Positions 1 through 64,000 of a stretch of DNA of 64,000 nt are shown here, piece after piece. Below the pieces are notes generated by a model, which was not told the origin of the DNA, did no database searches, and saw only the letters and a list, made by a program, of their open reading frames with translations. This stretch comes from Candidatus Firestoneibacteriota bacterium (lineage in GTDB: Bacteria > Oederibacteriota > D2-FULL-39-29 > JBBTED01): contig JBBTED010000002.1 of NCBI GenBank assembly GCA_038042445.1, positions 14,783-78,782 on the forward strand, read 5' to 3'. The position numbers and the translations under genes are program-made. Position 1 is the first letter of the stretch, and each line of letters begins with the position of its first letter.

Positions 1-2
1 CT

Positions 3-1370
3 CCATATTTGCCGGAATATATGCGCAATGCGCGATGTGATTTTGTATCATTATCCAAAACACAGTGGTATCCTATATGGCTTGGATATTGCGGCGCATT
101 TTTAGAGAAAAATGGCTATGAGGTAAAATTAATTGATGCACCAGCTTATGGTTTAAACCACACGCAAACAGAAGATATTATACTAAATTATAAACCTGAC
201 TGGCTTGTTGTGTATAGCTCAACTAAAAGTGAAGATAATGATATAAATTTCACAGAAAAACTTATGGACTTATTAAACATACCATCAGTTTTTGTAGGAC
301 CGTATGTATCAATAAATCCTGTCCGAATACTTGAAAAATCCAACAAAATACAATTTGCTATTAAAGGTGAATTTGAATATCCTGTTTTAGAGCTTTTAGA
401 AAAAAAACCTATATCCCAGATTAAAAATTTAGCATACAAACAAGATTTGCAAATTATTCAAAATGAATTAAGACCCCTACTCTCCAGAAAAGAATTAGAC
501 AAAATACCTTTTCTAACAGCTTTTTTTAAAAAACATCTGGATTTTAAATTTTACAAAACTCCATCTGAATATTATCCATTTATAGACTTAATGACAGGAA
601 GAGGATGTATCTGGGGGCTTTGCACTTTCTGTTTATGGGTCCATTCATTCATAACAGGTAAAACATATAACACACGATCAATAGAAAATGTCCTTGAAGA
701 ATTTAACTTCGTTGTTCAAGAATTACCTGAAGTTCGTTCAATTATGATTCAAGATGACACTCTATCTGAAGAACGGGCAACAGAATTATCAGAAGGCCTG
801 TTAAAATCAAATATAAAAATATCATGGTCATGTTATGCAAGAGCAAATATGAATTATGAAACATTAAAACTTATGAAAAAAGCAGGGTGCAGAAACTTAC
901 ATGTAGGATATGAATCTATAAGTGACAATGTATTAAAAAACATAAAAAAAGGCATTACTGTTGAAAAAATGGAAAGATTTACAGCAGATGCCAAAAAAGC
1001 AGGCTTAAGAATACATGCAGATTTTATGCTTGGACTTCCTGGAGAAACAAAAGAAAGCACACTAAAATTAATTAACTGGGCAAAAAAAATAAATCCACAT
1101 ACAGCACAATTTCAATTGATAAATCCTTACGAAATAACACCACTTTACCAGTATCTAAAAGATAATAATTATTTCAACAAAAATGGAGAACCAAATTATC
1201 CTGATTTATCAACTGAAGAAATAAGAAAATTAGGAAAACTTGCATACAGAAAATTCTATTTAAGCTTTAACCATCTCAAAAAAGTCATCTCCTCTCCCTA
1301 TGAACACTTTTTTGGAAGATTAGATACAATTTCAAGAGCCATACCAGCAATATTCTGGAAAAAATGGTGA
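3..1370 (+). CDS. B12-binding-domain radical SAM protein (HpnJ/BchE-like); 5' end probably lies upstream of the window
   Basis: Open from the window edge (PYLPEYMRNARC). N-terminal B12-binding-like region (YPIWLGY, LIDAPA), Cys motif GRGCIWGLCTFC, radical SAM motifs VGYES and FMLGLPGET. Confidence 0.85.
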   Translation, partial: PYLPEYMRNARCDFVSLSKTQWYPIWLGYCGAFLEKNGYEVKLIDAPAYGLNHTQTEDIILNYKPDWLVVYSSTKSEDNDINFTEKLMDLLNIPSVFVGPYVSINPVRILEKSNKIQFAIKGEFEYPVLELLEKKPISQIKNLAYKQDLQIIQNELRPLLSRKELDKIPFLTAFFKKHLDFKFYKTPSEYYPFIDLMTGRGCIWGLCTFCLWVHSFITGKTYNTRSIENVLEEFNFVVQELPEVRSIMIQDDTLSEERATELSEGLLKSNIKISWSCYARANMNYETLKLMKKAGCRNLHVGYESISDNVLKNIKKGITVEKMERFTADAKKAGLRIHADFMLGLPGETKESTLKLINWAKKINPHTAQFQLINPYEITPLYQYLKDNNYFNKNGEPNYPDLSTEEIRKLGKLAYRKFYLSFNHLKKVISSPYEHFFGRLDTISRAIPAIFWKKW

Positions 1371-1404
1371 TTATAGGTTATCCAACAATTTTACATTTCA
1401 CTCT

Positions 1405-1468
1405 GTAGTCGCAGGCTTTAGCTTGCGGTTTTTTTGCAATTTTTCCGCAGGCTAAAGCCTGCGATTAC
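1405..1468. repeat. GTAG-type REP doublet (family A, GTAGTCGCAGGCTTTAGCCTGCG) between convergent genes
   Basis: gtagtcgcaggctttagcttgcg ... cgcaggctaaagcctgcgattac as an inverted pair; related copies at 12201, 29727 and 50844. Confidence 0.85.
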
Positions 1469-2408
1469 CAAACACACTCGTCATGATTTTCTTTAAAAGC
1501 GCAAATGATGATATTTTTCTTGATTGCTGTATAACAATCCTTTTCTCAAACATTTTATTTGAATTTAAAAAAGCCTCTTTTTTGGCATTGAATACAATTC
1601 TGCCCTTGCCTCTTAATGTATAAATAATAAATGTCCAGATAACAAATATTAGATGTAATGGATATACAATTAAAAATAATGCTAAAGGTATATCTTTTAT
1701 AAGCACATATTCCTGATTTCTTTGCACTAAATAAATAAATAAATCGCTACCTATTTTAAAAGTAGTGCCAAGCCTATGGTAAACTATTGCATCTGGAACA
1801 TACAAACATTTGTATCCTCTCAGTTGCAATCTCAAGGACAAATCTATATCTTCATAATACCCAAAAAAATCCTCATCAAAAAACCCCACCTCTTCCAATA
1901 TTTGTTTTCTATATATAGAAGCACATCCACTTGCAGATAAAACTTCTTCTAATTTATTATAATTATCTTTATTTTTATTATGCCCGCGTTTTTTGCCATA
2001 GCCAAAAATTGAAAAATTATCTCCTGCAGTATCAATTATGTTTTTTCTATTGTAAAATAAGATTTTTGATGTGCAAGATGCAACACCAGGATATTTTTGA
2101 ATCGTTTTATGTAAATTTTCAAGCCAGTATTTGTCAGCAACTGCATCATTATTAAGCAAAGCAATAAATTCACCTTGAGCAACTTTTAATGCTTCATTAT
2201 TCGCCTTTGCAAACCCGATTTTTTCAGTAAATTTGATTAGCTTTATTTCAGGAAATTTTTCAGATATATATTCTGACGACAAATCAGTAGACCCATTATC
2301 CACAACTATTATTTCAACATTCTCATTTAAACTCTGATTGAGTAATGAATTTAAACATTCCTCTATAATCTCTCTGCCATTTGCATTAACCACTACTACA
2401 CTTATCAT
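1452..2408 (-). CDS. Glycosyltransferase family 2 protein
   Basis: ISVVVVN, IIVVDNGSTD, GFAKANN, LLNND (DxD-like), FDEDFFGYYEDIDL. Confidence 0.92.
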   Translation of the reverse strand: MISVVVVNANGREIIEECLNSLLNQSLNENVEIIVVDNGSTDLSSEYISEKFPEIKLIKFTEKIGFAKANNEALKVAQGEFIALLNNDAVADKYWLENLHKTIQKYPGVASCTSKILFYNRKNIIDTAGDNFSIFGYGKKRGHNKNKDNYNKLEEVLSASGCASIYRKQILEEVGFFDEDFFGYYEDIDLSLRLQLRGYKCLYVPDAIVYHRLGTTFKIGSDLFIYLVQRNQEYVLIKDIPLALFLIVYPLHLIFVIWTFIIYTLRGKGRIVFNAKKEAFLNSNKMFEKRIVIQQSRKISSFALLKKIMTSVFGNRRL

Positions 2409-2414
2409 TATAAA

Positions 2415-2443
2415 AGTTTATCATAGGCAAAATCGGATGTAAA
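2415..2443 (-). promoter_or_regulatory. Putative sigma70 promoter of the GT2 gene, probably leaderless
   Basis: Minus strand TTTACA-N17-TAAACT with extended TG, 6 nt before the ATG at 2408; no SD. Confidence 0.55.
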
Positions 2444-2453
2444 GGATTGACTT

Positions 2454-2584
2454 CAGAAATTCCCCAAAATGGTATTTTTGCAGTTTTGTCATGCTGAATT
2501 TATTTCAGCATCTAATAAAGTCAAGGGGTTTTAAGACCCTGAAACAAGTTCAGGGTGACAAAAAGTCTATTTGGGGAATTTCTG
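2454..2584. mobile_element. 131-bp MITE-like element, copy 1
   Basis: 15-bp perfect TIR cagaaattccccaaa/tttggggaatttctg; 9-bp flanking direct repeat GATTGACTT (2445-2453, 2585-2593); near-identical copy at 7584-7714. Confidence 0.9.
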
Positions 2585-2586
2585 GA

Positions 2587-2616
2587 TTGACTTTTTCAAT
2601 ATTCATCTGCTATAAT
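2587..2616 (+). promoter_or_regulatory. Putative sigma70 promoter of the pst operon
   Basis: TTGACT(2587-2592)-N18-TATAAT(2611-2616) upstream of pstS. Confidence 0.6.
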
Positions 2617-2688
2617 TTAGCATCTTAAAAATCATACAATCAATTAGCTTTTAAATAACATATTCAAATTGTAAAATTGGAGGAAATG

Positions 2689-3570
2689 ATGCGTAAAAAT
2701 TTATATGCAACAGCAGTTTTTATAATTTCATTCGCCATAATGGTGAATGGTTGTAGCAGAAATAATACAGGAACACAAACAAAACCTGCAATTCAGATAA
2801 AGGGTTCTGACACAATGGTGAATTTAGGACAGGCATGGGCGGAAGAATTCACAAAATTACATCCTGAAGTAAATATAGCTGTTACTGGAGGAGGCTCTGG
2901 AACAGGAATTGCGGGTTTGCTAAATGGAACCTGTGACATTGCGGAATCATCAAGAGATGTTGAAGATAAAGAAATTACACTTGGAAAAGAAAAAGGAATA
3001 AATTTTGCTAAGCATACTGTTGGACTTGATGGATTAGCTGTAGTTGTTCATCCATTAAATCCAGTCACAAATCTAACTTTAGATGAATTACGCGCCATAT
3101 TTATAGGAGAAATAACAAACTGGAAAAATCTAGGTGGCAAAGATTCTAAAATTGTTGTTCTCTCAAGAGAAGTTAATTCTGGAACTCATGTTTTCTTTAA
3201 AGAACATGTTTTAAGAAAAGGAAAGTCGAAAAGCGAAGAATTTGCACCCTCTGCACTTTTAATGCCATCATCACAAGCAATAGCCGACGAAATCACACAA
3301 AACCCAAATGCAATAGGTTATTATGGAATGGGATATATTTCAGAAAAACAAAAAGCTATACATATTGCAAAGGATAAAAAATCTCTATATATTACTCCTA
3401 CTAAGGAAAATGTTATTAATAATAAATATCCTATTTCAAGACCTCTTTTTATGTTTACTAATGGCGAACCAAAAGAAGCAATTAAAAATTTTATGGATTT
3501 TGCTCTTTCCGAACAAGGACAGGCAATAGTGGAAAAAGTTGAATTTGTTCCGGTAAAACAAAAAAAATAA
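2689..3570 (+). CDS. pstS: Phosphate ABC transporter substrate-binding lipoprotein PstS
   Basis: Lipobox-like VNGC; KGSDTM, GGGSGTGI, SREVNSGT, YPISRPLF; SD GGAGG at 2679-2683; pst operon context. Confidence 0.93.
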   Translation: MRKNLYATAVFIISFAIMVNGCSRNNTGTQTKPAIQIKGSDTMVNLGQAWAEEFTKLHPEVNIAVTGGGSGTGIAGLLNGTCDIAESSRDVEDKEITLGKEKGINFAKHTVGLDGLAVVVHPLNPVTNLTLDELRAIFIGEITNWKNLGGKDSKIVVLSREVNSGTHVFFKEHVLRKGKSKSEEFAPSALLMPSSQAIADEITQNPNAIGYYGMGYISEKQKAIHIAKDKKSLYITPTKENVINNKYPISRPLFMFTNGEPKEAIKNFMDFALSEQGQAIVEKVEFVPVKQKK

Positions 3571-3577
3571 TTCTTTC

Positions 3578-4453
3578 GTGAAACTTGATAAAAAAATAAA
3601 AGAATTTACAATAGAAAATCTGATTTTTATTTCTGGGATACTTACAATAATATTTGTTGTTTTGATTTTTATATTTTTGTTCAAAGAAGGTATTTTGTTT
3701 CTTAAAGTTTATCCTATAATAGATTTTCTTTTTGGGAAATTATGGTATCCAATTTCAGACCCTGCTAAATTCGGAATTTTGCCTTTAATCTTAGGTTCCT
3801 TGCTTGTAACACTCGGTGCTACAGTCATATCTGTTCCTTTAGGAATTGCATCCGCCTTTTATATATCAGAAATAGCTCCAGGAAAATTAAGAGACATTTT
3901 AAAGTATCTAATTGAATTGCTTGCTGCTATTCCAAGTGTAGTAATTGGATTTGTAGGAATGATTACTTTAATACCATTAATAAAAAACATCTTTCATATA
4001 CCAACAGGATTAACTGCACTATCCGGAAGTATAACATTGGCATTTATGGCTATTCCAACTATTGTATCTATTGCTGAAGATGCCATAACATCTGTTCCAA
4101 AAAGCTATAGAGAAGCAAGTATTGCACTCGGAGCAACTAAATGGCAGACAATGTATAGAGTAACAATCAGAGCTGCTTTACCTGGCATTATAGCTGCAAT
4201 AATGCTTGGAATAGGAAGAGTTATAGGTGAAACAATGGCAGTTATGATGATAACAGGTAATTCTGCTGTAATTCCCCAAACCTTTTTACAACCAATTAGA
4301 ACTATGACAGCAACAATTGCAGCTGAAATGGGAGAAACTGTACGAGGAAGCAATCACTACTACGCTTTATTTGCTATAGGTGTAGTTTTATTTGCAATAA
4401 CTTTTGTAATAAACTTTCTTGCAGACACTTTTCTCAATAAAGTAAAAAAATGA
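3578..4453 (+). CDS. pstC: Phosphate ABC transporter permease PstC
   Basis: ELLAAIPSVVIG, EAA-like loop EASIALGAT, GRVIGETMAV. Confidence 0.95.
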   Translation: MKLDKKIKEFTIENLIFISGILTIIFVVLIFIFLFKEGILFLKVYPIIDFLFGKLWYPISDPAKFGILPLILGSLLVTLGATVISVPLGIASAFYISEIAPGKLRDILKYLIELLAAIPSVVIGFVGMITLIPLIKNIFHIPTGLTALSGSITLAFMAIPTIVSIAEDAITSVPKSYREASIALGATKWQTMYRVTIRAALPGIIAAIMLGIGRVIGETMAVMMITGNSAVIPQTFLQPIRTMTATIAAEMGETVRGSNHYYALFAIGVVLFAITFVINFLADTFLNKVKK

Positions 4454-5295
4454 CACCTAAAATAGCTCAAAAAATAGCGTTTGTTCTGATATTTTTAGCA
4501 ACAATAATAGTAATTATTCCTGTTCTATTAATATTTGGAATTATATTAGTTAATGGATTGCCTGCAATAAATTTTGAATTTTTATTTTCAATGCCAAAAG
4601 AAGGAATGAGAGCAGGCGGAATTTTCCCTGTAATAATTGGCTCAATTTACCTTGTTACTCTTGCCTGTTTGATTTCTTTACCAATAGGAGTATCAGCTGC
4701 AATTTATTTAGTTGAATATGCAAAAGAAAATCTACTTACACGATTAATTAAATTAGCAATTGTAAATTTAGCAGGCGTACCCTCTGTAGTATATGGTTTA
4801 TTTGGGCTTGGGTTATTTGTAATATTTCTTGGATTTGGTGTATCTATTTTATCTGGCTCTCTTACACTTGCTATAATGACGCTACCAGTAATAATAACTG
4901 CTTCAAGAGAAGCTTTAACAAGTGTTCCACTATCTTTCAGAGAAGTAAGTTTATCATTAGGCGCTAGCAAATGGCAAACAATACGACATGTAGTTTTACC
5001 AAATGCCTTACCTGGAATAATGACAGGCACAATATTAAGTGTGTCCCGTATTGCTGGTGAAGCAGCGCCTATTTTATTTACTGTAGCAGCATTTTATCTG
5101 CCTAATCTACCAAAATCTGTTTTTGACCAGGCAATGGCTTTACCATATCACCTTTACATAATTTCAACTCAAATACCTAATATACCCAAAAAATTTACGT
5201 ATGGAACAGCATTAGTATTAGTAATGCTTGTAGCAATAATGAATTTTTCTGCTGTCCTTATACGTTCTCGTTTCAGGAAAAATAAAAAATGGTAG
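4450..5295 (+). CDS. pstA: Phosphate ABC transporter permease PstA
   Basis: AAIYLVEYA, NLAGVPSVVYGLFG, RIAGEAAP. Confidence 0.95.
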   Translation: MTPKIAQKIAFVLIFLATIIVIIPVLLIFGIILVNGLPAINFEFLFSMPKEGMRAGGIFPVIIGSIYLVTLACLISLPIGVSAAIYLVEYAKENLLTRLIKLAIVNLAGVPSVVYGLFGLGLFVIFLGFGVSILSGSLTLAIMTLPVIITASREALTSVPLSFREVSLSLGASKWQTIRHVVLPNALPGIMTGTILSVSRIAGEAAPILFTVAAFYLPNLPKSVFDQAMALPYHLYIISTQIPNIPKKFTYGTALVLVMLVAIMNFSAVLIRSRFRKNKKW

Positions 5296-6041
5296 AAAAA
5301 ATAATTGTCAAAAATTTGAGTGTTTTTTATGGTAAAGAATTAGTTTTGAAATCAGTTAATTTTTCTGTCCATCAAAATGAAATTCTTGGAATAATAGGAC
5401 CTGCGAATAGCGGAAAAACATCTTTTTTAAGAACACTCAATAGATTAAACAACCTTTTGTCAAATTTTAGGCTTGAAGGCAATATTTATTTGGATAACAA
5501 GGATATTTATAAAGAAATAAATGTAGAGTTATTGCGAAAAAATTTGGGTATGGTGTTTGCTCTACCTTTGCCACTTCCTATGTCTATATTTGATAATGTA
5601 GCTTATGGGCCAAAAATGTCAGGAATAAAAAACAAAGGTGAATTAAATAGAATTGTTGAAGACTCTTTAAAATCCGCATATCTTTTTGATGAAGTAAAAG
5701 ACAGACTTGATGAAGCTGCTTTCAAATTATCCGGTGGACAACAACAAAGACTCTGCATTGCAAGAATGCTTGCTAATAAACCTGAAGTATTACTTTTTGA
5801 TGAACCCTGCTCAGGATTAGACCCTATATCTACAGCTAAGGTTGAAGAAGCTATGTCTGAATTAAAAAAACAATATACAATCATACTTGTTACTAATAAT
5901 GTAAAACAAGCAGCAAGAGTTTCAGATAGAACTGCATTTTTTCTTGCAGGTGAATTAATAGAAATAGATTCTACAGACAAATTATTTATTTCACCAAAAA
6001 ACAAGAAAACTGAAGATTATATTTCAGGAAGGTTTGGTTAG
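5289..6041 (+). CDS. pstB: Phosphate ABC transporter ATP-binding protein PstB1 (degenerate Q-loop and H-switch)
   Basis: Walker A GPANSGKT, signature LSGGQQQR, Walker B LLFDEP, C-terminal TEDYISGRFG. Confidence 0.9.
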   Translation: MVEKIIVKNLSVFYGKELVLKSVNFSVHQNEILGIIGPANSGKTSFLRTLNRLNNLLSNFRLEGNIYLDNKDIYKEINVELLRKNLGMVFALPLPLPMSIFDNVAYGPKMSGIKNKGELNRIVEDSLKSAYLFDEVKDRLDEAAFKLSGGQQQRLCIARMLANKPEVLLFDEPCSGLDPISTAKVEEAMSELKKQYTIILVTNNVKQAARVSDRTAFFLAGELIEIDSTDKLFISPKNKKTEDYISGRFG

Positions 6042-6046
6042 TATTT

Positions 6047-6808
6047 ATGGATGCAATTACTGTTAATAATTTAGATTTATACTATGGCCATTTTCATGCT
6101 TTAAAATCTGTAAATATGAAAGTTGCGGAAAAAATTATAACTTCTATCATAGGTCCATCTGGTTGTGGTAAATCCACACTTTTAAGAACATTTAATAGAA
6201 TGAATGATTTAATAGAAGGCACATATATTACTGGTGAAATTTTGATAAATAATAAAAATATCTTTGACCAAAATACTGATTTGGATTTATTAAGAAGGAA
6301 AGTTGGAATGGTTTTTCAAAGACCAAATCCTTTTCCCCTTACAATTTTTGAAAATGTTGCATTCGGCTTAAGAATTCATCCAGATATTGGCAGAAAAGTA
6401 AAAGAAAAAATACCTGATATTGTTAAAACAAGTTTACAATCGGTATTATTGTGGGATGAAGTAAAAAACAAGTTAAACACTTCAGCTTTGAAACTTTCTT
6501 TAGAACAGCAGCAAAGACTTTGTATTGCAAGACTTTTACCAATAAAGCCTGAAATACTATTAATGGACGAACCATGCTCAGCACTTGACCCAATTGCAAC
6601 TTCAAGAGTTGAAGAACTCTTAATTGAACTTAAAAAAAATTATACAATAGTCATTGTTACACATAATATGCAACAAGCAGCAAGAATATCAGATGAAACA
6701 GGTTTTATGCTTTTAGGTGAATTAATAGAATTTAGTGAAACTAAAGAAATATTTACAAATCCTAAAAACAAACAAACAGAAAACTATATAACAGGAAGAT
6801 TTGGTTAA
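6047..6808 (+). CDS. pstB: Phosphate ABC transporter ATP-binding protein PstB2 (degenerate signature motif)
   Basis: Walker A GPSGCGKST, Q-loop GMVFQRPNPFP, LLMDEP, VTHNMQQAAR, YITGRFG; signature LSLEQ. Confidence 0.93.
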   Translation: MDAITVNNLDLYYGHFHALKSVNMKVAEKIITSIIGPSGCGKSTLLRTFNRMNDLIEGTYITGEILINNKNIFDQNTDLDLLRRKVGMVFQRPNPFPLTIFENVAFGLRIHPDIGRKVKEKIPDIVKTSLQSVLLWDEVKNKLNTSALKLSLEQQQRLCIARLLPIKPEILLMDEPCSALDPIATSRVEELLIELKKNYTIVIVTHNMQQAARISDETGFMLLGELIEFSETKEIFTNPKNKQTENYITGRFG

Positions 6809-6825
6809 AACAGGAGGATAAAAAT

Positions 6826-7491
6826 ATGGAAAGACATTTTGATGAAGAATTGAAGTCTCTAAATGAAAGAATACTTTATATGGGTGGTTTAATAGAATCA
6901 ATGACCTATAATGCAATAAAAGCACTTGTAGATAGAAATGCCGATTTAGTCAAAGAAATATTTAAAACCGAAGATGAGGTCAATAAATTACACATAGAAA
7001 TTGATGATAAATGTTTAAAACTGGTTGCATTAAGGCAACCAACTGCAGTTGATTTAAGATTTATAGCTTCTGCAATGAAAATAAACAGTGATTTGGAAAG
7101 AATGGGTGACCAAGCTGTAAATATAGCAGAAAATACAGAAGATCTTCTGAAACAACCACAATTAAAACCACTTATAGATTTACCAAAGATGGCAGATATT
7201 GCAAAAAATATGGTAAAAGATAGTTTAGATGCATTTGTAAAAAAAGATGTGGAATTGGCAAAATCCGTACTTGCAAGAGATGATGAAGTAGACAATTTAA
7301 AAGATCAAATATTTAGAGAACTTTTGACCTATATGATAGCTTCACCACAAAATATTGAAAGAAGCTTGGATTTAATACTCATTTCAAGAAATTTAGAACG
7401 TATAGGTGACCACGCAACAAATATAGCAGAAGATGTTATATTTATGGTTATTGGCAAAGACATTAGACACCATATAGAAGACAAAAAATAA
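6826..7491 (+). CDS. phoU: Phosphate signalling complex protein PhoU
   Basis: RQPTAVDLR, DLERMGDQAVNIAE and LERIGDHATNIAE repeats; SD GGAGG. Confidence 0.96.
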   Translation: MERHFDEELKSLNERILYMGGLIESMTYNAIKALVDRNADLVKEIFKTEDEVNKLHIEIDDKCLKLVALRQPTAVDLRFIASAMKINSDLERMGDQAVNIAENTEDLLKQPQLKPLIDLPKMADIAKNMVKDSLDAFVKKDVELAKSVLARDDEVDNLKDQIFRELLTYMIASPQNIERSLDLILISRNLERIGDHATNIAEDVIFMVIGKDIRHHIEDKK

Positions 7492-7521
7492 TTTCTTTTA
7501 ATAAATCATACGGGGTTTATT

Positions 7522-7542
7522 GTAGTTGCCGATTTATCGACA
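7522..7542. repeat. GTAG-type REP (family B, GTAGTTGCCGATTTATCGGCA)
   Basis: gtagttgccgatttatcgaca; reverse-orientation copies at 16617 and 53578. Confidence 0.75.
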
Positions 7543-7583
7543 GTTTTTTGTGCTGATAATTTTTAAACTATAGTTTATTTCCC

Positions 7584-7714
7584 CAGAAATTCCCAAAAAT
7601 GGTATTTTTGCAGTTTTGTCATGCTGAATTCATTTCAGTATCTAATAAAATCAAGGGATTTTGAGACCCTGAAACAAGTTCAGGGTGACAAGAAGTCTAT
7701 TTGGGGAATTTCTG
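7584..7714. mobile_element. 131-bp MITE-like element, copy 2
   Basis: Same length and near-identical to 2454-2584; left TIR has one mismatch; own 9-bp flanking direct repeat TTATTTCCC (7575-7583, 7715-7723). Confidence 0.9.
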
Positions 7715-7743
7715 TTATTTCCCCTTAAAACTACCATCATATA

Positions 7744-7752
7744 TGTTATAAT
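7744..7752 (+). promoter_or_regulatory. Extended -10 promoter of the ECF sigma gene, probably leaderless
   Basis: TGtTATAAT, 8 nt before the ATG at 7761; no SD. Confidence 0.5.
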
Positions 7753-7760
7753 TCTATCTT

Positions 7761-8285
7761 ATGGAAGAAAAGGAAATTATACAAAAAATCCTAAAGGGCG
7801 ATAAAGAAGCATTTGCTGAATTATTCTTTAAATATGAAAAATTCGTCTTTAATATCATAAGAAGAATAGTAGAAACTGAACAAGATGTTGAAGATATAGC
7901 ACAAGGAGTATTTCTAAAACTTTACACAAATTTATTTCAATTTCAAGGTAGATCAAAATTTTCTACGTGGTTATATCGTATTGTATACAATATTACCCTA
8001 AATTTTGTGCAACGCAAAAAGGATAAATTTGCCACAGAAAATATTGATAATATTTTTGAAATACAAGATACAACAGACCTAATTGATGAACAAGAGATAA
8101 CAAAAATATATGTAAATAAATTGCTTGAGTTACTCCCCCCTAATTATAGAACTGTCCTTGAACTTTATTATTTTAAGGATTTATCTTATGAAGAAATTGC
8201 AGTAGCGCTAAATATTCCAATAAATACGGTAAAAACACATATTTCAAGGGCAAAAAATATTATAAGGAAAAAATTAGACAAATGA
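7761..8285 (+). CDS. ECF-type sigma-70 factor (SigW/RpoE-like)
   Basis: GDKEAFAEL, EDIAQGVF, KFSTWLYRI (region 2); LSYEEIA...INTVKTHISRAK (region 4). Confidence 0.93.
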   Translation: MEEKEIIQKILKGDKEAFAELFFKYEKFVFNIIRRIVETEQDVEDIAQGVFLKLYTNLFQFQGRSKFSTWLYRIVYNITLNFVQRKKDKFATENIDNIFEIQDTTDLIDEQEITKIYVNKLLELLPPNYRTVLELYYFKDLSYEEIAVALNIPINTVKTHISRAKNIIRKKLDK

Positions 8286-8310
8286 AACAATCTATGACGA
8301 GTTTGTGTCA
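8283..8310 (+). promoter_or_regulatory. Possible ECF-sigma promoter overlapping the sigma gene stop codon
   Basis: TGAAAC (8283-8288) followed 17 nt later by TGTCA; SigW-like -35, upstream of the DUF4097 gene. Confidence 0.35.
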
Positions 8311-8339
8311 TATAATTAAAAGGAGGATTTAAAAAAATC

Positions 8340-9269
8340 ATGTTTAAATATATATGGTTAAGTCTTATAGGTTTTTGTGGATTGATTGTAATAGCAATAA
8401 CAATTGTATTGTCTATCGCCATATTTAAACTTTTTGGCAAGCATAAAATATGCAAAGAAGAAATATTTTCCACTAATAAAACAAGTGCAATCAATGGAAT
8501 AATAGCATCAATAAAATATAAAGTTAAAAACAGATTAAATCAATTCCCTTATAAACAAATAATAAATATTTCAACCCTTGAATATAAATCTGACTCTTTT
8601 GCTATTAAAACAGCAAGTGGCAATATTGAAATATCCGGAACAGATGAGAAAAAAGCTCAGGCAACAATTGAAGTATATACGGGTGAACCTGACAATATTT
8701 CTGCAGATTTTGCAAATAATACAATAGAGGTATCCTCAAAAAAATATATGTGTGGCAATATAAAAGTATTGCTTCCTAAGAATATTAAAAACTTAGAATT
8801 AGCATCTGCAAATGGGAACATATCTATACAAAACTTTGAAACATCTAAATCTATATTATCTAAAGTTCTCCATGGTACTATTAATATAAATAACTGCAAT
8901 GAAATATCTGCAATACAATTAAAAAGCATAAGTGGAGAATTAAATATAAATAATTCCGAATTAGATATTCTCACCATAAAAACAATAAGTGGTGATATTA
9001 GTTTTATTAACTCAACAGTAGAAAAAGATGACATACATACAATAAGTGGTAATGTTACAATTAATAGTAGTTCAATTAATAATATAGTGCTCATTAGCGT
9101 AAGTGGAGATGTCCATATAAATAGTTCCAAAATAGCGGTTTTGGTCGCAAAAACAGTCAGTGGTGATATTGATTTTAGAACTTCAGCAATAGAAAAAGAT
9201 GATATACGAACAATAAGTGGTGATATTAAAAGAAGCGAAAATACAGTTTCAGATAATGAAAATATATGA
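8340..9269 (+). CDS. Membrane-anchored DUF4097-like beta-strand repeat protein (YvlB/LiaG-like)
   Basis: N-terminal TM helix; about nine repeats of a [KT]x[SN]G[DNE][IVL] motif (TASGNI, TISGDI, SVSGDV); SD AAAGGAGG. Confidence 0.8.
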   Translation: MFKYIWLSLIGFCGLIVIAITIVLSIAIFKLFGKHKICKEEIFSTNKTSAINGIIASIKYKVKNRLNQFPYKQIINISTLEYKSDSFAIKTASGNIEISGTDEKKAQATIEVYTGEPDNISADFANNTIEVSSKKYMCGNIKVLLPKNIKNLELASANGNISIQNFETSKSILSKVLHGTININNCNEISAIQLKSISGELNINNSELDILTIKTISGDISFINSTVEKDDIHTISGNVTINSSSINNIVLISVSGDVHINSSKIAVLVAKTVSGDIDFRTSAIEKDDIRTISGDIKRSENTVSDNENI

Positions 9270-9871
9270 CGGATAAATTTGGTATTTTAAAAATATCCTT
9301 TTTGGTTTCACTATTATTGCATTTTGCAATATTGTTTTTTTCATCCTTTACTCCAACTGAAGGTGAAATTAACCCAGAAGAATATAAGATTGTACAGCTA
9401 ATGAATTTAGAGCAACCAAATCCCTATAAACCAGTAACTCCTGCTGTTTTACCTAAAGTAATTGATGCTCCGGAAGTTACCAATACAGAGGGTGAAATTA
9501 AAATAACAGAAAAAGAAGAGGAGCTTTCACAGGAAACTCCTTTACAACAGGTAGAACCCCAAAAAGAAGAATTTTCATTATATGTACCTTTTTTTAAAGT
9601 AGCGCAGTTGCCTGAATTTATTACAAAAATCAAACCAGAATATCCTGCAAAAGCAAAATTAAAAGGTATAGAATCAACTGTATTAGTAGAAATCTATATT
9701 GACATAGAAGGAAATACACGAAAAATCATTATACTAAAAAGCGGTGGAGAAGATTTTGATAATGCAACTACAGAAGCGTTGTATAAATCTAAATTCAGAC
9801 CCGCAATTTCAAAAGATGGAAAAGCTGTACCTGTAAGAATACGAATTCCATTTAAATTTGAACTGGAGTAA
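9266..9871 (+). CDS. tonB: Energy transducer TonB
   Basis: TM motif SLLLH, Pro/Glu-rich linker, C-terminal PEYPAKAK...F.PA..DGKAV...IPFKFEL. Confidence 0.9.
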   Translation: MTDKFGILKISFLVSLLLHFAILFFSSFTPTEGEINPEEYKIVQLMNLEQPNPYKPVTPAVLPKVIDAPEVTNTEGEIKITEKEEELSQETPLQQVEPQKEEFSLYVPFFKVAQLPEFITKIKPEYPAKAKLKGIESTVLVEIYIDIEGNTRKIIILKSGGEDFDNATTEALYKSKFRPAISKDGKAVPVRIRIPFKFELE

Positions 9872-9891
9872 AAAAAACGGGAGATAAATTT

Positions 9892-12183
9892 ATGAAAGCT
9901 TTTATTGTATTTACATTAATAATATCGCTAAGTAATATTGCATTCACTGAAGATGCATTTAAAGTTACAGGTAAAGTGATTGACTCAATTACAAAAGAAC
10001 CAATTGAAGGAGTTCTAGTCAAAGTTAAAGAAGGTAAATTAGCCACTTATACAAGCAAAGATGGAGAATTTTCTTTTGAAATTCCCCCCTACCCCCCTTT
10101 ACTAAAGGGGGCAGAAAAGGATGTAACAATTTTAGCTCAAGCTGGCGGTTATAGTGCTTATACTAAAACAATACAATTGCCAGTTCAGCATTTTACAATA
10201 GAACTTGAACTTTCAACAGAATTCACATTTGGACAAATATATGTAAGAGATAAACATAAAAGAATAGAAGGGTCAAAACAGAAAGTAAAATCAGAGCAGA
10301 TACAAAAAGCCACAACACATCTTTTCTCAGATACCTTAAAATTAGTGCAAACTTTGCCAGGTGTTGTCACAGGAAATGATTTTTCATCTCTTATGTATAT
10401 ACGTGGTGGTGAATTTTATGAATCCATATCATTTCTTGATAATGTATACCTTATGATGCCATATATGTGGGGTGGCAATCAAAGTATATTCAATCCTTCT
10501 TTTGTAGATACAGTTGATTTTTATAGCGGTGGTTTCCCATCTAAATATCCACAAGCCCTATCAGGTGTAATTGATGTCAAAAACATTGAAGGTCATTATG
10601 AAAAAACAAACGGATTTGCGGAAATGTCTGCAGCAAGTTTAGAAGGTTTTATCCAAGGACCAATGGAAACCGATAAATCATCTTATGTATTTGGTGTCCG
10701 ACGAACTTATTATGATTTGATTTTGAATTTACTGCAACCAGATAAAGATATAGTCACCCCATTTTTCTATGATGCTCAATCAAAAATTACATGGAAATTA
10801 GACGATAAAAACAAACTTTATTTTAATACTTTAAGTTCTTATGAAGGTATGGATTGGGAAATGGAAGGAACCGAATCTGAGTTTATAAAAAAAGGTGATG
10901 CATTTCATTATAGAGACTCACGAGCATTACCATCATTGAACTGGGAACATATTGCAAATAACAAACTCTCTCTTGGACTTACACTTTCTTACCGTTATCA
11001 AAATGGTTCATATCAATGGAAAGGAACGAATTCAAACTTTGATGCAAAACAACAATTTCAGGAAATATTTTTCCGTGACAAAATAGAATATTTATATGAA
11101 AATCATCATTTTGAACAAGGAATTTATGTATTTACAACATGGGTAAATTCGAATTCAAATGTAAAATATAGGACTCTTATGCCAAAGGGCACATATATTA
11201 CAACTGAACGTTCGGCTCAATACAATTGGATTCCATTCACAGCAACAGGAATTTATCTTCAGGATGATATTGAACTAATAAGTAAATTATTATTTTTAAA
11301 TGTGGGAAGTTCTGTAGAATACTTTGATTATACAAAGGATAAAACCTTTGCTCCAAAAGCAGGGATTAAAATTGATTTAACAGAAGATACAACATTAAAA
11401 TTTAATACTGGTTTATATACACAGTTCCCTGTTTTTGCTGGAAATAATGAACCTCCTATCTTAAGAAATAGCAGTCTTAAATCAGAAAAAGCAATGCACT
11501 ATGTTGTAGGAATTGAACATAATTTATCTGAAAGTTATTTTCTCCGTATTGAGGGCTATCAAAAAGATTATTATGATAGAGTTATATCTGATCCTGACCC
11601 AAATTTGTATTATACAAATAATGGTATAAGACGCACAAAAGGAATTGATGTGTTTTTGCAAAAGAAAATATCTACACAATGGGATGGTTGGCTTGCCTAT
11701 TCATATCTTACAGCAGAGGACAAAATAACAAAGCGTAGCAACCCTGAAGATTTTTCAAATAGAAGTTCTTTAGATTATCAAGAACCTGTTAATGAATGGT
11801 TCACCTTTTCAAAAGAACGAAAACATAACATCTCTATTATGCTAAATTACGAATTTGTTCCCAAGTGGAAAATTGCATCTACATACAGATTTTCAACTGG
11901 AACTCCATACACGCCTGTATCAGGAGCACAAAATTTTAACGGCGTATATGTGCCAAATTATGGAGCATATTTATCTGAGATACTACCAAATTATCACAGA
12001 CTTGATTTTAAATTTACAATGCCATTTTTTGGTATAGAAAATATGGAATCTTTTATACAAACCATAAATACTTTTGGAAATAAAAATATAGATCACTATT
12101 ATTACAGTGAAGATTATACAAAAAGAGAAGAAGCAACAATGTTACCATTTCTATTTATTGGTGGCATAAGATATAATTTTTAA
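9892..12183 (+). CDS. TonB-dependent outer-membrane receptor with N-terminal carboxypeptidase-regulatory-like domain
   Basis: Signal peptide; VTGKVIDSITKEPIEGV; plug motif LPGV...YIRGG; C-terminal GIRYNF; TonB/ExbBD context. Confidence 0.92.
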   Translation: MKAFIVFTLIISLSNIAFTEDAFKVTGKVIDSITKEPIEGVLVKVKEGKLATYTSKDGEFSFEIPPYPPLLKGAEKDVTILAQAGGYSAYTKTIQLPVQHFTIELELSTEFTFGQIYVRDKHKRIEGSKQKVKSEQIQKATTHLFSDTLKLVQTLPGVVTGNDFSSLMYIRGGEFYESISFLDNVYLMMPYMWGGNQSIFNPSFVDTVDFYSGGFPSKYPQALSGVIDVKNIEGHYEKTNGFAEMSAASLEGFIQGPMETDKSSYVFGVRRTYYDLILNLLQPDKDIVTPFFYDAQSKITWKLDDKNKLYFNTLSSYEGMDWEMEGTESEFIKKGDAFHYRDSRALPSLNWEHIANNKLSLGLTLSYRYQNGSYQWKGTNSNFDAKQQFQEIFFRDKIEYLYENHHFEQGIYVFTTWVNSNSNVKYRTLMPKGTYITTERSAQYNWIPFTATGIYLQDDIELISKLLFLNVGSSVEYFDYTKDKTFAPKAGIKIDLTEDTTLKFNTGLYTQFPVFAGNNEPPILRNSSLKSEKAMHYVVGIEHNLSESYFLRIEGYQKDYYDRVISDPDPNLYYTNNGIRRTKGIDVFLQKKISTQWDGWLAYSYLTAEDKITKRSNPEDFSNRSSLDYQEPVNEWFTFSKERKHNISIMLNYEFVPKWKIASTYRFSTGTPYTPVSGAQNFNGVYVPNYGAYLSEILPNYHRLDFKFTMPFFGIENMESFIQTINTFGNKNIDHYYYSEDYTKREEATMLPFLFIGGIRYNF
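10082..10111. repeat. C-rich/G-rich palindromic repeat (family C) inserted in frame in the TonB-dependent receptor
   Basis: ttcccccctacccccctttactaaaggggg matches the intergenic copy at 36987-37016 at 29 of 30 positions. Confidence 0.85.
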
Positions 12184-12200
12184 ATTACATTTTAAAAATG

Positions 12201-12228
12201 GTAGCCGCAGGCTAAAGCCTGCGACTAC
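12201..12228. repeat. GTAG-type REP family A, collapsed single palindrome
   Basis: gtagccgcaggctaaagcctgcgactac. Confidence 0.85.
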
Positions 12229-12255
12229 CAAAGCAATACAAACAAGGAGGGTAAA

Positions 12256-12888
12256 ATGCTATACGGTTTCACGTTGTTTGAGTTATTTAAACTTGGTGGA
12301 ATTTTTATGTGGCCACTTTTGTTGTTTTCAGTAATAGGAGTTGCATTTATAATTGAACGTAGCTATATATTTCTAAAATCTGATTTAAAACCAAACAATA
12401 CTATTCCCAAAATGTTTGATAACTTAAAAACAAAAGATGTAAAAAAAGCAAAAGAATCTTTAGAAAATAGCAAAAAAAACCATATATCTGATGTACTTAA
12501 AACTGGATTAGATATGATAGAACAAGATATCGGCAGAATGGAAAAATCTATGGAAGCTGCAACTACAATAAAAGTAAAAAAATTAGAAAAAGGGTTAAAT
12601 GTATTTGTTGTATTAAGTAATATTGCACCACTTACAGGATTTCTTGGCACTGTTTCTGGTATGATAAATGCGTTCAAATCAATAGCAACAGCAGAAGAAG
12701 TATCAACACAACTCGTTGCAATAGGAATATATGAAGCATTGATTACAACTGTTGCAGGATTAATTATAGCAATAGTAGTAGTAAGTGCTTACAATATATT
12801 TATCCATAAAATCGATAATTTTATTTCTGACACTGAAAGATTTTCCAATGAAATGATAGAAACCTTGATTGAGCAAAAAATAAAATGA
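12256..12888 (+). CDS. exbB: MotA/TolQ/ExbB proton channel family protein
   Basis: GGIFMWPL, IAPLTGFLGTVSGMI, GIYEALITTVAGL. Confidence 0.92.
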   Translation: MLYGFTLFELFKLGGIFMWPLLLFSVIGVAFIIERSYIFLKSDLKPNNTIPKMFDNLKTKDVKKAKESLENSKKNHISDVLKTGLDMIEQDIGRMEKSMEAATTIKVKKLEKGLNVFVVLSNIAPLTGFLGTVSGMINAFKSIATAEEVSTQLVAIGIYEALITTVAGLIIAIVVVSAYNIFIHKIDNFISDTERFSNEMIETLIEQKIK

Positions 12889-13259
12889 AGGTAAAATCAA
12901 TAAAAAATAAAATAAATGAAATACCAATGGCTTCAATGTCTGACATTGCATTTTTACTTATAATATTTTTTATAATATCAATGTCATTTCTTTACAGACA
13001 AGGCATACAACTTTCTTTGCCTAAAAAAGATACTACGCCTGTAATTGTACAACTTAAAAATATATTAATTCTAAAGTTAGATAAAAATGGTGTTTTATAC
13101 GAGCAAAACAAAATAACAACATTTAACAAAATAAAAACAATTAAAAAAACTGCTGCTATTATCAAAGTTGAAAAAACTTGCAGATATAAATATTTGGTTT
13201 CACTTATAGAAAATCTACAAAAAAATAATATAACAAAAATTTCGCTCAAAAAAATATGA
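12885..13259 (+). CDS. exbD: Biopolymer transporter ExbD
   Basis: IPMASMSDIAFLLIIFF TM segment with conserved Asp. Confidence 0.88.
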   Translation: MKVKSIKNKINEIPMASMSDIAFLLIIFFIISMSFLYRQGIQLSLPKKDTTPVIVQLKNILILKLDKNGVLYEQNKITTFNKIKTIKKTAAIIKVEKTCRYKYLVSLIENLQKNNITKISLKKI

Positions 13260-13660
13260 AGAGAAAAAGAAGAGATATAAGTATACCTGTAGTATCAATG
13301 GCAGATATTGCATTTCTTTTATTAATATTTCTAATGGTACCAAGTATAACATCCACTAAAAATAAAAAAACTATACATCTTAATTTGCCAAAAGTAGAAG
13401 ATGCAACAAAAGTAAGCATGAAAAAATCTGACGACATCTTTATTACAAAAGAAGGCGGATATTTTTATCAAGGCAAAGAATCAACCCTTGATGAAATAAA
13501 CGAGAAATTATCCACTAAAACTGTTTTAAATAAAAATATTGTAGTATTTGTTCATAGTGATGAAGACACAGAATATGAATATATCAACAGAGTAATAGAA
13601 ATATTACAATTTAATCAATTGCAAAATTGTGTATTTGTATCCAAGAAAATTAAGAAGTAA
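13256..13660 (+). CDS. exbD: Biopolymer transporter ExbD (second paralog)
   Basis: SMADIAFLLLIFLMV, LNLP, VHSDEDTEY. Confidence 0.88.
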   Translation: MKRKRRDISIPVVSMADIAFLLLIFLMVPSITSTKNKKTIHLNLPKVEDATKVSMKKSDDIFITKEGGYFYQGKESTLDEINEKLSTKTVLNKNIVVFVHSDEDTEYEYINRVIEILQFNQLQNCVFVSKKIKK

Positions 13661-13696
13661 TTCCCCCTCAGTCCCCCTTTATTAAAGGGGGTTAGG
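13661..13696. repeat. Family C palindromic repeat between convergent exbD and rlmB (possible bidirectional terminator)
   Basis: ttccccctcagtccccctttattaaagggggttagg; hairpin cccccttt/aaaggggg. Confidence 0.75.
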
Positions 13697-14428
13697 AATG
13701 AGATTCCTCTGGCGATATGCTTCATACATTAAAATTCCTCCTGCAACCGAGACATTCAATGAAGAAACCCTTCCTACAATTGGAATTTTGACTAAATAAT
13801 CACATTTTTCTTTTATATGCTGTGTTAATCCTTTTTCTTCACTTCCCAAAACCAATGCAATAGGACCTTTTAAATCCACATCATAATAATTTTTTTCACC
13901 TTTTGCATCAGCTGCAAAAATTTTAAAACCATCTTCTTTTAAATGTTCAATTGTATAAGATATATTTGCAGCCTGTGTAACTGGAATATATTCTGCTGCA
14001 CCTGCAGAAACCTTAATAACAGCAGGTGTTATCCCAACACAACGATGTTTTCCAATTATAACACCATCTACGCCACAAGCATCAGCAGTTCTTAAAACTG
14101 CACCAAAATTATGAGGATCCTGAAATTCATGTAAAATCAAAATGAATGGACTTTTATTTTTCTCCTTTGCATTTTGAATCAAATCATAAACATCTACATA
14201 TTTTTGCTCTGGCACAACCGCAACAACACTTTGATTATTAGCATTACTTGTAATATTATTTAGAAATTTTTTTGATACAAGATGAACAGGTATTCTCTGC
14301 AAATGCGCAAGATGTCTTATTTCATCAAGAATTGCACCTTTTGCATCATGTGTTACAAAAATCTTCTCGATACTTCTGGATTTCGCTTTTAATGCCTCCG
14401 AAACCGACTGCCTTCCAAATATATTCAT
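13682..14428 (-). CDS. rlmB: 23S rRNA Gm2251 methyltransferase RlmB (TrmH family)
   Basis: QDPHNFGAVLRTA, KVSAGA, GSEEKGL, SLNVSVAGGILMYE. Confidence 0.93.
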   Translation of the reverse strand: MNIFGRQSVSEALKAKSRSIEKIFVTHDAKGAILDEIRHLAHLQRIPVHLVSKKFLNNITSNANNQSVVAVVPEQKYVDVYDLIQNAKEKNKSPFILILHEFQDPHNFGAVLRTADACGVDGVIIGKHRCVGITPAVIKVSAGAAEYIPVTQAANISYTIEHLKEDGFKIFAADAKGEKNYYDVDLKGPIALVLGSEEKGLTQHIKEKCDYLVKIPIVGRVSSLNVSVAGGILMYEAYRQRNLIPNPL

Positions 14429-14440
14429 AATTAATTTTAA

Positions 14441-14472
14441 ATCTCCCCTAACCCCTCTTTTCCAAAGAGGGG
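14441..14472. repeat. Family C palindromic repeat
   Basis: atctcccctaacccctcttttccaaagagggg. Confidence 0.7.
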
Positions 14473-14479
14473 AAATACA

Positions 14480-15898
14480 TTAAATTTTATAAATCGGTAT
14501 GGTGCCTGCTGAGGTGTCTTCAATAATTACACCTAAATCTAATAATTTTTTGCGGACTTCATCTGCTCTTTGCCAATCTTTATTCAATCGCGACTTATTT
14601 CTTTCAGAAATTAGATCAAAAATATTGCTTGAGAATTTTACCTCTGTTGGACATATTCCAAAAAGTGTGGCAAATTTTTCTAATTCATTTTTTGTATTTA
14701 AAAGCGTTTTTTTTACTTCTGAAGTTAATTTAAAATCCTTTCGTGCAAGAAACATTTTTACTTCATTTGCAAGAGAAAATAAACTTCCTAATGCACTTGC
14801 AGTATTAAAATCATCATCCATTATTTCAATGAACTTACCCTGCAATCCTTCACAAGATTTTAGTAAATTAGAAAAATCTACAGAATTTTGTTCTGTAATT
14901 ACTGACAAATCAGCTAAGAATCTAAGCCGAGAGATAGTATTATAGAATTCTCTATATCCTTCTTCACAAGATTTTATATTTTCTTCTGAAAAATCAATGG
15001 GGCTTCTATAATGTGCAGAAAGCAAGAAAAATCGCAGTACTTCTTGCTTGTATTTTTTTTTAATATCACACACTAAAAGAAAATTTCCTAATGATTTGGA
15101 CATCTTTTCTCCACTAATATTAATATGGCCATTATGGACCCAGAAATTTACAAAGTGTTTTCCTGTTGATGCCTCACTTTGTGCGATTTCATTCTCATGA
15201 TGTGGAAATATTAAATCACAGCCACCACCATGAATATCAAAGTTTTCACCTAAATATTTCATCGACATCACAGAACATTCTATATGCCAGCCAGGCCTGC
15301 CTTTACCCCAAGGACTATCCCAAAAAGGTTCGCCCGGCTTTGCTTTTTTCCATAATGCAAAATCAAGAGGGCTTTTCTTCCTTTCATCAACTTCAACCCT
15401 TGCCCCTGATAAAAGTTCATCTAAAGATTGCTTCGAAAGCAACCCATAATTTTTAAATTTGGAAACCTCATAATATACGTCACCATCTATTACATAGGCA
15501 TACCCCTTATCAAGTAAAATTTGTATTGTCCGTATCATATCACTAATATGTTCAGTAGCCTTAGGATAGATATCTGCTTTTGCAATTCCAAGGAAATCAC
15601 TATCTTCAAAATATGCAATAGTATATTTTGAAGCAACTTCTGATGCAGACACTCCTTCTTCTTTTGCCCTGTTTATTATTTTATCATCTATATCCGTTAT
15701 ATTCTGAACATATTTTATTTTAAACCCTCTAAACTGCAAATATCTTCTAATTACATCAAAAACAACAAAGTTTCTCGCATTACCTATATGAAAATATCCA
15801 TAAACAGTAGGACCGCAATTATATATTTTAATAACTCCGTCTTCAATAGGAGTAAATTCTTCTTTTTTTCTAGTAAGTGTATTATAAATTTTAATCAT
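14480..15898 (-). CDS. cysS: Cysteine--tRNA ligase
   Basis: CGPTVY, HIGNAR, GRPGWHIECS, FPHHENE, KMSKS. Confidence 0.98.
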   Translation of the reverse strand: MIKIYNTLTRKKEEFTPIEDGVIKIYNCGPTVYGYFHIGNARNFVVFDVIRRYLQFRGFKIKYVQNITDIDDKIINRAKEEGVSASEVASKYTIAYFEDSDFLGIAKADIYPKATEHISDMIRTIQILLDKGYAYVIDGDVYYEVSKFKNYGLLSKQSLDELLSGARVEVDERKKSPLDFALWKKAKPGEPFWDSPWGKGRPGWHIECSVMSMKYLGENFDIHGGGCDLIFPHHENEIAQSEASTGKHFVNFWVHNGHINISGEKMSKSLGNFLLVCDIKKKYKQEVLRFFLLSAHYRSPIDFSEENIKSCEEGYREFYNTISRLRFLADLSVITEQNSVDFSNLLKSCEGLQGKFIEIMDDDFNTASALGSLFSLANEVKMFLARKDFKLTSEVKKTLLNTKNELEKFATLFGICPTEVKFSSNIFDLISERNKSRLNKDWQRADEVRKKLLDLGVIIEDTSAGTIPIYKI

Positions 15899-15932
15899 TT
15901 ATTTAAATTATTTATGAAAGCAGGATGTTTTA

Positions 15933-16574
15933 TTATTTATTTTTATTGCAAATGCTTCTATGCCAGGATTTTATATCTTCTTCCATTTTTGCTATCTCTT
16001 GATGTAAATTTTCAAGTCTATCTGAAAGTGGATCAGGTAAATTCACATGGTCTAAACTTATTTCAGATATTTTTTCTCCTTTATGTTTTACAATTCTTCC
16101 GGGAACTCCAACTACTGTAGAATCAGGTGGTGCTGAAATTAATACCACAGAATTTGCACCTATATAAACATTATCACCAATCGTTATATTTCCAAGCACC
16201 TTAGCGCCAACACCAACAACTACATTATTTCCCAAAGTAGGATGTCTTTTCCCTTTTTCCTTTCCTGTTCCACCAAGTGTTACACCTTGAAATAATGTTA
16301 CATTATCACCTATTTCAGTAGTTTCACCAATAACTACACCCATTCCATGATCTATAAAAAACCCTCTACCTATTTTTGCACCTGGATGTATTTCTATACC
16401 TGTTAAAAACCTGCTAAATTGAGAAATAAATCTTGGCAAAAATGGAATTCCAAATTTCCAAAAAAAATGTGCAATCCTATGCGAAATTATCGCATAAAGA
16501 CATGGATACAAAATCACTTCGCTTAACTTTGCAGCTGGATCTCTTTCCAATATCACTTTAATTTGATTTATCAT
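15933..16574 (-). CDS. cysE: Serine O-acetyltransferase
   Basis: [33 protein letters not shown]. Confidence 0.96.
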
Positions 16575-16616
16575 AATTTAATTTTTAGTCCGCATACTCG
16601 GACAATTACAATAATA

Positions 16617-16637
16617 TGCCGATAAATCGGCAACTAC
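16617..16637. repeat. GTAG-type REP family B; its GTAG supplies the gltX stop codon
   Basis: tgccgataaatcggcaactac. Confidence 0.8.
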
Positions 16638-18058
16638 AATATATCATTTATACGAGAAATGCATTTATCTTGTCCTAAGATTTCTAAAATATAATGCAGT
16701 TCAGGACCATGGATTTTACCTGTCAAAACACAACGAATCGGCATAAATATATCTTTACCTGATTTTCCAGTTGTCAATTTTAATTCAGAAATCAGTGTTT
16801 TAAACTCAGGCATTCCTTTTTTCAATATTTCAAGTAATGCTTTTAAAATTACTTTACATTCTTCTTTTGCTAAAATTTCTTCTGCCTCTTTTTCAAATTG
16901 TATTTCATCTTTTAAAAATATATCAACATAGTTAACTACATCACTCATGCAAGTCAAATGCGTTCTAATAGCTTCTAATATATCTTTAAGTTTATTGAAT
17001 AAATTCTCATCAATTATCTCCGACAAATATCCTGCATTTTTTAAATAAGGTATTGACTTATGTGTCAACTCATCAATACTTAGAGATTTTATATGATTTG
17101 AACCTATCCAAGCCAATTTATCCTCATCAAACACAGCAGGATTTTTTGCAACTTTTTCCAATGTAAATTCTTTTATAATTTCATCACGAGATAAAATTTC
17201 TCTATTACCTTCTGGCGCCCATCCCAACAGTGCAAGATAATTAAACAATGCATCAGGCAATACACCTTTATTTATGTAATGTGCTATTGAAGTAACTCCA
17301 TGTCTTTTACTAAGTGGTGTCTTATCCTTCCCACAAATCATAGGCAAATGTGCAAATATAGGTGGTTTAGCATCTAATGCCTCATAAAGCAAAATCTGCC
17401 TTGGTGTATTTGAAAGATGATCATCTCCTCTGATAATATGAGTTATTTTCATCAAAATATCATCTACAACCACTGAAAAATTATATGTTGGCATACCATC
17501 AGATCTCGCAATAACAAAATCTCCAATTAATGCTGAATTAAACTCTACATCATCTCTTACTATATCATTAAATTTAATTATTTTAGGCGTAATTTTAAAA
17601 CGCAAAACAGGTTTTTTGCCTTTTTCTTCTAATTTCTGCCTTTCTTCTTTGGTCAAATTTCTACAGGTTCCATCATATTTAGGAGTCTGTTTTTTCTGTA
17701 AAGCAATCCGTCTTTTTTCTTCTAATTCTTCTGCTGTGCAATAGCATTGATAGATTAGATTTTTATTCGAAAGTTTTTCTACCATTTCACGATAAATTCC
17801 AAGCCTCTCAGTTTGTCTATAAGGCCCAAAACCACCACCTTTATCGTACCCCTCATCCCAATCTAACCCAAGCCATTTCAAAGAAGATGTTACAATATCT
17901 ATTGCTTCTTCAGTTGAACGCGCCAAATCTGTATCTTCAATTCTTAATATAAATGTACCATTGTTTTTTCGCGCAAAAAGCCAATTGAAAAGCGCAGTTC
18001 TTACATTCCCTATATGTAACTCGCCTGTAGGACTTGGAGCAAATCTAACTCTTACCAT
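16634..18058 (-). CDS. gltX: Glutamate--tRNA ligase
   Basis: VRFAPSPTG, HIGN, LRIEDTD, LSKR. Confidence 0.98.
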   Translation of the reverse strand: MVRVRFAPSPTGELHIGNVRTALFNWLFARKNNGTFILRIEDTDLARSTEEAIDIVTSSLKWLGLDWDEGYDKGGGFGPYRQTERLGIYREMVEKLSNKNLIYQCYCTAEELEEKRRIALQKKQTPKYDGTCRNLTKEERQKLEEKGKKPVLRFKITPKIIKFNDIVRDDVEFNSALIGDFVIARSDGMPTYNFSVVVDDILMKITHIIRGDDHLSNTPRQILLYEALDAKPPIFAHLPMICGKDKTPLSKRHGVTSIAHYINKGVLPDALFNYLALLGWAPEGNREILSRDEIIKEFTLEKVAKNPAVFDEDKLAWIGSNHIKSLSIDELTHKSIPYLKNAGYLSEIIDENLFNKLKDILEAIRTHLTCMSDVVNYVDIFLKDEIQFEKEAEEILAKEECKVILKALLEILKKGMPEFKTLISELKLTTGKSGKDIFMPIRCVLTGKIHGPELHYILEILGQDKCISRINDIL

Positions 18059-19125
18059 AGTTTTTTAAATGCCTGAGCAAATTTTTCGTTCTGCTCAAAA
18101 GTACCAATAGTAATTCTAATTGTGGTTTCACCAATTTCTCTTATAATAATACCTTCCTGAAGCAATCTATTTGCAATCTCTTTTGCATTTCTTTTTAAAT
18201 CTACAAAAATAAAATTTGCGGATGTTGGAACAAATTCAATATTTAACTCCTTAAATAAAGTATAAAGGTATTGTTTGCCTTCAGAATTAACCTTTATACT
18301 TTCAGCAATATGTTTACCATCTTTAAGTGCAGATAATGCAGCAACCTGTGCTAATGAATTAACATTAAAAGGCTGTCTTACTTTATTCAAAACCTCAATA
18401 ATTTCAGGTTTAGCAATTGCATATCCAACTCTTAAACCTGCCAACCCGTATATTTTAGAAAAAGTTCTCAGAATTATTACATTTTTCCCTTCTTCAACAT
18501 ACTTTAATGAATCAGGATAATCCTCTCTATCCACATATTCTGCATAAGCTTCATCAAAAACAACTATTGTGTTATCTGAAATTTTTGCCAATAATTCATC
18601 TGTCTCTTTTTGAGTAACCATTGTGCCTGTAGGATTATTTGGATTTGCAATAAAAATCATTTTAATATTTTTATCCAAATGACTTATAAAACTTTGAATA
18701 TCATAAGAATTGTTTTTCATAGGCACTTTAATCAAATTAGCATCCATTAATTGTGCAACCATTTCATATACAACAAATGTAAGTTCTGAAGTTAAAACTA
18801 TATCACTCTTATTCAAAAATGCCTCTGCAGCTAATACTATAAGTTCATTGGAACCATTACCAATTGCAAAATGATCCTGTGATACACCAATTTTTTTTGA
18901 AAGAGATAGTTTAAGTTCAAAGGCATTTCCTTCTGGATAACGATTGATATCTTGCAACACTTTTCGTATAGCATTTAGTGCCTTTGACGATGGACCAAGT
19001 GGATTCTCATTAGACGCTAATTTAATAACATCCTCTAAACCAAGCTCTCTTTTTACTTCGTCAATTGGCTTGCCCGGGATATACGGTTTAATTTTAACAA
19101 TATTTTCTTTAGCAAGATTAAACAT
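18052..19125 (-). CDS. hisC: Histidinol-phosphate transaminase
   Basis: KLASNENP, NPNNPTG, DEAY, RTFSKIYGLAGLRVGY. Confidence 0.94.
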   Translation of the reverse strand: MFNLAKENIVKIKPYIPGKPIDEVKRELGLEDVIKLASNENPLGPSSKALNAIRKVLQDINRYPEGNAFELKLSLSKKIGVSQDHFAIGNGSNELIVLAAEAFLNKSDIVLTSELTFVVYEMVAQLMDANLIKVPMKNNSYDIQSFISHLDKNIKMIFIANPNNPTGTMVTQKETDELLAKISDNTIVVFDEAYAEYVDREDYPDSLKYVEEGKNVIILRTFSKIYGLAGLRVGYAIAKPEIIEVLNKVRQPFNVNSLAQVAALSALKDGKHIAESIKVNSEGKQYLYTLFKELNIEFVPTSANFIFVDLKRNAKEIANRLLQEGIIIREIGETTIRITIGTFEQNEKFAQAFKKLW

Positions 19126-19146
19126 ATTTTTTACTCCTTACATAAT

Positions 19147-20208
19147 TTATTCACTTACAGGATAAGAACCTAATATTTTTAAAAATATACATTTTTTTTC
19201 AAGTTCTTTCAATGCTAATTTTACATTTTGATCTTCAATATGTCCTAAAAAATCAATAAAGAAATAATACTCCCAGACTCTTTTTCGTGAAGGTCTGGAC
19301 TCAATATTAGTCAGATTAATTTTGTATTTTTCAAAAGGAACAAGCATTGAATGCAATGCACCAACTTTATCCTTTACCGAAAACATTATAGAAGTTTTAT
19401 CTTTTCTGCTCTTTTTAGTATAATTCATACTAACAACTAAAAATCTTGTAAAATTATCAGAAATATCCTCTATGCCTTTTGCAAGAATATTTAAATTGTA
19501 AATTTTAGCAGCTAAAGCAGAAGCAATTGCTGCTCCCTTTGAGTCCTTTAGAGTCATTTTTGCAGCTTCTGCAGTTGTAGAAACTTCAACTAATTCAATA
19601 TTAGGCAAATTATTATCTAACCATCTTCTTGATTGAGAAAAAGATTGGGAATTCCCATACACTTTTTTTATTTCCTTAATTGATTTTGCAGTACTTAATA
19701 AATTATGTGAAATTTTAAGCATTATTTCAGAACATATTTTTAATTCAGAATCCACAAATATATCCAGCGTATAATTTACAACACCTTCTGTAGAATTTTC
19801 TATTGGAACAACTCCATAATCACATCTTTTTCTCTCAACTTCTATAAATATGTCTGATAAAGAAGAAATTGGTATATATTTAACTGATGAACCAAATCTC
19901 ATCATTGCAGCAAGATGAGTATAAGTAGCTTCAGGTCCCCAGTATGCAATTTTTAAAGGTCTACCTACTGAACGTGACGCTGAAATTATCTCCTTGAATA
20001 TTGAAATTACTGATTCATTAGGAAACGGTCCTTTATTCATTTTACTTAATTTTTCAAATATTGTTTTTTCTCTTTGTGGAGAATAATAACTTTCTTTATT
20101 CTGTTCTTTTACCTTGTTAATTTTAAGTGCTACTTTAGCACGTTCATTTAATAATTTTAAAATTTCTGAATCCATACTGTCTATTTTTTTTCTTAATTTA
20201 TCAATCAT
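19147..20208 (-). CDS. pheA: Chorismate mutase/prephenate dehydratase (P-protein)
   Basis: N-terminal AroQ domain (LRKKID), VPIENSTEG, TRF, IESRP ACT domain. Confidence 0.96.
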   Translation of the reverse strand: MIDKLRKKIDSMDSEILKLLNERAKVALKINKVKEQNKESYYSPQREKTIFEKLSKMNKGPFPNESVISIFKEIISASRSVGRPLKIAYWGPEATYTHLAAMMRFGSSVKYIPISSLSDIFIEVERKRCDYGVVPIENSTEGVVNYTLDIFVDSELKICSEIMLKISHNLLSTAKSIKEIKKVYGNSQSFSQSRRWLDNNLPNIELVEVSTTAEAAKMTLKDSKGAAIASALAAKIYNLNILAKGIEDISDNFTRFLVVSMNYTKKSRKDKTSIMFSVKDKVGALHSMLVPFEKYKINLTNIESRPSRKRVWEYYFFIDFLGHIEDQNVKLALKELEKKCIFLKILGSYPVSE

Positions 20209-20223
20209 TTTTCATCACCATTA

Positions 20224-20274
20224 ATAGGGGCAGGTTTACCTGCCCGTTTATTGGGCGAGTAAACTCGCCCCTAC
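20224..20274. repeat. GTAG-type REP doublet (family D, GTAGGGGCGAGTTTACTCGCCC)
   Basis: ataggggcaggtttacctgccc ... gggcgagtaaactcgcccctac; near copy at 24072-24122. Confidence 0.85.
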
Positions 20275-20299
20275 CCCTACAAATACAATTTATTAATTC

Positions 20300-21088
20300 C
20301 TATCTCGTATCTGTAACTTGAATTACTTCAGTAAAAAAAGAATCTCCTAGTCTTTGATCTGTTCCACGTAATCGTTTAGACAAAGTTTTTACAAAAACCC
20401 ATAATACCTTATTTGTAAGTATTGCATCAGATTGCATAAGTTTAATGAAATCATCTCTATAAACTGCAAGCAAAGTACTTGGCCTATTGGCTACAGCAGT
20501 TGCAGAACGCGGCGCATTATCAATAAGTGCCATTTCTCCAAAAATTTCACCTTCACGAATTAATGCAAGTGTCTCAACACGCCCATCTCTAAAAGTCTTG
20601 GTGATTTTTATCGCACCTGAAACAACAATATATAATGCATTTCCAAGAAAACCTTCAGTAAATATCAATTTTCCTTCAGGGTAATTTTCTTGTTTGCTAA
20701 GCAATATAATTTGCTTTAACTCTTCATCAGTAAGTGATCTAAAAGGTTGTATTCCTTTAAGAAAATAAATCTTTCTTACAAAAGTATCAATTTTATCTTT
20801 ATCTGCATCATTAACAGGATTAAACTCCAGTGCTATTATATTAGCATCCACTTCAACTCTGCATACTACACCTACCAATTCTCCAAAAACAAACCCATCA
20901 TAAATTGTAAAAGCAAGAGATGCTTTTGTATTCATTTCAATTTTCTTATCACAATTTATTGCAATTCCACTTGCACTAATATTTACAATTTTGCCTTCGA
21001 TTTGTTCTTTAGTATCAATCATTAATATTTTTACAGGACCTTCAATTTTGATTCTCTTGTATTTCCTGCGTTCCTGTTGTAACATCAT
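20300..21088 (-). CDS. PilZ domain plus cyclic-nucleotide-binding domain protein
   Basis: PilZ motifs ERRKYKR and NISASG; cNMP pocket FGEMALIDNAPRSATAVA; no HTH; SD GGAGG 8 nt before the ATG at 21088. Confidence 0.85.
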   Translation of the reverse strand: MMLQQERRKYKRIKIEGPVKILMIDTKEQIEGKIVNISASGIAINCDKKIEMNTKASLAFTIYDGFVFGELVGVVCRVEVDANIIALEFNPVNDADKDKIDTFVRKIYFLKGIQPFRSLTDEELKQIILLSKQENYPEGKLIFTEGFLGNALYIVVSGAIKITKTFRDGRVETLALIREGEIFGEMALIDNAPRSATAVANRPSTLLAVYRDDFIKLMQSDAILTNKVLWVFVKTLSKRLRGTDQRLGDSFFTEVIQVTDTR

Positions 21089-21632
21089 TTTTATTTCCTC
21101 CTGCCAGAACATCAGATAATTCTTCAATTCTGGGCAATTCTGTCAAATCTTTTAAACCGAAATATTGTAGAAATTCATTTGTTGTTCCATATAATAATGG
21201 CCTTCCAAGCCCCTCTTTCCTACCACGTATTTTTATTAAATTGCGCTCAAGCAAAGTCTGAAGCACTCCACCTACATTTACTCCACGCACACCCTCTATT
21301 TCAAGACGAGTTATTGGCTGTCTGTATGCAATTATTGATAATGTCTCAAGCGCCGGTTTTGAAAGACGCGGAATAATCTTGGATTTATAGAGTTTTTTTA
21401 TCCAATCTGCATATTCAGAAATCGTAGAAACAATATATCCTTGTCCAATTTCCTGAATACGAAAGCTACGATTCTCTTTTGAATATTCCGCATTAAGTTC
21501 CTCTATTAAACCAATTATATCCTTCTTATTAACATCATCTTTTAAAATTTCCAGCATTTTTTCAGCAGACAATGGCTTATCGCTTACAAACAATAATGCC
21601 TCAATTACACCCTTTACTTTAATCATTTCCAT
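21042..21632 (-). CDS. scpB: SMC-Scp complex subunit ScpB
   Basis: IEALLF, LSKPALETLSIIAYRQPITR, GRPLLYGTT..FL.YFGL. Confidence 0.96.
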   Translation of the reverse strand: MEMIKVKGVIEALLFVSDKPLSAEKMLEILKDDVNKKDIIGLIEELNAEYSKENRSFRIQEIGQGYIVSTISEYADWIKKLYKSKIIPRLSKPALETLSIIAYRQPITRLEIEGVRGVNVGGVLQTLLERNLIKIRGRKEGLGRPLLYGTTNEFLQYFGLKDLTELPRIEELSDVLAGGNKNDVTTGTQEIQENQN

Positions 21633-21638
21633 AATTTT

Positions 21639-22337
21639 TTACTCTGTCCTAATAATTTGTATATCAGCAAAATTTTTAGACTGATATGCTTTTATTAATT
21701 TTAGCCTTACTAGTTCCAATACAGCAAGAAAAGTTGCAATTATATGCAATTTATTCATAGTTTTATCAAATAATTCTGAAAAATTAATGTTTTTTGTAAT
21801 TTCTAATTTATCAAGTATTTCATTAATCTTTTGTGTAACTTTTATCTCTTCTCTCGTTATTTTAAGAACTTCTTCTTTCGGCAAATAGGCAATTATACCC
21901 TGAAATGCTTTTAATAAATCAAATAAGGTGACTTCTACAAATTCTTCATCTCCATCTTTAACCTCATCAGGAATAAATCTATAAAAAACATCTCTTTGCT
22001 TATTTTCTAATTCTGAAAAATTAGAAGCTGCTTCTTTAAATTTTTGGTATTCAAGAAGTCTTCGAACAAGTTCTGCACGTGGATCTATTTCTTCACCTTC
22101 TTGGGTTTTCTCAACAGGCAAAAGCATTTTGGATTTTATATGTATAAGAGTAGCAGCCATTACTATAAATTCACCTGCAATATTCAAATCTAATATTTCC
22201 ATCATTTGGATGTATTTTAAGTATTCTTCTGTTATCTTAGCAACTGGAATATCATAAATATTTACTTCATTCTCTTTTATAAGATGAAGCAAAAGGTCAA
22301 ATGGGCCTTCAAATGCCGGTAATTTTACATTATACAT
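21639..22337 (-). CDS. scpA: Segregation and condensation protein ScpA
   Basis: FEGPFDLLLHLI, IKSKMLLP, DPRAELVRRLLEY, FLAVLEL. Confidence 0.96.
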   Translation of the reverse strand: MYNVKLPAFEGPFDLLLHLIKENEVNIYDIPVAKITEEYLKYIQMMEILDLNIAGEFIVMAATLIHIKSKMLLPVEKTQEGEEIDPRAELVRRLLEYQKFKEAASNFSELENKQRDVFYRFIPDEVKDGDEEFVEVTLFDLLKAFQGIIAYLPKEEVLKITREEIKVTQKINEILDKLEITKNINFSELFDKTMNKLHIIATFLAVLELVRLKLIKAYQSKNFADIQIIRTE

Positions 22338-22341
22338 AATT

Positions 22342-23337
22342 TTATCTTAAACCTATTGCCTGTCGCACTTGGGTTAAAGTGCTTTGTGCAATATCTTTGG
22401 CTTTTTTAGAACCGTTTTCCAGAATTTCATAAATATTATTTTCATTTTGTAATAATTTTGTTCGTTTTTCCCTTATTGGCTCTAATACAGTATTTAGTTC
22501 CTTTCCCAAACTTTCTTTGCATATTGTACAACCCAATTTGCCACTCTTGCAATCTAAAGAAATTTGCTGAGTATTGTCAGAATTGTAAATCCCCTGATAT
22601 AAAAATACTGGACATCCATCCGGATGACCAATATCATCTCTTTTTATTTTCTTTGGATCAGTAAACATACTTTTTACTTTTTTAAGTGTCCCTTCTTCTG
22701 TATCTGAAAGGTAAATAGAATTATTATAGCTTTTACTCATTTTTCTTCCATCTATTCCTGGAAGTTTTGAAACTTCTGCTAACAAAGGCTCTGGTTCCGG
22801 AAATATTTTCCCATAGAAATTATTAAATCTTCTACAGATTTCCCGTGACAATTCAAGATGAGGTATCTGATCCTGGCCAACTGGAACTTTTTGTGCTTTA
22901 TAAATTATTATATCAGCAGTTTGAAGTACAGGATAACCCAAAAACCCATGAGTTGAAAGATCTTTATCTTTTATTTCTGATATCTGTTCTTTATAAGTAG
23001 GACATCTTTCAAGCCATGAAACAGGTGTCAACATTGACAATAACAAATACAACTCTGCATGTTCTATAACATCTGATTGTCTGAATATAACACTTTTTTC
23101 AGGTGACAATCCACAAGCGAGCCAATCTACTACCATTTGGAATGAATCTTCTTTTATTCTACTTGTATCCGCATATTCTGTAGTTAAAGCATGCCAGTCA
23201 GCAACCATATAAAAACATTCGTATGTATCCTGTAAAGACGCCCACATTTTCAAAGCGCCTTCAAAATGCCCTATATGAAGTTTACCAGATGGCCTCATAC
23301 CTGAAAAAACTCTTTGTTTGTTTGTAGATTTATTCAA
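22342..23337 (-). CDS. trpS: Tryptophan--tRNA ligase
   Basis: SGMRPSGKLHIGH, VPVGQDQ, KMSKS. Confidence 0.97.
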   Translation of the reverse strand: MNKSTNKQRVFSGMRPSGKLHIGHFEGALKMWASLQDTYECFYMVADWHALTTEYADTSRIKEDSFQMVVDWLACGLSPEKSVIFRQSDVIEHAELYLLLSMLTPVSWLERCPTYKEQISEIKDKDLSTHGFLGYPVLQTADIIIYKAQKVPVGQDQIPHLELSREICRRFNNFYGKIFPEPEPLLAEVSKLPGIDGRKMSKSYNNSIYLSDTEEGTLKKVKSMFTDPKKIKRDDIGHPDGCPVFLYQGIYNSDNTQQISLDCKSGKLGCTICKESLGKELNTVLEPIREKRTKLLQNENNIYEILENGSKKAKDIAQSTLTQVRQAIGLR

Positions 23338-23999
23338 GAAAAAAACCCTCCAAATAGTCCTAAAAATAATGCCTTACCCATAAACAATTGTGTCAAAAAA
23401 AATAGAGGAGCACCCATTATTACACCAACAGCACCTGTCATAATTAAAAGTATTAATATTATGAAACCATACGGCTCTATTCTTGACATCCACAAAGTCT
23501 TGTTATAAGGCAAAAGCCCCATTAGAATTTTTGAGCCATCCAAAGGTGGTATAGGTATTATGTTAAACATTGCAAGAGCACAATTTATCATAACACTAAA
23601 TCCCAAAATTGAAATAAAGGGTGTAAATATCTGTGGAGGAATAGAATAATTTACCATAAACAAAATTCTTGCAAAAATAGCACTTATAACTGCAACTATA
23701 ATATTAGCAGCTGGCCCTGCTATTGACACAAACACCATATCTCTTTTTGGATTTCTTAAATTGTTAAAATTTACAGGCACAGGTTTCGCCCAGCCAAAAT
23801 GCACTAAAAGAAGCATAATTGCTCCAATTGGATCAAGATGTGCAAGTGGATTCAATGTTAATCTCCCCATCATCTTTGCTGTTGGATCTCCACATCTATT
23901 TGCAACCCATCCATGTGCATATTCATGTATAGTAATTGCCAACAAAATAGCTGGAAGAGTAACTGTTAATTCAATAATTTTCGCTGCAAGTTTTTCCAT
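23334..23999 (-). CDS. Site-2 protease family (M50) metalloprotease
   Basis: HEYAH motif and FNIIPIPPLDG. Confidence 0.93.
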   Translation of the reverse strand: MEKLAAKIIELTVTLPAILLAITIHEYAHGWVANRCGDPTAKMMGRLTLNPLAHLDPIGAIMLLLVHFGWAKPVPVNFNNLRNPKRDMVFVSIAGPAANIIVAVISAIFARILFMVNYSIPPQIFTPFISILGFSVMINCALAMFNIIPIPPLDGSKILMGLLPYNKTLWMSRIEPYGFIILILLIMTGAVGVIMGAPLFFLTQLFMGKALFLGLFGGFFS

Positions 24000-24020
24000 A
24001 ATTTTTTAACTATAAAATAC

Positions 24021-24049
24021 ATATTAAGACAAAATTACGCTTATGTCAA
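24021..24049 (-). promoter_or_regulatory. Putative sigma70 promoter of the M50-trpS-scpAB operon
   Basis: Minus strand TTGACA-N17-TAATAT. Confidence 0.55.
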
Positions 24050-24071
24050 TTGCAATTCAGGTGAAGTTGAA

Positions 24072-24122
24072 GTAAAAGCAGATTTACCTGCCCATTTATT
24101 GGGCGAGTAAACTCGCCCCTAC
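24072..24122. repeat. GTAG-type REP doublet family D
   Basis: gtaaaagcagatttacctgcccatttattgggcgagtaaactcgcccctac. Confidence 0.8.
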
Positions 24123-24136
24123 TGTCTAAATTATTA

Positions 24137-25207
24137 TTACCACTTATTGCGCTTAAATAAAAGATCGAGTTCATAAGAAGTAAAGGGGCTCTCAACAGAA
24201 CTTTTATTCCAATCAGTTTCATACATTTTTGTCAATTCTGATACTATTTTATTATCAATAATCAACACATTGCATTCATGATTTACTTCAAAACCCTGAT
24301 AACTCCAGTTTGAACTTCCTAAAACAGCGATATAATTATCAAAAATTCCAAGTTTCATATGTAATTTCTGTTCAATATCCATATTTACAGGATACCATTT
24401 TGTTGATACTCCAGCAGCTCTTAATTTATCAGATGTACCATAATTTAGCTCCTGAGCAGGTTCCAAAATTGCCCTGACTTTTATTTTTTCCTTTTTATCC
24501 TGTCCTTTTATTAATAATTCAGTAACATCCTTATTTGTCAATATGAACATTTCAATATCAATTGATTTTTTCAATAAAGTTATATGTTTTATTATTTCTT
24601 TCCCTATATCTGAATCCGTTAGAACCTGAACTACACCTGTTGCATTTTTGTTTGATATTTCTGTATTTTTAACCTGTGTTTTTATTTTTTTCCCCCCGAT
24701 TTTAGAATAGTCCCAGTCATCATGGAAAACTGTTTCAAGAATTTTAACTGCAGGCCCTTTTATTGTAACAGCAATATCATGATTTACAGGTGAATGCAAC
24801 CCAAGATTAGCTCCACCAACTACAGCAATTAAACCATCAATTATTATCAACTTAATATGATTTATTCCCCTTTTATTATATGGATAATACCTGACTGCAA
24901 CTCCACTGCCATTAAGAAAATTTTTGATATCTCCATTTCTTTCAACTTTTTGTTCCAGAATTATCTTGATATCAACTCCTTTTTTCTTTTTCTCAATTAT
25001 CTCTTTTGCAATATCCTGATTTGTAAATTCATACATCTCAATATAAATATACGAATTTGCACCTCTTATTAAATCTGTTACTTTTGAATGTATTTTTTCA
25101 TCTACAAAAAGAGAAAGTTCGTTTCCGCTTATTAAACCACTGTTATAGGAAAAAGATTGGCAGGAAAATAAAAATACGAAAATAAGATTAAGTAGCCAGA
25201 TTATCAT
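24137..25207 (-). CDS. Exported phospholipase D family protein (two HKD motifs)
   Basis: HIKLIIID and HMKLGIFD...GSSN; hydrophobic N-terminus ending in LFSC. Confidence 0.88.
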   Translation of the reverse strand: MIIWLLNLIFVFLFSCQSFSYNSGLISGNELSLFVDEKIHSKVTDLIRGANSYIYIEMYEFTNQDIAKEIIEKKKKGVDIKIILEQKVERNGDIKNFLNGSGVAVRYYPYNKRGINHIKLIIIDGLIAVVGGANLGLHSPVNHDIAVTIKGPAVKILETVFHDDWDYSKIGGKKIKTQVKNTEISNKNATGVVQVLTDSDIGKEIIKHITLLKKSIDIEMFILTNKDVTELLIKGQDKKEKIKVRAILEPAQELNYGTSDKLRAAGVSTKWYPVNMDIEQKLHMKLGIFDNYIAVLGSSNWSYQGFEVNHECNVLIIDNKIVSELTKMYETDWNKSSVESPFTSYELDLLFKRNKW

Positions 25208-25782
25208 TGGACAAATTTGTTTAAATCTTCAGTTAACTTTGCAAGAGGAAGCCCTACTACATTAAAATAACAACCATTTATTTTTTTCACAAAAACAGCA
25301 CCTTTACCCTGAATTCCATAAGCACCAGCTTTATCCATAGGTTCTTTTGTTTTAACATAATCTATTATTTCCTGTTTGCCTAACTCTTTAAAAGTAACAA
25401 GTGTAGCAACTGAATCTATTAACTTTCTTCCAGTTTTAGCATCTACAATAGCAAAACCTGTTATTACTTTATGAATTTTTCCACTTAATTTTCCAAGAAT
25501 AGATACTGCATCTTTAAAACTTTTGGGCTTACCCAATATTTTACCTTTTAGTACTACAATTGTATCTACTCCTATAATTATTCCTGTATCAAATTTTTTT
25601 GCTACATCTAAAGCTTTGGCAAGAGCAATGTTTTTTGCAATTTTATTGTAATCACACAAATAAGCTAATTTTCTAAAAACATATTTTTCGTTAATTGCAC
25701 TTGGGATAGATTTAAATGATATTCCAATTTGCTTTAGAAGTTTTATTCTGCGCAAAGATGCAGATGCCAGAATATACTTCAT
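25204..25782 (-). CDS. maf: Maf family nucleotide pyrophosphatase (YhdE-like)
   Basis: ILASASLRR, GKP, DKAGAYGIQG, NVVGLP. Confidence 0.95.
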   Translation of the reverse strand: MKYILASASLRRIKLLKQIGISFKSIPSAINEKYVFRKLAYLCDYNKIAKNIALAKALDVAKKFDTGIIIGVDTIVVLKGKILGKPKSFKDAVSILGKLSGKIHKVITGFAIVDAKTGRKLIDSVATLVTFKELGKQEIIDYVKTKEPMDKAGAYGIQGKGAVFVKKINGCYFNVVGLPLAKLTEDLNKFVQ

Positions 25783-26051
25783 ATTTTTCTTATCAATAAC
25801 CCACCAACTAAAATCCCTATAACACTACAAACATTTAATTTGATTGTAAAACCTAATGTTATAGTAAGAACAATAAGGTCAAGTGTAGGTGCAGGATTTA
25901 AACCTGGGCCTATAGACTTTATAAAAAAATCACGTATTGGACCTTGTGGAGTAATCGCACCTATAGCTTCTCCCAAAACTGTGCCAAATAAAGCACCAAT
26001 TACTAAAATAATAACATACACCCAAATCCCCCTACTTTCTCCTTTTGCCAT
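25779..26051 (-). CDS. DUF4321-like small membrane protein
   Basis: Hydrophobic; LDLIVLTITLGFTIKLN signature; typical position upstream of maf. Confidence 0.75.
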   Translation of the reverse strand: MAKGESRGIWVYVIILVIGALFGTVLGEAIGAITPQGPIRDFFIKSIGPGLNPAPTLDLIVLTITLGFTIKLNVCSVIGILVGGLLIRKI

Positions 26052-26091
26052 TTGAACACCCCCTATTATATTTTGCAATTTGTATTTATTA

Positions 26092-26781
26092 TTATGATCC
26101 TACTACTGTTCGCGAATTTTGTTTAAATAAAATATTTTGTAATGCACTTAAATTATCTTTAGATACAAGCGCAATAACTGTATCACCAGCATTAAGCACT
26201 GTATTACCACGGGGAATTACAACATCCTCCTGCCCCTGTCGTATAACTGAAATTATAATACATTCAGAAGGAAGTGTTACATCAATAAGTTGCTTACCTG
26301 CTAAAGGTGAATTTTTGGTTAACTCTGCCTGAATTATTTCTACTTTTCCTCCTTTGAGAGCTAACAAAGGTGTAATCATACTTGTATCCATTTTCTGCTC
26401 TATCAACATATCTATAATACGCGTGCTGCTAACAGTTGAATCTATTCCTAAACCAGCAAAAACATCTTCATTCTGCGGATCATTCACAAGAGCAATTGTC
26501 TTTGGATTAATAAACATTATTTTAACCATCTGACATATCACCAAATTTTCTTCATCCTGACCAGTAGTAGCAACAAGAACATCGGCTCTATTTGCACCTG
26601 CTATTTTTAAAATATCCACATCTATAGCATCCCCTAATATTAATATCTCACCCAATTCATCCACTAATTTTGTATATCTCTCTTTGTTTTTTTCTATTAC
26701 AGCAACTTCATGGCCTTTATTCATCAATAATTTAGTCAAATTATAACCAACTTTACCTGCACCTACAATAATCATATACAT
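26092..26781 (-). CDS. trkA: TrkA family potassium-uptake regulatory protein (RCK_N + RCK_C)
   Basis: IIVGAGKVG, GDA, DEENL, C-terminal IPRGNTVLNAGD. Confidence 0.88.
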   Translation of the reverse strand: MYMIIVGAGKVGYNLTKLLMNKGHEVAVIEKNKERYTKLVDELGEILILGDAIDVDILKIAGANRADVLVATTGQDEENLVICQMVKIMFINPKTIALVNDPQNEDVFAGLGIDSTVSSTRIIDMLIEQKMDTSMITPLLALKGGKVEIIQAELTKNSPLAGKQLIDVTLPSECIIISVIRQGQEDVVIPRGNTVLNAGDTVIALVSKDNLSALQNILFKQNSRTVVGS

Positions 26782-26799
26782 ATAATATTTTAGCCTCCC

Positions 26800-27204
26800 T
26801 TAAGATTTCTTTGTAAGCATTTTATGAATTGATTTTACACTTACAGTAGTAGGGCAATATGTTTCAATATCTAAATCCTGAAATACCTGAGCTCTCACAG
26901 GATCCTCTATCCTAACAATTACCCTTGGCACATTAAATAACCTCTTTGCAATCTGTGCAGACATAATATTTATATTATCATTATTTGTAACTGCAATAAA
27001 AACTTCTGCTTTTTCAATACCTGTTTGCTTCAAAAACATCCTATCTATTCCAAGCCCGGAAAATGTCTTACCTTTAAAATCTTCTCCAAGTTGTTTAAAT
27101 GCTTCTATATCTCTATCTATAATAATAACTTCATTTCCTTCCTTTGATAATACTTGTGACAATCTTGTTCCAACTTTTCCACAACCTAATATCATTATTT
27201 TCAC
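26800..27204 (-). CDS. TrkA family protein (RCK_N only)
   Basis: ILGCGKVG, AVTNNDNINI; GTG start with SD GGAGG. Confidence 0.88.
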   Translation of the reverse strand: MKIMILGCGKVGTRLSQVLSKEGNEVIIIDRDIEAFKQLGEDFKGKTFSGLGIDRMFLKQTGIEKAEVFIAVTNNDNINIMSAQIAKRLFNVPRVIVRIEDPVRAQVFQDLDIETYCPTTVSVKSIHKMLTKKS

Positions 27205-27222
27205 CTAAAAATCCTCCTAAAT

Positions 27223-27280
27223 TGTCATGCCGAACTTGTTTCGGCATCTCATTAGACCCTGAAACAAGTTCAGGGTGACA
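27223..27280. repeat. TGTCAT...TGACA double-hairpin palindromic repeat (family E), free-standing
   Basis: tgtcatgccgaacttgtttcggcatct...agaccctgaaacaagttcagggtgaca; same as the core of the 131-bp MITEs but without TIRs. Confidence 0.85.
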
Positions 27281-27317
27281 TTCAAACCATATATTTGACA
27301 TAAATGTTTCATATAAT

Positions 27318-27881
27318 TTATCCCTCTTCTATTTTATCAATAATAACCTCGCAGGGTGCTCTACGCAAAATAGTTTCTGTAGTTACACCCAAAACACTAT
27401 GAGCAAATCTATGCTTTGATTTAATTCCAAGCACAATTAAGTCTATATCATTTATTTTGACCAAATCAATTATTTCTTCAGCAGCAACTCTTGCCCTATC
27501 AATTTTAATTATAGGATTTAATCCACGAAGAGTAACTATATCCTCTGCGCGTTTTAAAGCATCTTTGGCTTTTAATTCTGCCTGTGGCAAAGGAGCTTCA
27601 AGAGGAAGAGTCCTTGGCACTTCAAGTATATATGCAAGCCATATTTCTGCTTTTTGCTCAATTCCAAGCCTACATGCTAATTCCACCCCACGTTCAGAAT
27701 AAGGCAGCCCAACTGTTGGCACAAGTATTTTTTTAAGTGACCCAATTCCACGTCTTGCCTTAGCAGCAGCAGCAGGAATAAGCGGAGGAACATTAAGCAT
27801 CCACCACAAAAGACTTCCCATAGCTATTGTAAAAACTACCGTTAATATAATACCTTCTGTATGAACAATAACAGTATTCAT
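27318..27881 (-). CDS. Universal stress protein with N-terminal TM anchor
   Basis: KKILVP, DLIVLG, LGVTTETILRRAPCEVII. Confidence 0.88.
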   Translation of the reverse strand: MNTVIVHTEGIILTVVFTIAMGSLLWWMLNVPPLIPAAAAKARRGIGSLKKILVPTVGLPYSERGVELACRLGIEQKAEIWLAYILEVPRTLPLEAPLPQAELKAKDALKRAEDIVTLRGLNPIIKIDRARVAAEEIIDLVKINDIDLIVLGIKSKHRFAHSVLGVTTETILRRAPCEVIIDKIEEG

Positions 27882-28081
27882 TTTTGTAATTTTTGTGATT
27901 TTAAATATTTAAAAATAAAGTTCGCTCTATAAATTCCAAAACCTATAAAAAGCATACCAACTATAGGTACAAGTATAGATGTATTAACTTTAGAAGCTCT
28001 GTATATTATTATAGCACCCAATGGTATCATTATAAAAGTATTTATTATTTTAAATCTTTCTGAAAATTTATTTAGCTTCAT
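27878..28081 (-). CDS. Small two-TM membrane protein
   Basis: Two hydrophobic segments; overlaps both neighbours; SD-like GAGGG upstream. Confidence 0.6.
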   Translation of the reverse strand: MKLNKFSERFKIINTFIMIPLGAIIIYRASKVNTSILVPIVGMLFIGFGIYRANFIFKYLKSQKLQK

Positions 28082-29639
28082 CTTTTTTACCCTCTGTTTT
28101 GTCCCGCTCAAGAAGTGCATATTCATATTGCTCTAACAAATCAAATTCTTCAGCAGATTTCAAAACTTCTTTTTGTTCAGACTCCCAATCTTTTTTTGCA
28201 CTTTTAAATACAGGTTGGCCGGATTTCATTCTATACCATACATAAAATATAAAACAGAGTAACACCCATGCAGGCCCAGCTATTCTACCAATTTCATGTG
28301 TAAGAATAACTTCAACAAGAATTATTGCTACACCACACATACCAATAATTCCAAGTATTGGAATTTCTATTGTATTCTTTTTATACTTTATTTTTATATT
28401 TAATGGCATTTTATATGGTCTTGGTGTATAAGGATCAGAAAACCTTAATTTTATAAGTGAAATAAAAACAAGAGTATATCCAAGAGTTGCACCAAATGCA
28501 TACATATTGGCTAATGTATCCATTGCACGTGGAGTTAAAAACGCAAGTACAGTTTCTAAAATACCCACTGTTGAAAATATTACTATTGTTCGAGCTGGCG
28601 TTCTAAAAATCTGATGAATTTTATTAAACCAGCTTGGGATAAGCTTAAACTGACTCATACAAAAAGTAAGCCGTGAAGCACCCATTACACCTGTATTAGC
28701 CGAAATTAAAAGCATTATTGCACTCAAAATTGCTGCAAATGGACCGGCAATATACCCGATATATGGAATAGCAGTTCCTAAAACTGCAAGAGGATCTCCT
28801 TCATGCGCTGCAATTGTCTGCCATGGCAACATCCCAAGACCAAGTGTTGAAAAAGCTATTGCAAAAATAAAAACGCTAAATATGAGGGTAATAGAAGTAC
28901 GAGGAATTATAGTTGCAGGCCTTCTTGTTTCCTGAGCAGCTTGTGAAATTGACTCTAAACCTACAAAAGAAATAATAGCAAGTGATGACCCATACATAAA
29001 ATTATGCATTGTAGGTATTTCTTTTGCCCACTGATGAATAAAAAATTCTGGTTTCCATGCAAAAACAAACCCCATAATTATAAGAGCAGATTCGGATAGT
29101 ATTTCAATTACTCCAAACATTTCATTTAAAAACGATGATTCACGTACACCTCTTATATTAAGCCATATTAAAAATCCTATTAATACTACTGATTCCAAAC
29201 ACCACAACGGATTTATATTAACAAATGGACCTATAGTTATTTTAAATTGTTGAATATATGGAAAAAAGAAGTTTATATACCCTGCGCAAGCAACAGCGAA
29301 TAATGCAATATCTATTGTATAATCAAGTAAAAGCGCAGCACCAGATACAAAACCCCAGAAATCTCCTAATCCTCTTAATGCAAAATATTGCCCACCACCA
29401 GCTACAGGATATGCAGAAGCAAGTTCTGTATAAGCCAATCCTATCATTATATAAACAATTCCTGCTAATGCAAATGCCAGTGGAGCAACACCTTGAGTAG
29501 CAGCAATAACAAGACCTAAAGCTACACAAACATTAGCTCCTACATCTGCAAAACCCCACATAAAAGAGCCCCAGACTGTTACATCGCGCCTTAATTCCAC
29601 ATTTTTCTCAGTATTAGTATTATTCTTTAGTTTATCCAT
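28068..29639 (-). CDS. APC family permease
   Basis: About 12 TM; ELRRD, YTELASAYPVAGG, FVGLESISQAAQE, GASRL. Confidence 0.9.
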   Translation of the reverse strand: MDKLKNNTNTEKNVELRRDVTVWGSFMWGFADVGANVCVALGLVIAATQGVAPLAFALAGIVYIMIGLAYTELASAYPVAGGGQYFALRGLGDFWGFVSGAALLLDYTIDIALFAVACAGYINFFFPYIQQFKITIGPFVNINPLWCLESVVLIGFLIWLNIRGVRESSFLNEMFGVIEILSESALIIMGFVFAWKPEFFIHQWAKEIPTMHNFMYGSSLAIISFVGLESISQAAQETRRPATIIPRTSITLIFSVFIFAIAFSTLGLGMLPWQTIAAHEGDPLAVLGTAIPYIGYIAGPFAAILSAIMLLISANTGVMGASRLTFCMSQFKLIPSWFNKIHQIFRTPARTIVIFSTVGILETVLAFLTPRAMDTLANMYAFGATLGYTLVFISLIKLRFSDPYTPRPYKMPLNIKIKYKKNTIEIPILGIIGMCGVAIILVEVILTHEIGRIAGPAWVLLCFIFYVWYRMKSGQPVFKSAKKDWESEQKEVLKSAEEFDLLEQYEYALLERDKTEGKKDEAK

Positions 29640-29694
29640 AGTTTTTTATTATACTATATTACCTTATTTTTATCTACTTATTTTAGAGATTATC

Positions 29695-29810
29695 GGTAAT
29701 GGGTCAGTGAAATACGGAATAATAAAGTAGTCGCAGGCTTTAGCCTGCGTTATTTACCGCAAACTAAAGTTTGCGACTACCAATTCACCGCCCTTTACTG
29801 ATTCATTACA
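29695..29810. mobile_element. ~116-bp MITE-like element containing a family A REP doublet
   Basis: Imperfect TIRs ggtaatgggtcagtgaa / tttactgattcattaca; flanking direct repeat ATTATC (29689-29694, 29811-29816). Confidence 0.6.
29727..29780. repeat. GTAG-type REP doublet family A
   Basis: gtagtcgcaggctttagcctgcg...cgcaaactaaagtttgcgactac. Confidence 0.85.
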
Positions 29811-29940
29811 ATTATCGGTAACGAGAAGGCACAAATAGAGTTACAGCAATACTAAAAAGTGAAAATGAAGCTGTAATAACTGATAAATTTATAAGTTTTA
29901 GTTTAATAAAAAAAATATGCAGATTGTCATTAATATACTA

Positions 29941-30945
29941 TTAATGAGAGGGTAAAATCCTTAAACATTCGCCCCATGTCATAATTATTGGTTTATGTTT
30001 TGCAAAAAGTTTAATTGCTTCTTTATAACATCCAGGAATCAATGAAAAACCTCTTAATGGATGACCATATTCATATAAATGTCCCAGAATTAGATTTCTG
30101 GGTTTTATTTCATCAATTATTTCAATCATTGATGTTGATGTTGCATTAAATAAGAGAACATCTACAGGAGCGAGTTTTTTTACCCAAGACAAAATTTCAT
30201 TTGGATCATTTTGATCTCCCATATGAAGTATGCTAATTCCATCCCTTGTTTTGATATAATAACTTGTGTTTGAACAATAAGGATTTTGATGCCCAGCAAA
30301 AAATTTTACTTCTATACTTTCATTTAATGTAGCAATGGATTCTTTTATTGCAACTGGCAATTCATAACAATTCTTAAATCTGGACAGTGACTCGTATATA
30401 TCTGATGAAAGAAAAACCGTTTTGCCCAGAGAAATCATTTTTTTAATTATATTTATATCCATATGGTCGTAGTGAACATGAGAAACAAATAAAGTTTCGA
30501 GATTCTGACAAATACTATTTCTCAAAGATGACGATATACATATTTTATCTATGCCACTGATGATATCAAATCCAAATATTATCTCAGGACATTTTACAAT
30601 AAATCCATGACCATACGTTTGCCAAATTACTAATCCTTTTTTAACCTTGTATTCTTCTATTTCCAAAAGGACTTTCTTCATCATCTCTTGGTAGAAATAA
30701 CCTATATCAGATAAACTATTGCCAAAGAAAAAGATAAGTTTTCTATCAAGTACATTTAAAACTTCAAGCCGTAATTTTTTATTTTCAGTATCTGGTGCAT
30801 ATTTTTCCAGTAAAGACATTATGTATTTAGATTCTTTTTTAGTCATAGCCAGTGGTTTGGTAAAATTTATTCCAGATTTTTCATAAATTCCTTTAGATGC
30901 ACGAATTTCAACAGATTTCTGAATGTTACTACTTTCTATACGCAT
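29941..30945 (-). CDS. MBL-fold metallo-hydrolase (UlaG-like)
   Basis: SHVHYDH (HxHxDH), AGH, HMGD, LGHLYE. Confidence 0.85.
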   Translation of the reverse strand: MRIESSNIQKSVEIRASKGIYEKSGINFTKPLAMTKKESKYIMSLLEKYAPDTENKKLRLEVLNVLDRKLIFFFGNSLSDIGYFYQEMMKKVLLEIEEYKVKKGLVIWQTYGHGFIVKCPEIIFGFDIISGIDKICISSSLRNSICQNLETLFVSHVHYDHMDINIIKKMISLGKTVFLSSDIYESLSRFKNCYELPVAIKESIATLNESIEVKFFAGHQNPYCSNTSYYIKTRDGISILHMGDQNDPNEILSWVKKLAPVDVLLFNATSTSMIEIIDEIKPRNLILGHLYEYGHPLRGFSLIPGCYKEAIKLFAKHKPIIMTWGECLRILPSH

Positions 30946-30955
30946 AAATATTTCT

Positions 30956-31885
30956 TTATAATGTGGCTTTTAAAGTAAGAATCGCTTCTTTATAAGAGTC
31001 TTTTATCCTAACATTGTTTTTCATTTTTACCGCATCTAAAAAAACTTTTGATTCATTAATTAAACACAAATTTTCGTCTTCCTGTAATATAAATTCTTTG
31101 CCTTTTTCTTTAATTATTAATTTAATTCCAGGACAAACCAAGAGAGATATTTCTTTGGTTCCTGTTATAATTTTAAATCCTGCTTCCAAAACAGGTGTTG
31201 CAAAACTTGTGTGCATACATCCTATTACACCGGAATCAGTTTTCAAAAGCATTGCAGACGAATCCGGAATATCCAGTTCCTTGTATCTGATTTTGGCAGT
31301 AACAATATTTTTATCCTGAATTTCACCAAAAAATAATCTTATAAGATCAACAATATGTGTTGCCTGTTCAACAATCTGTCCGCCTGACATATCTTTTCTT
31401 TGCCACCATTCTTTTTTTACAACTTCAGGCATATTAAAGTAACCATCAAAAAAAGAAGTCTGTTCTTTTTTCAATATCGTCCTTAATTTTTGAACTAAAA
31501 GACTATATCTGAATTTATATGCTGCAAAAAGAAAAACATTTTTTTCTTCTGCTTTTTTCATAATATCTTCTGCAATCAACATATCAAGCGCTACAGGTTT
31601 TTCTATAAACAAATGGATTTTTCGTTTTATACATTCTGTCTCAACTAAGCCGTGTGCATGAGGTGGAAAACAAACATAAGCAGCATCAATTTTTTCTACT
31701 TCAAGCATCTTTTTGTAATCATCGTATGCATTTCCACCAAATTTCTCAGTTACTGCTTTTGCGTTCTTAATATCACGGCTGTAAACACCCACAATTTTTA
31801 CACCTGAAAAATCTTTAATTACATTCATATGCTGCAAATTATAACCGCATCCCAAAAAAGCCAATCTAATTGCTTTCTTTTCCAT
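30956..31885 (-). CDS. Gfo/Idh/MocA family oxidoreductase
   Basis: LAFLGCG, IEKP, GGQIVEQATHIVD. Confidence 0.9.
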   Translation of the reverse strand: MEKKAIRLAFLGCGYNLQHMNVIKDFSGVKIVGVYSRDIKNAKAVTEKFGGNAYDDYKKMLEVEKIDAAYVCFPPHAHGLVETECIKRKIHLFIEKPVALDMLIAEDIMKKAEEKNVFLFAAYKFRYSLLVQKLRTILKKEQTSFFDGYFNMPEVVKKEWWQRKDMSGGQIVEQATHIVDLIRLFFGEIQDKNIVTAKIRYKELDIPDSSAMLLKTDSGVIGCMHTSFATPVLEAGFKIITGTKEISLLVCPGIKLIIKEKGKEFILQEDENLCLINESKVFLDAVKMKNNVRIKDSYKEAILTLKATL

Positions 31886-31886
31886 A

Positions 31887-32927
31887 TTAATACTTAAGTA
31901 CAATTCCCATAACTTCTTCTGGATGTTTATCTATTAATTCATAAGCTTTACTAGCATCAGTAAAATCATACACATGACTGATTAATTTGTCTAATTTCAT
32001 TTTTGGAAAAAGTTTTAATACTGTCTCAGTTCTCCTTGCAAAATTCCATCTCGGACTTAAAACACGATTTATCATACCTGCCTGTGAACATTTGATATTT
32101 ATCCAGTTATGATGAAACTCTTCACCTAAATAAATCTGTTTAGATTCACCTTGATAAAACGACATACTTATTACTGTTGACTGTGGAGCAACACTACGAA
32201 TTGCTTCATTTAATGCTTTATAATTACCACTTACTTCAATAGCCACATCCGCACCACGATTATTGGTCAGTTTTCTTATTTCCATTGCTATATCCTCACA
32301 TTTTTTTGGATTAAGTATTACATCAACACCTAATTTTTTAGCTAAATTCAACCGTTTCTCAATTAAATCTATACCAATAACACAAGCAGCACCTGACATT
32401 TTAGCTAACTGACATAACATCTATCCGATTACTCCTAAGCCAAAAATCGCGATTGTTTCTCCTAAGTTTATCTGTGCATCAAGTATTCCGTTAAACGATA
32501 TTGTTAATAATGCTGTAAAAATACCATATTCAGATGAAATATTTTCAGGTAGCTTTATCACATTATTTTCTTCAATTATATAATCTGTTCTGTGAGATAC
32601 ATACGCAAAAACTTTATCACCTTTTGAAATATTTTTAACTTCTCTACCTACTTCAGTTACTACTCCTACATTTGCATAACCACTCTCCATAGGATATTTC
32701 CAATCAGGCTTTTCCGATTTAATAAAAAGTCTATTCAACTTATCAAATTGTTTGTTTAAAAAAGGGGCTTCTCCCCTATATCCTGCCATTTCAGTTCCAT
32801 GGCTTATTTCTGAAAACAATGTTTTTACTTTTATTTCATTAGGTTTTATTTTCTTTCTCCCCTCATATGTTTCAAATCCAATTTTTCTTGGTTCAAGAAA
32901 GACTAGTTTTTTATGTAGAGTAGACAT
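31887..32927 (-). pseudogene. MDR/zinc-binding-family dehydrogenase interrupted by an in-frame TAG at 32421-32423
   Basis: The two ORFs are contiguous in one frame: ...FGLGVIG*MLCQLAK...; GroES-like half (ISHGTE, GYANVG) plus the rest of the Rossmann domain. Confidence 0.8.
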
Positions 32928-32979
32928 TTTTTATACCCTCCTTTCTTACACAAAAAGACTTTTGTTTTTTCATATTATA

Positions 32980-33759
32980 TCACCACAATAATGCGGTTAG
33001 AATAAAGTCGGATATTAGTATTAATATTGATGCTAATACAACTGAATCTGTTGTTGATTTTCCAACACCTTCGGCCCCACCTGTAGTTATAAAACCCTTA
33101 TGACATCCTACTATAGCAATTATAATAGCAAATACACCTGTTTTCAAAAGACCATTAACAACATCACGTAGATCTAAATATAAAATTACACTCTCAACAT
33201 AACTTACAGTACTTGTATCTAATTTAGTATAACTTATTAAAAATCCTCCTAAAATTCCTATAAAATCAGCGAAAATTGTAAGTAATGGTAACATAAGCAA
33301 GCATGCCAAGAATCTTGGAACTGCTAAATATTTTACTGGATTTGCTGCCATTGTCTCTAATGCATCTATTTGCTCTGTAACTCTCATTGTCCCAATTTCT
33401 GCAGCAATTGCCGAACCTATTCTTCCTGCAACTATAATAGCAGTAAGCACAGGACCTAATTCTCTGCATAGTGATATAGAAACCATTCCACCAATAAATT
33501 GCGTTGAGCCAGCCATTTTTCTTTCTAATGTAACTCCTGTTTGCAATGCCAATACCATTCCTGTAGAAACAGATGTCAATGCCACAACAGGAATAGAATT
33601 TACACCTATTTGCACCATCTGATACATAGTATTTTTCCATTCAGACGGCTTACGCCATATCCAATAAAATACCTGTCCCAGAAGTTTTGAAAGCTTACCC
33701 GCTTCTTCAAGGTAATCTAAAATACCCCTGCCTAATATTTCAAGATATTTAAAACGCAT
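32980..33759 (-). CDS. mlaE: MlaE family ABC transporter permease
   Basis: RELGPVLTAIIVAGRIGSAIAAEIGTMRVTEQIDAL, GGAEGVG. Confidence 0.93.
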   Translation of the reverse strand: MRFKYLEILGRGILDYLEEAGKLSKLLGQVFYWIWRKPSEWKNTMYQMVQIGVNSIPVVALTSVSTGMVLALQTGVTLERKMAGSTQFIGGMVSISLCRELGPVLTAIIVAGRIGSAIAAEIGTMRVTEQIDALETMAANPVKYLAVPRFLACLLMLPLLTIFADFIGILGGFLISYTKLDTSTVSYVESVILYLDLRDVVNGLLKTGVFAIIIAIVGCHKGFITTGGAEGVGKSTTDSVVLASILILISDFILTALLW

Positions 33760-34099
33760 TTTTTATAAACTCAATATTGTTTTCTTCAGAAATTGCAATT
33801 ACATCAAACCTACAGGAACTATCAGTAAGTTTGTTTTTGACAAGATACTCTAAGGCTGTTTTTTTAATATGCTGCTGCTTAAATACATCTACAGCTTCTT
33901 GTGGATAGGAAAAATTATTGTTTTTACGTGTTTTCACTTCTACAAAAGTAATTGTGTTTTTATCCTCTGCAATAATATCTATTTCACCTCTATTTGATTT
34001 GTAATTTCTGGCAAGAATTTTATATCCATTTTGTTTTAAAAAATCAGTTGCTATCTCCTCCCCCTTGGCTCCCAACTTGCACCTCGCGTTTTCTTTCAT
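33749..34099 (-). CDS. yraN: YraN family (UPF0102) endonuclease-like protein
   Basis: [31 protein letters not shown]. Confidence 0.92.
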
Positions 34100-34421
34100 C
34101 AATTCTACCCTCTCTTTCTGATTTTCCACGGAGATAGTATAATTTTGCCCTTTTGACTTTCCCATGTTTTAAAACTTTAATTTTATCTATAGACGGGGAA
34201 TACAAAGGTAATACTTTTTCTACGCCAACTCCATAAGAAACCTTCCGCACTGTAAAACTCTCATTTGTTCCACTACCTTTACGCGATATTACTATACCCT
34301 CAAAAACCTGAATGTGTTCTTTACCACTTTCACTTACTTTTAAATATACTCTAACTTGATCTCCCGGAAAAAATTTTTCAATTCGTGCGTGTTCTGTTTT
34401 TTGCTGTTCCATATTTATCAT
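34044..34421 (-). CDS. rplS: 50S ribosomal protein L19
   Basis: [38 protein letters not shown]; the start may be 34412. Confidence 0.96.
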
Positions 34422-35185
34422 CCTTCCTTTTTGATTTCTTTCAATAATTCTTTATCTTCTTTCGAAAGATTTGCCTGCTCTAATAAATCAGGTCTGTTAA
34501 TTAATGTTTTTTTAATTTGTTCCTGCCTCCTCCATTTTTTTATCTTTTCATGATTACCTGATAATAATACCTCAGGTACTTTCAATCCTAAATATTCATC
34601 TGGTCTGGTATATTGTGGATAATCCAATAAATCCTGAGAAAAAGATTCATTTAGAATTGACTTTTCATTACCCACAGCATTTGGTAATAATCTTACAATA
34701 GCATCAATAACTACCATACAAGCAAATTCTCCACCACTTAAAATATAATCACCAATAGAAACATCATCTGTTGCTAAAAACTTTCTGACCCTTTCGTCTA
34801 CTTCCTCATAATGACCACAAATAAACATTAAATGTTTCTTTTTAGATAATTCCAATGCTTGGCTTTGTGTAAACTTTTTCCCGGATGGGGAAAGAACTAT
34901 TATTCTATCGCTATCCTTTAATTTTAATTGAAATTGTTTCTTACTCATTTTATCTTTTGTCAACAAACAAGAAATAGCTTCAAAAATAGGTTCAGGCTTA
35001 AGAACCATGCCTTCTCCTCCACCATAAGGACAATCATCCGCAGTTTTGTGTTTATCATAAGTATAATCTCTTATGTTATGTATTTTTATCTTAACTATAC
35101 CTTTTTCACAAGCTTTTTTTATTATACTATATTCTAATGTATTTTTAAAAATATCAGGAAAAAGCGTGAGAATATCTATTTGCAT
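34418..35185 (-). CDS. trmD: tRNA (guanine-N1)-methyltransferase TrmD
   Basis: [38 protein letters not shown]. Confidence 0.97.
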
Positions 35186-35419
35186 CTACTTGAGAATTTC
35201 AATCACAACTTTTTTGTACAATTTTGATGCTGATGCGCCTGCTAATATACGAAGTGCTTTTATTATATGCCCTTCTTTTCCAATAACTCTTCCCATATCT
35301 TCCTGCGCAACTTTTAGCTCTATTATTGTAGTTTTCTCCCCTTCAAGAGCATTAACAACTACCTGTTCAGGGAAACAAACTAAGGATTTCACAACATATT
35401 CAACTAAATTTTTTAGCAT
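35186..35419 (-). CDS. khpA: KH domain RNA-binding protein KhpA
   Basis: DMGRVIGKEG; position after rpsP. Confidence 0.92.
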   Translation of the reverse strand: MLKNLVEYVVKSLVCFPEQVVVNALEGEKTTIIELKVAQEDMGRVIGKEGHIIKALRILAGASASKLYKKVVIEILK

Positions 35420-35443
35420 AAAATATCTTTATCCCTCTGAATT

Positions 35444-35725
35444 TTATCCTAATACGGGCTTTTTCTTACCTAACAAAAACTTAGAAAATATACCAGATTT
35501 TAAAAGAAAAGACTTTACAGTATCTGAAGGCTGTGCACCCTGCCCAAGCCAGTATATACTTCTTTCTTCATTTAATTTGAATTTATTAATCGTTTCTGCT
35601 GGTTTATAAGTCCCAAGTACTTCCAGAACTCTTCCAGCAAGTTTTTTACGTTTATCATTCACCACTATTCTGTAAAATGGCTTTTTAGTAGTTCCAATCC
35701 TTTTCAAACGTATCATTACTGCCAA
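35444..35725 (-). CDS. rpsP: 30S ribosomal protein S16
   Basis: AVMIRLKRIG, PFYRIVV, WLGQGAQPSDTV; TTG start chosen from SD spacing. Confidence 0.96.
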   Translation of the reverse strand: MAVMIRLKRIGTTKKPFYRIVVNDKRKKLAGRVLEVLGTYKPAETINKFKLNEERSIYWLGQGAQPSDTVKSFLLKSGIFSKFLLGKKKPVLG

Positions 35726-35768
35726 ATTTATCACCCCCTAATGAAATGTTAATTTTTAGATTCATACA

Positions 35769-35797
35769 ATGATAGTTTATAAACAAAATATCGTCAA
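35769..35797 (-). promoter_or_regulatory. Putative sigma70 promoter of the rpsP operon
   Basis: Minus strand TTGACG-N17-TATCAT. Confidence 0.6.
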
Positions 35798-35815
35798 GTA
35801 AAAAATAGGTAGAGT

Positions 35816-36529
35816 TTACCCTTTTTTAATTAGGGAAGCGATTTTTTCTTTAGTTAGTGCTCTTCCACAGGTTCTTTGGCCTTCATCACAATACAAATAA
35901 AAATCGCATTTAGGTGTAAGATATTGGGCAATAATTGGGAATTTATTTTGCATTTCTTTTTTTACCAAACTCATAAGTTTTCTGATTTCCCATTGAGAAC
36001 GATTACATAATCTATAGTGAGATACATGTATTAGATTACGCAAATTAGTTGTCCATATAACATTTGTTTTGCCTGCATTTGGAATGATAAACCTTGCATC
36101 TTCCTGAGATTGTTCTAATGATTTACCTTTATCTTTCAAATTTTTAACCTCATTATTATAATAGTCTACAATTTGTTTAACAATATCTTTGAATTTTTCT
36201 TCATCCAAAGATGGAGGTATAACAAAATAGTCATAATCACCAACATGGACATATCTTTGACTTTGCTGATTAAAAGCACCCATTCTATGCCTAACCAATT
36301 GATGAGAACAGGATCTTGACATACCACTTATTCCAAATGTAAAATTCGCATGCTCCAAAACTGAACCATGCCCCTGTTTAACTAATTCGTTAAACAACCT
36401 ATTTTTTAGTTTTTCGCTCCCTGCTTTTTCATAAGCCTCTTGTGGTGTTCCTTTTTGATAGCATAACAAAGCAGCAGCAACTGTAATTCTTTCTGGTTCT
36501 GGTGTATGTGTTAAAAGTTTGACTTCCAT
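35816..36529 (-). CDS. thyX: FAD-dependent thymidylate synthase ThyX
   Basis: GHGSVLEH, HQLVRHR...QQSQRY, EDARF, QWEIR. Confidence 0.95.
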   Translation of the reverse strand: MEVKLLTHTPEPERITVAAALLCYQKGTPQEAYEKAGSEKLKNRLFNELVKQGHGSVLEHANFTFGISGMSRSCSHQLVRHRMGAFNQQSQRYVHVGDYDYFVIPPSLDEEKFKDIVKQIVDYYNNEVKNLKDKGKSLEQSQEDARFIIPNAGKTNVIWTTNLRNLIHVSHYRLCNRSQWEIRKLMSLVKKEMQNKFPIIAQYLTPKCDFYLYCDEGQRTCGRALTKEKIASLIKKG

Positions 36530-36540
36530 AATTATTATAT

Positions 36541-36560
36541 ACTGAAACAAGTTCAGGACA
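36541..36560. repeat. Remnant of family E repeat
   Basis: ctgaaacaagttcagg identical to the family E hairpin. Confidence 0.6.
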
Positions 36561-36563
36561 AAT

Positions 36564-36980
36564 TCACTTTGCTTTCTGATTCATTGTACGAAACATATTA
36601 TAGACAAAAAGTAGTACTGAAATACCTTCGATTATATAAGATATAATTAATAATAATTGCCCAAAGTCGTCTTGTGATATTTTCAATATTGGCCACAAAA
36701 CACCCATTCCAATTAAGCCAATATTTGCAAGCCAAAACTGAATATCTGCCATTTTAGGAGAATAAAGAGGAGTTCCGTTAAACCTCGGCAATATATGATA
36801 ACCAACACCATATACCATCATAGTCATCCAACCAAGCAACCCAAAATGCACATGTGTAAACAACAAAGCATCTATAACAATTCCATTATAATGCCATATT
36901 CCCATAACAACACCCAAAACTGCAGCAAGTAAAAAATAAATAATTGATGCTTTTATAAATAATATTGTCGCTTTGCTCAT
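36564..36980 (-). CDS. Four-TM membrane protein resembling a heme-copper oxidase subunit I fragment
   Basis: HVHFGLLGWMTMMVYGVGYHILPRF motif. Confidence 0.7.
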   Translation of the reverse strand: MSKATILFIKASIIYFLLAAVLGVVMGIWHYNGIVIDALLFTHVHFGLLGWMTMMVYGVGYHILPRFNGTPLYSPKMADIQFWLANIGLIGMGVLWPILKISQDDFGQLLLIISYIIEGISVLLFVYNMFRTMNQKAK

Positions 36981-36986
36981 AATTAA

Positions 36987-37016
36987 TTCCCCCCTACCCC
37001 CCTTTAATAAAGGGGG
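36987..37016. repeat. Family C palindromic repeat
   Basis: ttcccccctacccccctttaataaaggggg. Confidence 0.8.
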
Positions 37017-37027
37017 TAAAATTGTTT

Positions 37028-37879
37028 TTAAAATGATTCTCTTCCTATTCTATGGACAAAAGAACCAAATCGTTCATTGTTTTTTGATTCTTGTATATAC
37101 AACTTTAAACATATCTCTAAAGATTGGACAACATCATTTTCATCAATAGTATCAAATAATTTAATTGCAAATTGTGGATGCCTTCCAAGTTTTCCTCCAA
37201 TAAACACAGAATAACTTCTTTTTTTAGTAACTAATGCACACACAGGACAAACTTTTATACACGCAAAACATCCAACACATTTAGAATAATCAATTATAGG
37301 CAAAATGTCATCTTTTATGTTTATAGCATTTTCTTTGCATTCTTCAATACAAAGTTTGCAATTTATACATTTACCATCTATCGCTTCTGGAAATACTTGT
37401 GCTATAACGCCAAAATCTTTTATCTGTGGCTGAGAACAAGCATTAGGACATTCTGATATAGAAACTCTAAATGTATGATGATACAATACAGGTCCATCTA
37501 TTTTATCAATCAAAATGTCTGTAGTTTTCATTTCATCAAGTTTAGCCTGTAATTTGACAATCAAATTTCTAGAATCCGCCAAAGACAAAGGGCATAAATG
37601 CTTATCATTGCATCCTGTTATTTCATATAGTTTAGATTTATCCGCAACAATTTGCGTTTCACATTCACTATTAAAAGGTTTTTGCATTAAAGATACTAAT
37701 TTTTCTGTATCTATACCTACTTTTAAAAATATAAGTTTCTTTACTTCATCTACATCATTTTCTGTTACTCTTATTCTATCTTTAGAAACAACATATTCTT
37801 CCACTTTTTTCTTAGCCAAACTTCTTACAAATACAGGTACTTTTTTAATTCTCGCAAAAGCGTCAGTTTCCCATTCCAT
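37028..37879 (-). CDS. Nitrite/sulfite reductase-like 4Fe-4S protein with PCP_red-like N-terminus and dicluster ferredoxin
   Basis: MEW..A...KKVPVFVR N-terminus; Cx5C (CNDKHLC) and SECPNAC; two CxxCxxCxxxC motifs; GGKLGRHP; ERFG. Confidence 0.8.
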   Translation of the reverse strand: MEWETDAFARIKKVPVFVRSLAKKKVEEYVVSKDRIRVTENDVDEVKKLIFLKVGIDTEKLVSLMQKPFNSECETQIVADKSKLYEITGCNDKHLCPLSLADSRNLIVKLQAKLDEMKTTDILIDKIDGPVLYHHTFRVSISECPNACSQPQIKDFGVIAQVFPEAIDGKCINCKLCIEECKENAINIKDDILPIIDYSKCVGCFACIKVCPVCALVTKKRSYSVFIGGKLGRHPQFAIKLFDTIDENDVVQSLEICLKLYIQESKNNERFGSFVHRIGRESF

Positions 37880-37887
37880 AATTATAG

Positions 37888-38106
37888 TTAATTTCCCTTT
37901 GTAATAGCCGCATTTAATTCATTAACAAGAGTCTCTGGTTCAACATTGTGCATCATTGCGCCGAAACTTAATGACTCCATATTTATTCCAGCACAAGTAA
38001 AACATCCTCCTCCAAAATATTTTTCAATAACACTTTTTGTCTGAGGATATTTGGTAAGCACCTCACCTATCATCATATCTTTATTTATCTTAACAATATC
38101 AGCCAT
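37888..38106 (-). CDS. DUF1858-like small protein
   Basis: I.KDM.IGEVL.KYP.T, CFTC, ESL..GAMMH. Confidence 0.8.
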   Translation of the reverse strand: MADIVKINKDMMIGEVLTKYPQTKSVIEKYFGGGCFTCAGINMESLSFGAMMHNVEPETLVNELNAAITKGN

Positions 38107-38119
38107 ATTACCTCACCTT

Positions 38120-38596
38120 TTAAGATACCCAGTCTTCTGAAAGAATATCACCTTTAATACCAACGACTATAGATTTAACTGGAATTTTGCGTTTACTCAA
38201 AGCAAGAGATTCTTGTGCAATAGCCACTAAACCAGCACAACAAGGAACCTCCATAGTCATTATTGTAATCGTATTCACCTGCGCATCTTCTATAAGAGAT
38301 TTTATTTTCTCTACATAGCTCTCCTGTCCTTCATCTAATTTTGGACAAGCAATAGCAATAGTCTTGCCTTTTAAATAATCTTTATGAAAATCCCCAAGAG
38401 CATATCCTACACAATCTGCTGATATAAGTACATCAGCTTTTTGAAAATATGGAGCCTGTGGAGAAACCAAATGCAACTGAATAGGCCATTGCCTAAGTTG
38501 CGATGCTCTCTTACCTATCTCATCTTTGACTTCACTTTCCTTTTCCCTGAAATCCTGCATTTTTGCACCGGGACAACCGCAATTTGACGCACTCAT
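38120..38596 (-). CDS. Cys-rich Fe-S-associated protein (C-terminal-domain type of hcp-linked ferredoxins)
   Basis: CGCPG, SQLRQWPIQLHLV, ADC, ACPKLD, MEVPCC. Confidence 0.7.
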   Translation of the reverse strand: MSASNCGCPGAKMQDFREKESEVKDEIGKRASQLRQWPIQLHLVSPQAPYFQKADVLISADCVGYALGDFHKDYLKGKTIAIACPKLDEGQESYVEKIKSLIEDAQVNTITIMTMEVPCCAGLVAIAQESLALSKRKIPVKSIVVGIKGDILSEDWVS

Positions 38597-39441
38597 TTTA
38601 ATCTACCTCCTTTTGTAGTCGTTCGCCTAAGCAAACGTCTACCTTTAACTACACATTTATTAGTGTAATTTTCTAAATCCTCAATAAATTTCTTGTATTT
38701 TTTCGCTGCTTTTTCTCCTATATTCTTTTCTGCTTCATTAAATTTAGAGAATATTTCACCAACTTGTGTTATCAAAAGTCCTCTATCAATCCATGGATAT
38801 AATATTTCGTCTTCTTTCTTTATATGTTGTGTTAGAAGTTTCTTATATTCCATAAGATGCTTAATAATTGCATTTTTATCGCCCTTTGTAAGGGCATCTA
38901 CTATTGATTTAACATGAAATCTACCTGCTTTATGATCTTCAAGCATCGTATTAATAATATCAAGATTGTTATCTACATATTTAAATAGAATATCCTCTTC
39001 TTTTGCATGATGAAATTTGTCCGCATAAGAACGTATAAAATCAACTATATTTACAATTAACTCTCTGCCAGATTTAGTTTTGACATCTAAAATCTCCATT
39101 ATATATGGTATAAGTGCCAATAATTTTTTTATCAAAATATGTTCATCTACTAATCTTTTTATTGGAGGCGAATATTTAATTTCTTTATTGTCTATTTTTT
39201 TAGCACATGGTTTAATTTTGGGTTTTTTGATTTTTCTATCTGGATAAATGTTCTTTTCTATTAAATACATTAAATCTATTTTTTGAGCATCAGGAAGATT
39301 ATGTATATTTACAACATCTTTTAAAAGGCAGGAACCAACACTACAAGGAACACATCCAATATTAAATTGTTCCAATATTGTTCCAACTTCAGTAAACCTC
39401 GTGATAACTTCTTTTATTGGTGTGTTCAAATATTTTTCCAT
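38593..39441 (-). CDS. Hemerythrin (HHE) domain protein with Cys-containing N-terminal domain
   Basis: LVDEH, HHAKEEDILF, MLEDH, HIKKEDEILYP; N-terminal GCVPCSVGSC. Confidence 0.88.
   Translation of the reverse strand: MEKYLNTPIKEVITRFTEVGTILEQFNIGCVPCSVGSCLLKDVVNIHNLPDAQKIDLMYLIEKNIYPDRKIKKPKIKPCAKKIDNKEIKYSPPIKRLVDEHILIKKLLALIPYIMEILDVKTKSGRELIVNIVDFIRSYADKFHHAKEEDILFKYVDNNLDIINTMLEDHKAGRFHVKSIVDALTKGDKNAIIKHLMEYKKLLTQHIKKEDEILYPWIDRGLLITQVGEIFSKFNEAEKNIGEKAAKKYKKFIEDLENYTNKCVVKGRRLLRRTTTKGGRLK
38615..38642. repeat. Degenerate GTAG...CTAC palindrome within the 3' end of the hemerythrin gene
   Basis: gtagtcgttcgcctaagcaaacgtctac; related core attcgcctaggcgaat at 40830-40845. Confidence 0.55.
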
Positions 39442-39493
39442 ATCATCCAACCTTCTTTCTATTTAAAATATACTAGATATTGAAATATTTGTA

Positions 39494-39509
39494 TGTGATT
39501 TAAGTCACT
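39494..39509. promoter_or_regulatory. CRP/HcpR-type binding site at the class II activator position
   Basis: TGTGA-tttaag-TCACT; centre at -41.5 relative to a minus-strand -10 TATATT (39467-39472). Confidence 0.75.
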
Positions 39510-39513
39510 ACTT

Positions 39514-40170
39514 TTAAAATTCTTTTGGTTTTTCTTTGAAGAGTATAGAGATTTTTTTGCCCTGAATTTTGATTAGATTTTTTTTTTGTAATTGCTTTAA
39601 TGCTCTGGAAATAACCTCACGGACAGTACCCAATTTAGATGCAATATCCTGTTGAGATAATTTAAGCTCAATTATATTTGTTTTATTTTCATTTGCCAAT
39701 TTCAGCAAAAACTGCGCAAGCCGTTTTGAAACATCCATTAAGGAAAGCTGACCTATTTTTTCCACAAGCAAATCAAGATACTTTGAAAAAGTATGCAACA
39801 CTTTAAATGTTATATTAGAATTTTCTGCTAAAATTCTTAGCAAACCTGATTTTGAAATAAAAATTACTATAGAATCCTTCTTTGCCTCTGCATAAGCAGG
39901 ATATTTACCATCTTCTAAAAAAATAGGTGCTCCACCAAATATTTCACCATCATTAACAAAATGCAATATATATTCTTTACCTTCTTCTGATAATTTGTAT
40001 AATTTCAGCTCGCCTTTTTTTACAATATATATTCCCCTACATAATTCACCCTCTGAAAATACAATTTCGCCTTTATCAATTTTTAACTCTTTGCCTACAG
40101 AAAGAATTGCTTTTAAATCCTTGTTTTCTAAGCCAGAGAAAAATGGTAATGCTTTAAGAGATTCTTCCAT
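39514..40170 (-). CDS. Crp/Fnr family transcriptional regulator (HcpR/DNR-like)
   Basis: cNMP-fold sensor (GELKLYK..EEGKE), HTH SQQDIASKLGTVREVISR; no FNR Cys cluster. Confidence 0.92.
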   Translation of the reverse strand: MEESLKALPFFSGLENKDLKAILSVGKELKIDKGEIVFSEGELCRGIYIVKKGELKLYKLSEEGKEYILHFVNDGEIFGGAPIFLEDGKYPAYAEAKKDSIVIFISKSGLLRILAENSNITFKVLHTFSKYLDLLVEKIGQLSLMDVSKRLAQFLLKLANENKTNIIELKLSQQDIASKLGTVREVISRALKQLQKKNLIKIQGKKISILFKEKPKEF

Positions 40171-40177
40171 TTCGATT

Positions 40178-40831
40178 TTATATAGAATGCCTGATATTTT
40201 GGATTGCTTTGACTATATCTTTCTCGTGAAATATTGCAACTCCTGCCACAAGAATATTAGCACCAGCCTTAATAACTTCCAATGATGTTTGGGCATTTAT
40301 CCCACCATCTACTTCTATATCAACATTTAAATGGTTCTTAACAATTTTGGAACGCAGGGTTTTTATTTTATTTAAACAATTATGTATAAATTTTTGTCCA
40401 CCAAAACCAGGATTAACTGTCATTATTAAAACAATATCTACTTCAGACAATATATCTTCTATTAAATACAAAGGAGTTGCAGGATTTAATGCTACACCAG
40501 CTTTCATCCCACAATTTTTGATATGCTGTATAGTTTTATTCAAATGTTTACAGACTTCAACATGGACTGTTAATATTGAGCTACCTGCATTTTTGAAATC
40601 TTCTATATATCTATCCGGATCATTTATCATTAAATGAACATCAAATGGCAATTTACATTTACCCCTCAAAGCTTTAATTACAGGCTGGCCTATTGTAATA
40701 TTAGGCACAAAATTCCCATCCATTACATCTATATGCAAAAAATCAGCACCTGCTTTTTCCACTTTTATAATATCTTTCAAAAGACAGGAAAAATTTGCAG
40801 CTAATATTGACGGCGAGATTTTTATTTTCAT
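40178..40831 (-). CDS. rpe: Ribulose-phosphate 3-epimerase
   Basis: ISPSIL, HIDVMDGNFVPN, DVHLM, MTVNPGFGGQ, VDGGI. Confidence 0.97.
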   Translation of the reverse strand: MKIKISPSILAANFSCLLKDIIKVEKAGADFLHIDVMDGNFVPNITIGQPVIKALRGKCKLPFDVHLMINDPDRYIEDFKNAGSSILTVHVEVCKHLNKTIQHIKNCGMKAGVALNPATPLYLIEDILSEVDIVLIMTVNPGFGGQKFIHNCLNKIKTLRSKIVKNHLNVDIEVDGGINAQTSLEVIKAGANILVAGVAIFHEKDIVKAIQNIRHSI

Positions 40832-40854
40832 TCGCCTAGGCGAATTCCCTTTGG

Positions 40855-41784
40855 TCATAGTTTACGTTCCTCCACTATACTATTATTTATATATATATTT
40901 GCGATTGCTTCTCCTTTAACCTGAACACCAATTTCAATTTTTTCAGCCTGTTTACACATATTATTAAAAACTTCTTTTGTTCCACTATCATCAATTATAA
41001 TTATTTTAACTCGTTTCTCTGTTTTATCAGCTTCGCCTGGAACTATAAAAAATATATTTGCATAGCGAAAAGTATTTTCTTTATATCCATTTGAAAAAAT
41101 GGTGAGTTCTATTATATCTTCTTGCTTAACAGGAGAATTAGCTGGCGGATTTTGATTCATTATTACATCTTCACTTCCTTCTGCAGTATCAGCTATAATT
41201 ATTTTGTAGGCAATTTTTGCTTTGCGCAAATTTGACTTTACTTCATTTATCTTTTTACCAATAAAACTTGGCATACAATACCACATATCCGCTTGACCAT
41301 TTGAAATCAACAAATTCACAGCAGACCCACGTTTAATAAGCGAACCTGCAACTGGTGACTGAGCTATTATTTCGTCCTTGCCTTTTTCATAGCTAAACAC
41401 ACTTGCAAGCATACCGGTTTTAAGCCCACATTGTTCCATAATTAAATTTGCCTGTCTTAAAGGACGTGATGTTATATCAGGCATATAAACTGTTTTTGAA
41501 CCTTCACTTACAACCACAGAAATAACTCTTCCTTTTTTTACACGTTCACCTTCAGATGGTTCCTGAGAAACTATATGATTTGCTGGAATTGATTCATCAT
41601 ATCTTCTTTCATCTTCTTTTATTGAAAGTCCTTTGCTTTCACATAAAGTCTTTGCCTGCTCTATAGACAAACCTTTTATTGAAGGTATTATTACTTCACT
41701 ACCACGAATTACCAATTTCATTGATACATAAGCAGTTATAAATACTATAAATAAAAAAAATATAGACAATAAAATTTTTTTCAT
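40855..41784 (-). CDS. Membrane-anchored PASTA domain protein (three PASTA repeats, no kinase domain)
   Basis: N-terminal TM; repeats ending IVSQEP...VVSEG, IIAQSP...LISNG, IMNQNP. Confidence 0.88.
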   Translation of the reverse strand: MKKILLSIFFLFIVFITAYVSMKLVIRGSEVIIPSIKGLSIEQAKTLCESKGLSIKEDERRYDESIPANHIVSQEPSEGERVKKGRVISVVVSEGSKTVYMPDITSRPLRQANLIMEQCGLKTGMLASVFSYEKGKDEIIAQSPVAGSLIKRGSAVNLLISNGQADMWYCMPSFIGKKINEVKSNLRKAKIAYKIIIADTAEGSEDVIMNQNPPANSPVKQEDIIELTIFSNGYKENTFRYANIFFIVPGEADKTEKRVKIIIIDDSGTKEVFNNMCKQAEKIEIGVQVKGEAIANIYINNSIVEERKL

Positions 41785-42806
41785 AGATTTAACGCTCTAA
41801 GCTGGCCACAAGCAGCACATATATCACTACCTTTTTCATGCCTTACAGTTACAGTTATTTTATTATTTTCTAATACTTTCTTCCATTTTTCAACCTGCTC
41901 AATCTTAACTTTCTTATACTCTACTCCAGAAACACAATTAAATGGAATAAGATTAACCTTGCATTTAATGTCTCCTGTTAAGGAAGCTAATTTCTTTATC
42001 TCTTTAAATGAATCATTAACTTTATCAATTAAAGTATATTCAAAGGTAAGCTTACCACCAGTTATTTTAGGATATGTTTTAACAAGAGGTAAAAGCTTCC
42101 CCAACGGATATTTGTTATTCACAGGCATAAGTTCACTTCTTATAATGTCATCTACAGAATGCAAAGAAACCGATAGATTTAATGGTATTTTCTCTTTTAT
42201 TAATTTTTCAATGCCCGGAACAAAACCAACAGTAGATATTGTAATTTTGCGTGGTCCAATATTAAAAGCTTCTGGAGCCATTAATATAGATATTGCATTT
42301 AATGTTTCTGTGTAATTTTCCAATGGCTCACCCATTCCCATAAATACAATATTATTTATTTGAACTTTAGAATCTCTTTGCACAAGAATTAACTGGTCAA
42401 GAATTTCTGCACAAGTAAGATTCCTTTTAAAACCACTTAACCCAGTTGCACAAAAAATACAACCAAATTTACATCCTACCTGACTAGACACACAAAGTGT
42501 ATTTCTGGCAGAATGAAATAATAATACACATTCAATTTTTTCTTTATCTTCGCATTCCAGCAAATATTTTGTTGTTTTATCTATTGAAGAAATTTTTTTG
42601 CTAACTATTTTAAGTTCATTCACACAACAATGCTCATTTAACATTTCTTTCAAATTCTTTGAAAGATTGGTCATCTCAGAAAAATTATATATATTCCTTT
42701 TATATAACCACTGCATTATCTGAACAGCATTATATTTTTTTCCGCCAAGAGAAACAATTTTCTCTTCTAACTCTTTTTTGGGAATACCTTTGATATTAAT
42801 TTTCAT
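41781..42806 (-). CDS. rlmN: 23S rRNA m2A2503/tRNA methyltransferase RlmN
   Basis: CVSSQVGCKFGCIFCATG, MGMGEP, AACGQL. Confidence 0.96.
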   Translation of the reverse strand: MKINIKGIPKKELEEKIVSLGGKKYNAVQIMQWLYKRNIYNFSEMTNLSKNLKEMLNEHCCVNELKIVSKKISSIDKTTKYLLECEDKEKIECVLLFHSARNTLCVSSQVGCKFGCIFCATGLSGFKRNLTCAEILDQLILVQRDSKVQINNIVFMGMGEPLENYTETLNAISILMAPEAFNIGPRKITISTVGFVPGIEKLIKEKIPLNLSVSLHSVDDIIRSELMPVNNKYPLGKLLPLVKTYPKITGGKLTFEYTLIDKVNDSFKEIKKLASLTGDIKCKVNLIPFNCVSGVEYKKVKIEQVEKWKKVLENNKITVTVRHEKGSDICAACGQLRALNL

Positions 42807-42897
42807 AGATATTATAGTATATCATAAAACAAAATTACTGTGTATAAACTTTTTTATGGAATTTGTACAAAAGGAAATGCTGCAAGAAAAATCAAAC

Positions 42898-44463
42898 TCA
42901 GTGTTTAAAATGCCTCATGCCTGTAAAAACCATTGCAATATTATGTTTATCTGCCATTGATATAACGTTTTCATCTTCTTTGGCACCGCCTGGCTGTATT
43001 ATACTGGTTATAGAAAATTTGGCTGCAACTTCTATATTGTCGGCTTTAGGGAAAAGTCCGTCTGATGCTAAACAAGAACCTTTTGCTTTATCTCCAGCTT
43101 GTTCACAGGCAATTTTTACTGAACCAACTCTATTCATCTGACCTGCACCAATTCCCAAAGTTTGTTTATTTTTCGCCACTACTATTGCATTGCTTTTTAC
43201 ATGCTTAACCACTTTCCATGCAAAAAATAAATCTTCTAATTCAGCTTTTGTAGGTGTTTTTTTTGTTACAACCTTAAGACTGGAAATATCAATATCCATT
43301 ACATCTCTATCCTGCACAAGCACACCTCCAACAACTTTTTTTATATCAAACCCTAAAACTGTTTTGCTTTTACTTTCAAGCCCGGCAATTTTCAAAATCC
43401 TGATATCTTTTTTCTTCTGTAGAATTTCCAATGCATCTGTATCATAATCCGGAGCAATAATAATCTCTATAAATTTAGAACTAATATGCTCTGCTATTTT
43501 CTTGGATAATTTTCTATTTAAAGTAATTATCCCTCCAAATGCAGATAAAGAATCCGCATCATAAGCACGTCTGTATGCTTCGTCTATATTATCAGCACAA
43601 GCAGTTCCACAGGGATTTGTATGTTTAATAATAGTAGCAGCAGGCATATCAAATTCTTTTATAATCTCAATTGATGAATTTGCATCAAGTATATTATTAA
43701 AAGATAGTTCTTTGCCATGTAATTGCACTGCTGAACTAATACAAGGTTCAGATATATTCAGCTCTTTATATTTATAAAAAGCAGCCAACTGATGAGGATT
43801 CTCACCATATCTTAAATCCTGAACTTTTTCAAATTTTACATCTAAAATTTTAGGGAATTTTGCATCATCTTTCTTAAATAATTTGCTAAAATGATTGTAT
43901 ATCATCGTATCATAAGCTGCAGTATGTTCAAATGCTTCAACCATTAATTCTCTTTTTGTATTATAGCTTATTTCACAATTATTCGTTTTAAGCTCACTAA
44001 TAATTTCTTTATACTTATTTGGATTAACCACAACTACTACATCCTCAAAATTCTTTGAAGCTGAACGAAGCATTGATGGACCACCTATATCAATATTTTC
44101 AATTGTTTCTTCCAGTGTAACATCTGATTTTGCAATAGTTTTTGCAAATGGATACAAATTAACCACCACCATATCTATAGGTATTATATTATGTTTTTTT
44201 AACTGATTTATATGTTCTTCATTTCTACGCAATGCAAGCAATGCACCATGTATTTTAGGATGAAGCGTTTTAACTCTTCCATCCATCATTTCAGGAAAAC
44301 CTGTAACTTCAGAAACATCAGTAACTTTTAAACCTGCATCTTTTAAAGCTTTAGCAGTTCCACCTGTAGACAAAATTTCCACACCAAATAATTCAAGACT
44401 TTGAGCAAATTCTATTATGCCTGTTTTATCTGAAACACTTATTAGAGCTCTTTTAACTTTCAC
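42898..44463 (-). CDS. purH: Bifunctional AICAR transformylase/IMP cyclohydrolase
   Basis: RALISVSDK, GRVKTLHP, RYGENPHQ, KHTNPCG, RHFKH. Confidence 0.98.
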   Translation of the reverse strand: MKVKRALISVSDKTGIIEFAQSLELFGVEILSTGGTAKALKDAGLKVTDVSEVTGFPEMMDGRVKTLHPKIHGALLALRRNEEHINQLKKHNIIPIDMVVVNLYPFAKTIAKSDVTLEETIENIDIGGPSMLRSASKNFEDVVVVVNPNKYKEIISELKTNNCEISYNTKRELMVEAFEHTAAYDTMIYNHFSKLFKKDDAKFPKILDVKFEKVQDLRYGENPHQLAAFYKYKELNISEPCISSAVQLHGKELSFNNILDANSSIEIIKEFDMPAATIIKHTNPCGTACADNIDEAYRRAYDADSLSAFGGIITLNRKLSKKIAEHISSKFIEIIIAPDYDTDALEILQKKKDIRILKIAGLESKSKTVLGFDIKKVVGGVLVQDRDVMDIDISSLKVVTKKTPTKAELEDLFFAWKVVKHVKSNAIVVAKNKQTLGIGAGQMNRVGSVKIACEQAGDKAKGSCLASDGLFPKADNIEVAAKFSITSIIQPGGAKEDENVISMADKHNIAMVFTGMRHFKH

Positions 44464-44476
44464 AATTTTCCTCCTT

Positions 44477-45928
44477 TTACCATATTCCTATAGCATTTTC
44501 TCTTGGTTTTTCTGCTTCAATCATAAGTGAAACCAATTTTTGCATTAACATATCTCTTAATTTAAAATCTTTATTCCAGAGATTATTCGTTTCCATAGAA
44601 TCATCTATAAGATTATATATTTCTCCTTCATTTGTTGTTGGATAAAAATTCATCTTACAACCATTATAGATAACTGTTCTATTCTGAAATTTATTAAAAC
44701 CTTCTACCATTATAGCATCACGAGGATTTTCATCACCTGATAGTAAAGGAATTAAACTTTTTGCTGTAATTTTTGGTTTTGAAATTTTTGCTAAGTCACA
44801 AATCGTAGGCATAATATCATACGACATAATTAGCGAATCAACTTTTTTAGCTTTTGAAAACTTTTTAGGATACGAAAAAATAAACGGCACTTTAATTAAA
44901 GATTCGTAATAAAATGGGCCTTTGGTTGCAAGACCATGATCACCTAATAATTCACCATGGTCAGATACAAAAAATATTGCAGTATTCTCAAGCAATTGAT
45001 TTTCTTTCAAATAATTAATCACTCTTCCTACGTTTTTATCAATCAATGAAATCATTCCATAATAATGTGCTATCATTTTTTTCCAGTCATTTATTGTATG
45101 TTTCTGAAAACTTTTATACCGCCCTATACCAGTTTTTATAGTATATTCAGTTTTATAAGTTTTTAAAAAATGTTTAGGTAAGTTTTTAAATTCCTTCTCG
45201 TCCATAAAAATAGGATTGGGTATATCCTTTGGGTCATACATTTTATCATACGGCACTGGCGGATCAAAAGGATGGTGTGGATCCCAAAATGAACAATGCA
45301 GTAAAAAAGGTTTATTCTTGTTACGTTTTTCTAAAAATTTAATTGAATTATCTGCTGTCCATGTAGAACGATGTAATTCTTCAGGAATAGGACTACTATA
45401 CGTCTGAAATGGCATATCAGATTTATACGAAGTTGGATAATGATTTGCAGATTTCCAAAGGTCAGGACGCTTTTTCTTAATCATTTTTAGATATTGTGAT
45501 TTTTCCCCTTCCACAAAATTTATTTTTTCAAAACCATAGTATGGATATTTTTGGGGAATTTCACCGGGCTCATATACTGGCATATCAAACCCTCTGCTTA
45601 TAGGTGCAAAATGCATCTTGCCACTTGCAAAAGTTTGATACCCACTTTTTCGTAAAAGTTCCGGGTATACAGGAAAATTTTTTGATAAAGGAACCCCGTT
45701 ATCAGTATTTCCATGAACAGAAGGATACAATCCAGTTATCATAGAACATCTTTGAGGCACGCAAAGTGGCTGACAAACATAAGCATTTTGAAAATTCAAA
45801 CCAGTTTGTGCCAAAGAATCAATGTTTGGTGTTTTAATTACAAAATTACCATTACACCCTAAGGAATCAAACCTTTGTTGGTCAGTCAGAAAAACTAAAA
45901 TGTTTGGTTTATTATCTCTATTATTCAT
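44477..45928 (-). CDS. Sulfatase-like hydrolase (Cys-type S1)
   Basis: PNILVFLTDQQR, CVPQR, GKMH, PHHP, SDHG; no signal peptide. Confidence 0.9.
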   Translation of the reverse strand: MNNRDNKPNILVFLTDQQRFDSLGCNGNFVIKTPNIDSLAQTGLNFQNAYVCQPLCVPQRCSMITGLYPSVHGNTDNGVPLSKNFPVYPELLRKSGYQTFASGKMHFAPISRGFDMPVYEPGEIPQKYPYYGFEKINFVEGEKSQYLKMIKKKRPDLWKSANHYPTSYKSDMPFQTYSSPIPEELHRSTWTADNSIKFLEKRNKNKPFLLHCSFWDPHHPFDPPVPYDKMYDPKDIPNPIFMDEKEFKNLPKHFLKTYKTEYTIKTGIGRYKSFQKHTINDWKKMIAHYYGMISLIDKNVGRVINYLKENQLLENTAIFFVSDHGELLGDHGLATKGPFYYESLIKVPFIFSYPKKFSKAKKVDSLIMSYDIMPTICDLAKISKPKITAKSLIPLLSGDENPRDAIMVEGFNKFQNRTVIYNGCKMNFYPTTNEGEIYNLIDDSMETNNLWNKDFKLRDMLMQKLVSLMIEAEKPRENAIGIW

Positions 45929-47379
45929 AACAACCCTAATCTTTTAAATTGTTCACGTGGGGCATCAACTTGTTTCATATGTTTTACTAATAATTCTATA
46001 TATTTTTTCTCTATTTTTCTATCTGAAATTGGATTTAACTGCTCATAATCATTTTTTATATCAAAAAGAATTGAGTATTCTTGGTCCAAAGAGCGTTTAT
46101 TTTCTACTTCTGAACGCAAAACAGGAAAATCTGTATATGGTAAAAATTTCCCTAATTCACATTTTTTGAAAAATTCTTTTGATGGTAAATCATGGTGTGA
46201 AATTTTTGTAGGAGTTAAAAAATATTGGTATAGAGGTTTATTCTCTTTCTTAGCTGCTGCACGAAAATAGGTATATTTTCCATCTGTAATATTTACTGTT
46301 TGACCAAACCATCCATATAATGCTGTTTTTCTTTTTGACTCTACATTATCTTTAAGAATACTCATCAAAGAATACCCATTTATTGGATTGTTAAATTTAA
46401 CAGAAAAATATTCCAATATAGTAGGCATAATATCTATATTTTGTGATAATTGATTTCGTTTTTCTCCTGCATATTTGCTTTTCGGTAAATGCACAATTAA
46501 AGGAATATGTGCCATTTGGTTCCATGCATACCACTTAGATTTACCTGCTAAACCGTGTTCACCAAGCATATGACCATGGTCAGTAGTAAATATAATTAAT
46601 GTATCTTCAAATCCATTTTGCCTTTCTATTTCATCTAATAATTTGCCAAACCATTTATCCGCCATAGTTAAAGTAGCTGCATATTTCTTTCTTAAATGTT
46701 TTGTTGCCTCACTGTGTTCATTTACTTCTTCATACCCACTCCAGTCATAATGTTCACCTTTCCATGTATCATTATATAAATCTACGATTTCATCAGGAGT
46801 ATCAAATGGTTCATGAGGATCAAATGCTTCAACCCATAAAAAATAATCATCTGCATCTTTGTTGTTTTTAAGCCATTCAACAGCACCCTGAAATGTTCGA
46901 GGTGTAGGATAATTCGCATCAGTTTTGAATAAAGATTTATTTTTTGTATATAGTTCACACCATTGCCCAAGATGTTTTGGAGCTTTAATAGATTTTACTT
47001 TTGAAATATAACCATCATGCTCCTGACCTCTGTGAAATGCCCATGTATTAAAACAAGTATTATAGTTTTCTCCACCTACATGAAAATAATGATAATGATC
47101 AGTTTCCATATGTGTAAATATGCCAGCTTTTCTTAACAATGTTGGAAAAGGTATATCATAAGGCTCAAATCCTCCCCAACCTCGTTCCAAAAAATTCAAT
47201 CTACCTGTAAGCATATCTCGTCTTGCAGGCATACACGGTGCTGAACCAAGCCAGTGATTTGTAAAAATTAGTGAACGCTTGGCAAATCTTTCAATATTAG
47301 GAGTCTTTACCCAGGTATTGCCATAAATTGAAAGATAATTCCTATTCAATGAATCCATTAAAACAAATATTGCTTTCAT
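45925..47379 (-). CDS. Sulfatase-like hydrolase (Cys-type S1)
   Basis: MDSLNR, CMPAR, DPHEPF, TDHG; no signal peptide. Confidence 0.9.
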   Translation of the reverse strand: MKAIFVLMDSLNRNYLSIYGNTWVKTPNIERFAKRSLIFTNHWLGSAPCMPARRDMLTGRLNFLERGWGGFEPYDIPFPTLLRKAGIFTHMETDHYHYFHVGGENYNTCFNTWAFHRGQEHDGYISKVKSIKAPKHLGQWCELYTKNKSLFKTDANYPTPRTFQGAVEWLKNNKDADDYFLWVEAFDPHEPFDTPDEIVDLYNDTWKGEHYDWSGYEEVNEHSEATKHLRKKYAATLTMADKWFGKLLDEIERQNGFEDTLIIFTTDHGHMLGEHGLAGKSKWYAWNQMAHIPLIVHLPKSKYAGEKRNQLSQNIDIMPTILEYFSVKFNNPINGYSLMSILKDNVESKRKTALYGWFGQTVNITDGKYTYFRAAAKKENKPLYQYFLTPTKISHHDLPSKEFFKKCELGKFLPYTDFPVLRSEVENKRSLDQEYSILFDIKNDYEQLNPISDRKIEKKYIELLVKHMKQVDAPREQFKRLGLL

Positions 47380-48545
47380 AAAACATCTCCTTTTTTGTTG
47401 TATTTTTCAATTATCATTTTTGTTAAAATTTCTTTTGATTTAAGTTTAGAAATATTCGTAAGCACATATTGGACACCATAAGTTTTAATAATTTTAGCTA
47501 ACTTTACTGCGTGTTCATCTTTTTCATAATTATAATGCAAGGCTGCTGCAATAGCCAAAGAAATATTTTCCGGTTTAACACCATATTTTAGTGCTAATTT
47601 TGCAGAACCTATTAACCTGTCATTTTTTCCTAATTTTCTTATAGGATCTCTTGCTAATCTTACAATTGTATCTCCTAAATTTTTATTTGAAAATCGTACC
47701 AATAAATCATTTATATATTCATCTATTTCTTTTTTTGTAAGATTATATTTTTTCCTCAAGGCATCACCGGATTCATTCATTGCTTTTTTAGTTACGCTTA
47801 TGATATTTTTATCAGCAATAGCTTCCCATACATATTTATATTTTTTAAAGTATCCTAAAAAAGCACATACTGCATGACCAAGATTATGTATAAATAATTT
47901 TCTCTCTTCATAAAATTTAAAATTATCACAAGCTATCATATTTTTCACATCAGGTATTTCACCTTTAAACCCTTTTTTGGCTACAGGCAATATGCTATAT
48001 TCCTCTGCTTTCACATACAGCAAATCCTTTTTCTTTATCGTGTCAGGCAAAACTGGAATCATCCTGCCAATTACAGTCTCAACAAATCCTACATATTTAT
48101 CAAGATAACCAATATATTTTTTCTCTAATAATGATTTAATATATTCCTTCAGTATTTTACCTGCAGAAAGCAGATTTTCGCATATTATTATATTAACAGG
48201 TAATTCTATCTTGTTTTCTGCACGATATCTTATACCTTCAGCTATAGCAGGACATACACTTTTTATTACATTTACACCAACAGCTGTAGCAATAATATCA
48301 GCATTTTGTATTTCACCGGCAACTACATCTATATCAGTACCATTAACTGCTCGGACATTTGTAATACTGATTTTTTTATTTTTCTTACCCAATATTTCAA
48401 GTGTATACTTTTTTTCTTTATTCAATGCATCAATTATTTTTTTATCTATATCAACAAATACAACTTCATATCTGGATTCTGTAAATAATTGTGCTATAAA
48501 TCCACGCCCTATATTACCTGCACCAAATTGTATTAATTTTTTCAT
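47376..48545 (-). CDS. mtlD: Mannitol-1-phosphate 5-dehydrogenase family protein
   Basis: QFGAGNIGRGF, TAVG, CEN, ERKLFIHNLGH, RDPIRKL..DRL. Confidence 0.88.
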   Translation of the reverse strand: MKKLIQFGAGNIGRGFIAQLFTESRYEVVFVDIDKKIIDALNKEKKYTLEILGKKNKKISITNVRAVNGTDIDVVAGEIQNADIIATAVGVNVIKSVCPAIAEGIRYRAENKIELPVNIIICENLLSAGKILKEYIKSLLEKKYIGYLDKYVGFVETVIGRMIPVLPDTIKKKDLLYVKAEEYSILPVAKKGFKGEIPDVKNMIACDNFKFYEERKLFIHNLGHAVCAFLGYFKKYKYVWEAIADKNIISVTKKAMNESGDALRKKYNLTKKEIDEYINDLLVRFSNKNLGDTIVRLARDPIRKLGKNDRLIGSAKLALKYGVKPENISLAIAAALHYNYEKDEHAVKLAKIIKTYGVQYVLTNISKLKSKEILTKMIIEKYNKKGDVL

Positions 48546-48559
48546 ATTGAACTACTTGT

Positions 48560-50701
48560 TTATGGAAAAATGAGTTTGGAAAAATCTGCAATTTTGCCTA
48601 GCATAAAATGTATTTTTCTAAGTAAAAATAAGCGGTTTTCTCGTACTTTAGTGTCTTTTGCCATAACCATAACTTTATCAAAAAAAGTGTCTATAAATGG
48701 ACATAGTTTTTGCATTTCAGCAAATGCGAGCTTATATTCTCTTTTTTCAACCAAATCGTTTATCGTATTGGATATCTTTTTGTACATTGCATAAAGTTGT
48801 TTTTCTGCATCATTTTCAAAACGTGCTTCATCAACAGTTATTATAGATTCCTTGTCAAGACCAAAGCTTTTATTTTTTTTCTCTACTGGCAAAATATTTA
48901 TCACTCGGCTAAATACTGTAACAGTCTTTTCAAAATCTTTTTCTTTGCGTAGTTCAGAAAGAGCATCAGCACGCAGTTTTGCATCAAGTGGATTATCAAA
49001 ATTGGATAAAACTGCATTTGCAACATCATATCGTATCCCCTGTTCCAACAAAATTCCTTCTATACGTTCTTTCAAAAAATTAAGGACTAAATTTTCTGGA
49101 AGCATACTGCCAAGAAGATTAAAAGAAGGAGTTTGATCATATGTCACTCTTGCTGCAAGAACTAAATCACTTAATGATAAATTTAATTTACAAATCAATA
49201 AAATATTTATAATTCCTATTGCCTGACGCCTTAACCCATAAAGATCTTGAGAACCTGTTGGCTTTAATCCTAAATAAAAACATCCAATAATAGTATCTAT
49301 TTTATCCGCTATTGATAACACAATCCCTTCTAACGATACAGGTAAAATATCTGAATTGTATCTTGGCAAATAATGTTCAAATATAGCGTGAGCAACTTCA
49401 TCTGATTCTCCAGAAACCAGAGCATATTCTTTTCCCATTACTCCCTGTAATTTTGGAAATTCTTTTACCACTTCTGTTACTAAATCAGCTTTACATAAAT
49501 ATGATGCCCTTTGTGTTAATTCAAACGTTTTTACATTAAGAGTAAATTTTTTTACCAAATAATCTGCTAATTTCTTCAACCGCTCAGTTTTATCGTGAAG
49601 TGTACCTAATTTTTCCTGCCATACAACTTTTTTTAATTTTTCAACTTTTGCTTCTAAGGAAGTTTTTTTATCTTCATTAAAGAAAAATTGTGCATCTTTT
49701 AATCTTGCAACCAATACTTTTTCATTACCTTTACTCACTATAGTTGAATATTTTTTATCACCATCTCTTACCACAATAAAATATGGTAATAATTTATCCT
49801 GTTGTTTATCCATTACAGGAAAATATCTCTGTTGTTCCTCCATAACATTAATTAAAATTTCTTTTGGCAAAACCAAATATTCATCTGGAAATGTTCCAAG
49901 AATTGCACTCGGATATTCCACCATATTAGAAACTTCTTTTAATAATTCTTCATTTAACTGCGGCTCGGGATATATTGAATTTGATATTGGTATATTTTCA
50001 TGCAAAAGGGTAAGTGTCTGTTCTTTAATCGCTTGTTTTCTATCATCCTGTTTTATGACCACCCATTTTTTTTGTATTGTTTTAAAAAATTCTTTTGCTG
50101 ATTTAATTTTAATTTGTGAAGGGCTTAATACTCTGTGGCCATAAGTCTTATTGCTTGATTGGACATTTGCAATTTCAAAATGGACAACTTGCGTTCCAAA
50201 CATACACAATATCCACCTTATTGGTCTTGCAAATCTAAAATTTCCTTCCCATCGCATTGATTTTGAAAAATCTAATCTGGATATAATTGCCGGAACAATT
50301 TTCTTAAGTAAATCAATTGTTTTTTTACCCTTTATTTCCTTAGTAATACAAACATATTCTCCTTTATCCAATTGTATTACTGTAAGATCTTTTACCTGAA
50401 CCCCATTAGTTTTTGCAAATCCAAATGCAGCAGGAGTTGGCTTACCTGCTTGATCATAAGCCACTTTTTTTGGTGGACCAACAACTTGCTTCACTTCATC
50501 ATTTTGTTTTTCTGCAACCCCTTTAATAAAAATTACAAGACGCCTTGGAGTTCCAAATTTATCTATATCTGGATCTGGACCATATTCAATTTTTGCATTT
50601 TTAAATTCTTGACCAAAATCTGTCTGCAATTGCAAAAGCACATTATTAATATATCTCGCAGGCAATTCTTCTGTCCCTATTTCAAGTATAAAATCTTTCA
50701 T
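48560..50701 (-). CDS. glyS: Glycine--tRNA ligase beta subunit
   Basis: LEIGTEELP, TPRRL, FARPIRW, KADL, EHYLPR, GSQDLYGLRR. Confidence 0.97.
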   Translation of the reverse strand: MKDFILEIGTEELPARYINNVLLQLQTDFGQEFKNAKIEYGPDPDIDKFGTPRRLVIFIKGVAEKQNDEVKQVVGPPKKVAYDQAGKPTPAAFGFAKTNGVQVKDLTVIQLDKGEYVCITKEIKGKKTIDLLKKIVPAIISRLDFSKSMRWEGNFRFARPIRWILCMFGTQVVHFEIANVQSSNKTYGHRVLSPSQIKIKSAKEFFKTIQKKWVVIKQDDRKQAIKEQTLTLLHENIPISNSIYPEPQLNEELLKEVSNMVEYPSAILGTFPDEYLVLPKEILINVMEEQQRYFPVMDKQQDKLLPYFIVVRDGDKKYSTIVSKGNEKVLVARLKDAQFFFNEDKKTSLEAKVEKLKKVVWQEKLGTLHDKTERLKKLADYLVKKFTLNVKTFELTQRASYLCKADLVTEVVKEFPKLQGVMGKEYALVSGESDEVAHAIFEHYLPRYNSDILPVSLEGIVLSIADKIDTIIGCFYLGLKPTGSQDLYGLRRQAIGIINILLICKLNLSLSDLVLAARVTYDQTPSFNLLGSMLPENLVLNFLKERIEGILLEQGIRYDVANAVLSNFDNPLDAKLRADALSELRKEKDFEKTVTVFSRVINILPVEKKNKSFGLDKESIITVDEARFENDAEKQLYAMYKKISNTINDLVEKREYKLAFAEMQKLCPFIDTFFDKVMVMAKDTKVRENRLFLLRKIHFMLGKIADFSKLIFP

Positions 50702-50746
50702 ATTATTTTATTTGATTTCTAATAGTATATTTCCATAAATCCTATT

Positions 50747-50828
50747 TTGTCATCCTGAACAAAGTGAAGGATCTTGTTTTTAAAAGACTTTAAAACGAGA
50801 TTCTTCGGCTATCGCCTCAGAATGACAA
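50747..50828. repeat. Family E-related TGTCAT...ATGACA palindromic repeat
   Basis: ttgtcatcctgaacaaagtgaaggatct...agattcttcggctatcgcctcagaatgacaa. Confidence 0.7.
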
Positions 50829-50843
50829 CTTTTGGCACAAATT

Positions 50844-50860
50844 CTAAAGCCTGCAACTAC
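50844..50860. repeat. Partial family A REP
   Basis: ctaaagcctgcaactac. Confidence 0.55.
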
Positions 50861-50863
50861 CAT

Positions 50864-51706
50864 TTATATATCATTTTCCAAATACAAATTGGCACATTGT
50901 TTTGCAAGATTTCTAATTCTGGTAATATATGATACTCTTTCACTTACACTTATTGCTCCTCTTGCTTCAAGCAAATTAAAACTATGAGAACACTTAAGAA
51001 CCTGATCATAAGCTGGAAAAGACAATTTTTGTAATATCAATTGCTTTGCTTCTGTTTCATACATTTCAAATAATTTAAACAACATTTCAATATTTGCGCA
51101 TTCAAAATTATATTTTGAAAATTCTTTTTCAGTCCTTAAATGAACATCTCCATATTTTAAATTTTTTGTCCAGTCAATATCAAAAACATTATTTTTTTCC
51201 TGAATAAACATAGCAAGACGTTCTAAACCATAAGTAATTTCCACAGAAATTGGGTCTAAATCTATCCCCCCTGATTGCTGAAAATAGGTAAACTGTGTTA
51301 TTTCAAGACCATCTATCCAAACTTCCCAACCCAATCCAGATGCCCCAAGTGTAGGAGATTCCCAATCATCTTCAACAAATCGCACATCATGTTCTTTAAG
51401 TTTTATACCTAGTATTTTTAAACTATTTAAATAAATCTGCTGGCAATTTTTTGGGGCAGGTTTAAGTATTACCTGATACTGATAATATGCCTGTAAACGG
51501 TTTGGATTTTCACCATATCTTCCATCAGCAGGCCTACGAGAAGGTTCTACATAAGCAGCTTTCCATGGCTTAGGCCCTAAAACCCGCAAAAAAGTAGCAG
51601 GGTTAAAAGTACCTGCTCCTTTTTCTATATCATAAGGCTGAACTATTGCACATCCTTGTTTCGCCCAGAATTTCTGTAAAGAAAAGATAATGTCCTGAAA
51701 ATTCAT
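50864..51706 (-). CDS. glyQ: Glycine--tRNA ligase alpha subunit
   Basis: [34 protein letters not shown]. Confidence 0.98.
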
Positions 51707-51709
51707 TTT

Positions 51710-52627
51710 TTACCTTCCTATTGCAATCATTTTATCAACTGCTATTTTTGCTTTTATACGTATATCTTCCGGCACTTTTACTTCATATTTCATATCTTCA
51801 AGAGCCCATAGTATTTTTTCAAGATTATTTTTTTTCATATTAGGACAAACTGCCAAAGCAGAAGCTGGATAAAAAATTTTATCTGGATTTTCTTTTTTAA
51901 GTCTATGAAGCATTCCAATTTCTGTTCCTATTATGAATTCTTTTACATCTGTTTCTTGAACATATTTTGCTATTCCCTCTGTAGACCTTGTTTCATCAGC
52001 CAATGCAATAATTTCTGAACTACATTCAGGATGCACAAGCACTTTTGCATTTGGATGCTCGCTTTTAGCTTTCAAAATATCTTCCGGCATTATTTTAATA
52101 TGAGTAGGACAATATCCATCCCACAAAATCATATCTCTGCCTGTTTTTTTAGCAGTATAATCTCCAAGATATTTATCCGGCACAAAGATTATTTCTTTTG
52201 CATCTTTCAAAGCCAAAACAACTTTTACTGCATTTGCAGAGGTACAACATACATCACTTTCAGCTTTTACCTCTGCAGGAGTATTTACATAAGCAACTAC
52301 TGTAGCAAGCGGATGTTTTGCTTTTAATTCCTTAAGCTTTTTTGCAGTTATCATATCTGCCATAGGACACCCTGCATCTATATCAGGTATCAAAACTTTT
52401 TTGTCCGGACAAAGTATAGACGCTGTTTCAGCCATAAAATGCACACCACAAAATACAATAACATCAGCATCTGTTTTGGAAGCAATCTGACTTAACCCCA
52501 AAGAATCCCCAATATAATCTGCAATATCCTGCACTTCCTCTATTTGATAATTATGCACAAGAAATATCGCATTTCTTTGTTTTTTTAACTTAAGTATTTT
52601 CTCTACCAATTCACTATTATTTTTCAT
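51710..52627 (-). CDS. nadA: Quinolinate synthase NadA
   Basis: HNYQ, GDSL, FCGVHFMAE, GCPMA, YVN, HPEC, CPNMK. Confidence 0.96.
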   Translation of the reverse strand: MKNNSELVEKILKLKKQRNAIFLVHNYQIEEVQDIADYIGDSLGLSQIASKTDADVIVFCGVHFMAETASILCPDKKVLIPDIDAGCPMADMITAKKLKELKAKHPLATVVAYVNTPAEVKAESDVCCTSANAVKVVLALKDAKEIIFVPDKYLGDYTAKKTGRDMILWDGYCPTHIKIMPEDILKAKSEHPNAKVLVHPECSSEIIALADETRSTEGIAKYVQETDVKEFIIGTEIGMLHRLKKENPDKIFYPASALAVCPNMKKNNLEKILWALEDMKYEVKVPEDIRIKAKIAVDKMIAIGR

Positions 52628-52647
52628 ACTTGAGATATATTATACTT

Positions 52648-53568
52648 TCACAACCCAAATTTTGCAATTTTTATTTCGGCTAAAACGTTGGATATGTCTT
52701 CGGGAATAGGAGCTGTGAATTCTATGTATTTTTCTGTTTGGGGATGGAAAAATCCGAGTTTGTATGCATGCAGAGCTTGGTGTTTTAAAGAAATATGTGG
52801 ATTGCCGTAAGTTATATCTCCAAGTACTGGATGCTTTAGGTATGACATATGCACACGAATTTGATGCGTTCTGCCTGTTTGCAATTCAACTTCTAATAAT
52901 GTATGTTCTGCGAAACGTTCCAAAACCTTAAATTTTGTTATTGCAATTTTACTTTTTCCACTTGTAACAGCTAATCTTTTTCTATCAGAAGTACTTCTGC
53001 CAATTGGAGCATCTATAATACCATCATTTTCTTCAATTACTCCTTCTACTATTGCTATATATTTTCTTGCAAATTTTCTATCCATTATTTGCTTAATTAA
53101 TTTTGAATATGCATCATCAGTTTTTGCAACTACAAGTAACCCGGATGTCCCTTTATCTAATCTATGAACTATTCCAGGCCTAAGAGGCTTTCCAAAATTT
53201 GAAAGTTTTCCGCAATGATACAAAAGCGCATTAACTAAAGTTCCTAAACTATTACCCGGAGCAATATGCACAACCATATCTGCCGATTTATTCACAACAA
53301 TTATATCTTTATCTTCATAAACTATATTAAGCGGAATATTTTCAGGAGTAGCTTCTTCAAAAATATCAGGCATAACAATAGATATTATTTCACCAAGACG
53401 CACTATATGACTTGATTTTTTCAAAGTATCATTAACTTTTACATAATCATCACGTATTAGAATTTTAGCTTGTGTTCTTGAGATGTTTAATTCCTTCATT
53501 AAAAAAAGATCTAATCTCTCTTTTGCTTTGGTCTCATCTATAACTATGGTTTTTATTTGGTCAGACAT
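52648..53568 (-). CDS. rluD: RluA family pseudouridine synthase (RluD-like, with S4 domain)
   Basis: RLD (S4), RPGIVHRLDKGTSG, TGRTHQIRVH, QALHA. Confidence 0.9.
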   Translation of the reverse strand: MSDQIKTIVIDETKAKERLDLFLMKELNISRTQAKILIRDDYVKVNDTLKKSSHIVRLGEIISIVMPDIFEEATPENIPLNIVYEDKDIIVVNKSADMVVHIAPGNSLGTLVNALLYHCGKLSNFGKPLRPGIVHRLDKGTSGLLVVAKTDDAYSKLIKQIMDRKFARKYIAIVEGVIEENDGIIDAPIGRSTSDRKRLAVTSGKSKIAITKFKVLERFAEHTLLEVELQTGRTHQIRVHMSYLKHPVLGDITYGNPHISLKHQALHAYKLGFFHPQTEKYIEFTAPIPEDISNVLAEIKIAKFGL

Positions 53569-53577
53569 ATAAGTTAA

Positions 53578-53597
53578 GCCGATAAATCGGCAACTAC
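53578..53597. repeat. GTAG-type REP family B
   Basis: gccgataaatcggcaactac, identical to 16618-16637. Confidence 0.8.
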
Positions 53598-53615
53598 AAT
53601 CCTTACATAAAATAA

Positions 53616-53659
53616 AATCCCCCCTACCCCCTTTATTAAAGGGGGACTAAGGGGGAATT
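53616..53659. repeat. Family C palindromic repeat downstream of ppdK
   Basis: aatcccccctaccccctttattaaagggggactaagggggaatt. Confidence 0.8.
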
Positions 53660-53670
53660 ACATTCAACTT

Positions 53671-56421
53671 TTATTTTGAAGCCAAAACTGCTCGTGCTGC
53701 GGCAAGTCTTGCAATAGGAACTCTGAATGGAGAACAACTTACATAATCCATACCAACTCTGTGACAAAATTCTATTGATGCTGGATCTCCACCATGTTCA
53801 CCACAAATACCAATTTTCAAGTTTTTATTTGTTTTTCTTCCTCTGGTTATACCAATCTCTATTAACTCGCCTATGCCTTCTATATCTATGCTCTGGAATG
53901 GGTCTTCTGGCAGGATTTTTTTATTCAGGTAATCCATCAAGAATCCGCCAATATCATCTCTTGAAAATCCAAATCCCATCTGTGTTAAATCATTAGTGCC
54001 AAATGAGAAAAACTCAGCAACTTCTGCTATTTTATCTGCAACAAGCGCTGCTCTTGGAATTTCAATCATAGTTCCTGTCATATACGGAATTTTTTTCATA
54101 CTATACTTCGCTAAAACTTCTTTCTCAACTTTTTTTATAATCTCCACCTGATCTTTTATTTCTTTCACATCGCATACAACAGGTATCATAATCTCAGGAT
54201 AGGTTTTTTTGCCTGATTTTATCAATTCTGCAGCTGATTCAAGTATTGCCCGCACCTGCGTTTCTGTAACTTCAGGATACGTAACTCCAAGCCGAACTCC
54301 ACGATGCCCCATCATTGGATTGCTTTCCCTTAAACCCGAAACTCTTTTCTCAAGCACTTCCATATTGATATTCAAACTCTGAGCAAGTTCCATTAGTTTC
54401 TCATGATTATGTGGAACAAATTCATGCAAAGGAGGATCTATCAAACGAATTGTAACTGGCAACCCTTCCATAGCTTCAAGTGTAGATTTTATATCCGCTT
54501 TCATATAAGGAAATAATTCATCAAGAGCTTTTCTTCTTTCCTCTTCTGTCTTTGAAACAATCATTTTACGCAATAAAAAAAGCGCCTTGTCTGAACCTTC
54601 TCCATAAAACATATGCTCTATCCTGAATAATCCAATTCCTTCAGCTCCAAATACCCGCGCCTTTTTGGCATCTTTAGGTGTATCTGCATTTGTTCTTATT
54701 TTAAGTTTTCGGACAGAATCGCATATATTCAAAAATTCAATAAGCAATTTGCTTTCTTCTCCAGGGTCAACCATTGGAAGCACACCTTCATACACATAAC
54801 CTTTTGTTCCATTCAAAGTAATCCAATCGCCTTCTTTTAATGTCTTACTTCCAACCATTATTATTTTTTTAGAATGCTCAACATTTAAATCACTACATCC
54901 AACTATACAACACTTACCCCATCCCCTTGCAACCAATGCAGCATGCGAAGTCATACCGCCTCTTGCAGTAAGTATTGCCTCAGCAGCTCTCATTCCTTCA
55001 ACATCTTCAGGATTTGTTTCTTCTCTGACTAATATAACTTTCTTACCTGCTTTATGCCATTCAACTGCATCTTCTGCGGAAAATACTATCATTCCAGAAG
55101 CTCCACCAGGACCTGCTGGCAAACCTTTTACCAACGGCTTAGTTATTTTTTCAGTATTAGGATCAACTATTGGATGAAGTAATTCATCTACCTGTGATGG
55201 AGTTACACGGCCAACTGCCATTTCCTTTGATATTAATTTTTCGTTGACCATATTTACTGCCATTTTAATAGCAGCAGGACCATTTCTTTTACCAATTCTG
55301 CACTGAAGCATAAAAAGTGTTCCTTTTTCAATTGTAAATTCTATGTCCTGCATATCTTTGTAATGCTTCTCAAGTCTTTTCTGATAACCAAATAATTCTT
55401 TATATAGCTTTGGCATTATCACTTCCAAACTCATTAAATCCTTATTATGTTCACTCTTGCTACATTCATTAACCGGCGCGGGTGTTCTTGTTCCAGCAAC
55501 AACATCTTCACCTTGAGCATTAACAAGATATTCACCATAAAAATTGTTATCTCCATTACCGGGATTTCTTGTAAATGCAACACCTGTTGCAGAATCATCT
55601 CCCATATTTCCAAATACCATTGTCTGAACATTTACCGCTGTTCCCCATTCATCCGGAATATTTTCTATTTTTCTGTAAGATATCGCTCTTTTGCCATTCC
55701 ATGATGAAAACACAGCTGAAATACCTCCCCATAATTGCTCAGTATGGTCATCAGGAAAATCTTTTTTTAGAACTTGTTTCACACATGCTTTAAACTGCTG
55801 GCATAATTTTTTTAAATCCTCTGCATTTAAATCTGTATCACTTTCCGCGCCTTTTTGCGCTTTCATTTCTTTCATAATCTTTTCAAGCTGTTTTCTTATA
55901 CCCATATCATTTGCAGGCTCTATTCCAGCTGCTTTTTCCATAACAACATCTGAATACATCATAATTAACCTTCTGTATGCGTCATATACAAATCTCTCAT
56001 TTCCACCAGTTAGTTTAATTAAACCTGGAATTGTTTTTTCAGTTAAGCCAACATTCAACACAGTTTCCATCATTCCGGGCATTGATTTTCTTGCGCCTGA
56101 CCTCACTGAAACTAAAAGTGGATTTTCAGGGTTTCCAAATTTCTTACCCATTAATTTTTCCATCTTTTCAATAGAAATTTGCGCCTGTTTTTTTAATTCT
56201 GCAGGATATTTTCTACCGTGCTTATAAAAATAAGTACATACTTCTGTTGTAACAGTAAAACCCGGTGGAACAGGAAGTTTCAAAGCAGGATGCCCTGCCA
56301 TTTCAGCCAAATTTGCACCCTTACCACCAAGCAACTCTTTCATTTTTTCATTTCCATCAGCCTTTCCCCCGCCGAAGAAATAAACATATTTTTGCTCTTT
56401 ACCCTTTTTACCTTTTGCCAT
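53671..56421 (-). CDS. ppdK: Pyruvate, phosphate dikinase
   Basis: LGGKGANLAEM, GGMTSHAA, FSFGTNDLTQ, GICGEHGG. Confidence 0.98.
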   Translation of the reverse strand: MAKGKKGKEQKYVYFFGGGKADGNEKMKELLGGKGANLAEMAGHPALKLPVPPGFTVTTEVCTYFYKHGRKYPAELKKQAQISIEKMEKLMGKKFGNPENPLLVSVRSGARKSMPGMMETVLNVGLTEKTIPGLIKLTGGNERFVYDAYRRLIMMYSDVVMEKAAGIEPANDMGIRKQLEKIMKEMKAQKGAESDTDLNAEDLKKLCQQFKACVKQVLKKDFPDDHTEQLWGGISAVFSSWNGKRAISYRKIENIPDEWGTAVNVQTMVFGNMGDDSATGVAFTRNPGNGDNNFYGEYLVNAQGEDVVAGTRTPAPVNECSKSEHNKDLMSLEVIMPKLYKELFGYQKRLEKHYKDMQDIEFTIEKGTLFMLQCRIGKRNGPAAIKMAVNMVNEKLISKEMAVGRVTPSQVDELLHPIVDPNTEKITKPLVKGLPAGPGGASGMIVFSAEDAVEWHKAGKKVILVREETNPEDVEGMRAAEAILTARGGMTSHAALVARGWGKCCIVGCSDLNVEHSKKIIMVGSKTLKEGDWITLNGTKGYVYEGVLPMVDPGEESKLLIEFLNICDSVRKLKIRTNADTPKDAKKARVFGAEGIGLFRIEHMFYGEGSDKALFLLRKMIVSKTEEERRKALDELFPYMKADIKSTLEAMEGLPVTIRLIDPPLHEFVPHNHEKLMELAQSLNINMEVLEKRVSGLRESNPMMGHRGVRLGVTYPEVTETQVRAILESAAELIKSGKKTYPEIMIPVVCDVKEIKDQVEIIKKVEKEVLAKYSMKKIPYMTGTMIEIPRAALVADKIAEVAEFFSFGTNDLTQMGFGFSRDDIGGFLMDYLNKKILPEDPFQSIDIEGIGELIEIGITRGRKTNKNLKIGICGEHGGDPASIEFCHRVGMDYVSCSPFRVPIARLAAARAVLASK

Positions 56422-56474
56422 ATAATTCTCCTTTCTATAAATAATAGAACAGATTAGTTAAAATTTGTGTTTTT

Positions 56475-56540
56475 ATTATAACATTATAATTTGTATAAAA
56501 TCAAGATTTTAATAGACAAAATAATTTAAAAATCTATAAT
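56475..56540. promoter_or_regulatory. Divergent sigma70-like promoters (ppdK and the large exported protein)
   Basis: Minus strand TTGATT-N18-(TGt)TATAAT; plus strand TAGACA-N16-TATAAT. Confidence 0.45.
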
Positions 56541-56552
56541 TAATATATCAAT

Positions 56553-59500
56553 ATGTCTATAAAAATAAAGCGTGTCATCACAAGATTTTTGTTGTTTCTT
56601 GTTTTGTTTTGCAAATATTCTTTTTCTGCTGAAACTGAATATAGCTGTTATATTGTTACAGAAAAAGCAGGTGTTTTTTCACACAGATTTATCACTGAGG
56701 AATTACAAAACAAGTATGGTGATAAAGTTCTGTTTTTGAATATTGGTGCATGGACGGATAGAAACTGGATAAAAGAACATAATGTAAAAGAAACCCCTGC
56801 ATTTATTTTGTTTGATAAAAACAAAGTCGAAATTGACAGAATAGAAGAATGCAAAAACATAGATAAACTTGTCCATTTCTTCCAAAAAAACTTAAAAAAT
56901 GAAAAGGATATTTTTAAAATTACTGAGTTAAAATATTTTCTCACAGAAAATAATCATATTGATGTATATAGCATAGACTCATCTTTGGAGAAATATAACG
57001 AATTAACTATTTCACAAAAACAATCATTAAAAATCTTTGCAAAAGATTTAAAGAAATATCTTAAAGAATATAAATCCGTTGAATGGCTTGAAGATGCAAT
57101 AAATGCTGTAGACAACATAAGTAATAAAACAAGCAGATATAATTTAAAACGAAAAATAGCATCTACAGTAAAAATAGTTCCGAATCTAAAAACGTTTTAC
57201 AAAGAAATATCTAACTGGAATGATGGTACTATTTATCCTATACTCCTTGGAAATAATATGTGGAGTGTAAAATTTATTGAAGCATTTAAACCTGAACAAA
57301 TTATCTATGTGCAGGACACTCAGAATACTTCTGATGATACTACTATCAATGATATTATTACTACTTCCCTTTATAATTCTGCTCTTAAAAATAAATCGTC
57401 CAAGAAAATTTCAATAGAAGACGTGAACAAATTTTTTCTTGAAAAAATAAAAAATAATCCATTAGGAATAGTGATTATTGACCCTGTTTTTTCTACTGCA
57501 CCTGCAGGTGTAGCTTTAGCAGCAGCAAAATACCAGATTGTTTACATCAGAGAAAAATATGGTGAATTTGATAAAACTGTCACTTTTCAGGAAGCTGATG
57601 TTATAAGAAAAGATATTATGAATTATTTAGATAAATTTAATGTCCCTTACAAAAACTATGGAATAGACCTTGATGGTATTACACTTGCTATTGACTTGCC
57701 ATACAGATATAAAGCATTGGAAACAGAAGCTGAAAAAGGAATAAGAGTTACAGATGATTTCATTGATACAAACGATTCAGGATTTCCCTGGGGTATAGCA
57801 GGAAGACTAATAGGTGATGAAAGCTCTTCTATATACAGAGCAATGTGTTCTATATTTTTGAATATAGACGAGGCTCTTTTTTTTAGCAAATATTCAACAT
57901 CTTCTTCTCCATGGAAAGAATACACACCCCAAAAAGCAGTAGATTTATTCAAAAAACAAATGCCTGTCCGAGAGGTTCAAGCACAAGATGCTACATCAAA
58001 AAGATGGAGAGAAGAAACATACTGGGGGAATAAAGCAAATTTTGTATTTATCAACTCAGCAGGCGGAGCTTATAATTGGTATGTTAGTGATGGACAAGCA
58101 TCTTCATTAGACATAGTTTCATCTATCCCCTGCAATGTCTATATTATCCACAGCGGCTCTGCAAGTAGCCCTCTTGATAAAACCAGTATTTTAGGCAAAT
58201 GGTTTGAATGTGGTGCATACAATTATTTTGGCTCAATGTCTGAACCTTTATTAGAAGCCTTTGTTACCCCTGATAAAATAGCAAAATATTTATTTGACGG
58301 ATATCCATTTGCCTTAGCAACCAGAGATATAATCGGAGGATATTCATATCCATGGCGTCTTGTATTTTTTGGTGACCCATTATGGACATTATCCAATACA
58401 ACCGAAAGAGTTCACTTAAATAAAAAACCAAAAAATACAAATATTTACGAATACTTTGATTGTCTTTACAAAAAAGAATGGGATAAGTTGGACAGCATAT
58501 ATAAAAACAGTGAAAACATTTTTAAAACTAACAATACATATAATATCGCATTGCTAACTTACAGCAATAAAGAAGATATTAACAAAATAATAGATATTTT
58601 GAAAAAACCTTCTTTTTATGAACTATGGCCTGCAACTTCACTATTGTGCAACAGACTAATTCTAAAAAAAGCGTATAGCAACAATAGTGCTGAAAAACTA
58701 AAATTATTAAAGCTTGCATATAAAACATCAAAAGATATATTTGTCCTTGAAGATATATTTAATGAATTAGCAAAACAAAATAAAGATGAATTTTTTAAAG
58801 AACTTGACGCTTTTTTAAAAGAGGAAAAATCTTTTATAAACTCAATTGTATTTGAAAAGTTCACAAATATATATATTCGTGAACTTAAACCTTCCTTAAC
58901 TGATATTCGCAAATTTTTAACTGACTATTCAGAAAGCATAAAAGCAGCAAAAGAAACTATCAATATTATCTCAGATTACACTTTTAAGTGTTATAATAAT
59001 ACTCCAGATAACGCTTCAGCCATTATAGAAGAATTAATTAAAATAGGCGGTCCAAATGAAAAAACTAACTTAATAAAAAAATATTTGTCTTATTTATTGG
59101 GGATAAATGACTACACGAAAATAAAAGCTTTTATAGATACGAACAAAAAATTATGCGGCTCAGACAAAGACATTCAATATTACTCAATTTTATCAGACAG
59201 CAGAAGTACTGATAAAAAAAATGCCATAGAAATAATTGAAAATTATTTAAAAAATAACGAACGTTCGGATTATGCTTCTGTCCTAAAAGATGAAATAAAA
59301 TTATTAAATAATATCACACCTGACAAACTCCATATTGAACTTGTCCTGCATAAATCTTCAAATATTGTTATTGATGGACATATAAATGAAACAGAATGGA
59401 ATGGATATTCAACCATACAGAATTTATGTTCTTTAAGTAATGAGAAAATCTATCTTTTTTTGACTCAAGAAAAATTATACATAGGCGGTATTTTCTATTT

Positions 59501-59921
59501 AGAAAAGGAACTGAAACCATTACTTAAATATTCCCAAAGAGATGCCTCTTTATGGGCAGATGAAAGCATAGAGCTTTTTATAAATTATAACCGTGATTAT
59601 AAATCAATACACCAAATTGTATTTAATGCAAACGGCTATATTTTTGACTATTTGGCATTTAACAGAAAATGGGATGGTGATATAGAAGTTAAAACAATAA
59701 TAGAAGAAGACAAATGGACTATTGAAGCATCAATTCCCATAAAAGATCTTTTTCCTGCTGGATGGACAAAAAACAATGACCAAAGAGAATGGTGGAACCA
59801 TATTTTTGGATTTAATATTGTTAGAAATAGCCCAAACTCAAATTATAAATCAGCAAGCTGGACTGATTGCAAAAATAACAATCACAATGCCCAATTATAT
59901 GGGTATATAATAATAAAATGA
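56553..59921 (+). CDS. Large exported multidomain hypothetical protein (thioredoxin-like, C25/TIGR03790-like, helical and CBM9-like regions)
   Basis: Signal peptide; ETPAFILFD; GAYNYFGSMSEP...WRLVFFGDPLW; C-terminal IDG...EW, DESIELFI, WTIEASIP, GFNIVRN. Confidence 0.65.
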   Translation: MSIKIKRVITRFLLFLVLFCKYSFSAETEYSCYIVTEKAGVFSHRFITEELQNKYGDKVLFLNIGAWTDRNWIKEHNVKETPAFILFDKNKVEIDRIEECKNIDKLVHFFQKNLKNEKDIFKITELKYFLTENNHIDVYSIDSSLEKYNELTISQKQSLKIFAKDLKKYLKEYKSVEWLEDAINAVDNISNKTSRYNLKRKIASTVKIVPNLKTFYKEISNWNDGTIYPILLGNNMWSVKFIEAFKPEQIIYVQDTQNTSDDTTINDIITTSLYNSALKNKSSKKISIEDVNKFFLEKIKNNPLGIVIIDPVFSTAPAGVALAAAKYQIVYIREKYGEFDKTVTFQEADVIRKDIMNYLDKFNVPYKNYGIDLDGITLAIDLPYRYKALETEAEKGIRVTDDFIDTNDSGFPWGIAGRLIGDESSSIYRAMCSIFLNIDEALFFSKYSTSSSPWKEYTPQKAVDLFKKQMPVREVQAQDATSKRWREETYWGNKANFVFINSAGGAYNWYVSDGQASSLDIVSSIPCNVYIIHSGSASSPLDKTSILGKWFECGAYNYFGSMSEPLLEAFVTPDKIAKYLFDGYPFALATRDIIGGYSYPWRLVFFGDPLWTLSNTTERVHLNKKPKNTNIYEYFDCLYKKEWDKLDSIYKNSENIFKTNNTYNIALLTYSNKEDINKIIDILKKPSFYELWPATSLLCNRLILKKAYSNNSAEKLKLLKLAYKTSKDIFVLEDIFNELAKQNKDEFFKELDAFLKEEKSFINSIVFEKFTNIYIRELKPSLTDIRKFLTDYSESIKAAKETINIISDYTFKCYNNTPDNASAIIEELIKIGGPNEKTNLIKKYLSYLLGINDYTKIKAFIDTNKKLCGSDKDIQYYSILSDSRSTDKKNAIEIIENYLKNNERSDYASVLKDEIKLLNNITPDKLHIELVLHKSSNIVIDGHINETEWNGYSTIQNLCSLSNEKIYLFLTQEKLYIGGIFYLEKELKPLLKYSQRDASLWADESIELFINYNRDYKSIHQIVFNANGYIFDYLAFNRKWDGDIEVKTIIEEDKWTIEASIPIKDLFPAGWTKNNDQREWWNHIFGFNIVRNSPNSNYKSASWTDCKNNNHNAQLYGYIIIK

Positions 59922-60481
59922 GAATAATTGCAGGATATGCCAAAGGAAGACAGATAAAATCCATACCCGGGCTTTCTACACGCCCTTTACTTGAAAAAGT
60001 CAGAGGTGCAATTTTTAATATACTCAGAAATGAAATTATGGAAAAAGAAATTTTAGACTTATATTCCGGAACCGGAAGTATAGGTTTAGAAGCATTAAGC
60101 AGAGGTGCTAAAAGCATTATTTTCATAGATAATAATTTAGTTTGTGTCCAAACCATACAGGAAAATTTAAAGAATTTAGGGTTTGCAGATTATGCAACAG
60201 TATATAAAAATGATATTGAAAAAGCTTTAGCGATTATTGCAAGAAAAGAGTTTAAATTTGATATAATTTTTATTGATCCGCCATATTTGAAAAATTTATG
60301 TGAAATGAACTTAAAATTAGTTGAAAAAATAAATATTTTACGCAATTCAGGAATAATTGTAATACATCACCATAAAAAAGAAATACTTCCTGAAAAATTT
60401 AAAAATATTTATCTTTCAGACAAAAGAAAATATGGAGACGCCATAATTTCAATGTATAGTATAAAATCCTCCTCCCCCTGA
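59918..60481 (+). CDS. rsmD: 16S rRNA m2G966 methyltransferase RsmD
   Basis: MRIIAG, TRP, LDLYSGTGSIGLEALSRGA, DPPY. Confidence 0.95.
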   Translation: MRIIAGYAKGRQIKSIPGLSTRPLLEKVRGAIFNILRNEIMEKEILDLYSGTGSIGLEALSRGAKSIIFIDNNLVCVQTIQENLKNLGFADYATVYKNDIEKALAIIARKEFKFDIIFIDPPYLKNLCEMNLKLVEKINILRNSGIIVIHHHKKEILPEKFKNIYLSDKRKYGDAIISMYSIKSSSP

Positions 60482-60503
60482 TAAGGGGGAGATAGAGGGG
60501 GTT
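60465..60503. repeat. Family C palindromic repeat supplying the rsmD stop codon
   Basis: aatcctcctccccctgataagggggagatagaggggg. Confidence 0.7.
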
Positions 60504-60519
60504 TTTAAGGAGGCAACAA

Positions 60520-61092
60520 ATGAAAAAATTTTTACATTGCATAATCTTTATATTGTTTTTTTCCACTACAATCTATGCAATAGATGGAACAGGCAAATTC
60601 CTGCTATCTTTAGGTGGAGGAGTAAGTCTCCCTTCAACACCTGTAAAATTCAAGGATTCTTATCAACAAGGTATGGCTTTGGAATTACAACTGGGATCAG
60701 GACTGAGCCCAAATTTCAACTTATCTCTTTTAGCAAATTATTTACAACATACAAATAAATCTTCAACTGACCAATATTTACGTTTTATACCTGTTACTTT
60801 ACAGTTCACTTGTAATACAATGCCAGCAAATAAATTAATAAATCCATATTTCGGCGCTGGGTTTGGAATAAGTTTAAATGAGCAAAAAACTACAGCAGGA
60901 AGCAGTAATTGGTTTGCTTTTTCATGGAACATAGCGGCAGGTATAGAACTTATTGCACAGGAACCGGAAAACGATGCACCGGGTGTTTCTCTTGATTTAG
61001 GATTTAAAGTTTTTTCACTGGAACCAAGAATTACCACTGATGGCACATATTTTCTTATTCCAATAAGAGGAGTTCTTAATTTCTATTTCTAA
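60520..61092 (+). CDS. Outer-membrane beta-barrel protein (8-strand OMP-like)
   Basis: Signal peptide, alternating beta pattern, NPYFGAGFG, C-terminal LNFYF. Confidence 0.8.
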   Translation: MKKFLHCIIFILFFSTTIYAIDGTGKFLLSLGGGVSLPSTPVKFKDSYQQGMALELQLGSGLSPNFNLSLLANYLQHTNKSSTDQYLRFIPVTLQFTCNTMPANKLINPYFGAGFGISLNEQKTTAGSSNWFAFSWNIAAGIELIAQEPENDAPGVSLDLGFKVFSLEPRITTDGTYFLIPIRGVLNFYF

Positions 61093-61094
61093 TT

Positions 61095-64000
61095 TTATAC
61101 AGTAACTGGTTCTTTAACATCAGCAATAGCTTCTGGCTGTTGTATTTCTTGCTTTTTAATAGTACTTTCTTTGTCTGCAAATTTCATAGACATTATTTTA
61201 GATACTCCAGCTTCTTCCATTGTAACCCCATATAACACATCTGCTGTTTCCATAGTTAATTTACTGTGTGTTATTATTATAAACTGGGTGTTTTTAGAAA
61301 ATTCTTTTAAAATGGTTGCAAATCTATTTACATTTACATCATCAAGAGGAGCATCTATTTCATCCAACACACAAAATGGGCTTGGCTTTACCATAAAAAT
61401 TGCAAACAAAAGCGCTATTGCTGTTAAAGCTCTCTCTCCACCGGAAAGCAATGATATACTTTGCAAACGTTTTCCTGGAGGCCTTGCTACGATTTCAATA
61501 CCACTCTCAAGCAAATTCCCTTCATCAACTAAAATTAAATCTGCTTCTCCACCTACAAACAGATTTTTAAATACCTGAGAAAAATTAGTTTTAACTTTCG
61601 TAAAAGTATCCAAAAAAAGCGATTTAGTGGTAGCATTTATTTCATTTATCACATTATGCAAATCTTCTTTTGCCTTTCTTAAATCTGCTTCCTGTTCACT
61701 TAAAAATTTGTATCTGGTTTCAAGTTCCTGATATTCTTCCATTGCAACAAGATTAACAGGACCTATTTCCTCTATTTTAGCCCTAAATTCCTGAATTTTT
61801 TGTTTTTTCTCTTCAAGATTAATCTCTGCCTCAGGCAATTTTTCAATAGCATCCAAATCAATATGGTAATCTTTTTCCATCTGCTCTTTTAAATTTGATA
61901 TTTGCATCTCAAGCTGAGCTATTGTAACATCAAGTTTATGTAAAAAATCCTGCCTTGAAGTAATTTCATCACGTATATCTTTTATGGCTCTTTCAAATTC
62001 CTCAATCTCATATTTCAATTTTTCTGCAATTTGTTTTTCTTCTAAAAGTTTCGTTTCAAAATTTTCCTTTTCAGCTATTAAAACATTTATTTTAGATTCT
62101 GATGAGGTTATTTCAGTTTGCAAATTTGTTATTTTATCATTATAAAGCGACATACCGTTTGTCTTCTTCTCCACTGTTTCTTCCATCTCTACTTTTTGGA
62201 GAGATACTGTTTGAATTTCTCTTTCCAGTGAAGATATGTCTTTGCCCAAACCTGTTAATTCTAATTCCTCTTCTTGTAATTTTATATATTGATTATTAAG
62301 CTTATCTTCAATAGCATTAAATTCATTAGTCCATTTTTCAAGCTCATTTTCAGCAGTTCTAAGCTCTGAATTTAATGTATCAAGTTCAAGTTTTAAATTT
62401 TCTATTTCACGCTCACGAATAAGTAAAATTTCTCCTTCAATATCATCACTGCCACCGGAAATATCTTTATCTGAAATTACTAGTTCGCCATTTAACGTTA
62501 CAATTGTTATCCCCTTTGCATTTTTTGATAACTCAAGTGCAATATTTATATCCTCAACAATAACAACATTTGAAAGTAAATTCTTAAGAGCAATAAAATA
62601 AGGAGTATCCTTTTTAACAAAATCCATTGCTTTGCCTACAACACCTGAAAACGACAAAACATCACTAGTAATACTGTCATTTTGGTCTTTTAAAGTATCT
62701 AATGGCATAAGTGTTACTCTTCCTTTATCTTCTTCCTTCAAATATTTAATAATACTCAATGCAGACTGCAAATCCTTAACTATAATATTTTGCAATGAAT
62801 CACCTAAAACTGCAGCTATTGCTTTTTCATATTTGCCATCTGTCAATATAATATTTGCAACAACTGTTTTTAATTCAGGCAGAATCAAATTTGAGGTATC
62901 CATAACTGCCTTAACACCTTTACCATAACCTTCCCATTTATTCTGCAATTCTTTTAATGTATATAAACGCCCTTCTTTAGAATTCAATACTGCACGGATT
63001 TCGGAAATTTTATTCTCACATTCTTTTACACGTTTCAATGATTCATTCTTACTTAATTCAAAATCTTTTAGATCATTTCTACCTTTCACAACATCTTCTT
63101 TGCTCTGATTTGATTTTTCAACACAGTGTTGCAAATCAGACATCAATTTCTTAAGATTTTCTTCCTGCTGCAAATATTTTTTTTGCAATACATCTATTTC
63201 TGCATCATCTGTATTTTTCTGTTCATTCAAACTCTTTATATGGTCCTGAACAAGCAATATATTATTTTCAGCTTTAGCCAATTCCAATTCAACTTTATGT
63301 ATTGTGTTTTGCAATTCTACAATTGCTTTTTCTTTTTCTAAAAATCTTAATTTTACACTTTGTATTTCACTATCATTAGTACTTATTTTTGTATTCAAGC
63401 CTTCAATTTCACATTTCAAATCTAATGCATCTTTTTTATCTGATAAAAGTTGCACTTGTAATTTTTTGTATTCAACATTATTTACTATTATTTCTAAATC
63501 TTTTAATTCATTATTTAATTCTTTATATTTTTCAGCGCGTTTTGCCTGTCTTTCAAGAGAATTTGTCTGCCGTTTTATTTCAGAAATTATATCATTAATT
63601 CTTAATAGATTTGCCTCAGTTGCTTCAAGTTTACGTAGAGATTCTTCTTTTCTGTTTTTGTATTTTGCAATACCTGCAGCTTCTTCAAATAGATATCTTC
63701 TATCAGCAGGTTTTGTGCTTAATATCAAATCCATTTTCCCCTGTTCTAATAAAAAATATGCATCAGTGCCAATACCTGTATCCATAAACAATTCCTGTAT
63801 ATCTTTGAGTCTACAAGATGTTTTATTCATCAGATATTCACTTTCGCCTGACCTGAAAATTCGCCTTGTTACAGTAACTTCTTCATAATCTACAACCATA
63901 CTGGTTTTTGGATTTGAAAATGTAAGAGAAACCTCTGCCATAGAAAGTTGTTTTCTGGAATCTGTACCATTAAATATTACATCTTCCATCTTACTTCCAC
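61095..64000 (-). CDS. smc: Chromosome segregation protein Smc (5' end outside the window)
   Basis: GSKMEDVIFNG, FEEAAG, hinge GRVTLMPL, LLSGGERAL, LDEIDAPLD, QFIIITH. Confidence 0.97.
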   Translation of the reverse strand, partial: GSKMEDVIFNGTDSRKQLSMAEVSLTFSNPKTSMVVDYEEVTVTRRIFRSGESEYLMNKTSCRLKDIQELFMDTGIGTDAYFLLEQGKMDLILSTKPADRRYLFEEAAGIAKYKNRKEESLRKLEATEANLLRINDIISEIKRQTNSLERQAKRAEKYKELNNELKDLEIIVNNVEYKKLQVQLLSDKKDALDLKCEIEGLNTKISTNDSEIQSVKLRFLEKEKAIVELQNTIHKVELELAKAENNILLVQDHIKSLNEQKNTDDAEIDVLQKKYLQQEENLKKLMSDLQHCVEKSNQSKEDVVKGRNDLKDFELSKNESLKRVKECENKISEIRAVLNSKEGRLYTLKELQNKWEGYGKGVKAVMDTSNLILPELKTVVANIILTDGKYEKAIAAVLGDSLQNIIVKDLQSALSIIKYLKEEDKGRVTLMPLDTLKDQNDSITSDVLSFSGVVGKAMDFVKKDTPYFIALKNLLSNVVIVEDINIALELSKNAKGITIVTLNGELVISDKDISGGSDDIEGEILLIREREIENLKLELDTLNSELRTAENELEKWTNEFNAIEDKLNNQYIKLQEEELELTGLGKDISSLEREIQTVSLQKVEMEETVEKKTNGMSLYNDKITNLQTEITSSESKINVLIAEKENFETKLLEEKQIAEKLKYEIEEFERAIKDIRDEITSRQDFLHKLDVTIAQLEMQISNLKEQMEKDYHIDLDAIEKLPEAEINLEEKKQKIQEFRAKIEEIGPVNLVAMEEYQELETRYKFLSEQEADLRKAKEDLHNVINEINATTKSLFLDTFTKVKTNFSQVFKNLFVGGEADLILVDEGNLLESGIEIVARPPGKRLQSISLLSGGERALTAIALLFAIFMVKPSPFCVLDEIDAPLDDVNVNRFATILKEFSKNTQFIIITHSKLTMETADVLYGVTMEEAGVSKIMSMKFADKESTIKKQEIQQPEAIADVKEPVTV

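Follow-up and report, generated by a model that had tools for sequence, protein, structure and literature searches.

A widespread tandem PstB pair with complementary motif changes points to a phosphate importer that probably runs on a single ATP site

What use does a phosphate importer have for two adjacent ATPase genes if neither of them encodes the full set of catalytic motifs? This question is raised by a pst operon in the window, by which we mean the whole 64-kb stretch of DNA analysed here, which is carried by groundwater communities. The genes follow the order pstS-pstC-pstA-pstB1-pstB2-phoU, and the four that surround the pair, pstS, pstC, pstA and phoU, each score above the curated cut-off of their model:

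2677..3570, + strand: pstS, PstS-family phosphate-binding protein (TIGR02136, 273.4 bits; cut-off 206.6)
3578..4453, + strand: pstC, permease (TIGR02138, 288.9 bits; cut-off 196.45)
4450..5295, + strand: pstA, permease (TIGR00974, 286.2 bits; cut-off 193.45); its 3' end overlaps the pstB1 start by 7 nt
5289..6041, + strand: pstB1, altered-head subunit, 250 aa (TIGR00972, 351.1 bits; cut-off 343.2)
6047..6808, + strand: pstB2, altered-signature subunit, 253 aa (TIGR00972, 374.6 bits; cut-off 343.2)
6826..7491, + strand: phoU, phosphate signalling complex protein (TIGR02135, 237.5 bits; cut-off 130.25)

TIGR00972 is the NCBIfam equivalog model for the phosphate ABC transporter ATP-binding protein (PstB), and by its whole-protein score PstB1 and PstB2 (B1 and B2 in the following) both qualify as PstB, with 52% identity to each other (131/253). 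The source simply names both genes PstB, and metabolic models therefore treat them as duplicates. Neither promoters nor terminators are in excess at 2300-7800 (30 against 28.2 in shuffles and 3 against 2.0, respectively), and no Rfam families were found within the 64-kb window.

The original prediction had drawn attention to the motifs: B1 was said to have lost its Q-loop and H-switch residues and to carry a variant Walker A next to an intact LSGGQ, B2 to be canonical apart from an LSLEQ signature. Both open reading frames carry exactly these motifs, which are located as follows:

5397..5423, + strand: B1 Walker A GPANSGKTS, residues 37-45; among B1-type proteins Gly40 is replaced by Asn in 85/97 and Cys41 by Ser in 97/97, and Lys43 is present in 97/97
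5559..5561, + strand: B1 codon GCT for Ala91, which takes the place of the Q-loop Gln; Ala in 96/97 and Thr in 1/97 B1-type proteins
5727..5741, + strand: B1 signature LSGGQ, intact, residues 147-151; SGGQ in 97/97 B1-type proteins
5799..5804, + strand: B1 Walker B Asp171-Glu172, kept; both in 97/97 B1-type proteins
5895..5897, + strand: B1 codon AAT for Asn203, which takes the place of the H-switch His; Asn in 97/97 B1-type proteins, this column being among those used to define the group
6494..6508, + strand: B2 signature LSLEQ, residues 150-154; Glu153 (6503-6505) replaces the second Gly

In B1 the Q-loop reads GMVFALP, the Walker B motif LLFDEP and the H-switch VTNN. Lys43 and Thr44 are present despite the variant Walker A, and so is the catalytic Walker B glutamate, Glu172, a point missing from the original prediction. 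Leu96 (97/97) and Lys206 (93/97) are further positions conserved among B1-type proteins. In the database, the 120 best listed matches of B1 (B1 itself plus 119 homologues) all carry VTNN, SGGQ and DEP, with Ala in the Q-loop of 119 and Thr in that of one. An AF2 model of B1 (pLDDT 94.1) finds its best solved match in E. coli PstB (9k3x_C; TM 0.95, rmsd 1.1 A, 49% identity). B2 deviates in its signature only. Its Walker A (GPSGCGKST), Q-loop (GMVFQRP, with Gln91), Walker B (LLMDEP, with Glu175) and H-switch (VTHN, with His206) are canonical, and E. coli PstB (PDB 9k3x), when aligned to B2 (E 4.9e-94), has the consensus at all these motif positions. The deviant Glu153 is Glu in 84/84 B2-type proteins, while the residue before it (152) is Leu in 79 proteins, Gly in three and Ala in two.

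These counts come from a conservation set of 97 B1-type, 84 B2-type and 33 canonical PstB proteins. The recurrence of identical residues in the B1-type and B2-type proteins, all of them from other genomes, puts the motif pattern far beyond chance. Q-loop Gln, LSGGQ and H-switch His occur in 33/33 ordinary PstBs of the sample, whereas each subunit of the window lacks part of the set, B1 the Gln and His and B2 the GG of the signature; mixed motif states were found in none of the 214 pooled proteins. A wider look at 50%-identity cluster representatives matched by a B1 profile gives 122 canonical proteins among the best 150, and a few of the 28 non-canonical ones are mixed states, for example Gln with Asn. 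The PstB family is thus more varied than three clean classes. Clusters at this level are too coarse to separate B1, B2 and canonical PstB, whose identity to one another is itself about 50%. The three groups stay apart in a tree from which the motif columns were left out (support 100/98 for B1, 98/93 for canonical PstB and 85/38 for B2). Judged by stem branches, B1 is the more divergent protein (0.61 vs 0.21 for B2). When the tree is rooted on three further ABC ATPases from the same genome, whose branches amount to 8-10 changes per column, the order in which B1, B2 and canonical PstB branch has a support of 0.

Are the two variants partners? If so, as the original prediction had it, the changes in the first copy should covary with the loss of the signature in the second across tandem pairs, and this is what we observe. 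A scan with one genome per species matched at least 599 stretches, at least 524 of them relatives. Among the best 80 loci, 73 have a B2-type gene directly downstream of B1, four end too early and three hold B2 elsewhere in the genome. The downstream signatures are LSLEQ (58), LTLEQ (9), LSGEQ (3), LSLEA, LPLEQ and LSLES (one each). The three loci without an adjacent B2 belong to genomes of about 1 Mb with exactly two PstB genes each, B1 and an unlinked B2-type gene that has an LTLEQ signature and is followed by phoU. A B2-type partner for B1 is therefore present in 76/76 of the loci with room for one (73 adjacent, three unlinked). B1 also occurs in 16 of 41 related genomes, 15 of which have B2 as well, the B1 of the sixteenth lying at a contig end. 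B2 without B1 was found in none of the 41, and canonical PstB alone in 20. The converse holds in a sample of 80 metagenome loci chosen by generic PstB patterns, where B1 lies upstream of 8/8 PstBs whose fourth signature residue is acidic (seven whole, one cut by the contig end). In the metagenome loci there are also one PstB with LTLGQ, located after phoU and with no B1 upstream, and two tandem pairs of canonical PstBs (L190, L210).

The coupling extends to the operon. The commonest order, pstS-pstC-pstA-B1-B2-phoU, is whole in 38/83 related loci, most of the others being cut by the locus ends, and in most related loci phoU comes next after B2. B2 starts a median of -1 nt after the B1 stop, and in 44/51 loci the gap is no longer than 20 nt. 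Where operons are split, B1 remains with pstSCA. Only a handful of fixed differences separate the PstC (72) and PstA (75) proteins of B1/B2 operons from 21 canonical ones each, and the EAA/coupling-helix region shows no clear asymmetry.

Taken together, these observations make us rather confident, with a probability of roughly 0.8 on sequence grounds, that B1 and B2 form an obligate heterodimer on PstC and PstA with one consensus hydrolysing site and one altered site. Here, two different NBDs are found together (76/76 loci with room for both, 15/16 related genomes, 8/8 in the converse sample), and covariation across tandem pairs likewise supports the original proposal of an obligate matched pair with all deviations on one composite site. 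At the motif level the changes fall in one pocket, and on the head-to-tail geometry of solved ABC dimers we would map them to that formed by the B1 head and the B2 signature. As the conserved changes would all lie in this one shared ATP pocket, the pump probably has a single working ATP site.

How might such a motor operate? B1 and B2 would assemble one-to-one on PstC and PstA and power a second Pst phosphate importer that is complete in itself. With the two subunits arranged head to tail, Walker A and B, Gln91 and His206 of B2 would face the LSGGQ of B1 and make up the consensus ATP-hydrolysing site that drives transport. The second pocket would combine the B1 head with the LSLEQ of B2. This head retains the presumed binders of the nucleotide and its alpha and beta phosphates, namely the A-loop aromatic residue, Lys43/Thr44 and Asp171/Glu172, while the pocket would miss three gamma-phosphate contacts through Gln to Ala and His to Asn in B1 and Gly to Glu in the B2 signature. 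With these three contacts gone, the altered site should be non-hydrolysing or very slow, probably still binding nucleotide in a hinge or regulatory role, and about one ATP would be spent per cycle. Two known cases point the same way. CFTR G551D and G551E, at the same signature position, are described as disabling the ATP-driven function of their site by gamma-phosphate repulsion (PMC4178940), and the signature of the non-catalytic site in Pdr5 is given as LNVEQ (PMC8421411, PMC7756269). By analogy with the CFTR mutants, homodimers of either subunit would be inactive. One feature counts against the assignment: loss of the Walker B Glu is reported as a hallmark of degenerate exporter sites (PMC7544095, PMC7756269), and B1 keeps this residue, Glu172, in 97/97 proteins.

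A more far-reaching version, which we regard as possible but doubtful, sees the altered pocket as purpose-built to exclude the gamma-phosphate. Glu153 of B2 would sit at the place of the gamma-phosphate while both B1 sensors of it are removed, so that the pocket would close empty or on ADP instead of ATP. Each phosphate imported would then cost one ATP, and the activity of the importer would follow the ADP/ATP state of the cell, a signal possibly relayed via its own PhoU.

Could the altered pocket instead have been rewired? In such a two-site motor both pockets would be catalytic, the altered one by an unusual chemistry in which Glu172 is still the base, Asn203 replaces the His and Glu153 of B2 acts in trans for the lost Gln or His. 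The invariance of Asp171/Glu172 (97/97) and Glu153 (84/84) does look like selection for a specific residue and not like loss. Moreover, a review describes transport by MRP1 as wild-type-like when its active-site H-loop His is replaced by Gln or Asn (PMC7756269), and the change from His to Asn alone therefore need not kill hydrolysis. We still consider this reading unlikely. Three separate gamma-phosphate contacts are altered simultaneously, and the retained Walker B Glu would equally fit a site that merely binds Mg-nucleotide. Where this signature position is acidic, ATP-driven function is disabled in the CFTR mutants reported in PMC4178940, and in Pdr5 such a residue is assigned to the non-hydrolysing site (PMC8421411).

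It is less probable still that B1 is no motor subunit at all and that a B2 homodimer powers the importer, with B1 as a soluble or peripheral regulator, for example a nucleotide sensor communicating with PhoU or PhoR. The longer stem branch of B1 would suit such a role, and one of the tandem PstBs of E. faecalis is described as accessory and replaceable by an excess of the other (PMC12096839); both of those paralogues are canonical by the same account, which makes them a different case. In a B2 homodimer both pockets would contain LSLEQ, a defect of the CFTR G551E type twice over, whereas the perfect LSGGQ in 97/97 B1 proteins matters only when it completes the site of a partner. The overlap with pstA and the abutment on B2 further suggest one-to-one co-production of B1, which also stays with pstSCA when the operon splits.

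Finally, the pair is under purifying selection, with median dN/dS values of 0.057 in 13 B1 pairs and 0.064 in 20 B2 pairs, and is a fixed and widespread pair, not one in decay. That the deviations are functionally meaningless, the outcome of neutral or degenerative drift after a duplication left one copy redundant, is hardly credible: a canonical pstB operon does provide redundancy in 12/16 of the B1-carrying related genomes, but dN/dS is close to 0.06, loci with labels from many phyla share identical B1 and B2 residues, and B1 and B2 are the only PstBs in three related genomes (90-96% complete) and in four small genomes. On selection and residue conservation together we reject a drift or pseudogene origin.

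Returning to the heterodimer with one working site, why would it matter? How much ATP binding-protein-dependent importers need per substrate, and what their second site does, has been argued largely from engineered mutants. Judged by its motifs, the pair would offer a motor whose asymmetry is naturally fixed, in an importer family that is well understood; it occurs in at least 524 genomes at species level. Since 12 of the 16 B1-carrying related genomes also hold an ordinary symmetric Pst, a comparison is built into the same cell, useful for stoichiometry, regulation by PhoU, and cost and benefit under energy or phosphate limitation. Should the gamma-phosphate-excluding version be true, many uncultured lineages would keep, beside or instead of the ordinary two-site Pst, a natural type I ABC importer that both saves and senses energy.

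Our literature searches found no description of this asymmetric PstB pair, in agreement with the original prediction that such a motor is undescribed for a Pst importer; the single-site design is known from drug exporters and seemingly has not been described for phosphate importers. The closest solved relative, E. coli PstSCAB-PhoU (PDB 9k3x, 9k3y, 9k3s; PMC12976172), shares the gene family and the operon logic (pstS, pstC, pstA, pstB, phoU). There, one PstB is described as docking on each of PstA and PstC (PMC12976172), but these are two identical and fully canonical copies, while the operon of the window encodes two distinct subunits with complementary changes. Asymmetry has no mention in the searched text of that structure paper.

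Adjacent pstB genes within one pst-phoU operon are also found as the tandem pstB1/pstB2 (pstBA/pstBB) of the Firmicutes Enterococcus faecalis and Bacillus subtilis. PstBA and PstBB of B. subtilis are tabulated as the two NBDs of a single complex (PMC11466899), and the tandem genes of E. faecalis are reported as not functionally equivalent, with an overexpressed PstB2 sufficing alone (PMC12096839). As far as this source describes them, the E. faecalis proteins are both canonical with no degenerate site, whereas neither protein of the window is fully so.

Importers with one ATP site that is non-competent by sequence are on record in RbsA and NupO of B. subtilis (PMC11466899). In these, a single polypeptide holds both NBDs, the substrates and the transporter family are not those of B1/B2, and the losses concern the Walker A Lys together with Walker B residues, all of which B1 and B2 keep. 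The nearest likeness in the motifs is with the heterodimeric exporters. TM287/288, BmrCD, TAP1/2, CFTR, MRP1 and Pdr5 likewise combine deviations in one head and in the partner signature within a single pocket and leave the other pocket at consensus. As in B1/B2, the changes affect the H-loop and the signature opposite it, and the Glu of the Pdr5 signature LNVEQ occupies the same position as that of LSLEQ (PMC7756269, PMC8421411). Making the two sites of Pdr5 symmetric is reported to have abolished its activity (PMC8421411, PMC7756269). These exporters have other folds, while the NBDs B1 and B2 are soluble, separate proteins within a type I importer, and in place of the Walker B Glu, the hallmark loss of the exporters, it is the Q-loop Gln that is gone.

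The operon studied here encodes a phosphate importer with two adjacent PstB paralogues, B1 and B2, which are 52% identical (131/253).

Genes of the operon in the window
2677-3570, + strand: pstS, passes its curated NCBIfam model
3578-4453, + strand: pstC, passes its curated NCBIfam model
4450-5295, + strand: pstA, passes its curated NCBIfam model
5289-6041, + strand: B1, first pstB, 250 aa (TIGR00972, 351.1 bits, cut-off 343.2)
6047-6808, + strand: B2, second pstB, 253 aa (TIGR00972, 374.6 bits, cut-off 343.2)
6826-7491, + strand: phoU, passes its curated NCBIfam model

Paired motifs of the two proteins
Walker A: B1 GPANSGKTS, B2 GPSGCGKST
Q-loop: B1 GMVFALP, B2 GMVFQRP
Signature: B1 LSGGQ, B2 LSLEQ
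Walker B: B1 LLFDEP, B2 LLMDEP
H-switch: B1 VTNN, B2 VTHN

E. coli PstB (PDB 9k3x; aligned to B2, E 4.9e-94) has the consensus at all these positions. The window translations and this alignment confirm the original description of the motifs, to which we add that B1 retains the Walker B Asp-Glu. In the window, pstA and B1 overlap by 7 nt and 5 nt separate the B1 stop from the B2 start; across loci the median length of this latter spacer is -1 nt, and in 44 of 51 it does not exceed 20 nt. Such spacing fits co-translation of the two proteins in equal amounts. Upstream of pstS (2480-2620), two short inverted repeats (about 2493-2510 and 2538-2556) can be made out by eye, together with a strong sigma-70-like site (TTGACT-18-TATAAT with TG, 2587-2616); the number of promoter-like sites around this region does not exceed that in shuffled sequence.

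In every solved ABC dimer an ATP is gripped from two sides, by one domain's head (Walker A/B, Q-loop, H-loop) and by its partner's signature (PMC7756269). Accordingly arranged, the intact head of B2 and the LSGGQ of B1 would form one consensus ATP site, while the altered head of B1 and the LSLEQ of B2 would form a second pocket. On the head-to-tail geometry of solved ABC dimers every B1/B2 deviation would share that pocket, as had been predicted. A homodimer of B2 would have LSLEQ in each of its pockets, and both pockets of a B1 homodimer would be devoid of the Gln and the His.

Are these substitutions conserved? Among database proteins, the top 120 listed for B1 (B1 plus 119 homologues of 67-93% identity) share VTNN, SGGQ and DEP without exception, and none has Gln in the Q-loop (Ala in 119, Thr in one). 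Scanning one genome per species with B1-specific peptide patterns gave at least 599 matching stretches, at least 524 of which encode relatives, and the best 80 loci were analysed. Their phylum labels (Omnitrophota 42, Elusimicrobiota 10, Planctomycetota 9, eight others, and 9 loci without a label) are a product of ranking by similarity to the query and not the true range. A B2-type gene lies directly 3' of B1 in 73 of these 80 loci, with the signatures LSLEQ (58), LTLEQ (9), LSGEQ (3), LSLEA, LPLEQ and LSLES (one each). Four loci are too short 3' of B1 to hold a second gene. The remaining three come from genomes (G041-G043) that are labelled Endomicrobium or Endomicrobiellum and are about 1 Mb in size, each with exactly two PstB genes in a split operon: pstSCA-B1 on one contig and, unlinked on another, a B2-type gene (LTLEQ) with phoU after it (L088, L091, L093, L112-L114). 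In a fourth genome (L105/L111) B1 and B2 are still adjacent. The 73 adjacent and three unlinked pairs therefore mean that both partners are kept in 76/76 testable cases, so that the covariation across tandem pairs, proposed with the original prediction as a check, is borne out.

The converse holds from the B2 side. A metagenome scan with a B2 alignment and generic PstB patterns returned 80 loci: 69 with a single canonical PstB (Q-loop Gln, LSGGQ and H-switch His all present), two with tandem canonical pairs and nine with an altered signature. B1 lies directly upstream in seven of these nine; an eighth locus (L162) begins at a contig end, where the altered PstB is preceded by the final 38 residues of a B1-like protein. 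Hence every metagenome PstB whose signature is acidic at position 4 is preceded by B1 (8/8). The ninth (L179, 852-1577) reads LTLGQ, with the first Gly alone changed and the second kept; a phoU gene ends about 650 nt before it, no B1 lies upstream, and it could represent an intermediate state or another kind of variant. The two tandem canonical pairs (L190, L210) are duplications of the ordinary Firmicute-like kind, with LSGGQ in both PstBs. In the same sample some B1 proteins carry Ser, Val or Pro in place of the Gln. Four divergent pairs (L240, L163, L164, L174) combine a B1 with Ser or Pro there and VSNN or VTNL (in L240 also DEF in place of DEP) with the B2 signatures LTEEQ, LSPEQ, LAPEQ and LQLDQ, in all of which position 4 is acidic.

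A census sampled by kinship rather than by feature covered the window's own genome and 40 relatives, with every PstB-family match classified except one fragment in G026. B1 is present in 16 of the 41 genomes, namely 12 of 13 at class level (the window's own included) and four more distant ones. B2 accompanies it in 15 of these 16, the last (G032) having B1 at a contig end, and none of the 41 genomes has B2 without B1. Canonical PstB occurs alone in 20 genomes, and four lack PstB altogether; of the 16 genomes with B1, 12 contain a canonical pstB as well, and in three genomes of 90-96% completeness (G001, G005, G021) B1 and B2 are the only PstBs. One genome (G010; contamination 5%) has two B1 copies.

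A second phosphate system, ordinary and complete, is encoded on a different contig of the window's own genome (L128, G000:C22:17000-31000), with phoB, phoR, a 382-aa ORF (3152-4300 of the locus, no NCBIfam match), pstS, pstC, pstA, canonical pstB and phoU. Its PstS is of the TIGR00975 type, whereas that of the B1/B2 operon is TIGR02136; thus each of the two systems brings a binding protein and a PhoU of its own. Ordinary and asymmetric systems are direct neighbours in five loci (L034, L036, L039, L053, L083), where the first 1.3 kb hold a canonical pstB, often with phoU, on the strand of the B1/B2 operon and about 3 kb upstream of it.

Pooling the examined loci gave 97 B1-type, 84 B2-type and 33 canonical proteins, and none of these 214 has a mixed motif state; all fall into one of the three classes. 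B1 retains the A-loop aromatic residue (96/97) and, in 97/97 each, Lys43, Thr or Ser44, Asp171, Glu172 and SGGQ. Its Q-loop position is Ala91 (96/97) or Thr (1/97) and its H-switch Asn203 (97/97), figures that for Asn203 and non-Gln are partly circular because class membership was itself decided by the Gln, His and GG columns; Ala, Glu and the remaining columns are independent of that definition. Further changes are Asn40 for the Walker A Gly (85/97), Ser41 for Cys (97/97), Leu96 for Phe (97/97) and Lys206 for Gln (93/97). The B2 head motifs are canonical throughout (84/84), with the second signature Gly replaced by Glu in 84/84 and the first by Leu in 79 or Ala in two, and kept in three. A few PstB-like proteins in the top 150 representatives of clusters at 50% identity look mixed, for example Gln with Asn, or Pro/Ser with His plus an altered signature; many are long (300-620 aa), and they may be genuine variants, fusions or artefacts of gene calling.

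With the Walker A, Q-loop, signature, Walker B/D-loop and H-loop columns taken out, a maximum-likelihood tree (114 rows comprising all canonical proteins, all from related genomes and every third species-scan locus; 193 columns) still sets each class apart by a branch (B1 100/98, canonical 98/93, B2 85/38); B2 is one group in 86% of bootstrap trees, a bootstrap not fully settled. The order in which the three groups branch received no support in an outgroup-rooted tree. Median dN/dS, from our own Nei-Gojobori script on pairs with dS 0.05-1.5 from 51 loci, is 0.057 for B1 (13 pairs, maximum 0.104), 0.064 for B2 (20 pairs, maximum 0.223) and 0.049 for phoU (19 pairs, maximum 0.390). The predicted B1 model is a confident ABC domain (mean pLDDT 94.1, pTM 0.90) that superposes best on E. 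coli PstB (9k3x_C, TM 0.95, rmsd 1.1 Å, 49% identity). This comparative evidence supports the original interpretation of a complementary pair, and we put at roughly 80% the probability that B1 and B2 form an obligate heterodimer in which one ATP site is consensus and the other altered.

What might the altered pocket do? The three elements it lacks are those described as touching the γ-phosphate (PMC7756269), and it retains the residues that hold the base, the α/β phosphates and Mg; we therefore expect from the residues present that nucleotide is bound and that hydrolysis is absent or slow. CFTR G551D and G551E, at the same LSGGQ position, are reported to make the site unresponsive or inhibitory via γ-phosphate repulsion (PMC4178940), and the non-catalytic site of yeast Pdr5, with LNVEQ, to hold ATP stably (PMC8421411, PMC7756269). 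Both point to a non-catalytic site but disagree on whether ATP stays bound. The pocket may be an ATP-glued hinge or a γ-phosphate-excluding site preferring ADP; an energy-saving or energy-sensing role is the boldest suggestion and a tentative one, with perhaps one chance in a few of being right. Two points speak against a fully dead site: the Walker B Glu, the loss of which is the hallmark in exporters, is retained in B1, and the active site of MRP1 is described as tolerating His to Asn (PMC7756269). A pocket rewired yet still active therefore stays a rival, though an improbable one.

The proposed obligate heterodimer may be set against known systems. E. coli PstSCAB has a PstB homodimer, and the searched passages of its structure paper hold no mention of asymmetry (PMC12976172). 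Tandem pstB genes are known from Firmicutes; both copies in E. faecalis are canonical, and the paper on them states that no prior study of such paralogues existed (PMC12096839). For B. subtilis, a survey groups PstBA with PstBB and, in the searched passages, gives degenerate sites solely for the fused NBDs RbsA and NupO (PMC11466899). No description of a degenerate PstB pair was found in the full-text literature searched, which covers few subscription journals, in agreement with the original statement that such asymmetry was not known for a Pst importer. Exporters and some importers with fused NBDs are known to be asymmetric, with one consensus site; the motifs support such asymmetry here in a Pst type I importer, where it would be new.
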